Origin: a virus
Taxonomy: Duplodnaviria; Heunggongvirae; Uroviricota; Caudoviricetes
Strand: one strand, 5' to 3'
Length of the DNA stretch: 64,000 bases
IMG/VR virus record: IMGVR_UViG_2684623171_000009
Shown here: one piece after another, positions 1 through 64,000 of the stretch
Numbering within the stretch: the first letter of the stretch is position 1
How the letters are laid out: the number at the start of each line of letters is the position of its first letter
The notes under the pieces: generated by a model
Seen by the model: only the letters and a program-made list of their open reading frames with translations
What the model was told of the DNA's origin: nothing
The model's database searches: none
Made by a program: the position numbers and the translations under genes

Positions 1-93
1 ATGAAGATCGTAAAGGCTGAAGTTTTTGTTACCTGTCCGGGGCGTAATTTCGTCACATTAAAAATCACCACTGAGGACGGTATTACACCATAA
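1..93 (+). pseudogene. rspA: 5' fragment (28 codons then stop) resembling the N-terminus of enolase-superfamily mannonate dehydratase RspA; truncated at the prophage boundary
   Basis: Translation [30 protein letters not shown] matches the recalled RspA N-terminus, then diverges into phage sequence. Confidence 0.5.
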
Positions 94-264
94 ATTTTTG
101 GCTTGCTGATTTCTGCACGCATCGATAAGACGGATGAATTCCTCCCGCGAAAGAGGATCCGGAATGGTTCTTGATTCCTTTAATGGCGAGATCCCCTTAA
201 ACGGGTTATCTGCCAGGTAACCGTTATCAACACCAAACTGGAACACGGCGTTAAGATTTGTCAT
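58..264 (-). pseudogene. Tyrosine integrase internal fragment (remnant)
   Basis: 68-aa ORF with integrase-like linker motif DNPFKGISPLKE...LSREEFIRLIDA; no catalytic domain follows; overlaps the rspA fragment. Confidence 0.45.
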
Positions 265-783
265 GTAATTATTTACAGTTACAGCCGATCTCCCTGGTTG
301 TGTAACAATATAGTTACTTTTGGGGATCTGGTATCCAGTCAGTAGCTCTTTACGAACCTCCAGTAATTTTTCTTTATTAATCGATGAGGCAAGATTTTTT
401 TCACCGATTATGCTCAGGATATTTTTGATGACGGCACGGTATGTGTTGAGTGATGTTTTTGCGACTTCAGTTTCTTTCAGTGCCAGAAATTTTTCAGCCA
501 GTTCTTTTATGGTTAAATCTTGTCGGGCCTCACCAAATTTTTCCAGATTGCGTGAGGAGGGAAACTGTTTTGCATAGTCGAAAACACCAGTTTTTATTGC
601 GTAACAAACAGAGGCGCGTAGCTCACCTGCAACGCGCCTGTTTTTTGCTGTGTCAGGAACCCCAGGTTTTCCCTGACTCTTACGCCTTTATAAACAAACC
701 AGATACGTAATTTCCCTCCATGGTTTTCCACGCCTGTCGGATATTTCATTTCAACTTCTCTCATTAGTTAGTGTGGCTTTTAG

Positions 784-1035
784 TCAAGTAAGATGACGTC
801 TTGGTCTTGCTGATGCCTGGCGCTCAATCCAGCGATCAATTTCTTCCAGGTTGTAAAAGCATGGACTGTTATCCCATGGCATACCGTCATGAGCGACATG
901 CTTATATTCCCTTCCTTCCATAAACGATTTTTCCCGGGCCTTTTTTAACGTACCTTTTTTTATTCCTTTCAGCGCAATTAACTGCTCTTCGGATACCCAT
1001 TTGCCGGGAGAGACAATCATGATTACTTCGCTCAT
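784..1035 (-). CDS. Excisionase-like small DNA-binding protein
   Basis: 83-aa ORF directly upstream of the integrase remnant, same strand; basic small protein in the Xis position. Confidence 0.4.
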   Translation of the reverse strand: MSEVIMIVSPGKWVSEEQLIALKGIKKGTLKKAREKSFMEGREYKHVAHDGMPWDNSPCFYNLEEIDRWIERQASARPRRHLT

Positions 1036-1107
1036 CGATTTCTTTATCTCTTACATCAGACGAGCGCCGGTTGCAGAATACCAGTCACAACCGGCGACAG
1101 TTGAACA

Positions 1108-3579
1108 TTAAGAATCAGCCTGACTCGGGATCAGTTTTTGCCAGATAGCTGAAACGTATTTTGCCTGGTAACGGGCGTCATCAAGTGCATTATGGCGCTC
1201 ACCTTCGAATGGAATAGCCGTTCTGGCATCGAAGTCTATGGCTTTCCCCAGCTCAACGATTGTGCGTACATCGCGATCGTTGTAGTAACGCCACGGGCAG
1301 GGGCTCCCCTGCCGTTCGTATGAACGGCGCAAAATCGTGTTGTCGAAGTTGGCTCCATTTCCCCAGACATGAACAAAAAATTCACCGGAGTTTTCGTCGA
1401 TAAATTCCCGCAATTGTAACAGTGCATCATCTAACGGGATTTCATCGGTCATAATGGCAGATTGCGCTTCGCGTGATTGTTTAAGCCACCATTTCATGGT
1501 GTCCCGATCAATGACTCCGCCAGCAGTATCCAGATCGATAGTCTTACTAAATTCCGGTCCCATATCTCCGGTTTGCGGATCGAAAAATATTGCACCTATT
1601 GAGATAATCGGGGCATCGGGATTTTTTCCCATGGTTTCAAGATCGATCATCAGATGAATCCCCGCTCTGCTGGTGGATGTGAGATTATGATGACCGTTCG
1701 CCTTAATTAAGGGATCTGACGCCTCGCCAGTTTCACTATCGCTGGCATGATGCTGATTGCCGCCAGTGTTCTCCTTGTGCTGATGTGCAGTACCTTCCAT
1801 TTCCTCCGGATCATTTTCCTGAACTTCAGGCTGATTCTCTCCATCGAATATTTCCTGGTATGTTGCGTCACCCATCACCGCACCACAATCAGGGCAGTTG
1901 CCGCCACCGCTCTGACCGCAGGCGGTGCAGATCTTTTCCGGTTCCTGTTGCACTACTGGTTCAGGTTGTTTCGTTTCTGGCTCGTTTTGTTGCGTATTTG
2001 GGCTGTTTTGTTCCGCTTTCTGGTCGTTCTGTTCCGTTTCTTGCTGGTTCTGGTTCACAGAATCGCGGGTCTGGATCCCCTTAACCCATTTCGGATCATT
2101 CGGGTCGCTAATCCCTTCAACAAATTCACCACGTGATACTGCAAGCAGTTCCTCGGCGTCAGGCTGGCTGATATTGGCTGCCTGCATAATTTTCTTTACT
2201 TCGTCAGCGGTAACTTTTACCGGTTCTGGTTGTTCAGAATTTTGTGCGGTATTTGCATTTTGCGGTAAGCCTGTGTATGTGCCATTTTTTCGGGCAAAAT
2301 ATTCTTCTTTTGTGATTTCAGTAGCCCCGGCAGCCAGCGCCTTATCCAGACCAGAAAGTTTGTTTGCGCGACCGTATTTTTCGCCATCCTTGTCGGTGAA
2401 GAGGAAGTAGAACGGCCCCTCACGTTCTACAGATGGTTCGACTTCCACTTTGCATTCGGTTTTTTCGTTGTCCGGAATTGCCGTTTCCACTGCATCAGTT
2501 TCTGGTACTGGCGACGAGAGAGTATCAGTTGCGCTCTGATTTGTTCCTTCATCTTCAAACACGCCCTTTGTAGTCAGGTATTCAGTAATGTATTTGTTCA
2601 GTGCCACAGGGTCTTTGTGAATGTCGATCGGACGTTCACGGACAAGGCCAAAAATAGTCTGGCGGTCGTAGCGAAGGGCATCAGGCTGTTTGCGCATTGA
2701 TGCCGAGATACGCTTCCAGTCTTCGCGGCCGTTGTCGATAACTTCATTTTTTGCCCAGCGATGGATGCTGCCGTCAATGTTTCCGGCATCCACATCACCA
2801 GGCCAGAGAGCGTAGGCCAGTTCGTCATCCAGTGTTTTCCATGTCTGCTTGTATTCGCGATGAATGGCAGCAATGACCGGGTTGATTTTTCCTGTTGAAT
2901 TTTCAGTGTGCTGTTGATTGGCTCTGGCGCGGGCGAGATCAACAACAGACGTGTATTTTCCGGCTTCCTTGCGTTCACCTTCGCGACGTTTTTTCCAGAT
3001 GCGCATCTCTGCCTGAATTTCGGGCCATTTGGCACCAGGCTTACATTTATGCTTAACCCACCCGATGGCATGCAGCTTAAGCTCCGGATACATAGCGTTA
3101 ACTTCTGGCATTTTCATCAACGCTTCAACGATATGGCCGTCGAATGTTGCCATGTCTTCCTGCAACAATTCCTGTGCGCTAATCACCATATCAACAGTGA
3201 TGTTTTCACATGTGTCGAACTTAACCATGACAGCGTTCTGTACTTCAGGGGCCAGGTTGTCAAAAGTGACGTTCATCGGATCGGATTCAGTCTCGACCGG
3301 GACAAAGGAAGCAGACGCCTCATCCCAGCGGTTTTCCTGCATATATTCAGCATCCCAGGAATCGAGGGCAGGGCGGGGTATACCGGGTTTATCCTCGCAA
3401 ACAAGAAATTTATAAGCGCAGTCCTGAGCAGCCGGATAATGTTCCAGGAATTGCCAGTGAAATTTTGCGCGGGCGCGACGTTCATCACCGGCTTCAATGG
3501 CAGTGGCTACAGCGACGGCACCTTCTTCCTTTATTGCCTGTTCGTCCGGAATGGCGGCGCAAATAAAGACTTTACTCAT
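1108..3579 (-). CDS. Large early-left-operon protein with C-terminal DEDDh (DnaQ-like) 3'-5' exonuclease domain, central zinc ribbon and Q/E/P-rich linker
   Basis: 823-aa ORF; Exo I motif MIDLETMG, Exo III motif HNALDDA; CTACGQSGGGNCPDCG; occupies the ydfE/recE position next to xis. Confidence 0.6.
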   Translation of the reverse strand: MSKVFICAAIPDEQAIKEEGAVAVATAIEAGDERRARAKFHWQFLEHYPAAQDCAYKFLVCEDKPGIPRPALDSWDAEYMQENRWDEASASFVPVETESDPMNVTFDNLAPEVQNAVMVKFDTCENITVDMVISAQELLQEDMATFDGHIVEALMKMPEVNAMYPELKLHAIGWVKHKCKPGAKWPEIQAEMRIWKKRREGERKEAGKYTSVVDLARARANQQHTENSTGKINPVIAAIHREYKQTWKTLDDELAYALWPGDVDAGNIDGSIHRWAKNEVIDNGREDWKRISASMRKQPDALRYDRQTIFGLVRERPIDIHKDPVALNKYITEYLTTKGVFEDEGTNQSATDTLSSPVPETDAVETAIPDNEKTECKVEVEPSVEREGPFYFLFTDKDGEKYGRANKLSGLDKALAAGATEITKEEYFARKNGTYTGLPQNANTAQNSEQPEPVKVTADEVKKIMQAANISQPDAEELLAVSRGEFVEGISDPNDPKWVKGIQTRDSVNQNQQETEQNDQKAEQNSPNTQQNEPETKQPEPVVQQEPEKICTACGQSGGGNCPDCGAVMGDATYQEIFDGENQPEVQENDPEEMEGTAHQHKENTGGNQHHASDSETGEASDPLIKANGHHNLTSTSRAGIHLMIDLETMGKNPDAPIISIGAIFFDPQTGDMGPEFSKTIDLDTAGGVIDRDTMKWWLKQSREAQSAIMTDEIPLDDALLQLREFIDENSGEFFVHVWGNGANFDNTILRRSYERQGSPCPWRYYNDRDVRTIVELGKAIDFDARTAIPFEGERHNALDDARYQAKYVSAIWQKLIPSQADS

Positions 3580-3671
3580 TTTGTTTTACCTCATTACAGA
3601 TTTAAGGGTGAACAAATCCCTGCCATTGCTGGCATATAAGAATGAAATCGGATGTTTATTACGGAACTGTT

Positions 3672-3863
3672 TTAAAGACCTGCCGGGATTTCGTTATTAT
3701 CCTGGTGAATAACTTTATCGACCGGGTAACAGTTACCGGGAATTTTCTGTTCGGTTGCTGCAGTCACACACTCCTGCATTGTCCTGTGAACACTGACTGC
3801 AATATCAACTGGCTCTCCGGAAACAAGAAAAACTGTCAGAACAAGTGCAAATGCTGTATTCAT
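3672..3863 (-). CDS. ydfD: YdfD-like small membrane (lysis-type) protein, 63 aa
   Basis: Internal Met of ORF 3672..3917 gives a 63-aa protein with N-terminal hydrophobic helix; overlaps dicB stop by 4 nt. Confidence 0.5.
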   Translation of the reverse strand: MNTAFALVLTVFLVSGEPVDIAVSVHRTMQECVTAATEQKIPGNCYPVDKVIHQDNNEIPAGL

Positions 3864-4048
3864 TGCCAGCATCCTTTTTGTATCGGACGTAAACGGGCCA
3901 ACATTGAAAGAATGCATATTTTATTTAATAGCTCCCGTTCGTGTTTTCTCTTGTTAATGGCATCTTCAGTAAATACAGGGTTACTGATAGTGACACCAAT
4001 TTCAAAACAACCTTCAGACGTATTAACGTTTGGTAATAACGTTTCCAT
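3860..4048 (-). CDS. dicB: Cell-division inhibitor DicB (62 aa)
   Basis: Internal start METLLPNVNTSEGCFEIGVTISNPVFTEDAINKR... matches recalled DicB; lies downstream of DicF as in Qin. Confidence 0.8.
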   Translation of the reverse strand: METLLPNVNTSEGCFEIGVTISNPVFTEDAINKRKHERELLNKICILSMLARLRPIQKGCWQ

Positions 4049-4222
4049 TATCGCGTCCTCAACAATGAATTTTGTGATGCGGTGCCTGGTGCCTCCAGGT
4101 GACGTTAACCAGTTAACAATTAACGCCGGATACAGAGAATCCCCCCATAACACTGTTTTTGGTTTTAACTGTTCCGCGTGCGCTCAGCCGCATTCACCGC
4201 ATCACAAAATTCACTTTAAAAA

Positions 4223-4275
4223 GGGCGGCAGAGCAGTCACGGAGTAAAACTGATACCGCCAAACGTCACCAGAAA
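4223..4275 (-). ncRNA. dicF: DicF small RNA (53 nt) with intrinsic terminator
   Basis: Minus-strand sequence UUUCUGGUGACGUUUGGCGGUAUCAGUUUUACUCCGUGACUGCUCUGCCGCCC followed by a U-run; immediately upstream of dicB. Confidence 0.85.
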
Positions 4276-4616
4276 ATTGATAACAGAGGGCGTTGCAGCG
4301 GGGTTGTCACTTAAGCGTATGGTCAACCTGACAACCCGGTGTCCTCAACGGGGGAAGGAATAACCCCTCCATACTTACCGCCGCGCCATTTCGCGGATTG
4401 CCACAACCGGAAGCGCACGGTCGACGAAAATTTAACGACAGGCTATCTATGAACCAGCTACCTCGCCGTGCGCTTTCGCGTTATGGTCTGACTTTTCAGG
4501 GAAATATCCTTTCAGTAAACTGTCAGTGCCGTATGCTCACCCGTGTCCGGCGCACGCACTCCACCTCACCCGTGGAGAACTCCTTAATTACCAACCTTAG
4601 CTTCGTTGGTTAGCTA

Positions 4617-4835
4617 TTAACGCGGGTATGTAATCATTCTGGCAATGCTTAATGCCGCTGCTTTTTCCAGATTGGTGATATCCTGCTCCAGAGCGGACAG
4701 ATTTTCAGCCTGCTTAGCCCTGGCTTCATTGGCCCATTTCAGATCCTGCGCTGCATTAATTTTCTGGTGCATCCACTCATAAAGTTCATCATCGGTATAG
4801 TCTGGCGCGATGATGACGGGTTCTCGTTTCTGCAT
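4617..4835 (-). CDS. YdfC-like small prophage protein (72 aa)
   Basis: 72-aa ORF upstream of dicF on the operon strand; size and position match Qin ydfC. Confidence 0.4.
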   Translation of the reverse strand: MQKREPVIIAPDYTDDELYEWMHQKINAAQDLKWANEARAKQAENLSALEQDITNLEKAAALSIARMITYPR

Positions 4836-4927
4836 GTCGGCTCCTTGTGGTTAGCGTTGCCTGCTTTTAACCACGTCAGGCGAGGTGGTATCCTCTGAGG
4901 GGTCTGTTACTCGAGAGGAAATTGGTT

Positions 4928-5128
4928 ATGAATACAATCAAGTTTTCTTGCCCAGAATGTGGTGGCGAAGTCTTTGACACATCCTTTAAGCCGCAGGGCT
5001 CTGACAGTTTCGCGGGAGCCATCTGCAAAAATTGTGGTCACCTTGTAACTGAAGATGAGTCCTCGCAGTTCGATGACGAAATCGTTGACAATATCTTCGG
5101 TGCACTCACCAGAGACTTTCTGAAGTAA
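4928..5128 (+). CDS. Small zinc-ribbon protein (66 aa), antisense to the dicB operon
   Basis: CPECGG...CKNCG zinc-ribbon pattern, acidic C-terminus, GAGG upstream of ATG; an overlapping minus-strand ORF also exists. Confidence 0.5.
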   Translation: MNTIKFSCPECGGEVFDTSFKPQGSDSFAGAICKNCGHLVTEDESSQFDDEIVDNIFGALTRDFLK

Positions 5129-5469
5129 AGGCGCATACCGCTTAGTTACCGCTCTGATAACTCTTACCTGTCCTGCAATGGCGCTGATGTCAATATAAAG
5201 CGCCATTGCTGCTTCTTTGCCGATCCCGGGATGCCTTCCATTCTGATGTTTGACTTCGCCCACTGAGAAACCCTCTGTTTCCCCTTAACGCCGGGGTAGC
5301 GGAACAAAAACCTGCTGCATAGTTATTAAAGTTGAACCCTGCCGTCATGTTCATACGCCTCGGGCTGGCTACTTAACCCCTGACCACTGCCGGGTAACTC
5401 GAAGTATTTCCCTGCGTTCTGTGGGGCGGGGTGGGTTGGTATTTTTAGTTTAATAAACATTAAACTTAA

Positions 5470-5540
5470 GTCAAGTAAAAACTAAACCGCGGGACATAAC
5501 AAACACAACGCTTTTGATAAAGTCGTTGCGGTTGTTATGT
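5470..5540 (-). terminator. Putative intrinsic terminator downstream of the toxin gene
   Basis: About 17-bp imperfect inverted repeat (GACATAACAAACACAACG...CGTTGCGGTTGTTATGT) followed on the minus strand by a U-rich tract; coordinates approximate. Confidence 0.35.
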
Positions 5541-5558
5541 TTCTATTGGTAGTGAAAG

Positions 5559-5837
5559 TTAGGGAAACTGGCGTCTTGCGTGGATCACGTTTACTACTTC
5601 AACGCTTGATGTTGTTACGCGGTATAGAATTATATAGTTAGGGTGGGCTACAATCTCACGCAAGCCAGGTACTCTGTCGCTTGGTGGGTATAAATACGGA
5701 TGTTCGGATAACGGCAGCACACAACCCCTTAATCGCTGCCATAAGCGTTCAGCCGCATCTATGTCGAAACGAGCAATATAACTAGTTATATCATCTAGGT
5801 CGGTATCTGCGCTTTCAAGCCATAACACGGGTAACAT
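5559..5837 (-). CDS. parE2: ParE/RelE-superfamily type II toxin (92 aa), ParE2-like
   Basis: C-terminal motif ...YRVTTSSVEVVNVIHARRQFP; start 1 nt after the antitoxin stop. Confidence 0.75.
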   Translation of the reverse strand: MLPVLWLESADTDLDDITSYIARFDIDAAERLWQRLRGCVLPLSEHPYLYPPSDRVPGLREIVAHPNYIILYRVTTSSVEVVNVIHARRQFP

Positions 5838-5838
5838 T

Positions 5839-6030
5839 TTACTGCTTGCTCCGTTCCTTGCGCATCTTAGCAAAGCGTTCTGCCATTCTGCGCTCAACTT
5901 CGTCATGGGGAATTGCTGGGCGCGGATCTGCAAGGCTCGTTGCTACTTTCGCACGCAGCCATTCGTTGTAACTGTTTTCTTGTTCAATGGTTTCAAATTC
6001 AGAAACCATTGGTGAAAGGGCTCTATTCAT
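5839..6030 (-). CDS. paaA2: Antitoxin (63 aa), PaaA2-like
   Basis: 63-aa ORF immediately upstream of and translationally coupled to the ParE-like toxin. Confidence 0.65.
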   Translation of the reverse strand: MNRALSPMVSEFETIEQENSYNEWLRAKVATSLADPRPAIPHDEVERRMAERFAKMRKERSKQ

Positions 6031-6050
6031 GTTTCCTCCGGTTTTATAAC

Positions 6051-6422
6051 TCAGGCGCGGCGGCATTTTTGCGCCGCAATCCATCTCGCTATGAGATCTT
6101 CCATTGATTCTTTTTTCTGCTTTAACTCGCTGATTATCTGGCGTTGCTCATCCTCAGGGAAGGCTGAAAAAATCTGCAATAATTCCAGTTGATTAGACGT
6201 TAACCCTGCATGTGGTGGAGAACCCCCCGGTTGTTCTGCGTATTCCGCATCCAGATACCCTTCCGGCATCCCGTATGTTTGCTCTATTCTTCTGGCAGCC
6301 TTTTCTCCAAACGAGGCTCTCCCACTCATTAGTTGAGATAGGTAGCTCTTCTCTTTGGGTGGCAGAGTTTTATCTTTAAACCACTCCTTGAGACGTAAAC
6401 GGCGAATTTCTTTTTTTTGCAT
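6051..6422 (-). CDS. paaR2: XRE/DicA-like HTH regulator (123 aa), PaaR2-like
   Basis: N-terminal HTH; C-terminus resembles DicA; first gene of the three-gene toxin-antitoxin operon; divergent from a Cro-like gene. Confidence 0.65.
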   Translation of the reverse strand: MQKKEIRRLRLKEWFKDKTLPPKEKSYLSQLMSGRASFGEKAARRIEQTYGMPEGYLDAEYAEQPGGSPPHAGLTSNQLELLQIFSAFPEDEQRQIISELKQKKESMEDLIARWIAAQKCRRA

Positions 6423-6519
6423 GTGGTAATTATCTTTAGTAATCACTAAACAAGCAAATACTTGACTTAATGGTTTATTAAACACTAAACTCGCAAAAAA
6501 ACACTAAACCGAGGAAGGT
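6423..6519. promoter_or_regulatory. Divergent promoter/operator region between the DicA-like regulator and the Cro-like gene
   Basis: Three direct copies of CACTAAAC; TTGACT(-35)-like hexamer about 17 bp from TAAACT; RBS GAGGAAGG before the 6520 ATG. Confidence 0.5.
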
Positions 6520-6822
6520 ATGACATTAAAAGAGTTTATTAAATCATTAAGGGTTGGTGATGCTAAGAAATTCGCGGCCAGACTTGGTGTATCGCCATCT
6601 TACTTATCGCAAATGGCGTCTGGACGAACAGCTATATCTCCAACCCGCGCCCTTATGATCGAATCTGCGACGGAAGGCCAAGTAAGTAGGGCGGAGCTAC
6701 GACCCCATGATTGGGAGCTTATTTGGCCTGAGTATGCGAGCGGCATTCGTTTGGGGCAAACACATGTAGTTCATGCTGAAGGTGATTGTAGTGCATGCTT
6801 ATCTGATGGAGTTGATTCATGA
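6520..6822 (+). CDS. YdaS-like Cro-type HTH regulator
   Basis: LGVSPSYLSQMASGRTAISPTRALMIESATEGQVSRAELRPHDW pattern as in YdaS; divergent from the repressor. Confidence 0.6.
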   Translation: MTLKEFIKSLRVGDAKKFAARLGVSPSYLSQMASGRTAISPTRALMIESATEGQVSRAELRPHDWELIWPEYASGIRLGQTHVVHAEGDCSACLSDGVDS

Positions 6823-7244
6823 AAATCAAGCATGAACACATCCGCATGGCGATGAATGTCTGGGCGCATCCGGACGGCGAAAAAGTACCGGCTGCGAAAA
6901 TTACCAAAGCGTATTTCGAGCTGGGAATGACGTTCCCGGAACTGTATGACGACAGCCATCCGGAAGCCCTGGCCCGTAATACCCAGAAAATTTTCCGTTG
7001 GCTGGATAAAGACACCCCTGATGCTGTTGAAAAAATGCAGGCTCTGTTACCGGCGATCGAAAAGGCGATGCCGCCTTTGCTGGTGGCCCGTATGCGCAGC
7101 CACAGTTCTGAATATTACCGTGAGATCGTCGAACGGAGGGATCGGCTGGTGAAGGATGTCGATGATTTTGTTGCGTCAGCGGTTGTTTTGTATGACCAGA
7201 TGAATCGCGGCGGCCCGGCAGGGAATGCTGTGGTGATGCACTAA
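6819..7244 (+). CDS. YdaT-like (CII-like) regulator
   Basis: Starts MKIKHEHI as in YdaT; overlaps the YdaS-like stop. Confidence 0.55.
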   Translation: MKIKHEHIRMAMNVWAHPDGEKVPAAKITKAYFELGMTFPELYDDSHPEALARNTQKIFRWLDKDTPDAVEKMQALLPAIEKAMPPLLVARMRSHSSEYYREIVERRDRLVKDVDDFVASAVVLYDQMNRGGPAGNAVVMH

Positions 7245-7266
7245 AAGCACGGTGTTCGGGGGTTTT

Positions 7267-8229
7267 ATGAGCAGCAAGCTTCATGGTCTTGTCTGGGAAG
7301 GGTGCGCCTTCACCGGCATGATCTTATCCAGGGTGGCGGTTATGGCCCGTCTTGCAGACTACAGCAATGACGAGGGCGTGTCATGGCCTGCCATTGAAAC
7401 TATCCGGCGTCAGATCGGTGCAAGAAGTGAATCCACAGTGAAATCGGCTATTGCAGAACTGGCGAAAGAGGGCTGGCTGACGAAGGAAGAGCGTAAGGTC
7501 GGTGGGCGTAATGTAAGCAATATCTATCGGCTTAATGTGGAAAAACTCGAAGCAGCTGCTGCGGCGGCGCGTGAGTCATATAAACCGAAAAGAAAAATTA
7601 GCCCGGCAAAAAATGACCCGTTAACAGTTGACCCGTCAAATATTGCCCCCTCAACGGTTGACCCGTCAAATTTTGATGGATCAACTGTTGATAACAAACT
7701 GCCGATTAGGGGGGCGATGATTGACCCCAATCCGTCAGTATTAAAACCTGATCCGTCAGATAAAAGATCTTCTTGTCCGGACGCTTCGCAACCGGACCCG
7801 CAGACGGCTGAACAGAATTTTTTAACCCGACACCCTGACGCGGTTGTGTTCAGTGCGAAAAAACGCCAGTGGGGAAGTCAGGAAGATTTGGTGTGCGCAC
7901 AGTGGATCTGGGGACGAATCGTGAGTCTTTACGAGCAGGCGGCCAGCGATGATGGCGAGATCACGAGACCGAAAGAACCCAACTGGACTGCATGGGCCAA
8001 TGACGTGCGGACAATGCGGATGCTGGATGGCAGAACTCACAGACAAATTTGTGAAATGTTTGGGCGTCTCCAGCGGGATTCGTTCTGGGTAAAAAACATC
8101 ATGAGTCCGGCAAAACTCCGGGAAAAATGGGATGAACTGGTTATCCGCCTGGGGCGTTCGCCCGCGCAGCGTTGCGTGAATCACATTTCTGAACCGGACA
8201 CTGAAATACCGCCGGGATTCAGGGGGTGA
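7267..8229 (+). CDS. Replication initiator (lambda O-like, N-terminal winged HTH) with internal origin iterons
   Basis: HTH N-terminus; iteron DNA repeats inside the ORF encode LTVDPSNIAPSTVDPSNFDGSTVD; followed by a helicase loader. Confidence 0.6.
   Translation: MSSKLHGLVWEGCAFTGMILSRVAVMARLADYSNDEGVSWPAIETIRRQIGARSESTVKSAIAELAKEGWLTKEERKVGGRNVSNIYRLNVEKLEAAAAAARESYKPKRKISPAKNDPLTVDPSNIAPSTVDPSNFDGSTVDNKLPIRGAMIDPNPSVLKPDPSDKRSSCPDASQPDPQTAEQNFLTRHPDAVVFSAKKRQWGSQEDLVCAQWIWGRIVSLYEQAASDDGEITRPKEPNWTAWANDVRTMRMLDGRTHRQICEMFGRLQRDSFWVKNIMSPAKLREKWDELVIRLGRSPAQRCVNHISEPDTEIPPGFRG
7610..7765. repeat. Putative phage origin iterons
   Basis: Two perfect GTTGACCCGTCAAAT copies 30 bp apart plus degenerate copies (GACCCGTTAAC, TTGACCCCAATCCGTCAG, GATCCGTCAGATAA). 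Confidence 0.5.
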
Positions 8230-8235
8230 CGTGTC

Positions 8236-17393: not shown

Positions 17394-17760
17394 TAAAAAA
17401 AGAGCCAGCGACTGACCTGAAAGAAGACGCTGGCTAAAAGGCCTTATATGTTTGTAGAGACTTATTTTTCACAGACAGCAATGATGCCTGTCAATATATT
17501 ATCAATATGCGGATTGTTTCAGTTACAGATGCTTTATTAAGGAAAAAAACAGCCAGCACTGACTTTCGGTGGAGAGGTGCTGGCTCAAAAGGATAGATGT
17601 ACTTCACATGTTGCTTCTATATGGCAGTACATTTTCTGACAGACAGTGACGGATGTTGTCAAGATATTGTGTCATTTATAACCTGAATCAGGGGGTGGCC
17701 GGAATGTTATCTGGCATTTTTAGCAGAGCCTGAATGCCATAATCACGGCTCCCGGCGTTG

Positions 17761-17797
17761 GCCGTCAGTGGGTGACACTGGCGGCTTTTTTGTTTTT
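17761..17797 (+). terminator. Intrinsic terminator upstream of the holin gene
   Basis: GCCGTCAGTG-GGTG-ACACTGGCGGC hairpin followed by TTTTTTGTTTTT. Confidence 0.5.
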
Positions 17798-17841
17798 CTT
17801 TACTTTCATTTTCTGTCGGCGGTGACGGAGACATACATCAG

Positions 17842-18048
17842 ATGGAAAAAATCACAACAGGTGTGTCATACACCACGTCAGCGGTGGGGACGGGATACTG
17901 GTTACTGCAGCTGCTGGACAAAGTCTCTCCGTCCCAGTGGGTGGCGATAGGCGTGCTGGGGAGTCTGCTGTTTGGGCTGCTGACATATCTGACGAACCTG
18001 TATTTCAAGATTAAAGAAGACCGGCGTAAGGCGGCGCGGGGAGAGTAA
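17842..18048 (+). CDS. Holin (68 aa)
   Basis: Small protein with TM segments and charged C-terminus [13 protein letters not shown]; first gene of the lysis cassette. Confidence 0.8.
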
Positions 18049-18049
18049 A

Positions 18050-18346
18050 GTGATGAAGAAAAAATACGAACTGGTTGTTAAAGGGATAAATAATTACCCG
18101 GATAAGATTACTGTTACTGTGGCACCGGAAATTGGTGGGTATCCGTCACTGTTGTTGCCAGATGTGGCGATTAGTCTTGACCGTACTGAAGGTGCCACGC
18201 TGGAGTTTTACGAAGCTGAGGCGAAAAAGCAGGCGAAGCAGTTTTTCATGGATGTTGCTGCCGGGTTATGTGAAGGGGATGGTCCGTTACCGGAAAAGCG
18301 TCCCGTAATTTTAGAGGCGCAGGATGTGTGTAAGCGTACAGCCTGA
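18050..18346 (+). pseudogene. Lysis-cassette hypothetical gene disrupted by IS insertion (intact 115-aa paralog at 50807..51154)
   Basis: Identical to the paralog up to ...EAQDV, then runs into the IS left end. Confidence 0.65.
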
Positions 18347-18400
18347 ACCGTCTGGTCAGAATCTGACGAATTAGACAAAGTGGTGTCCACCAAATAAGTA

Positions 18401-18802
18401 GTGGGAACCAAAGTATCAGATATGCAGAAAAATGTGACTCCCGGCAGGCGAAAAGGCTGCCCTAATTATCCTCCCGAATTTAAACAGCAGCTCGTTGCTG
18501 CCTCCTGTGAACCCGGGATATCCATCTCAAAACTTGCTCTTGAAAATGGCATTAACGCCAATCTGTTGTTCAAATGGCGACAACAATGGCGCGAGGGAAA
18601 GCTGCTATTACCTTCTTCAGAGAGCCCCCAGCTACTTCCTGTGACTCTCGATGCAGCTGCCGAACAGCCAGAATCGCTCGCAGAGGACCCGGAAACCCTC
18701 AGTATCAGCTGTGAGGTAACGTTCCGGCACGGGACGCTCCGCTTCAATGGCAATGTCAGCGAAAAGCTCCTGACTCTGCTGATACAGGAACTGAAGCGAT
18801 GA
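18401..18802 (+). CDS. IS66-family accessory protein (orf1/TnpA)
   Basis: First of three overlapping ORFs typical of IS66; start codon uncertain. Confidence 0.7.
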   Translation: MGTKVSDMQKNVTPGRRKGCPNYPPEFKQQLVAASCEPGISISKLALENGINANLLFKWRQQWREGKLLLPSSESPQLLPVTLDAAAEQPESLAEDPETLSISCEVTFRHGTLRFNGNVSEKLLTLLIQELKR

Positions 18803-19146
18803 TCCCGTTACCTTCCGGGACCAAAATTTGGCTGGTTGCCGGTATCACCGATATGAGAAATGGCTTCAACGGCCTGGCTGCGAAAGTACAAACGGCGCTG
18901 AAAGACGATCCCATGTCCGGCCATGTTTTCATTTTCCGGGGCCGCAGCGGCAGTCAGGTTAAACTGCTGTGGTCCACCGGTGACGGACTGTGCCTCCTGA
19001 CCAAACGGCTGGAGCGTGGGCGCTTCGCCTGGCCGTCAGCCCGTGATGGCAAAGTGTTCCTTACGCAGGCGCAGCTGGCGATGCTGCTGGAAGGTATCGA
19101 CTGGCGACAGCCTAAGCGGCTGCTGACCTCCCTGACCATGCTGTAA
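18799..19146 (+). CDS. IS66-family Orf2 (TnpB)
   Basis: 115-aa ORF overlapping orf1 stop (ATGA); IS66 Orf2-like sequence. Confidence 0.75.
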
Positions 19147-19195
19147 ATCTCTTTATCCTGGTTGTCACAGAATAAGCCCGGTAAAATACGGGCTT

Positions 19196-20734
19196 ATGAA
19201 CGACATCTCTTCTGACGACATCTTCCTGCTGAAACAGCGCCTGGCCGAACAGGAAGCGCTGATCCACGCCCTGCAGGAAAAGCTGAGCAACCGGGAGCGC
19301 GAAATAGACCATCTGCAGGCGCAGCTGGATAAACTCCGCCGGATGAACTTCGGCAGTCGTTCCGAAAAAGTCTCCCGCCGTATCGCACAAATGGAAGCCG
19401 ATCTGAACCGGCTTCAGAAAGAGAGCGATACGCTGACTGGTAGGGTGTATGACCCGGCAGTACAGCGTCCGTTGCGTCAGACCCGCACCCGTAAGCCGTT
19501 CCCTGAATCACTACCCCGTGACGAAAAGCGACTGTTGCCTGCGGCGCCGTGCTGCCCGAACTGCGGCGGTTCACTGAGCTATCTGGGCGAGGATACCGCC
19601 GAACAGCTGGAGTTGATGCGTAGCGCCTTCCGGGTTATCCGGACGGTACGGGAAAAACATGCCTGTACTCAGTGCGATGCCATCGTGCAGGCACCTGCAC
19701 CTTCGCGGCCCATCGAGCGGGGTATCGCCGGACCGGGGCTGCTGGCCCGCGTGCTGACCTCGAAGTATGCAGAGCACACCCCGCTGTATCGCCAGTCAGA
19801 AATATACGGCCGGCAAGGTGTGGAGCTGAGGCGTTCACTGCTGTCGGGCTGGGTGGATGCATGCTGCCGGCTGCTGTCTCCGCTGGAAGAGGCGCTTCAT
19901 GGCTATGTCATGACTGACGGCAAACTCCATGCCGATGATACCCCGGTCCAGGTACTGCTGCCGGGTAATAAGAAGACGAAGACCGGGCGGTTGTGGGCGT
20001 ATGTTCGTGATGACCGCAATGCAGGGTCAGCGTTGGCACCTGCAGTGTGGTTCGCTTACAGCCCGGACAGAAAAGGCATCCATCCGCAGACTCATCTTGC
20101 CTGCTTCAGCGGTGTGCTGCAAGCGGATGCGTACGCCGGGTTCAACGAGCTGTATCGCAATGGTGGGATAACGGAAGCTGCCTGCTGGGCTCATGCCCGC
20201 CGAAAGATCCACGATGTGCACGTCCGCATCCCGTCAGCACTGACGGAAGAAGCCCTGGAGCAGATCGGTCAGTTGTACGCCATAGAGGCGGATATAAGGG
20301 GAATGCCGGCAGAGCAGCGGCTTGCTGAACGTCAGCGAAAAACGAAACCGTTGTTGAAATCCCTGGAAAGCTGGTTGCGTGAAAAGATGAAGACCCTGTC
20401 GCGACACTCAGAGTTGGCGAAGGCGTTCGCGTACGCACTTAACCAGTGGCCGGCACTGACGTACTATGCGAACGATGGCTGGGTGGAAATCGACAACAAC
20501 ATCGCTGAAAATGCCCTGCGGGCGGTCAGTCTGGGTCGTAAAAACTTCCTGTTCTTCGGCTCTGATCATGGTGGTGAGCGGGGAGCGCTACTGTACAGCC
20601 TGATCGGGACGTGCAAACTGAATGACGTGGATCCAGAAAGCTACCTTCGCCATGTTCTTGGCGTCATAGCAGACTGGCCGGTCAACCGGGTCAGCGAACT
20701 GCTTCCGTGGCGCATAGCACTGCCAGCTGAATAA
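19196..20734 (+). CDS. IS66-family transposase (Orf3/TnpC)
   Basis: 512-aa ORF with N-terminal leucine zipper, CxxC zinc motifs and DDE region. Confidence 0.85.
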
Positions 20735-20897
20735 CACATCCCCGTCAATACGGCCCTCGCTGTACGCTTACGGATGTGTTGATAACCTACAGAGGAAAAC
20801 TACCGGGAATAATTACGGGTTCTCTGAAGACTCCACCGCTGGCCTGAAGACTTAACATATCCAGGGATTTGAAATCGATAAACCCTGATAAATATCC

Positions 20898-21431
20898 ATG
20901 AACGCAAAAATCAGATACGGCCTGTCGGCTGCCGTTCTGGCGCTGATTGGTGCAGGGGCGTCTGCGCCTGAAATCCTCGACCAGTTTCTGGATGAAAAGG
21001 AAGGTAACCACACCACAGCATACCGTGATGGTGCGGGTATCTGGACCATCTGCCGTGGAGCCACCCGGGGGGATGGTAAGCCTGTTATTCCTGGCATGAA
21101 GCTGTCGAAGGAAAAATGCGACCGGGTTAACGCCATTGAGCGTGATAAGGCGCTGGCATGGGTGGAGAAAAACATCAGAGTGCCGCTGACCGAACCCCAG
21201 AAAGCGGGGATCGCGTCATTCTGTCCGTACAACATTGGCCCCGGTAAGTGTTTCCCGTCGACGTTTTACAGACGGATTAATGCAGGAGATCGAAAAGGTG
21301 CCTGCGAAGCGATTCGCTGGTGGATTAAGGACGGTGGCAGGGACTGCCGTATTCGCTCAAATAACTGTTACGGTCAGGTATCCCGTCGTGACCAGGAGAG
21401 CGCGCTGGCGTGCTGGGGAATCGACAGATAA
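20898..21431 (+). CDS. Endolysin (lysozyme, signal-anchor-release type)
   Basis: N-terminal hydrophobic SAR segment; E...D...T catalytic pattern resembling phage 21 R lysozyme. Confidence 0.8.
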   Translation: MNAKIRYGLSAAVLALIGAGASAPEILDQFLDEKEGNHTTAYRDGAGIWTICRGATRGDGKPVIPGMKLSKEKCDRVNAIERDKALAWVEKNIRVPLTEPQKAGIASFCPYNIGPGKCFPSTFYRRINAGDRKGACEAIRWWIKDGGRDCRIRSNNCYGQVSRRDQESALACWGIDR

Positions 21432-21701
21432 GCAGAATATTTTGCTGAAAAATGAGGTTTGCTTACATGGACGGATAACACGAAATCCTGCAAATTGGCA
21501 AAATGTAAGTGAATAAAGTCAAAACAGTTGTTTAACACTCAGGCACCGTAATGATGCCTTTGTCATTTCTGCGCATCTCACGCGCATCTCACAACACAGA
21601 ACCTTTCAGGATGACCCTTGAGGATACCGGTTTGGCTGTCGGTGCCTTTCTGTGGGCTGGATTCCTGTGAGACAAGGTTCATCACTAAAAGGAAATAACC
21701 G

Positions 21702-22271
21702 ATGAATATGATGGCCGTGCCGTTTCACGGCAACTCTCTTTATGTAGTTAACCATAATGGCGAACCATACGTTCCCATGAAACCTGTCGTTGCGGGGATG
21801 GGGCTGGCCTGGCAATCACAGTTGGCTAAGTTAAGACAGCGTTTTGCGTCAACTATAACGGAAATCGTTATGGTTGCTGAGGATGGGAAACAACGCAATA
21901 TGGTGTCCATGCCACTTCGAAAACTTGCCGGCTGGCTACAAACCATTAATCCCAACAAAGTAAAACCCGAAATCCGCGATAAGGTCATCCGGTATCAGGA
22001 AGAGTGCGACGATGTTCTTTACGAGTACTGGACGAAGGGTTTTGTCGTTAATCCCCGTAAAATGAGCGTGATGGAAGAACTCAACCAGGCTTGTGCTGAC
22101 ATGAAACGGGATAAAAACATTGCCAGTGTGTTTGCTACCGGGCTGAATGAGTGGAAACAGGTTAAAGCCGCGCATGTATCAAAAATCCGTACGCTGGTAA
22201 ATGAAGCGAATATGCTGATTGATTTTGTCCTGGCTGATACAGGCAAAGGGAAAATAACAAAGGCGGATTGA
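21702..22271 (+). CDS. Putative antirepressor-like protein inserted in the lysis cassette
   Basis: 189-aa ORF between endolysin and Rz. Confidence 0.4.
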   Translation: MNMMAVPFHGNSLYVVNHNGEPYVPMKPVVAGMGLAWQSQLAKLRQRFASTITEIVMVAEDGKQRNMVSMPLRKLAGWLQTINPNKVKPEIRDKVIRYQEECDDVLYEYWTKGFVVNPRKMSVMEELNQACADMKRDKNIASVFATGLNEWKQVKAAHVSKIRTLVNEANMLIDFVLADTGKGKITKAD

Positions 22272-22424
22272 TGGGGTGGCTAATGATATCAGATAAACTC
22301 ATAACGCTGGTGAAGAGCCTCTGTGTACTTGTCGGCATTTCATTTTTAGTCATGCTGGTTGCCATTTTCTTTTCCACCGCCTGGCGAGTCCTGACGTTAT
22401 CGGGACTGGTGGGGTGAAAGAGAG

Positions 22425-22892
22425 ATGAACCGTGTTCTGTGTGTGGTGATTATTGTCCTGGCGGTTGGCTATGGTGCGCTGTGGCTGGCAACAAACCATT
22501 ACCGTGACAACGCGCTCACCTACAAAGCGCAGCGCGATAAAAAAGCCAGAGAGCTGGAACAGGCGAATGCCACCATTACTGACATGCAGGTGCGCCAGCG
22601 TGATGTTGCTGCGCTCGATGCAAAATACTCGAGGGAGTTAGCCGATGCGAGAGCTGAAAATGAAACTCTGCGTGCTGATGTTGCCGCTGGTCGTAAGCGC
22701 CTGCGGATCAACGCCACCTGCTCCGGTACCGTGCGTGAAGCCACCGGCACCTCCGGCGTGGATAATGCAACCGGCCCCCGACTGGCAGACACCGCTGAAC
22801 GGGATTATTTCATCCTCAGAGAACGGTTGATGACAATGCAGAAGCAGCTGGAAGGGGCACAGGACTATATCCGCACTCAGTGCCTGAACTAA
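22425..22892 (+). CDS. Spanin inner-membrane subunit Rz
   Basis: N-terminal TM, coiled coil, ...AVNHYRDN... and C-terminal TQC; resembles lambda Rz. Confidence 0.8.
22645..22830 (+). CDS. Spanin outer-membrane lipoprotein Rz1 (embedded +1 frame)
   Basis: Lipobox LPLVVSAC and proline-rich [23 protein letters not shown], as in lambda Rz1. Confidence 0.75.
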
Positions 22893-23254
22893 GTTTTGCT
22901 GATGCGCCGTATCGTCGCCGTATTCCTGCATTAACAGAGACCGCAGCCCGACAGGGAGACTCCTCTGCGAGAGTGTGCGGGGATAATCAAAAACGATACA
23001 CACCGGGGTTTACCGCGTAAACGGAGCGCGGCGTTCTCCCCTCATGGTCGCCCGTCCGGTGCGATGGTGGAAGAAACTGGAATCTGTTCAATAAAAAAAC
23101 TGCCGTGTTGGAGTCACAGCAGTAATGTACTGATTGGGTAGAAGATTATTATTGTTATGCTTTATTTTTATTCTATATGGCTGATTATTTCAATTCGGAA
23201 TTAATACAGCTAATGTCTGTGAGTTTTTATAAATTCAGCAATATAAAGAAATAG

Positions 23255-23482
23255 TTATATGAACAGCCATCGCAGAGCATACTGTGTATCATTCTTTTTT
23301 ATAGTCAACTGACGGGCATATTTTATGTCTGCTGCCAGCTCCCGGCGGCAAGATTCAATGACCCACGCAGAAAAATTTTCTGAACCTTTCTGGTCAAGAG
23401 CGATGTTAATTTGTTCAATCATCTGGTTTGGAAATCGGATGTTGCGGGTTGTTGTTCTGCGGGGCCGGTTTTTCGATGACAT
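23255..23482 (-). CDS. Small basic protein (YlcI-like)
   Basis: 75-aa ORF conserved at 54054..54278, upstream of the packaging genes. Confidence 0.35.
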   Translation of the reverse strand: MSSKNRPRRTTTRNIRFPNQMIEQINIALDQKGSENFSAWVIESCRRELAADIKYARQLTIKKNDTQYALRWLFI

Positions 23483-23523
23483 TTTCTTTCCTCTGGTGAC
23501 AAGCTATATGGCGAGGATTTTAC

Positions 23524-23889
23524 ATGGCTGTGCTTCGTACGTTACCGGGCAGAATCAAAACTCTGAACACCCGGCGGATAAATGTCCTGAGGGGGGAACA
23601 GCGTCGTGTCAGTGGCAGTGCCCGGGTTTCCCTCAAACGTCGTATCTGGCGGAGGGATGCCGGACACTGTTGTCTCTGTAGACGCGTGGTTGACCTTTGT
23701 GACAGTGAACTCGATCACCGCATTGCACTTCAGTTCGGTGGTGGTAATGAGGAGACGAACCTCTGGACCCTCTGTACTGAATGCCATCGCCAGAAGTCAG
23801 CGAGTGAAGCGGCGGGTGGTATGCCTGATCCGACGTTGCCTGAGCTTCCTGATGGCACGCTCAGGGCCGACGGAATCACTGGCCTGTGA
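23524..23889 (+). CDS. HNH endonuclease (terminase-associated)
   Basis: HNH motif LDHRIALQFGGGNEETNLWTLCTECHRQK; adjacent to terminase genes. Confidence 0.75.
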   Translation: MAVLRTLPGRIKTLNTRRINVLRGEQRRVSGSARVSLKRRIWRRDAGHCCLCRRVVDLCDSELDHRIALQFGGGNEETNLWTLCTECHRQKSASEAAGGMPDPTLPELPDGTLRADGITGL

Positions 23890-23979
23890 CCAGACCCGGG
23901 GGGGATCATCCGGCGAAAAAAAACGATCGCCCTGGACACCGCGCCCCCTCTCACGCAGAGAAAAAATTCCCGTTTCAGG

Positions 23980-24110
23980 GCAGTTAACATGTTAACTGGC
24001 TGTCCGGGCATTTTTGCGGTTTTTATCTTTATTATTCAGTTTGTTGTGCGGAAAAAATGTTAACTGGCTTTTTCAGCAAATGTTAACCAGGCAGCAGTTA
24101 ACATTTGCGG
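23980..24110. promoter_or_regulatory. Putative packaging recognition (cos-type) region upstream of terS
   Basis: 14-bp perfect palindrome GTTAACATGTTAAC and inverted repeat AAATGTTAAC-N9-GTTAACATTT; TGTTAACTGGC occurs twice. Confidence 0.4.
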
Positions 24111-24178
24111 CATGAGACGCCGGGAAAAATGGGCTGAACCATACCCGGCTGAGTGCGTTATGGACCCGGGAGGAGGCT

Positions 24179-24742
24179 GTGCTGACAACGCAAAAACGAA
24201 AATTTGCGCTGGCGCTCATGTCCGGGAAAAACAAAACAGCGTCAGCCATTGCCGCCGGTTATTCGGCGAAGACCGCCAGGGTTAAAGGCTCGCAGCTGGC
24301 AAAAGATCCGGAGGTGCTCGCGTTTATAGCCCGTAAACAGTGCGAAACGGTGGAGGTGGATGAGGTTCCTGTTTACCGGCAGAAAAAATCAGAGCAGGAG
24401 GATAAACCCCGTCGCCGTGAGGTGGCTGCAATACCACAGCCGGACGAAAACAATCCGGAGATGCCTCCGCCCGCGGTGATATCTCATGGTATTGAATATA
24501 TGGAGGATGGTCTTCCCGATCCGGTGAAAGCTATGGGGCAGATCCTGGTGGAAAACCTGATAATTGACCCGAAACTAGCACTGGATGCGGCCTGGCGACT
24601 GGCGCAGTTCACACACCATAAAAAAGGCGATGCCGGTAAAAAATCGGCAAAAGGTGATGCCGCGAAAAAAGCGGCTAACCGTTTTGCGGTGCCACCGCCA
24701 CCCCGACTGGTGGTGAATAACGATAATGAGGGCAACGGATGA
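24179..24742 (+). CDS. Terminase small subunit
   Basis: 187-aa ORF immediately upstream of and overlapping terL; N-terminal HTH-like segment. Confidence 0.6.
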   Translation: MLTTQKRKFALALMSGKNKTASAIAAGYSAKTARVKGSQLAKDPEVLAFIARKQCETVEVDEVPVYRQKKSEQEDKPRRREVAAIPQPDENNPEMPPPAVISHGIEYMEDGLPDPVKAMGQILVENLIIDPKLALDAAWRLAQFTHHKKGDAGKKSAKGDAAKKAANRFAVPPPPRLVVNNDNEGNG

Positions 24743-26400
24743 TACCTGTATGGAGCACTGCCTGCCCGGACTGGGCAGAGCGCCTGAAAAAGGGGCTGTC
24801 GATTATTCCGGCTCCGATTTATCCGGACCAGGCTGCACATGCACTGGCGATTTTTAAACAACTGCGGATTGTGGATGCACCGGGTAGCCCGACGTTCGGG
24901 GAGTCCTGTGCACCGTGGGTGTTTGACCTGGTGGCGGCCCTGTTTGGCTCCTACGATGCGCAGACCGGTGTTCGCCATATCAAGGAAGTTTTTATCCTTA
25001 TCCCCAAGAAAAACTCGAAGTCCACGCTGGCCGCAGGGATCATGATGACTGCACTGTTACTGAACTGGCGGCAGGCGGCGGGCTACACGATTCTGGCCCC
25101 GACAGTGGAGGTGGCAGCCAACGCCTTCAACCCTGCCAGGGATATGGTACGACGGGACGATGATCTGGATGACCTCTGTCAGGTGCAGACACATATCCGG
25201 ACCATCACCCACCGGGTGACAGACACCACCCTGAAGGTGGTGGCAGCCGATCCGAATACGGTGTCCGGTATCAAGTCCGTGGGTACGCTGATTGATGAGC
25301 TGTGGCTGTTTGGCAAGCAGTACAAGGCGGAGGACATGTTACGTGAAGCCATCGGTGGCCTTGCCTCCCGCCCGGAAGGGTTTGTGGTGTATACGACCAC
25401 CCAGTCGAATGAACCTCCCGCCGGGGTGTTCAGACAGAAACTGCAGTACGCCCGGGATGTGCGCGACGGCAAAATTCATGATCCGCACTTTCTGCCGGTG
25501 ATCTTTGAACACCCTCCTGAAATGGTGGAAAGCGGGGCTCACCTGCTGATGGAAAACCTCGCCATGGTCAATCCGAATCTCGGCTATTCAGTGGATGAGG
25601 CCTTTCTGTACCGGGAGTATCGAAAAGCACGGGAAGCCGGTGAAGAGACATTCCGGGGCTTCATGTCAAAACACGCCAATGTGGAAATTGGTCTTGCCCT
25701 GCGCTCTGACCGCTGGGCGGGGGCGGATTTCTGGGAAGAGCAGGGCCGTTGTATCAGCCTGGACGATATCCTGCTGCGTGCTGATGTGGTGACAGTGGGG
25801 ATTGACGGCGGAGGGCTGGATGATCTGCTGGGGATGTATGTGATTGGGCGTGACAGGGAAACCCGCGAATGGCTGGGCTGGGGCCATGCCTGGGCGCATG
25901 AAACCGCGGTGGTCCGACGGAAGAGCGAGGCGTCCCGGTTTCAGGATCTTGTTGCCTGTGGAGATATGACCATTGTCCGGCGTGTCGGGGATGACACGGC
26001 GGAAGTGGCGGAATATGTGCGTCGCATTCATGAGGCTGAGTTACTGGACCATATCGGTATTGACCCGTCAGGGGTGGGGCAGATTCTGGATTCACTGGCG
26101 GAAGCCGGGATCCCCGACGGAATTGTGGTGGGGATAAGCCAGGGCTGGAAACTGGGCGGGGCCATTAAAACCACCGAGCGCAAACTGGCTGAAGGGGTGC
26201 TGGTGCATGGTGACCAGCCCCTGATGGCCTGGTGTGTCGGCAATGCCCGGGTGGAGCCTAAAGGTAACGCCATTCTTATCACCAAACAGGCCAGTGGACG
26301 GGGAAAAATTGACCCGCTGATGGCGCTGTTCAATGCGGTCTCCCTGATGTCCCTTAACCCGGAACCGAAAAAGAAAGAATATGCGGTTTTTTTCATATAA
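24739..26400 (+). CDS. Terminase large subunit (Terminase_1 family)
   Basis: Walker A FILIPKKNSKSTLAAG and C-terminal nuclease-domain acidic motifs. Confidence 0.85.
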   Translation: MIPVWSTACPDWAERLKKGLSIIPAPIYPDQAAHALAIFKQLRIVDAPGSPTFGESCAPWVFDLVAALFGSYDAQTGVRHIKEVFILIPKKNSKSTLAAGIMMTALLLNWRQAAGYTILAPTVEVAANAFNPARDMVRRDDDLDDLCQVQTHIRTITHRVTDTTLKVVAADPNTVSGIKSVGTLIDELWLFGKQYKAEDMLREAIGGLASRPEGFVVYTTTQSNEPPAGVFRQKLQYARDVRDGKIHDPHFLPVIFEHPPEMVESGAHLLMENLAMVNPNLGYSVDEAFLYREYRKAREAGEETFRGFMSKHANVEIGLALRSDRWAGADFWEEQGRCISLDDILLRADVVTVGIDGGGLDDLLGMYVIGRDRETREWLGWGHAWAHETAVVRRKSEASRFQDLVACGDMTIVRRVGDDTAEVAEYVRRIHEAELLDHIGIDPSGVGQILDSLAEAGIPDGIVVGISQGWKLGGAIKTTERKLAEGVLVHGDQPLMAWCVGNARVEPKGNAILITKQASGRGKIDPLMALFNAVSLMSLNPEPKKKEYAVFFI

Positions 26401-26463
26401 CCCTGTTCACACTGTAACCATCATGAACCGCTGCGGCGGTTTTTTTATTTTCAGGAGGCTGAT

Positions 26464-58911: not shown

Positions 58912-60211
58912 TCTCCCGCATATTGCCAGCATGGCTTTTAATGAGCCGCTGATGCTTGAACCCGCCTATGCGCGGGTTTTCTTTTGTGCGCTTGCAGGCC
59001 AGCTTGGGATCAGCCGCCTGACGGATGCAGTATCCGGCGACAGCCTGACTGCCGGAGAGGCACCCGCGGCGCTGGCGTTATCCGGTGATGATGACGGACC
59101 ACGACAGGCCCGGAGTTATCAGGTCATGAACGGCATCGCCGTGCTGCCGGTGTCCGGTACGCTGGTCAGCCGGACGCGGGCGCTGCAGCCGTATTCGGGA
59201 ATGACCGGTTACAACGGCATTATCGCCCGTCTGCAACAGGCTGCCAGCGATCCGATGGTGGACGGCATTCTGCTCGATATGGACACACCGGGCGGGATGG
59301 TGGCGGGAGCATTTGACTGTGCTGACATCATCGCCCGTGTGCGAGACATAAAACCGGTATGGGCGCTGGCCAACGACATGAACTGCAGTGCAGGTCAGCT
59401 GCTTGCCAGCGCCGCCTCCCGGCGTCTGGTCACGCAGACCGCCCGGACAGGCTCCATCGGCGTCATGATGGCTCACAGTAATTACGGTGCTGCCCTGGAG
59501 AAACAGGGCGTGGAAATCACGCTGATTTACAGCGGCAGCCATAAGGTGGATGGCAACCCCTACAGCCATCTACCGGGTGATGTCCGGGAAACACTGCAGT
59601 CCCGGATGGATGCAACCCGCCGGATGTTTGCGCAGAAGGTGTCGGCATATACCGGCCTGTCCGTGCAGGCTGTGCTGGATACCGAGGCTGCAGTGTACAG
59701 CGGTCAGGAGGCCATTGATGCCGGACTGGCTGATGAACTTGTCAACAGCACCGATGCGATCACCGTTATGCGTGATGCACTGGATGCACGTAAATCCCGT
59801 CTCTCAGGAGGGCGAATGACCAAAGAGACTCAATCAACAACTGTTTCAGCCACTGCTTCGCAGGCTGACGTTACTGGCGTGGTGCCAGCGACGGAGGGCG
59901 AAAACGCCAGCGCGGCGCAGCCGGACGTGAACGCGCAGATCACCGCTGCGGTTGCGGCAGAAAACAGCCGCATTATGGGGATCCTCAACTGTGAGGAGGC
60001 TCACGGACGCGAAGAACAGGCCCGCGTGCTGGCAGAAACCCCCGGTATGACCGTGGAAACGGCCCGCCGCATTCTGGCCGCAGCACCACAGAGTGCACAG
60101 GCGCGCAGTGATACTGCGCTGGATCGTCTGATGCAGGGGGCACCGGCACCGCTGGCTGCAGGTAACCCGGCATCTGATGCCGTTAACGATTTGCTGAACA
60201 CACCAGTGTAA
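58892..60211 (+). CDS. C: Head protease / minor capsid protein C (with in-frame Nu3 scaffold region)
   Basis: GTG start after AGGAGGAG; 439 aa matching lambda gpC. Confidence 0.85.
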
Positions 60212-60220
60212 GGGATGTTT

Positions 60221-60553
60221 ATGACGAGCAAAGAAACCTTTACCCATTACCAGCCGCTGGGCAACAGTGACCCGGCTCATACCGCAACCGCGCCCGGCGG
60301 ATTGAGTGCGAAAGCGCCTGCAATGACCCCGCTGATGCTGGACACCTCCAGCCGTAAGCTGGTTGCGTGGGATGGCACCACCGACGGTGCTGCCGTTGGC
60401 ATTCTTGCGGTTGCTGCTGACCAGACCAGCACCACGCTGACGTTCTACAAGTCCGGCACGTTCCGTTATGAGGATGTGCTCTGGCCGGAGGCTGCCAGCG
60501 ACGAGACGAAAAAACGGACCGCGTTTGCCGGAACGGCAATCAGCATCGTTTAA
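60221..60553 (+). CDS. D: Head decoration protein D
   Basis: 110 aa matching lambda gpD. Confidence 0.9.
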
Positions 60554-60608
60554 CCTGACCCTTCATCACTAAAGGCCGCCTGTGCGGCTTTTTTTACGGG
60601 ATTTTTTT

Positions 60609-61634
60609 ATGTCGATGTACACAACCGCCCAACTGCTGGCGGCAAATGAGCAGAAATTTAAGTTTGATCCGCTGTTTCTGCGTCTCTTTTTCCGTGAGAG
60701 CTATCCCTTCACCACGGAGAAAGTCTATCTCTCACAAATTCCGGGACTGGTAAACATGGCGCTGTACGTTTCGCCGATTGTTTCTGGTGAGGTTATCCGT
60801 TCCCGTGGCGGCTCCACCTCTGAATTTACGCCGGGATATGTCAAGCCGAAGCATGAAGTGAATCCGCAGATGACCCTGCGTCGCCTGCCGGATGAAGATC
60901 CGCAGAATCTGGCGGACCCGGCTTACCGCCGCCGTCGCATCATCATGCAGAACATGCGTGACGAAGAGCTGGCCATTGCTCAGGTCGAAGAGATGCAGGC
61001 AGTTTCTGCCGTGCTCAAGGGCAAATACACCATGACCGGTGAAGCCTTCGATCCGGTTGAGGTGGATATGGGCCGCAGTGCGGCGAACAACATCACGCAG
61101 TCCGGCGGCACGGAGTGGAGCAAGCGTGACAAGTCCACGTATGACCCGACCGACGATATCGAAGCCTACGCGCTGAACGCCAGCGGCGTGGTGAATATCA
61201 TCGTGTTTGACCCGAAAGGCTGGGCGCTGTTCCGTTCCTTCAAAGCCGTCAGGGAGAAGCTGGATACCCGTCGCGGCTCTCATTCCGAACTGGAGACAGC
61301 GGTAAAAGACCTGGGCAAAGCGGTGTCTTATAAGGGAATGTATGGCGATGTGGCCATCGTCGTGTATTCCGGACAGTACGTGGAAAACGGCGTCAAAAAG
61401 AACTTCCTGCCGGACAACACGATGGTGCTGGGGAACACTCAGGCACGCGGTCTGCGCACCTATGGCTGCATTCAGGATGCGGACGCACAGCGCGAAGGCA
61501 TTAACGCCTCTGCCCGTTACCCGAAAAACTGGGTGACCACCGGCGATCCGGCGCGTGAGTTCACCATGATTCAGTCAGCACCGCTGATGCTGCTGGCTGA
61601 CCCTGATGAGTTCGTGTCCGTACAACTGGCGTAA
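60609..61634 (+). CDS. E: Major capsid protein E
   Basis: 341 aa matching lambda gpE. Confidence 0.9.
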   Translation: MSMYTTAQLLAANEQKFKFDPLFLRLFFRESYPFTTEKVYLSQIPGLVNMALYVSPIVSGEVIRSRGGSTSEFTPGYVKPKHEVNPQMTLRRLPDEDPQNLADPAYRRRRIIMQNMRDEELAIAQVEEMQAVSAVLKGKYTMTGEAFDPVEVDMGRSAANNITQSGGTEWSKRDKSTYDPTDDIEAYALNASGVVNIIVFDPKGWALFRSFKAVREKLDTRRGSHSELETAVKDLGKAVSYKGMYGDVAIVVYSGQYVENGVKKNFLPDNTMVLGNTQARGLRTYGCIQDADAQREGINASARYPKNWVTTGDPAREFTMIQSAPLMLLADPDEFVSVQLA

Positions 61635-61675
61635 TCATGGCCCTTCGGGGCCATTGTTTTTCTGTGGAGGAGTCC

Positions 61676-62074
61676 ATGACGAAAGATGAACTGATTGCCC
61701 GTCTCCGCTCGCTGGGTGAACAACTGAACCGTGATGTCAGCCTGACGGGGACGAAAGAAGAACTGGCGCTCCGTGTGGCAGAGCTGGAAGAGGAGCTTGA
61801 TGACACGGATGAAACTGCCGGTCAGGACACCCCTCTCAGCCGGGAAAATGTGCTGACCGGACATGAAAATGAGGTGGGATCAGCGCAGCCGGATACCGTG
61901 ATTCTGGATACGTCTGAACTGGTCACGGTCGTGGCACTGGTGAAGCTGCATACTGATGCACTTCACGTCACGCGGGATGAACCTGTGGCATTTGTGCTGC
62001 CGGGAACGGCGTTTCGTGTCTCTGCCGGTGTGGCAGCCGAAATGACAGAGCGCGGCCTGGCCAGAATGCAATAA
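61676..62074 (+). CDS. FI: DNA-packaging protein FI
   Basis: 132 aa matching lambda gpFI. Confidence 0.85.
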   Translation: MTKDELIARLRSLGEQLNRDVSLTGTKEELALRVAELEEELDDTDETAGQDTPLSRENVLTGHENEVGSAQPDTVILDTSELVTVVALVKLHTDALHVTRDEPVAFVLPGTAFRVSAGVAAEMTERGLARMQ

Positions 62075-62085
62075 CGGGAGGCGCT

Positions 62086-62439
62086 GTGGCTGATTTCGAT
62101 AACCTGTTCGATGCTGCCATTGCCCGCGCCGATGAAACGATACGCGGGTACATGGGAACGTCAGCCACCATGACATCCGGTGAGCGGTCCGGCGCAGTAA
62201 TACGTGGTGTTTTTGATGACCCTGAAAATATCAGCTATGCCGGACAGGGCGTGCGCGTTGAAGGCTCCAGCCCGTCCCTGTTTGTCCGGACTGATGATGT
62301 GCGGCAACTGCGGCGTGGTGACACGCTGACCATTAACGGCGAGATGTTCTGGGTGGACCGTGTTTCTCCGGATGACGGAGGGAGTTGTTATCTCTGGCTC
62401 AACCGTGGGCAACCACCGGCAGTTAACCGGCGACGATAA
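62086..62439 (+). CDS. FII: Head-tail joining protein FII
   Basis: 117 aa matching lambda gpFII. Confidence 0.85.
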   Translation: MADFDNLFDAAIARADETIRGYMGTSATMTSGERSGAVIRGVFDDPENISYAGQGVRVEGSSPSLFVRTDDVRQLRRGDTLTINGEMFWVDRVSPDDGGSCYLWLNRGQPPAVNRRR

Positions 62440-62453
62440 ACGCAGGGTGAATT

Positions 62454-62987
62454 ATGGCGATAAAAGGGCTTGATCAGGCGATTGAAAATCTGAGCCGGGT
62501 TCGTAAAAACGCCATTCCGGCGGCTTCAGCAATGGCCATTAACCGCGTGGCCACAACGGCGATTAATCAGTCTTCATCACAGGTTGCCCGGGAGACAAAG
62601 GTACGCCGGAAACTGGTAAAGGAACGGTCCAGACTGAAACGGGCCACGGTCAGAAATCCGAATGCCAGAATTATCGTTAAACGCGGTGATCTCCCTGTGA
62701 TTAAGCTGGGGATCAGGATGCTGGGCCGTCGTCCGGACAGCATACTTAAAGCTGGTCAGCATCGGTATCAGCGGGCATTTATCCAGCGATTAAAAAATGG
62801 TCGCTGGCATGTCATGCAGCGTGTGGCCGGGAAAAACCGTTACCCCATTGATGTGGTGAAAATCCCGATGGCGGCCCCACTGAAACAGGCGTTTGATGAG
62901 AATATTGACCGTATCCGGCGTGAACGTCTGCCCGGAGAACTGGCATACGCGCTGAAACAACAACTTAGGATTGCGATAAAACGATGA
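62454..62987 (+). CDS. Z: Tail-completion protein Z (with an internal deletion relative to lambda)
   Basis: N- and C-terminal regions match lambda gpZ; central segment shorter. Confidence 0.8.
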   Translation: MAIKGLDQAIENLSRVRKNAIPAASAMAINRVATTAINQSSSQVARETKVRRKLVKERSRLKRATVRNPNARIIVKRGDLPVIKLGIRMLGRRPDSILKAGQHRYQRAFIQRLKNGRWHVMQRVAGKNRYPIDVVKIPMAAPLKQAFDENIDRIRRERLPGELAYALKQQLRIAIKR

Positions 62988-63379
62988 AACATACTGATAT
63001 CCGTGCGGCAGTGCTGGATGCACTGGAGCTGCATGAACACGGGGCGACGCTGTTTGATGGTCGCCCCGTTGTTTTTGACGAAGAGGATTTTCCGGCCGTC
63101 GCGGTTTATCTGACGGATGCAGAGTATACCGGTGAAGAGCTGGATGCAGATACCTGGCGGGCCACACTGCATATTGAGGTGTTTTTACCGGCACAGGTAC
63201 CGGATTCGGAGCTTGATCAGTGGATGGAAAGCCGGATTTATCCGGCGGTGACTGCGATCCCGGCACTGGCAGACCTGATTACGACGATGGTTACGCAGGG
63301 CTATGAGTATCGTCGTGATGACGATATGGCGTTATGGAGTTCTGCGGATCTGACTTATTCCATTACATACGAGATGTGA
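62984..63379 (+). CDS. U: Tail terminator protein U
   Basis: 131 aa matching lambda gpU. Confidence 0.85.
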
Positions 63380-63386
63380 GGACGAT

Positions 63387-64000
63387 ATGGCAACACCAAA
63401 TCCCCTTGAGCCGGTAAAAGGTGCCGGTACCACTCTGTGGGTTTACAACGGCAAGGGTGATGCTTATGCAAACCCGTTGTCAGACGATGACTGGCAGCGA
63501 CTGGCTAAGGTGAAGGATCTGACGCCGGGCGAGATGACGGCAGAACCCTACGATGATAACTACCTGGATGATGAAGACGCGGACTGGACCGCGACCGGGC
63601 AGGGGCAGAAGTCTGCAGGAGATACCAGTTTTACGCTGGCCTGGAAACCGGGAGAAGAAGGTCAGAAAGGGCTTATAGGCTGGTTTGAAAGCGGGGATGT
63701 GCGGGCCTATAAAATCCGTTTCCCAAATGGCACGGTGGATGTGTTCCGTGGCTGGGTCAGCAGTATCGGTAAGGCCGTGACGGCGAAAGAAGTGATCACC
63801 CGCACGGTGAAAGTCACTAACGTGGGCAAACCTTCCGTGGCGGAAGAACGCAGCGAAATTACGCCGGCCACTGCAATTAAGGTGACACCGACATCCGGTA
63901 CGGTGGCAAAAGGGAAAACAACCACCCTGACTGTTTCTTTTGAGCCGGAAAGTGCAACCGACAAGACGTTCAGAGCGGTTTCCGCCGATCCGTCGAAAGC
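63387..64000 (+). CDS. V: Major tail protein V (3' end beyond the window)
   Basis: [33 protein letters not shown]... matches lambda gpV; no stop before the window end. Confidence 0.85.

Follow-up and report, generated by a model that had tools for sequence, protein, structure and literature searches.

The window analysed here, a 64,000-nt stretch of DNA from the IMG/VR virus record IMGVR_UViG_2684623171_000009, carries an uninterrupted gene for a protein of 823 residues, with a GAGG ribosome-binding site ∼10 nt upstream of its start. The protein is 100% identical to RefSeq WP_000048458.1, which is annotated as "exonuclease" in O157:H7 genomes, and the same 100% identity holds for annotated coding sequences in many O157:H7 genomes. 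PHROG 2082 covers it end to end. The genes at the locus are arranged in the order dicF – dicB – ydfD – 823-aa gene – xis – int (pseudogene), which places the gene between dicB-ydfD and xis-int and agrees with the recE/ydfE position given in the preliminary description. According to the open reading frames and the RefSeq annotation of the identical locus, there is no annealase gene between the 823-aa gene and the excisionase and integrase genes. Scans for promoters and terminators around the gene performed at chance level (9 found versus 7.9 and 7.8 expected). We found no functional study of the protein in the literature on ydfE, Qin, Rv2179c and CP-933P exonucleases. The preliminary description would have been refuted by a match along the whole length to a prophage exonuclease of assigned function, but the database entries identical to this protein carry an annotation only and are uncharacterised. 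Judged by its sequence, the gene is a complete, undisrupted version of ydfE, a gene of E. coli prophages. Coordinates of the features are collected in Table 1.

Table 1. Features of the ydfE-type locus, in window coordinates and listed along the minus strand from 5' to 3'; aa, residues of the 823-aa protein.
Feature	Coordinates	Strand	Basis
Upstream dicF-dicB-ydfD block, total span	3672..4274	-	
DicF sRNA, same early-left (dicBF-type) operon	4223-4274	-	Rfam DicF, 76.7 bits
dicB, same early-left operon	3860-4048	-	Transferred from the RefSeq record of the O157 locus with identical sequence
ydfD, same early-left operon	3672-3863	-	Transferred from the RefSeq record of the O157 locus with identical sequence
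Intact YdfE-type "exonuclease" gene, 823 aa	1108..3579	-	ATG-to-stop ORF; stop codon at 1108-1110
Scaffold domain A, aa 1-98, alpha/beta (Pfam YdfE_N region)	3286..3579	-	AF2 pLDDT 90-97; dN/dS 0-0.05
Scaffold domain B, aa 105-207, all-helical	2959..3267	-	AF2 pLDDT 93-98; dN/dS about 0.11
Scaffold domain C, aa 246-340, helical (Pfam YdfE_C region)	2560..2844	-	BLASTP to RecE; pLDDT 94-98
Disordered linker 1, aa 345-383	2431..2547	-	pLDDT 30-57
Mini-domain D, aa 388-433, beta-beta-alpha-beta-alpha	2281..2418	-	pLDDT 94-97; dN/dS 0.02-0.09
RecE-derived segment, aa 474-625, Q/E/N/P-rich linkers either side of the putative zinc ribbon	1705..2158	-	63% identity to K-12 RecE 454-591
Degenerate 21-nt (7-aa) tandem repeat, 4 copies, within the low-complexity linker	1966..2049	-	TRF score 87, 74% matches
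Putative zinc ribbon, aa 549-571	1867..1935	-	CxxC-x7-CxxC (CTAC-x7-CPDC) seen in the sequence
Predicted DEDDh 3'-5' exonuclease domain, aa 641-818	1126..1659	-	Pfam PF16473; T4 DexA 8KEL best PDB sequence and fold match
Excisionase, downstream	784-1035	-	ORF and RefSeq annotation of the identical locus
Integrase pseudogene, frameshifted/truncated, downstream	about 67-749	-	ORFs and RefSeq annotation of the identical locus
Downstream xis and int-pseudogene block, total span	67..1035	-	

The gene is widespread. At least 80% of it is present in 3534 of the 5426 complete E. coli genomes, or about two-thirds of them, often in several copies and including the prophages of EHEC O157:H7. The 90% cluster to which the protein belongs has 23,183 members. 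A single-sequence scan for related loci returned only relatives of 97–100%, and 65 of the 80 IMG/VR copies are exactly 823 aa long. Three isolated phages, Tritos, Evi and mEp460_ev081, also carry the gene uninterrupted. Values of dN/dS were 0.02–0.23 in the folded domains versus 0.7–0.9 in the linkers, and every folded module is under purifying selection. The 100% identity to annotated coding sequences, the size of the cluster and these dN/dS values establish, far beyond chance, that the gene is real.

The preliminary description had predicted a DnaQ-like, DEDDh-type 3'-5' exonuclease at the C-terminus, and the searches bore this out. PF16473 (Rv2179c-like 3'-5' exonuclease) matched aa 642–813 with an E-value of 3.6e-66 and 222.7 bits against a cutoff of 27, the match spanning positions 2–177 of the 177 in the profile. 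The five DEDDh residues are present as D646, E648, D746, H796 and D801, and these positions are invariant in eight aligned sequences comprising this protein, T4 DexA and six enterobacterial homologues. H796 and D801 were assigned by eye, MAFFT having set the H-x4-D motif of DexA four residues off register relative to the catalytic residues reported in PMC12153337. In the AlphaFold2 (AF2) model, aa 641–818 adopt an RNase H-like DnaQ fold with a pLDDT of about 75–96. The best Foldseek matches of this head were DexA (8KEL; E=7.8e-8), RNase T and oligoribonucleases; the only PDB sequences matched by phmmer were two of DexA. Profile score, catalytic residues and modelled fold together assign the C-terminal domain to the DEDDh exonucleases, with 3'-5' activity predicted.

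Upstream of this head, the protein resembles YdfE and RecE. Residues 1–256 are 96% identical to the product of the K-12 pseudogene ydfE. Proteins 83–99% identical to ours over aa 1–344 carry precomputed matches to PF27430 (YdfE_N) and PF27432 (YdfE_C), which indirectly, via these near-identical proteins, place the 823-aa protein in both families. In comparisons with RecE, aa 4–245 matched the RecE N-terminus over 208 columns (hhalign probability 98%, E=1.9e-13) and aa 262–625 aligned to K-12 RecE 278–591 (BLASTP, E=2e-58), the directly aligned parts being aa 262–336 and aa 474–625. The latter part, which includes the ribbon and linker, is 83.5% identical at the nucleotide level to recE of Rac-SA53. 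Residues 245–365 also resemble the RecE-like fragment encoded elsewhere in the window (35% identity, E=2e-14).

The similarity to RecE ends before the head. The RecE equivalog model NCBIfam PRK09709 scored 273.8 bits versus a cutoff of 1269, and its good match was confined to aa 452–626. Neither PF06630 (Exonuc_VIII) nor PF12684 (PD-(D/E)XK) matched the protein in Pfam; the former model covers RecE aa 2–178 only, and it is PF12684 that represents the RecE nuclease domain. A phmmer search with RecE 600–866 found nothing in P0241, the representative of the protein's cluster, and the similarity of aa 627–823 to RecE did not exceed chance. By homology, the protein is best described as a member of the RecE family in which only the catalytic head has been exchanged, DEDDh for PD-(D/E)XK; its RecE-type non-catalytic N-terminal and middle regions are recognizable through alignment rather than through the PF06630 model. 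The preliminary description had judged the architecture to differ from that of the RecE-like fragment elsewhere in the window. With respect to RecE, this holds for the catalytic head, but the ribbon, the linker and the N-terminal body are all RecE-homologous.

Structure prediction by domain (AF2) divided the protein into folded domains A, B, C and D, the head, and disordered linkers. Domain B lies within the stretch that hhalign matched to the RecE N-terminus. The domain C module is common to all family members, including RecE (278–351), and the corresponding phmmer piece, N3, matched nearly all family representatives. Linker 1 has a dN/dS of 0.77 and only 46% amino-acid identity to the Tritos copy. 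The region of mini-domain D is shared by many YdfE-type proteins (phmmer piece mid_380-450), and aa 384–582 gave no meaningful match to PDB sequences. The CxxC...CPDC ribbon noted in the preliminary description was located at C551, C554, C562 and C565, in a protein with just 11 cysteines. All four are kept in K-12 RecE, to which the ribbon is 82% identical; its dN/dS is 0.25, its pLDDT is about 78 with short β-strands, and its match to Pfam DZR is weak (E=0.13). Two CxxC knuckles, short spacing and conservation make aa 549–571 a putative Cys4 zinc ribbon. The long Q/E/N/P-rich linker of the same description corresponds to low-complexity stretches at aa ∼501–550 and ∼572–640, in which Q, E, N, P, S, T, D and K account for up to 88% of a 40-aa window. 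The pLDDT is below 50 at aa 345–383, 439–546 (except for a short helix at 458–467) and 572–636.

The exchange of heads extends across the family. Among 64 representatives with this N-terminal family, 14 carry PF12684 and 10 carry PF16473; the YdfE and RecE N-terminal types each occur with both nuclease heads, and a third, unassigned head type rides on the same scaffold. The gene displays intragenic mosaicism. In the two PD-(D/E)XK-headed loci that were checked, Rac recE and P0248, an overlapping recT directly follows, and the one divergent-head locus checked is without recT. Every DEDDh-headed locus examined, namely the window itself (L001), mEp460_ev081, Tritos, Evi, L005, L006/7, L100/101 and L103, has the order kilR/dicB(-ydfD) – gene – xis/int and lacks recT. 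Searches with two RecT queries likewise found no RecT in the 80 related IMG/VR loci. The absence of a neighbouring annealase is consistent at DEDDh-headed loci.

We propose, with a probability of roughly 0.6, that the ydfE-type early gene of Qin/mEp460/Tritos-type lambdoid phages encodes the whole RecE-homologous non-catalytic body with a DexA/Rv2179c-type DEDDh 3'-5' head in place of RecE's own, yielding a self-sufficient enzyme for the processing of DNA 3' ends. In this body, ∼230 disordered, Q/E/N/P-rich residues connect the folded parts, which are three N-terminal domains, a mini-domain and a Cys4 ribbon. Architecture, homology and intact catalytic residues are directly observed; in function, the protein is most likely an early-operon 3'-5' DNA exonuclease positioned by a RecE-like scaffold. 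On induction or infection, the early-left promoter, which is under repressor control, would drive transcription of the gene together with dicF-dicB-ydfD. Using two metal ions bound through D646, E648, D746 and D801, and H796 as the general base, the head would then strip nucleotides from DNA or RNA strands that end in a free 3'-OH. Its substrate would be DNA rather than RNA, since T4 DexA is a DNA exonuclease and heads of this type alternate with a dsDNA exonuclease on the scaffold. The scaffold may bring the nuclease to the same place or partner as the scaffold of RecE does, probably DNA ends or replication and recombination intermediates. Such an enzyme would provide self-sufficient 3'-end processing in phage DNA metabolism and would not be one half of an exonuclease–annealase pair.

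Other readings place the same head in a different role. In one that we consider improbable, the protein is an HREX-kind anti-phage or superinfection-exclusion nuclease whose head, like EcD, digests the hydroxymethylcytosine DNA of invading T-even phages and so protects the lysogen. The head is in the Pfam family of EcD, its best structural match is DexA, and expression of dicB, in the same operon, protects against some phages. EcD, a plasmid-borne, stand-alone DexA homologue of E. coli, is reported to degrade T4 DNA, not unmodified DNA, and to protect against T4 (PMC12153337). The reading rests on that single paper, however, and the features it gives for the 5hmC-specific dimeric state appear not to be reproduced here: the dimer-only state of the EcD type is marked by loss of the DexA D90 equivalent (PMC12153337), whereas that residue is kept in our protein as D718. 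Of the 5hmC-recognition residues, DexA W152 is paired with Y766, an aromatic residue other than Trp, and D169 falls in a 14-residue, DexA-only insertion with no counterpart in the 823-aa protein, both placements depending on an alignment at 26% identity. Moreover, EcD is a different sequence, PADLOC returned only a generic CRISPR-associated DEDDh match (E=3.4e-5), and the gene sits in a repressed early-left operon beside xis/int and is carried by ordinary temperate phages. A 3'-5' exoribonuclease that trims or breaks down RNA in early phage development, for instance host or phage transcripts or precursors of the operon's sRNA, also seems improbable to us. PF16473 takes its name from Rv2179c, its family description speaks of a 3'-5' exoribonuclease domain, many database copies bear the name "3'-5' exoribonuclease", RNase T and oligoribonucleases are among the fold neighbours, and the operon encodes a processed sRNA, DicF. 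Yet such database names are inherited, and the closest relative in both sequence and structure is the DNA exonuclease DexA; the head, moreover, replaces a dsDNA exonuclease on the scaffold of a recombination protein, in a gene that occupies the recombination-module slot of the phage.

Early expression without need of an annealase would also suit a counter-defence nuclease that destroys DNA which host immune systems make or use (for instance the msDNA of retrons, cDNA from reverse transcriptases or sensor-triggering free 3' ends) or that blunts host RecA/SOS signalling by removing 3' tails. RecE interacts with retron msDNA and is among the terms of retron papers, and intragenic mosaicism with rapid exchange of head and linker is typical of arms-race genes. 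This case is nevertheless entirely circumstantial: no homologue is known to act against a defence system, the search of defence-related families gave no match beyond the generic DEDDh model, and selection on the folded domains is of the ordinary purifying kind. We therefore regard it as quite improbable. Decay is a different matter: the K-12 copy is a pseudogene cut by IS2, the integrase gene adjacent to ours is a pseudogene, and frameshifts break up some E. coli copies into ORFs of 456, 157 and 183 aa, as might befit a functionless remnant of a cryptic prophage. That reading is scarcely credible and already contradicted by the conservation data, namely exactly 823 codons in 65 of 80 related viral contigs, intact genes in the three isolated phages, low dN/dS (0.02–0.23) in all folded modules, and a full set of catalytic residues.

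The proposed annealase-independent 3'-end-processing enzyme bears on RecE itself. RecE–RecT is a workhorse of recombineering, and the N-terminal domain of RecE, some two-thirds of the protein, is still without a known function beyond the enhancement of linear–linear recombination by the full-length protein (reviewed in PMC11611040). That the scaffold is selected despite a nuclease of opposite polarity and the lack of an annealase partner argues for a role intrinsic to it, for instance in targeting or in the binding of a partner, independent of RecT or 5'-3' resection. A broader generalization is conceivable, if doubtful: the RecE/YdfE body may serve temperate phages of enterobacteria as a general platform for the delivery of interchangeable DNA-end-processing heads, one a 5'-3' PD-(D/E)XK nuclease, one a 3'-5' DEDDh nuclease and the third perhaps a Rad52-like annealase, the DEDDh version representing an annealase-independent pathway of opposite end polarity. 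If this were true, the DEDDh version would be a natural experiment on what the 600-residue N-terminal part of RecE binds or does. As the gene is present in about two-thirds of complete E. coli genomes, an activity on DNA ends, modified phage DNA or immune nucleic acids would have a bearing on prophage induction, on prophage–prophage recombination and on competition between phages. The domain families and the "exonuclease" annotation are already in the databases, and what is added is a sharper hypothesis, not a discovery.

Among the closest known systems is RecE (exodeoxyribonuclease VIII) of Rac (K-12). Both genes occupy the same genomic slot, where each is the final large gene that the early-left operon has ahead of xis/int, and the proteins are similar in size (823 versus 866 aa). 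Their non-catalytic bodies are homologous and share the arrangement of the Cys4 ribbon as well as a linker rich in Q, E and P. They differ in their heads, that of RecE being a 5'-3' PD-(D/E)XK nuclease (PF12684, PDB 3H4R) and that of our protein a DEDDh domain of predicted 3'-5' polarity. In addition, the first 260 residues here are of a divergent YdfE type and not of the PF06630 type, and recE is adjacent to recT whereas the 823-aa gene is followed by the excisionase gene without recT. YdfE of Qin (b1577, K-12) is the same gene in the same dicF-dicB-ydfD-ydfE operon, but IS2 cuts the K-12 copy after residue 256, leaving it without domain C, ribbon and exonuclease, whereas the window copy is complete.

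The relatives of the head are found among smaller proteins. Some E. coli entries of 183 aa that appear to stand alone are the last ORF of a frameshifted full-length gene. EcD was considered as a fragment of the 823-aa protein and rejected: its cloning primers encode a protein starting MIDTET... and finishing ...TIPETYD, compared with MIDLET... and ...PSQADS here. Rv2179c of M. tuberculosis, the founder of PF16473, shares the Pfam domain family and the DEDDh fold but is encoded on the chromosome, stands alone and has been described as an exoribonuclease, and the family description gives no evident phage or RecE-scaffold context. Stand-alone "3'-5' exoribonucleases" of 180–190 aa in enterobacterial prophages belong to the same Pfam family without the scaffold; 189-aa versions, 57–75% identical, occupy the same slot directly upstream of xis/int in Salmonella and other prophages. 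T4 DexA (exonuclease A; 8KEL/8KEN), a phage-encoded DNA 3'-5' exonuclease with roles in host-DNA breakdown and intron homing (PMC12153337), is the best match in both sequence and structure and has the same DEDDh residues. Identity between the two is ∼26%, and DexA is a stand-alone protein of 227 aa with extra loops bearing D169, whereas the head described here sits at the C-terminal end of a scaffold protein of 823 aa, encoded by a temperate phage whose DNA is unmodified.

The 823-aa protein encoded by the gene under study combines a non-catalytic scaffold of the RecE family with a C-terminal DEDDh exonuclease head, an architecture to which we assign a probability of about 95%. The preliminary description had proposed a gene here, and the ORF called on the window is a real one, with a GAGG ribosome-binding site ∼10 nt upstream of its ATG. 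At the DNA level, the gene is 100% identical to a CDS that many E. coli O157:H7 chromosomes carry under the label ‘exonuclease’ (WP_000048458.1). Because residues 1–256 are 96% identical to K-12 ydfE, a pseudogene truncated by IS2, the gene is identified by sequence as an intact ydfE. Full-length copies occupy the same position in phages mEp460_ev081, Tritos and Evi, and 65 of 80 related IMG/VR loci have exactly 823 codons. Overall, 3534 of 5426 complete E. coli genomes hold at least 80% of the gene, with a median of two places per genome among those with any match; the exact protein was present on 1000 contigs or more, and the 90% cluster to which it belongs comprises 23,183 members. The gene is already in public databases (Pfam YdfE_N, YdfE_C and Rv2179c-like; PHROG 2082; the ‘exonuclease’ label). 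Sequence, domain families and label were thus known; a literature search found no paper describing a RecE scaffold with a DEDDh head or testing the 823-aa protein.

In some E. coli genomes, as at locus L015 (737–3127), three ORFs of 456, 157 and 183 aa take the place of the intact gene; the first ORF is 85% identical to residues 1–452, and the last two overlap. The 183-aa database entries named ‘3'-5' exoribonuclease’ (P0186, 277 member sequences) are therefore probably a frameshifted copy, not a true stand-alone gene. In Salmonella prophages, true stand-alone homologues of the head, of 189 aa and 57–60% identical, occupy the equivalent position, directly ahead of xis/int.

In Pfam, residues 642–813 match the Rv2179c-like DEDDh 3'-5' exonuclease domain (E=3.6e-66), at the C-terminus as previously described. 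Catalytic residues D646, E648, D746, H796 and D801 are all in place, and aligning the protein to T4 DexA and six homologues from enterobacteria shows them to be conserved; the match of H796 and D801 to DexA was set by eye, as MAFFT shifted the DexA H-x4-D by four residues relative to the catalytic positions given in the literature. The CxxC...CPDC ribbon and the long Q/E/N/P-rich sequence of the preliminary description were also recovered: Cys 551, 554, 562 and 565, among 11 cysteines in total, form CTAC-x7-CPDC, and both flanks contain stretches of up to 88% Q/E/N/P/S/T/D/K per 40-residue window. The Q/E/N-rich linker includes a degenerate 21-nt (7-codon) tandem repeat in four copies, so expansion of repeats may account for some of the low-complexity sequence. 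In AlphaFold2 models, pLDDT was 88.8 for residues 1–345 and 74.9 for the full-length protein, and fell below 50 in ∼229 residues (220–235, 345–383, 439–546 bar one short helix, and 572–636). The low pTM of these models (0.42 and 0.35) indicates that the domains are independent of each other.

Coordinates of features in the AlphaFold2 model of the 823-aa protein (residues) and in the window (nucleotides)
Feature	Position	Strand	Remarks
Domain A	aa 1–98		alpha/beta
Domain B	aa 105–207		helical
Domain C	aa 246–340		helical
Mini-domain D	aa 388–433		
Ribbon	aa 549–571		small; pLDDT ∼78
DEDDh domain	aa 641–818		
Gene under study	1108–3579	−	823 aa
21-nt tandem repeat	1966–2049		
DicF sRNA gene	4223–4274	−	Rfam RF00039, 76.7 bits
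RelB / RelE-ParE pair	5559–6084	−	per annotation of identical O157 locus
833-aa ORF	28613–31114	+	
Transposase-like ORF	31432–32352	+	
Integrase C-terminal fragment	32822–33373	−	
RecE-type fragment	33355–34599	−	414 aa; PF06630

According to BLASTP, residues 262–625 align to K-12 RecE 278–591 (E=2e-58), with 25% identity over residues 262–336, 63% over 474–625 and 82% over the ribbon (548–575), where 4/4 Cys are kept. Nucleotides 1453–1868 of the gene are 83.5% identical to recE of Rac-SA53. The NCBIfam RecE equivalog matches residues 452–626 only, at a score far under its cutoff. BLAST of residues 1–245 against RecE revealed no similarity; profiles built from 19 YdfE-type and 14 RecE-type N-termini matched in hhalign with a probability of 98% (E=1.9e-13, 208 columns). 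Scaffold parts had no convincing match to any solved structure or viral predicted structure. By these comparisons, the zinc ribbon, low-complexity linker and N-terminal region are recognizable as RecE-family features, and the catalytic head alone differs. The earlier reading of an architecture unlike that of the RecE-like fragment is therefore only partly supported: it stands for the head and fails for the remainder. That fragment shares module C with the 823-aa protein (35% identity, E=2e-14).

The fragment itself, in a second prophage, is 57% identical to K-12 RecE 50–397. It looks like a truncated recE, since it ends ahead of the ribbon and nuclease and abuts an integrase fragment, with a transposase-like ORF nearby. 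The 833-aa ORF carries near-identical tandem repeats in its C-terminal half, in several copies of ∼45–50 aa (...DGKSITPDDV(R/H)PMLEQMVKEAVSHIPVPRDGRDYDPDVLQKAVNDAVA...), which a long, spurious ORF mirrors on the other strand.

Searched exhaustively with residues 1–344, a set of 1.84 billion cluster representatives yielded only 173 clusters at E≤0.001. When 64 long representatives with the scaffold N-terminus were scanned against Pfam, 22 contained PF06630, 14 the PD-(D/E)XK nuclease domain PF12684 and 10 the DEDDh domain PF16473. Piece-by-piece phmmer found both nuclease heads with both N-terminal types, YdfE and RecE, and the Cys4 ribbon only in the gene's own cluster and in K-12 RecE, the latter added for reference. 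Among 28 long proteins lacking an assigned head, hhalign (95%, E=4e-8) identified a divergent PD-(D/E)XK domain in 10, and the remaining 18 share a third, unrelated conserved domain. PF06630 (‘Exonuc_VIII’) covers RecE residues 2–178 only, i.e. the non-catalytic N-terminus, and the RecE nuclease domain (615–850) is PF12684 (‘DUF3799’); proteins that join a DEDDh head to a RecE-type N-terminus are consequently named ‘exodeoxyribonuclease VIII’ in several databases.

The third head (P0251, P0300 and 16 further cluster representatives) forms the C-terminus of YdfE/RecE-scaffold proteins: a conserved domain of ∼230 aa, neither DEDDh nor PD-(D/E)XK, with the motif ...GEAxKKSLTDAIKKALSxLGFSADVxLGLYD.... 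Weak matches to Pfam Rad52_Rad22 in 7 of the 18 members (best E=0.017) raise the possibility of a scaffold-fused Rad52-like annealase. At L102 (4001–6717), a Sipho_Gp157 gene comes after the third-head gene and overlaps it; phages of Pseudomonas and Vibrio have the domain in stand-alone form, labelled variously ‘exonuclease’ or ‘DNA repair protein’.

The gene lies in a Qin-like prophage adjoining ynfA, in the order dicB–ydfD–gene–xis–int(pseudogene). The DicF antisense sRNA gene lies upstream of dicB, ydfD and this gene, so the window is recognized as carrying a dicBF-type operon that is complete and whose last gene, in contrast to K-12 Qin, is intact. Gene order and the K-12 dicBF operon suggest that the gene would be co-transcribed with dicF-dicB-ydfD from a repressor-controlled early-left promoter; promoter and terminator scans around it were uninformative. 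The RelB / RelE-ParE type II toxin-antitoxin pair sits in the early region, between the repressor region and this operon. All DEDDh-headed loci examined (the window type, L001; mEp460_ev081; Tritos; Evi; L005; L006/7; L100/101; L103) have the order kilR or dicB(-ydfD)–gene–xis/int, and recT is absent from every one. RecT was not found in 80 IMG/VR loci by tblastn with two RecT queries. After Rac recE and after P0248, both PD-(D/E)XK-headed, comes an overlapping recT (RecT E=2e-36); no recT lies downstream of P0246 (L009), the sole divergent-PD-(D/E)XK locus inspected.

The head is very probably a 3'-5' exonuclease, predicted to use two-metal catalysis, as DEDDh enzymes do, to take nucleotides off 3'-OH ends. 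Its only PDB sequence matches are to T4 DexA (8KEL and 8KEN), and Foldseek ranked DexA entries first (E=7.8e-8), then RNase T, oligoribonucleases/REXO2 and Cap18. An RNase is one rival reading; the substrate is somewhat more likely to be DNA, given that no relative is closer than DexA and that this scaffold can carry a dsDNA exonuclease in the head's place. Another is a dead remnant, as ydfE became in K-12. The active site is intact here, and region-wise Nei-Gojobori dN/dS against three phage copies was 0.02–0.23 in the folded parts and 0.7–0.9 in linkers 346–384 and 581–640. Between segments dS shifts abruptly (against Evi, from 0.08 for domain A to 1.05 for the DEDDh head), which indicates intragenic recombination.

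Processing of phage DNA ends, or recombination, is a tentatively assigned role, weighed against a counter-defence nuclease and an HREX-like defence nuclease. The last has a precedent in EcD, a stand-alone E. coli homologue of DexA that selectively cleaves 5hmC-DNA and protects against T4 (PMC12153337). On alignment to DexA, the diagnostic loss of D90 in that study is not reproduced in the 823-aa protein, where D90 is retained as D718; for the other two diagnostic residues the outcome depends on the alignment, at 26% identity, in which W152 pairs with Y766, aromatic but not Trp, and D169 lies inside a 14-residue DexA-only insertion. Identity with EcD was rejected, as the EcD primers encode MIDTET... 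and ...TIPETYD. An exchanged head of opposite polarity without an annealase partner would mildly surprise a recombination specialist.

The scaffold would tether the head, via the disordered linkers, to the target that the RecE scaffold recognises. According to a review (PMC11611040), no function is known for the N-terminal domain of RecE, and full-length RecE improves linear-linear recombination; the 823-aa protein offers a way into the long-standing question of the role of this N-terminus. The gene is a RecE variant, not a new kind of system: it shares the scaffold family of RecE and differs from it in having no annealase partner, the opposite polarity and an exchanged catalytic domain.

Follow-up and report, generated by a model that had tools for sequence, protein, structure and literature searches.

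The inverted repeat that encloses paaR2-paaA2-parE2 almost certainly consists of a pair of operator clusters belonging to the genetic switch of a prophage. Positions 5443–6813 of the window (the whole 64,000-nucleotide stretch of viral DNA analysed here) would accordingly form the immunity region of CP-933P, a lambdoid prophage of the Sp12 type, with PL/OL at one end of the repeat and OR at the other. What had looked in an earlier note, made from the sequence alone, like a toxin–antitoxin (TA) cassette between inverted repeats is thus better described as a repressor operon between its OL and OR. Judged by sequence, the layout agrees with the testable features of a lambdoid OL/OR switch. The inverted repeat is the already published and experimentally tested PL/OL of CP-933P, and since the underlying biology has been both published and tested, little of it is new. 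Others have demonstrated that PL933P is active and is repressed by PaaR2 and YdaS, and have footprinted OR (PMC8630535), whereas the motif statistics, the co-variation of OL/OR with the repressor and the persistence of the design without the TA genes come from the present analysis. What the comparison adds is that the PL/OL design is conserved far past E. coli, independently of TA, and that the cargo of the slot in front of OL is varied.

The locus is paaR2-paaA2-parE2 of CP-933P, the type example of the PaaR-PaaA-ParE family of three-component TA systems (Hallez et al. 2010, as described in PMC8630535). It is 100% identical to E. coli strain 319 and has two differences in 1877 nt from an EDL933 assembly, one of which, at 5476 (T versus C), falls 2 nt upstream of the –35 of PL. 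RefSeq protein accessions are shared, and the parE2 product is WP_001303511.1 in both strain 319 and EDL933. When the primers of Table S3 of PMC8630535 were mapped onto the 64 kb window, all matched exactly, placing the PL933P-gfp insert at 5441–5558, leftward, and the EMSA fragment at 6423–6519. Jurenas et al. 2021 (mBio 12:e02947-21; PMC8630535) assign paaR2-paaA2-parE2 to the immunity region of CP-933P, a cryptic lambdoid prophage, describe PaaR2, YdaS and YdaT as behaving like analogues of CI, Cro and CII, and report toxicity of ParE2 and its neutralisation by PaaA2 for proteins identical to those encoded here. The PL933P/OL and PR933P/PRM933P/OR regions of that report are the same locus, and the difference from the present one is essentially nil. 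The PL/OL-parE2-paaA2-paaR2-OR-ydaS-ydaT module is also present, at 98.3% identity, in Escherichia phage Evi (LR597642.1, 23854–25454), whose deposited genome is 40 kb; this immunity type therefore extends beyond the cryptic prophage CP-933P.

Three closely packed minus-strand genes run from 6422 down to 5559, exactly the span given in the earlier note, and Pfam, PDB and primer mapping identify them as paaR2, paaA2 and parE2, as the note had read them (Table 1). ParE2 matches the 5cw7/5cze structures over residues 2–93 and is a ParE-fold toxin. PaaA2 has no HTH or RHH match in Pfam, as is characteristic of an antitoxin without a DNA-binding domain. The separate regulator is the first gene of the same operon: paaR2 lies 20 nt upstream of paaA2, and the paaA2 stop codon is separated from the parE2 start codon by 1 nt. 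On the plus strand, ydaS and ydaT are followed by an O-like and a DnaC-like replication gene. Residues 1–71 of PaaR2 match PDB 7nkv (5e-41), deposited as ‘Phage repressor protein CI’. Pfam gave no match for PaaR2, the S24 autopeptidase domain included, and PMC8630535 describes the protein as having no peptidase motif. PaaR2 is thus CI-like in action and stands outside the S24 repressor family, and RecA cannot induce it. A Yersinia relative with the same HTH type carries Peptidase_S24 (L026, 5e-24).

Table 1. Features of the CP-933P immunity region and its flanks (window positions)
Feature	Position	Strand	Remarks
Conserved leader of PL (early-left) transcript	5300..5442	-	Left edge of exchangeable immunity module
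PL933P promoter	5447..5474	-	–35 TTGACT (5474-5469), 16-nt spacer, –10 TAAACT (5452-5447); promoter scan
OL operator palindrome GTTTAAT-AAAC-ATTAAAC	5448..5465	.	In PL spacer, overlaps –10; 0 mismatches to GTTTARTN4AYTAAAC
Second OL operator	5470..5487	.	Overlaps PL –35; right half-site ACTAAAC is the conserved half
Hairpin after parE2 stop codon	5494..5540	-	Inverted repeat, 22-nt arms; RNA fold –24 kcal/mol, z –4.2
parE2 toxin gene	5559-5837	-	Pfam PF05016 ParE_toxin 2e-16; PDB 5cw7/5cze 7.6e-60
paaA2 antitoxin gene	5839-6030	-	Pfam PF21217 PaaA2 1e-19
paaR2 repressor gene, CI analogue	6051-6422	-	123 aa, leaderless; F-PaaR2 and R-PaaR2 primers map to both gene ends
OR operator palindrome CTTTAGT-AATC-ACTAAAC	6434..6451	.	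IR1 of PMC8630535; overlaps PRM; inside EMSA fragment 6423-6519
PR933P promoter	6462..6491	+	TTGACT, 18-nt spacer, TAAACT; contains palindrome 6473-6490 (IR3 of PMC8630535)
Operator half-site AAAAAACACTAAAC	6496..6509	.	Part of IR4 of PMC8630535; repeat family D1
ydaS, Cro analogue	6520-6822	+	Pfam YdaS_toxin 3e-12 and HTH_3; published primers map to gene
YdaT operator OM, TTGATTN6AATCAA	6812..6829	.	Exact match; motif from PMC9986795
ydaT, CII analogue	6819-7244	+	Pfam YdaT_toxin 3e-10

The right copy represents PR, from which ydaS is transcribed; the TA operon has the leftward leaderless PRM, on the opposite strand, as its promoter. The published PR and PRM primers (PMC8630535) map to 6422–6495. 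Together with the promoter scan, this corrects the view that 6461–6491 is the promoter of the TA operon. DNase I footprints have been reported at OR, where both PaaR2 and YdaS protect 18-bp palindromes over the divergent PRM933P and PR933P, with the half-site consensus GTTTAGTAA (PMC8630535). The locus therefore has the lambdoid arrangement in which the repressor and cro-like genes diverge and the promoters of both are covered by repeated operators. The junction of ydaS and ydaT holds the only exact copy of the OM motif in the window.

On the left, primers F-PL-SacI and R-PL-BamHI (PMC8630535) map to 5538–5558 and 5441–5462, respectively, and since the PL933P insert spans 5441–5558, the left copy (5445–5475) is contained in the published fragment. 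In a gfp reporter, this fragment is reported to be repressed ~100-fold by either PaaR2 or YdaS (PMC8630535). OL1–3 are shown in supplementary figure S2 of the same paper; the palindrome coordinates given here are our own motif matches. Even among the most diverged copies in E. coli, the palindrome in the PL spacer varies only at its central position; it is conserved in 23 loci, and an equivalent of the second OL operator, GTTTAnTTTTTACTTGAC, is found in relatives. PaaR2 would be expected to bind OL directly; a literature search turned up no later work that deals with looping or with binding of PaaR2 at OL. The left copy had been placed just past the operon terminator. Its position is as described, but the terminator is represented by a strong hairpin only: the terminator scan called no intrinsic terminator on the minus strand at the operon end, the hairpin has no adjacent T-run, and a canonical intrinsic terminator was rejected on these grounds. 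By analogy with lambda t_imm, the hairpin probably ends the PRM transcript before OL.

The left copy might alternatively serve only as an auxiliary looping operator for repression of PR/PRM, with no working promoter on the chromosome. PaaR2 is reported to octamerise in solution, as does CI (PMC8630535), and CP-933P is a cryptic prophage, both of which would suit such a role; yet the cloned fragment supports gfp expression that can be repressed, 22 of 23 relatives retain an outward-pointing –35 and –10, and a conserved leader and the ydfC-DicF-dicB operon lie downstream. Moreover, the two roles are compatible and need not be set against each other. Lambda OL is both a promoter-operator and a looping partner. 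We therefore consider an operator without a promoter very unlikely and retain PL/OL as the identity of the left copy.

The following switch is highly probable. PaaR2 acts as a CI-like repressor and YdaS as a Cro-like regulator, and both bind 18-bp palindromes, GTTTAGT-N4-ACTAAAC, which are clustered at OR and OL. OR occupies the interval between paaR2 and ydaS, overlapping the divergent PRM and PR, and OL lies ~1 kb away, just beyond the end of the paaR2-paaA2-parE2 operon, overlapping the outward PL; such a second operator cluster over an outward promoter past the repressor operon is a lambdoid feature, and it is found here. PL and PR have identical hexamers on opposite strands and are inverted copies of one design, in which a palindromic operator sits in the spacer, its outer half-site plus one T forms the TAAACT –10, and a second operator site overlaps or adjoins the –35. 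Because the operators cover the –10 and the spacer, bound repressor occludes RNA polymerase at both PL and PR, and the same OR sites also set the activity of PRM. As suggested by gene order, PL would drive an early-left operon comprising the conserved leader, ydfC, DicF (Rfam 76.7 bits), dicB and then the exonuclease and xis genes. The TA pair is cargo, lodged between the repressor gene and OL much as rexAB is in lambda, and PaaR2 octamers may loop OL to OR across ~1 kb.

Several further observations concern the PL operon. The leader at 5300–5442 has no Rfam match and folds worse than shuffled sequence (z +1.8), and a structured RNA in it was rejected on both counts. Its 5' end is C-rich (CCAACCCACCCCGCCCCAC) and could possibly be a Rho-loading (rut) or processing site. 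Within the operon, and antisense to it, is a 68-aa zinc-ribbon ORF with a CxxC...CxxC pattern (4922–5128, plus strand; RefSeq ‘ECs_2282 family putative zinc-binding protein’), at the ydfA/ydfB position of other prophages, and the minus-strand ORF overlapping it (4907–5263) is the one annotated in phage Evi.

The region behaves as an exchangeable module within E. coli. The leader is at least 93% conserved in ~3700 of 5426 E. coli genomes, which carry different immunity modules, and this conservation ends beside OL, at 5442; to the right, the flank is likewise kept from about 6814 onward in ~3700 E. coli genomes, and the repressor/cro pairs between the flanks differ. Conserved flanks around differing interiors imply that the exchangeable unit extends from OL through ydaS, as in a classical immunity module, its left edge abutting OL. 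Six modules with the same flanks were compared, namely, that of CP-933P, that of a second prophage in the window and four others. In each of them, the region after the repressor operon and the repressor–cro intergenic region share a module-specific repeat, and the true OL–OR pairing was the best of 720 permutations (score 83 versus at most 58.5 for pairings without a correct match). The second prophage in the window shows weak OL/OR similarity, with a score of 9.5 that is not the top of its row. Between heteroimmune modules, OL and OR co-vary with repressor specificity. Furthermore, OL accompanies paaR2 and OR in each of the 593 E. coli genomes that carry these two, and at the megablast level no TA-less copy of this immunity type was found among these 593 genomes. 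OL and OR span 1077–1078 bp in every one of the 40 matches listed. Neither the half-sites nor the PL –35 vary in phage Evi or in the E. coli copies that have diverged most; substitutions there lie in the segments between these elements and in the sequence preceding the hairpin.

The second lambdoid prophage region (~34800–48200) has the same backbone as the first (~3800–15400): DicF is found at 35240 and 4223, sok at 42501 and 11120, STnc100 at 47991 and 15233, and tRNA clusters at ~47000 and ~14300 in the second and first region, respectively. Its immunity module differs, comprising an S24-type repressor (36935–37573, minus strand) and a cro-like gene ending at 37907, and its ydaT (37891–38316) has primer-length identity with that of CP-933P.

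The same data bear on the possibility that a mobile or recombining TA cassette has the two repeats as its terminal inverted repeats; they would then be expected to move together with paaA2-parE2 and to delimit an insertion. The repeats do flank the three genes, and the module is swapped as a unit between prophages with its left edge at a repeat. The exchanged unit, however, also takes in ydaS, which lies outside the repeats; it contains no transposase, and no flanking direct repeat is seen (TTGGTATT at 5437–5444 versus CGCAAAAA at 6492–6499). Moreover, in E. coli O22:H8 strain 154 (L002:2741–3648) parE and paaA are 91% and 95% identical to those of CP-933P, yet the OL segment is just 36% identical. 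The regulator of this strain has an unrelated N-terminal domain, sharing only its C-terminal 55 residues with PaaR2 (53% identity), and the module has its own OL/OR repeat. Conversely, PaaR2-type loci beyond E. coli all lack the TA genes, yet nearly all of them retain the downstream repeat (see below). The bracketing of a TA cassette by its own inverted repeats, as first described, therefore gives way to OL and OR of an immunity region, which track the regulator rather than the TA genes. We regard a mobile cassette as highly improbable, and a transposon- or MITE-like element was rejected given TA genes with other operators, repeats without TA genes and the lack of a target-site duplication and of a transposase. 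The presence of a near-identical TA pair in the heteroimmune module of strain 154 implies that either the TA genes or the surrounding specificity parts were exchanged by recombination. Such a pair in heteroimmune modules fits the published idea that TA penalises immunity swaps in which it is lost.

The OL/OR assignment was extended to 27 loci with PaaR2-type regulators of 43–76% identity, collected from Photorhabdus, Xenorhabdus, Yersinia, Erwinia, Morganella, Raoultella, Arsenophonus, Massilia, Mycoavidus and others. Neither paaA2 nor parE2 is present in any of the 27. The palindrome has 91 matches in these loci versus 8.4 expected, of which 48 are upstream of the regulator (OR), 40 downstream of its stop codon and three elsewhere, and 25 of the 27 loci have a downstream palindrome. 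Alignment of 23 downstream sites, that of CP-933P included, revealed in 22 a –35-like TT[GT][AC]C at most 14 nt upstream of the palindrome; likewise in 22 of the 23, the outer half-site and the next base form a –10-like TAnAnT, and the promoter points away from the regulator. The check proposed in the earlier note was conservation of the downstream copy in related prophages and its binding by the regulator; the copy is kept in the E. coli relatives as well as in these distant loci, independently of TA, and is PaaR2-regulated (PMC8630535), so that on this point the repeat holds.

Where the slot is empty in these relatives, OL lies 65–330 nt past the regulator stop codon. Such closeness of OL to the regulator supports the suggestion of the authors of PMC8630535 that TA was inserted into a pre-existing immunity region. 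Other relatives have different cargo in the slot, on the strand of the repressor (L022:3040–3783, L028:3086–4012, L030:3691–4515, L026:3197–4088, L031:3345–3970 and L037:3176–3439). Examples are a HipA_2 kinase (PF20613, 1e-68; PADLOC PDC-M66A) and the PADLOC candidate PDC-S42 (1e-91), together with a DUF4236 protein, an Arc/RHH protein and several unknowns. By analogy with lambda, paaA2-parE2 can be regarded as one occupant of a rexAB-like cargo slot. A broader proposal, to which we give even chances, is that looping between OL and OR by PaaR2 octamers (~1 kb) places the TA genes in a repression loop and makes their expression loop-dependent, and that the slot between repressor and OL is a conserved cargo site in Enterobacterales and some Betaproteobacteria.

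The repeat itself is best seen when a gap is allowed. Without a gap, the reverse complement of 5445–5475 matches 6461–6491 at 14 of 31 positions; with one 2-nt gap, 23 of 29 positions (79%) match, in agreement with the roughly 80% identity initially given for an inverted copy beyond the operon. The gap is explained by the promoter spacers, as the identical hexamers are 16 nt apart in PL and 18 nt apart in PR. Exact copies of the 12-mer TACTTGACTTAA are present at 5466–5477 (minus strand) and 6459–6470 (plus strand), with 0.21 matches expected in the window, and TAANMAYTAAAC has four matches in the 64 kb, every one inside the two repeat regions, compared with 0.07 expected. The 18-bp operator palindrome GTTTARTN4AYTAAAC also has four matches in the window, starting at 5448, 5470, 6434 and 6473, and is confined to the two regions, whose local alignment score was equalled by 3 of 2000 dinucleotide shuffles. 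Because the operators are palindromic, the two regions are direct repeats as well (19 nt at 89%). A chance match between two intergenic stretches, which their shortness, AT-richness and low ungapped identity might suggest, is barely credible in view of the 12-mer pair, the operator counts, a design kept across bacterial classes and the published regulated promoter activity of the fragment (PMC8630535), and it was rejected on the motif counts and the conservation in relatives.

For annotation, paaR2 should be read as a phage repressor gene and ydaS-ydaT as no TA pair, and the repeats are uninformative on mobility.

The lambda immunity region, also outlined in PMC8630535, has the order PL/OL - rexB - rexA - cI - PRM/OR/PR - cro - cII. 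CP-933P resembles it in that the repressor operon runs leftward from a leaderless PRM, accessory genes come after the repressor gene, the operon is followed by another group of operators and an outward PL, a cro analogue is divergent and accompanied by a CII analogue, and the region is exchangeable as an immunity module. It differs in the repressor, which has 123 aa and no S24 autopeptidase domain, in its operators, which are 18-bp palindromes of another sequence, in the OL–OR distance (~1.0 kb versus ~2.4 kb in lambda) and in the cargo, a ParE-type TA pair instead of rexAB. The CII analogue, YdaT, differs as well in having a POU-type fold (PMC9986795). Prophage Qin of E. coli K-12 (dicA/dicC - ydfABC-dicF-dicB) shares with CP-933P the early-left operon of ydfC, DicF and dicB downstream of the repressor gene, as well as the conserved leader common to ~3700 E. 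coli genomes. By contrast, the repressor, cro analogue and operators of Qin are unlike those of CP-933P, in which ydfA/ydfB are replaced by other sequence that includes the antisense zinc-ribbon ORF.

Follow-up and report, generated by a model that had tools for sequence, protein, structure and literature searches.

A folded leader RNA of the early-leftward operon in Rac/CP-933P-type lambdoid prophages

The repeated block and the genes around it

The window, which is the whole stretch of 64,000 nucleotides of Caudoviricetes DNA that was analyzed (IMG/VR record IMGVR_UViG_2684623171_000009), carries two lambdoid prophages of the Rac/CP-933P kind. Each carries one copy of a block, here termed copy A (window 5278-5433) and copy B (36653-36808). 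At an offset of 31375, copies A and B can be aligned gap-free; their 156 nt contain four mismatches (5353, 5392, 5409 and 5416; 97.4% identity). The neighboring 100 nt on each side are only 21% and 34% identical and hence unrelated, and the promoter and the first gene mark the exact points at which identity between the copies drops to background. The original prediction of a conserved block of about 155 bp between different flanks was borne out; the first interval it gave (5282-5436) is right to within 3-4 nt, whereas the second (36655-36809) is displaced by 2 nt, and the identity is 97% rather than 96%. The location that it described, between the immunity region (in copy A with the paaA2-parE2 cargo) and the ydfC-dicF-dicB genes, was confirmed. 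The promoters and genes that bear on the block are the following.

5447..5474, minus strand: PL promoter of copy A (PL933P), with -35 TTGACT at 5474-5469, a 16-nt spacer and -10 TAAACT at 5452-5447 (consensus scan)
About 5440, minus strand: predicted start site of copy A, the promoter lying outside the conserved block
4223-4274, minus strand: DicF of copy A (Rfam RF00039)
36822..36850, minus strand: PL promoter of copy B, TTGACC-17-TAAACT (consensus scan)
About 36815, minus strand: predicted start site of copy B
36490..36642, minus strand: gene at the head of the left operon in copy B, 50 aa, DUF1391/YdaF family (Pfam DUF1391, 103.8 bits), with its own SD UGAGGU
35240..35291, minus strand: DicF small RNA of copy B (Rfam RF00039), in the same leftward operon, upstream of dicB
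35257-35242, minus strand: intrinsic terminator of copy B DicF (terminator scan)

The two DicF copies score 75 and 76.7 bits against RF00039. The immunity region beside copy A (5559-6485) consists of the three-gene paaR2-paaA2-parE2 module (Pfam PaaA2 and ParE) and is therefore the CP-933P immunity region studied by Jurenas et al. (PMC8630535). The repressor beside copy B is of the S24-peptidase cI type (36935-37573, minus strand; Pfam Peptidase_S24 and HTH_3), and the copy B PL promoter lies directly 3' of its gene. The two prophages are thus heteroimmune, yet they share the block. Including the copy in the Rac prophage of Escherichia coli K-12, which lies between racR and the 44-aa ydaG ORF and is 88% identical, the block is common to prophages with different repressors (PaaR2, S24-type cI and RacR) and different first genes.

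Directly after the block of copy A, at window 4907-5263, two overlapping ORFs occupy opposite strands, and databases disagree about which is real: the 118-aa minus-strand ORF matches phrog_21318 (224 bits) and is annotated in phage Evi, and the 68-aa plus-strand zinc-ribbon ORF is the RefSeq 'ECs_2282 family'. Several other Rfam elements also occur as pairs, one in each prophage, namely the sok/CssrC antitoxin RNA, STnc100 (the late-promoter leader) and tRNA gene clusters (11120-11294/42501-42675, 15233-15405/47991-48163 and 14210-14456/46969-47218).

A search for the block in other prophages had been proposed together with the original prediction, and the block proved to be common in E. coli and present in several other genera. 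It occurs in 3706 of 5426 complete E. coli genomes (68%), at 6579 places and one to seven times per genome, an abundance that far exceeds chance, and the best database match is to E. coli O157:H7 (100%). Only 12 deposited phage genomes contain it. Their annotations over the block conflict, with nothing annotated, a hypothetical protein on either strand, or a 'head-DNA stabilization protein D', and the few coding sequences called there are inconsistent in strand and frame. In RefSeq the block is unannotated in 29 of 30 sampled genome rows. The original prediction had named membership of the block in an annotated protein-coding gene of relatives as evidence against itself, and in substance no such gene was found. 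A scan of the window with Rfam 15 at gathering scores placed no family in the block, a permissive scan of window 5100-5600 (E up to 10; 4227 families) returned chance eukaryotic matches only, and a full-text literature search for the block sequence gave no match.

The promoter and the predicted start site

On the minus strand, the gap between a sigma-70 promoter and the block is 6-14 nt, and the block begins at about +8 in both copies, counted from the predicted start site. In K-12 Rac, the promoter TTGACA-17-TATAGT (an 11/12 match) lies 7 nt before the element. The copy A promoter was named PL933P by Jurenas et al. (mBio 2021), who found that its gfp fusion is active and is repressed about 100-fold by PaaR2 and by YdaS (PMC8630535). 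From the primers, the published PL933P-gfp fragment can be placed at window 5441-5556, where it stops just short of the block (PMC8630535); the promoter therefore works without the block. Of the roles that the original prediction had offered, that of a promoter is thereby discounted, the promoter lying upstream, and that of a leader is upheld by a block that begins about 8 nt 3' of a predicted sigma-70 start site. Nothing downstream of PL933P could be assigned to a function by Jurenas et al. (PMC8630535). The hexamers of PL933P are identical to those of PR933P, as checked at 6461-6490.

The position of the start site is preserved among relatives of the block, whose collection is described below. 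There are 166 distinct upstream sequences, 128 of them with a promoter match of at least 8/12, and in 99 of those 128 the -10 ends 38-42 nt before the apical loop of the hairpin described in the next section, despite differing promoter sequences.

Between the parE2 stop (5559) and the PL -35 (5474) lies a near-perfect 47-nt palindrome (5494-5540), which gave spurious miRNA matches in Rfam. As it is followed by GGTTTAGTTTTT on the minus strand, it may terminate the paaR2-paaA2-parE2 operon or insulate it from PL.

On the minus strand, no intrinsic terminator was found at or after the block before the first gene. For the small RNA that the original prediction had also offered, the signs of a terminated gene are incomplete: its own promoter is present, but there is no terminator that would define a short transcript. 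In lambdoid prophages of the Rac/CP-933P type, the block is the non-coding, folded RNA leader at the 5' end of the early-leftward (PL-type) operon.

Architecture of the leader RNA

The leader is composed of a long hairpin, an invariant tract, a variable region and a terminal hairpin, located as follows.

5376..5432, minus strand: hairpin of copy A in three tiers (model columns 10-66; the types give concordant folds when taken singly), made up of 12 rungs interrupted by a 3x3 internal loop, a 5' bulge of 4 nt, 7 rungs and an apical helix
5395..5409, minus strand: apical helix and loop, (C/A)AAUAC-NNN-GAGUUA, in which the central three bases alone vary; invariant in 51 distinct aligned sequences
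5341..5375, minus strand: invariant 35-nt tract of copy A, UAAGUAGCCAGCCYGAGGCNNANGAACAUGAMGGC (consensus of alignment A5)
5361-5358 and 5348-5346, minus strand: SD-like GAGG and invariant AUG, within the 35-nt tract of copy A
5297..5340, minus strand: mini-ORF start, variable hairpin, conserved GCAGCAGG, U/A-rich linker and GUUCCGCUA, which is possibly boxA-like (listing of variants)
5281..5296, minus strand: terminal boxB-like hairpin CCCC-GGCGUUAA-GGGG, the conserved block ending at 5278
36653..36816, minus strand: leader RNA of copy B (covariance model R1, 118.5 bits, E = 2.6e-30)
36751-36807, 36716-36750 and 36656-36671, minus strand: hairpin, invariant tract (with AUG at 36723-36721) and terminal hairpin of copy B

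Two details of the original prediction are explained by this arrangement. The paired G/C runs are real and are the two arms of the hairpin (CCCC..CCAC and GUGG..GGGG), and the minus-strand ORF start is present, with AUG at 36723 in copy B and at 5348 in copy A, where there is an additional upstream AUG at 5354. The 35-nt tract and the apical helix are essentially unchanged in all types of the element that we found. Among 77 E. coli-type variants both are nearly without polymorphism, unlike the 5' tail and the stretch that follows the tract, which vary. The GAGG and the invariant AUG are separated by 9 nt. After GCAGCAGG there follow an A/U-rich linker, then (C)GUUCCGC, and then the terminal hairpin, the stem of which covaries among relatives (CCCC/GGGG, CCC/GGG, CCGC/GCGG, GCCG/CGGC and GCCAG/CUGGC). 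Its loop is GGCGUUAA (8 nt) in the window, and elsewhere GGCGACAA, GGAAGA or GAAAGA. The first gene begins 10-25 nt 3' of the terminal hairpin, and the similarity between heteroimmune phages stops there. Long-range pairings of GUAGC with GCUAC, of GAAC with GUUC and of the apical loop with the tail were judged by eye to be unsupported by the variation in relatives.

Conserved unpaired nucleotides between covarying stems, in a 5' leader and beside an SD and AUG, are the usual signature of a riboswitch. Read in this way, a host metabolite or signal would be bound by an aptamer made up of the hairpin and the invariant tract, and early-left expression would be tuned to the state of the cell. We regard this as improbable, as no multi-helix junction or pseudoknot was detected in the leader, there is no alternative terminator/antiterminator pair, and none of the 4227 Rfam families matches; nor do the downstream genes suggest a ligand.

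The leader could instead be an element of RNA processing or stability. The irregular hairpin of 24 rungs would then be an RNase III-type site, such as those of the lambda N leader and the T7 early RNAs, or else a trans-acting RNA of about 100 nt would be released, which might, for example, titrate a host protein or a defense sensor. The length of the hairpin and its internal loops suit what is generally known of RNase III substrates, the leader should by its position be the most abundant early RNA, its invariant single-stranded tracts could be a binding surface, and PreS/LPR1, a phage small RNA from the lambda left operon, provides a precedent. However, RNase III needs no invariant loop sequence, there is neither a terminator nor any other defined 3' end, and Hfq-type features are absent. 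The fixed distance from the start site and the strict association with PL are better suited to a role in cis, and a processing role thus appears unlikely to us.

Relatives and covariation

To collect relatives, we scanned IMG/VR, GTDB species genomes and metagenomes with patterns taken from different parts of the element. The scans yielded several hundred loci, in Escherichia, Shigella, Serratia, Pectobacterium, Superficieibacter, Arsenophonus and Ca. Phlomobacter, with many copies in the Arsenophonus and Phlomobacter genomes. They comprise at least 10 types with wholly different stem sequences, and when folded singly all types give one architecture: 9-13 unpaired nucleotides lead into a helix of 12 rungs, which in the E. 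coli type is interrupted by an internal loop, and a 5' bulge of 4 nt, a helix of 7 rungs and the apical CAAUAC-NNN-GAGUUA follow. Some loci depart from it. The middle tier of the hairpin is deleted in some copies from Arsenophonus and Phlomobacter (L139, L150 and L154), and in locus L008 (about 4560-4700) the 5' half of the hairpin is an unrelated sequence and the invariant tract is retained, which marks this copy as recombinant or decayed.

An initial MAFFT alignment that took in all types (A3) mis-registered the stems, and RNAalifold found just three invariant pairs in it. Alignment A4 was made with MAFFT from three types of equal length; it contains 27 sequences and zero gaps and consequently owes nothing to any structure. 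In A4, standard pairs make up 78.5% of cells, compared with 22-46% once the 3' partner has been slid by 1-3 columns; compensatory changes occur in 13 of 22 pairs, compared with at most 4 in the slid controls. The covariation score of A4 was reached by none of 500 shuffles, and the two inner tiers were found independently by RNAalifold. A covariance model built from A4 was used to align the remaining types, giving 18 of 22 compensatory pairs in alignment A5 (51 distinct sequences) and 19 of 22 in A6 (40 distinct sequences, including newer types); both were fitted to the model and lean towards it, and the ungapped A4 is the unbiased result. Three pairs, the apical AU, AU and UG, are constant throughout. 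The invariant U.G pair supports the assignment of the strand, as do the single transitions of the E. coli type, which give G.U 11 times and A.C 3 times. The minimum free energy of the whole leader is no better than that of shuffled sequences (z = +0.87), and the support for the structure therefore comes from covariation and not from energy. Covariation had been proposed as a test of the block, and the stems do covary. Selection acts on the hairpin to maintain its base pairing.

Lambdoid phages typically have mosaic boundaries, and the two copies in the window are 97% identical, as might be the case if the block were a DNA-level site or a recently exchanged recombination segment with no function of its own. 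Such an explanation is hardly credible, since the retention of one architecture with wholly different stems, in at least 10 types and several genera, is incompatible with neutral hitch-hiking, and the position relative to the start site is fixed.

Coding potential

The reading frames that open at the invariant AUG in relatives encode MTAG*, MTAL*, MTAVVD*, MTAVVVK*, MTAMLI*, MKASDDS* and MKASVVISN*, among others. The peptide is 4-9 codons long in most relatives and 18-20 in K-12-like forms, and in the copy B lineage the frame continues into the next gene, so that the AUG of copy B is in frame with the DUF1391/YdaF gene and opens a 77-aa ORF (36490-36723). The distance from the AUG to GUUCC leaves residues of 0, 1 and 2 mod 3, and the frame in which the conserved GCAGCAGG is read differs among variants. 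No Pfam family was found for the 54-aa and 118-aa ORFs of copy A, and the Pfam DUF1391 profile begins at the downstream methionine of copy B, which has its own SD. We conclude that the block is not part of a protein, because neither peptide nor frame is conserved and no Pfam family corresponds to it.

The opposite view, that the block encodes the N-terminal part of the 54-aa ORF of copy A (5190..5354) and of the 77-aa ORF of copy B, is very improbable. Both ORFs exist, the PHROG profiles phrog_751 and phrog_37620 extend N-terminally into the leader, and a coding sequence is annotated there in a few records. Yet the ORF stops after 4-9 codons in most relatives, insertions and deletions of 1-2 nt are tolerated, the start of the DUF1391 profile leaves the leader outside that family, and substitutions follow pairs rather than codons. 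As the two PHROG profiles include the 77-aa extension of copy B, some phage annotations evidently run coding sequences through the leader.

A very short ORF may still be translated from the invariant AUG. The leader peptide proposed in the original prediction gains weak support from the invariant GAGG-N9-AUG, and it is opposed by an unconserved peptide and by the loss of frame to the downstream motifs. The main rival to the interpretation that we favor, set out below, makes use of translation. Ribosomes would start at the GAGG-N9-AUG mini-ORF and trail the polymerase through the leader of about 150 nt, where they would shield it from Rho or gate a nut-like site, with the hairpin and the tract tuning initiation. 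This is a possibility of which we are rather doubtful. In its favor, the GAGG and AUG with their fixed spacing are invariant in 181 distinct variants, and at least four sense codons follow in every variant. The MTAVVD and MKAVVD peptides use different valine codons (GUU and GUA), and in the Arsenophonus type the stop codon falls 5-12 nt before a boxA, an arrangement that can be likened to that of lambda cro before nutR. In lambda, the translated cro gene precedes nutR. Against it, neither the length nor the sequence of the peptide is conserved (MTAG*, MTAL*, MKASDDS*, 18-20 aa, or fused), the stop codon falls within different structural elements according to type, and frame to the downstream conserved motifs is not maintained. 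The sequence AUGACGGC is invariant even at wobble positions, which indicates a constraint at the level of RNA, and the invariant tip of the hairpin, 50 nt upstream, is left unexplained by ribosome loading.

nut sites and N genes

In relatives of the Arsenophonus type, an exact boxA (CGCUCUUUAAC), a lambda-like boxB (CGCUGAAAAAGCG) and then an N gene come after the element, the N genes scoring 28.9 and 42.8 bits against Pfam N_peptide (cut-off 27.9). A nutR after cro in these phages is without the element. The boxA and boxB take the place of the 3' part of the block, and the terminal hairpin in the window can accordingly be read as a remnant or analog of nutL; the first 105 nt are a separate upstream module specific to PL. 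One locus of Ca. Arsenophonus triatominarum (L134, 1-4100) bears two tandem immunity regions; in each, cro and cI are accompanied by the element, a boxA/boxB pair and an N gene.

No N was detected in the E. coli forms. Translated in six frames, the window contains no ARM/W-AAN motif, and neither PHROG nor Pfam identifies N among the ORFs of the left operon. The leader has GUUCCGCUA in place of the boxA consensus (CGCUCUUUAAC-like); a search of the window for boxA as GCTCTTTAA with one mismatch gave 12 matches where 11.6 were expected, none of them in the leader. A scan of the whole window with the covariance model, with filters off, found two copies only, none of them on the PR side, and the terminal hairpin does not recur on the PR side of the window. 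The element is specific to the PL side. A canonical nut/N system was rejected for the window, which has no boxA above chance, no PR-side copy of the hairpin and no N-like protein. Two further candidates were set aside. Matches to a nutR-like boxA in loci of the L006/L067 type lie antisense within the repressor gene and are due to chance. In Pectobacterium-type relatives, an Arg-rich ORF of about 50 aa (…RRAQQLARRAQVQRNSKKWDAANRIM…) occurs a few hundred nucleotides after the leader (L009 3001-3153; L284 2014-2166; L268 9883-10080); to the eye, the …KKWDAAN… ORFs of this type are similar to the ARM of lambda N, but they match nothing in Pfam and are not counted as N.

A proposed role in the left operon

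We present a hypothetical model in which the leader is a cis-acting module that sets up read-through of terminators in the left operon. It is the reading that we favor, tentatively and with less than even confidence. The leader is the first RNA to emerge from every polymerase leaving PL after loss of the repressor. It folds into the long hairpin, with its fixed geometry and invariant tip, after which come the 35-nt tract, the variable hairpin and the boxB-like hairpin. It would act in cis on its own elongation complex, as nutL and putL do in other lambdoid phages, by contacting RNA polymerase, Nus-type host factors or both, joined by N in phages that encode it. Transcription could then pass the terminators of the operon, among them the DicF terminator and Rho-dependent sites, and read-through would reach dicB/kil, the recET-type recombination genes and xis-int.

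We infer this processivity function, and the binding partner of the leader, from four considerations. The first is the position of the element and its fixed distance from the start site, and the second is its physical linkage to nut-type sites in relatives. The third is that the E. coli forms lack N, yet their operon contains the DicF terminator. The fourth is that a fall in RacR induces the left operon of Rac over its whole length, from ydaG through to ydaC: in K-12, loss of RacR raises ydaG/ydaF about 40-fold and ydaC more than 70-fold, ydaG/ydaF being promoter-proximal and ydaC lying at the far end of the left operon, where it adjoins xis/int (PMC6765115; PMC11014345). Uniform induction of Rac could, however, be explained by weak terminators alone. 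The leader shows no likeness to put RNA and has no canonical boxA, and its RBS-like invariant GAGG-N9-AUG suggests a mechanism based on translation. The strongest argument against an antitermination role is that relatives with N and nutL keep the element too; it thus does not simply stand in for N and may have another role.

It is possible, although doubtful, that the leader represents a new class of self-sufficient regulatory RNA. It would be either a protein-independent antiterminator unrelated to put that binds polymerase or Nus factors, or a leader that senses the state of the cell and gates the kil/dicB, recombination and excision genes. A protein-independent antiterminator would explain how Rac-type phages that lack N express a long operon containing terminators. 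If the leader modifies the elongation complex without a phage protein, it would be the second such type of phage RNA after put.

Whatever its mechanism, the leader represents an RNA family that is widespread, lacks annotation and has the support of covariation, and it occupies a classical regulatory position. Prophages of the Rac and CP-933P types belong to the most frequent residents of E. coli, and their left operons encode inhibitors of cell division (kilR, dicB and DicF), RecET recombination and excision functions. As the unpaired parts of the leader are invariant from Escherichia to Arsenophonus, and the leader is present in 68% of complete E. coli genomes, they offer an easily mutated handle on the readout of the left operon. 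Even with a modest role the family would merit an Rfam entry, which would keep annotators from running ORFs through the leader.

Comparison with known systems

Leader RNAs of phage early operons are already known as a general kind, and this one is a new family among them. The published PL933P/OL operators of CP-933P (PMC8630535) belong to the same locus as copy A, and the published construct ends at the start site. PreS/LPR1, the lambda small RNA, sits at tL2a, flanked by ea10 and ral, and is a different element.

The leader occupies the same spot as lambda nutL, in the PL leader before the first gene, and its boxB-like hairpin covaries. Unlike in nutL, the terminal loop is GGCGUUAA, of 8 nt, and not a GNRA-like pentaloop. 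The first 105 nt have no lambda counterpart, and the element is absent from nutR.

Leader-peptide and Rho-dependent attenuators of the tna type resemble the element in having a short ORF with a good ribosome-binding site in a long 5' leader, and the stop codon that lies near boxA in some relatives is a further likeness. In contrast to those attenuators, there is here no conserved peptide, stop position or defined rut/terminator pair.

A parallel in position and logic exists with put. HK022 putL and the putL-like RNA of HK639, which are clearly homologous to each other, are cis-acting RNAs located just 3' of PL and starting within about 10 nt of the start site, and put occurs in phages whose own transcripts are not acted on by N. 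Read-through by put is independent of protein and is lost on mutation of the rpoC zinc-binding domain of beta'. In HK639 as in the prophages described here, the RNA is carried on the left operon only. GenBank also annotates an 'M3-like RNA' in phage HK639 (L285 12911-12970), after cII in the rightward operon, besides the putL-like RNA. The architectures differ. put is about 70 nt long (126 nt as annotated in HK639) and has two stem-loops that meet at a G35-A9 platform, with a conserved A3-G7/C15-U19 duplex and U28, none of which is shared by the block, which has one 57-nt hairpin and a 35-nt invariant tract. With covariance model R1, the best match in the HK639 early region has E = 0.84, and none in the HK022 region has E < 0.01. 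Homology to put was therefore rejected, as neither comparison by eye nor the covariance model reveals similarity of sequence or structure; what the leader retains in common with put is an analogy of position and logic.

Follow-up and report, generated by a model that had tools for sequence, protein, structure and literature searches.

The interrupted gene and its lysis cassette

The window, that is, the whole stretch of 64,000 nucleotides of viral DNA analysed here, contains in one of its prophages (prophage A) a lysis region in which a gene of the YdfR family (DUF1327), situated between the holin and endolysin genes, is split by an insertion sequence. The genes of this region, together with the Q gene of the same prophage and the intact counterpart of the split gene in prophage B, are as follows:

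13310..13999: Q gene of prophage A, intact open reading frame
17842..18048, + strand: phage-21-type class II holin, 68 aa (PF04971, 7.3e-33; phrog_9876), upstream neighbour
18053..18346, + strand: 5' part of the disrupted YdfR-family (DUF1327) gene (PF07041, 4e-44, profile positions 1-85 of 93)
20773..20847, + strand: 3' remnant of the YdfR-family gene, in which the duplicated D and V codons precede the final 22 codons and the stop
20898..21431, + strand: endolysin (lysozyme), 177 aa (PF00959; phrog_7), downstream neighbour
21702..22271: Ant-like gene, between the endolysin and the Rz-like spanin
22425..22892, + strand: Rz-like spanin (phrog_13, 8.5e-75; phrog_524)
50810..51154, + strand: intact paralogous YdfR-family gene of prophage B, Sp11-like (PF07041)

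The region has the composition of a phage-21-type cassette, with a P21 S-family holin, a lysozyme endolysin and an Rz-like spanin encoded on the same strand downstream of Q. Assignment of the split gene to the YdfR/DUF1327 family is given by PF07041, which scores the intact copy at 155.2 bits and the truncated one at 149.2 bits, against a cut-off of 25. The gene also matches phrog_406, a group labelled 'unknown function', and a literature search on ydfR/DUF1327 function returned no paper naming ydfR together with a holin or an endolysin.

The first-pass annotation had already located the element in the gene between holin and endolysin, an observation that is here confirmed and to which the family of the gene can be added. 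It had also placed the insertion after the codons for ...EAQDV. The native reading does end at these residues, while the exact break lies one base into codon 93. The 5' part consequently consists of 92 native codons, followed by five codons encoded by the insertion sequence (CKRTA) and a stop; the gene is split after codon 92 of 114, with 22 residues lost, and the duplicated octamer spans codons 90-93. When the insertion sequence and one copy of the repeat are removed in silico, an open reading frame of 114 aa is restored, whose protein is identical to that of the prophage B copy. RefSeq already describes the locus, in which a YdfR pseudogene lacking its C-terminus precedes tnpA, tnpB, an ISEc8 transposase and a DUF1327 remnant; all of these, like the surrounding prophages, are known from that source.

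Truncation of the DUF1327 protein, of which 92 of 114 residues are kept, is the sole certain effect of the insertion, and the absence of the 22 C-terminal residues might have unforeseeable effects. The endolysin start codon is found 126 nt past the end of the insertion sequence and 50 nt past the original ydfR stop, and this latter gap of 50 nt indicates that no translational coupling to ydfR has been lost.

Identity and boundaries of the inserted element

The inserted element and its limits were resolved to the following features:

18322..18329: target-site duplication GGATGTGT, left copy, read directly from the sequence
18330..20771, + strand: ISEc8 (IS66 family), complete, 2,442 bp, identified by nucleotide identity to annotated copies
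18330..18351, + strand: left terminal inverted repeat (IRL), starting GTAAGCGTACAGC
18422..18802, + strand: tnpA, 126 aa, helix-turn-helix accessory protein (PF01527, HTH_Tnp_1, 1.6e-12)
18799..19146, + strand: tnpB, 115 aa, IS66 Orf2 accessory protein (PF05717, 1.2e-38; NF033819)
19196..20734, + strand: tnpC, 512 aa, DDE transposase (PF03050, 2.1e-106, profile positions 1-283 of 284)
20750..20771, - strand: right terminal inverted repeat (IRR), pairing with IRL
20772..20779: target-site duplication GGATGTGT, right copy, read directly from the sequence

These features agree with the first-pass annotation, in which an intact IS66-family element of 2,442 bp with terminal inverted repeats and three open reading frames, flanked on both sides by an 8-bp duplication, had been described; the element can now be named specifically as ISEc8. 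Exactly 2,442 bp separate the two copies of GGATGTGT. The terminal arms are 22 nt long and imperfect, being complementary at 18 of 22 positions (82%), and GTAAGCGTACAGC corresponds to the first 13 nt, which are the same at both ends. They begin with GTAA and fall within the imperfect inverted repeats of ~20-30 bp starting 5'-GTAA that define the IS66 family. Members of this family carry their genes in the order tnpA-tnpB-tnpC, with an ATGA overlap between tnpA and tnpB and with terminal repeats starting GTAA.

Three consecutive open reading frames on the same strand (18422-18802, 18799-19146 and 19196-20734) fill the element, and they follow that order, each with its protein signature. The first, whose coordinates coincide with those of RefSeq WP_001171554.1, reaches 97.7 bits with NF047595 (IS66-like TnpA) against a cut-off of 74. 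Its stop, ending at 18802, overlaps the start of tnpB at 18799 in -1 phase, within the ATGA at 18799-18802 that is typical of the family. TnpC comprises the leucine-zipper, zinc-finger, DDE (DDE_Tnp_IS66) and C-terminal IS66 domains (PF13007, PF13005 and PF13817 in addition to PF03050) and scores 459 bits with NF033517; all three curated models, NF047595, NF033819 and NF033517, are exceeded at their cut-offs.

At the nucleotide level, the element is 100% identical over its 2,442 bp to RefSeq-annotated copies that many O157:H7 genomes carry on pO157 and at chromosomal loci unrelated to this one, these copies being annotated as 'IS66-like element ISEc8 family transposase', TnpA and TnpB. It differs by two mismatches (99.9% identity) from the copy of Sakai Sp12, curated there as repeat_region 'ISEc8 Family: IS66', so that near-identity to the reference element is found in both sequence and length. 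Every sequence-level defining feature of the IS66 family and of ISEc8 is thereby present, and the copy is complete and presumably active.

The flanking octamer behaves as a target duplication, GGATGTGT occurring on both flanks of the element and singly at the empty sites described below. Three other IS66-type copies that were examined each possess an 8-bp duplication of their own, and 8 bp is the size reported for IS66 target duplications (PMC6778807). An identical 8-mer would flank a given pair of ends by chance with a frequency of ~1.5e-5, a figure that the empty-site comparisons render irrelevant.

Empty sites, prophage background and age of the insertion

Comparison of 47.7 kb (window 16273-64000) with E. 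coli O157:H7 strain FRIK944 gave an identity of 99.98%. The insertion sequence is carried by prophage A, which starts beside ynfA and has Sakai Sp12 as its counterpart, while that of prophage B is Sakai Sp11; both prophages lie in tandem, as they do in Sakai. The locus in prophage B provides a paralogous empty site, with a single, uninterrupted GGATGTGT at 51079..51086, as the first-pass annotation had stated. The comparison that it had proposed was carried out by joining the 300 bp to the left and the 300 bp to the right of the insertion sequence, with one repeat copy removed, and aligning them with 50787..51386, and 0 differences in 600 positions were obtained. Beyond the window, more than 20 other O157:H7 genomes contain the reconstructed empty site in one piece, with 2,500 bp matched at 100% identity, and the YdfR family protein is intact in all of them. 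The empty site of strain ECP19-2498 belongs to the same ynfA-adjacent prophage and is therefore confirmed as orthologous. In Sakai Sp12 the site is likewise uninterrupted, with an intact ECs_2260 and 97-99.8% identity.

Prophage A was defective before it received the element. The integrase gene has become a pseudogene, both truncated and frameshifted, and a frameshift is annotated in the portal gene; strains with the empty site have these two defects as well. The portal gene contains a tandem repeat of 162 bp (3.7 copies, 97% matches). The contiguous prophage ends at 31465 in the window, and in comparison with Sakai 19,341 bp are missing, comprising all tail genes, the tail fibre gene, lom and nleG pseudogenes; prophage A is thus incapable of making virions. 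Of an older ISEc8 copy, 67 bp remain at the deletion junction (31465-31531), where they adjoin a partial ISEic2. The IS1203 copy that Sakai has beside dinI is absent from the window.

The deletion junction at 31465, which seven genomes have in common, is shared with ECP19-2498, which itself lacks the ydfR insertion, and the 19.3-kb deletion must hence be older than that insertion. For the same reason, the older ISEc8 copy of the Sp12 end was probably deleted before the insertion into ydfR. A derivation of the new copy from this older one was also considered, but with many copies at 100% identity no particular source stands out.

Only six of 5,426 complete E. coli genomes contain both junctions together, namely FRIK944, FRIK2455, FRIK2533, FRIK2069, 2-6-2 and BB24-1, a count taken from the right-junction search. 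The left-junction search returned 284 genomes at a coverage of at least 80%, among which 278 corresponded to two separate pieces joined by the tool; these 278 carry YdfR, endolysin and partial ISEc8 in Sp17-type prophages, an arrangement different from the ydfR insertion. ISEc8-like sequence as such is found in 4,231 of the 5,426 genomes, at 23,806 places across the collection.

Considering that (i) the flanks of the site are undiverged, (ii) the two copies of the repeat are identical and (iii) the insertion sequence is identical to its sibling copies, a recent single gain within a small sublineage is indicated. The orthologous empty site of ECP19-2498, the uninterrupted Sakai Sp12 and the presence in six of 5,426 genomes bear out the recent age proposed in the first-pass annotation, and the insertion is lineage-specific, confined to a small O157:H7 sublineage. 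As such, it may mark the lineage of a few O157:H7 strains associated with cattle (the FRIK944 group, 2-6-2 and BB24-1).

Altogether, we consider it almost certain that ISEc8 transposed recently into the ydfR-family gene of a ynfA-adjacent, Sp12-like O157:H7 prophage, with little consequence to be expected. Regarding the chemistry of the event, what is known of the family suggests that TnpC, the DDE transposase, would have acted together with its accessory proteins TnpA and TnpB to insert the element where the ydfR-family gene had been cut with an 8-bp stagger, and that repair of this cut would have produced the duplication of GGATGTGT. The locus thus constitutes a clean textbook case of recent transposition of an insertion sequence, for which both paralogous and orthologous empty sites are at hand; it matters little beyond that, as it adds nothing on IS66 biology or on phage lysis.

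Other origins for this arrangement were weighed. Multicopy insertion sequences are a known source of misassembly, and ISEc8, with 11-17 matching places (full or partial) listed per O157 chromosome, might have been misplaced while the genome was assembled. Nonetheless, the junctions are identical in six complete genomes sequenced independently in different laboratories, and misplacement would not create a perfect 8-bp duplication of an octamer that is single-copy at the empty site, so that an artefact is scarcely conceivable. It is extremely improbable as well that the insertion is old and that the empty sites are secondary, having been restored through precise excision or through gene conversion with the paralogous prophage as donor. 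The 600 bp around the site that prophages A and B share without differences make gene conversion conceivable; on the contrary, the six carriers among 5,426 genomes contrast with the many O157:H7 genomes in which the 2.5-kb site is uninterrupted at 100% identity, and with Sakai Sp12. The 100% identity of the insertion sequence to other copies and the undiverged repeat copies also speak against great age, and many independent precise losses would be far less parsimonious than one gain.

The remaining question on origin is whether the element struck this gene at random and neutrally, or whether IS66-type elements prefer lambdoid lysis cassettes as targets, or are selected there for silencing. IS66-type elements have inserted independently beside a lysozyme or holin gene in OkiPb01684, DETEC-P1056 and PS3Tanimalfeces2, in every case with a separate 8-bp duplication. 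These insertions could be read in favour of such a hot spot, and so could the partial ISEc8 that adjoins the endolysin gene in Sakai Sp17 and the IS1203 within the same 2.5-kb region in SS TX 313-1. These are, nonetheless, a handful of cases among 23,806 ISEc8-like places, and their ascertainment is biased, given that the query could retrieve only such cases; being few and biased by retrieval, they make no case for a hot spot. A target consensus was sought across the four independent insertions and none is evident among their duplicated octamers, GGATGTGT, GATAAATC, GATTGATG and CAGAAACC. We therefore regard target preference or selection as very unlikely; were it true, this copy would represent one step of prophage domestication, and a phenotype would follow from the missing C-terminal part of YdfR.

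Proposed effect on lysis and comparison with known systems

The first-pass annotation had suggested that the insertion might be polar on the endolysin and Rz genes and so cripple lysis by prophage A, a proposal that our analysis does not support. Insertion sequences are classically polar in ordinary operons. At this locus, 2.4 kb of foreign DNA now separate the holin from the endolysin gene, and between the premature stop at 18344-18346 and tnpA 75 nt are left untranslated, features that would fit a shut-off of endolysin and Rz expression. On the other hand, a simple consensus scan, with Rho-dependent termination outside its scope, predicted no intrinsic terminator inside the insertion sequence on the + strand, which is that of the late operon. 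In lambdoid late operons, moreover, Q-modified RNA polymerase reads through terminators, and prophage A has an uninterrupted open reading frame for Q. A scan for an outward promoter at the right end of the insertion sequence, which might serve the endolysin gene, found no promoter-like site anywhere in 17,523-21,500. A precedent against strong polarity is found in Sakai Sp5, where an insertion sequence precedes the lysis region and phage transfer still takes place (Asadulghani et al. 2009, PMC2669165).

Even a strong polar effect would be masked. The holin and endolysin of prophage A have counterparts of identical protein sequence in prophage B, 30 kb away (the two prophages show ~4.5% sequence difference over 20772..22892), and prophage A is without a functional integrase, a functional portal or any tail genes. 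The existing defects of prophage A and the redundancy offered by prophage B render the crippled-lysis proposal largely moot. Taking both sides together, strong polarity with crippled lysis appears unlikely, and a cell-level phenotype of any kind is less probable still. Polarity on R and Rz should instead be modest, since late transcription from pR' is predicted to be Q-antiterminated and ISEc8 is oriented as the late operon, with tightly packed open reading frames; little or no consequence for the cell is to be expected.

Among known systems, the closest is ISEc8 itself, catalogued from E. coli O157:H7, with which the element of the window shares its length of 2,442 bp, its ends and its three genes. 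Only the insertion site, the ydfR-family gene of an Sp12-like prophage, distinguishes it from the known copies. Within the wider family, IS66 and IS679 are reportedly the prototype and the functionally studied member, from work attributed to Machida in 1984 and to Han et al. in 2001. Gene order, ATGA overlap, GTAA-starting repeats and 8-bp duplications are common to them and to the element of the window, although by sequence they are different elements from the ISEc8 found here.

As regards the host prophage, Sakai Sp12 is an orthologue that occupies the corresponding place on the chromosome, and its gene order is as in the window, with ECs_2260 located between the holin ECs_2261 and the endolysin ECs_2259, and identity amounts to 99.8% upstream of the site and 96.9% downstream. 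Unlike prophage A, Sp12 has a full ISEc8 at its end and has not lost the tail/nleG region of 19.3 kb. The IS629 of Sakai Sp5 resembles the insertion in the window in lying inside a lambdoid late operon, upstream of lysis genes (PMC2669165). It differs in that IS629 is an IS3-family element that breaks no coding gene, in a prophage that is otherwise functional (PMC2669165), whereas ISEc8 here interrupts the YdfR-family gene. Sp5 is nevertheless an example of late functions persisting despite an insertion of this kind (PMC2669165).

Deletion junction and its chromosomal setting

The window contains a short relic of an older ISEc8 copy:

31465-31531 (context 31300-32400): ISEc8 left-end remnant of 67 bp, inverted

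This remnant is fused at one end to a truncated head-tail connector gene and at its opposite end to a partial ISEic2 (IS256 family), and marks the point at which 19,341 bp are deleted relative to Sakai Sp12. The deleted stretch comprises the remainder of the older ISEc8, the nleG pseudogenes, lom, J, the tail fibre gene and every other tail gene. One endpoint of the deletion lies inside ISEc8, and the event is therefore not a classical adjacent deletion from an IS terminus. The same junction is common to 7 of the 5,426 complete E. coli genomes searched, among them ECP19-2498, in which the ydfR site is empty.

In 2-6-2, ECP19-2498 and BB24-1 the junction and the ynfA prophage are separated by ~0.37-0.43 Mb, and the prophage carries a complete tail module in these strains. 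In the window, as in the FRIK strains, junction and prophage are contiguous. These differing arrangements suggest a large inversion, which would have occurred via recombination between similar prophages.

Target octamer and IS insertions in lysis regions

The octamer duplicated at both ends of the ydfR-inserted ISEc8, GGATGTGT, has 10 matches in the window versus ~2 expected, an excess partly due to the duplication between prophages A and B. Its reverse complement also occurs within ISEc8 itself:

20734-20741, minus strand: reverse complement of GGATGTGT

This internal copy, 31 bp from the right tip and overlapping the tnpC stop codon, is probably a coincidence.

Other lambdoid prophages also carry independent IS66-type insertions beside a holin or lysozyme gene, flanked by the 8-bp duplications GATAAATC, GATTGATG and CAGAAACC:

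L003, 1259-3700
L004, 1259-3700
L005, 1258-3699

SS TX 313-1 (H96) carries IS1203 within the same 2.5-kb region around the ydfR site, and in Sakai Sp17 a partial ISEc8 adjoins the endolysin gene. Ascertainment of all these lysis-region insertions was biased by the query, and for this reason no hot spot is claimed.

Prophage tRNA genes and differences from Sakai

Both prophages encode tRNA genes downstream of Q, and the prophage A portal region contains a tandem repeat:

14210-14459: three prophage A tRNAs, with CAT anticodon (Ile in RefSeq), Arg-TCG and Arg-TCT
46969-47221: two prophage B tRNAs, Arg-TCG being absent
30140-30732: tandem repeat of 162 bp (54 codons), 3.7 copies

The repeat copies, showing 97% matches and 0 indels, lie within a gene annotated by RefSeq as a frameshifted phage portal protein; over the repeats, the Sakai counterpart is only 87-91% identical. 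Sakai further differs in having an IS1203/IS629 copy between the dinI-like gene and ISEic2, which is lacking in the window. Here, the two blocks aligning the window with the Sakai comparison locus overlap by 4 bp (window 32501-32504, versus L008 4372-5681), as would be expected of an unoccupied IS629 site.
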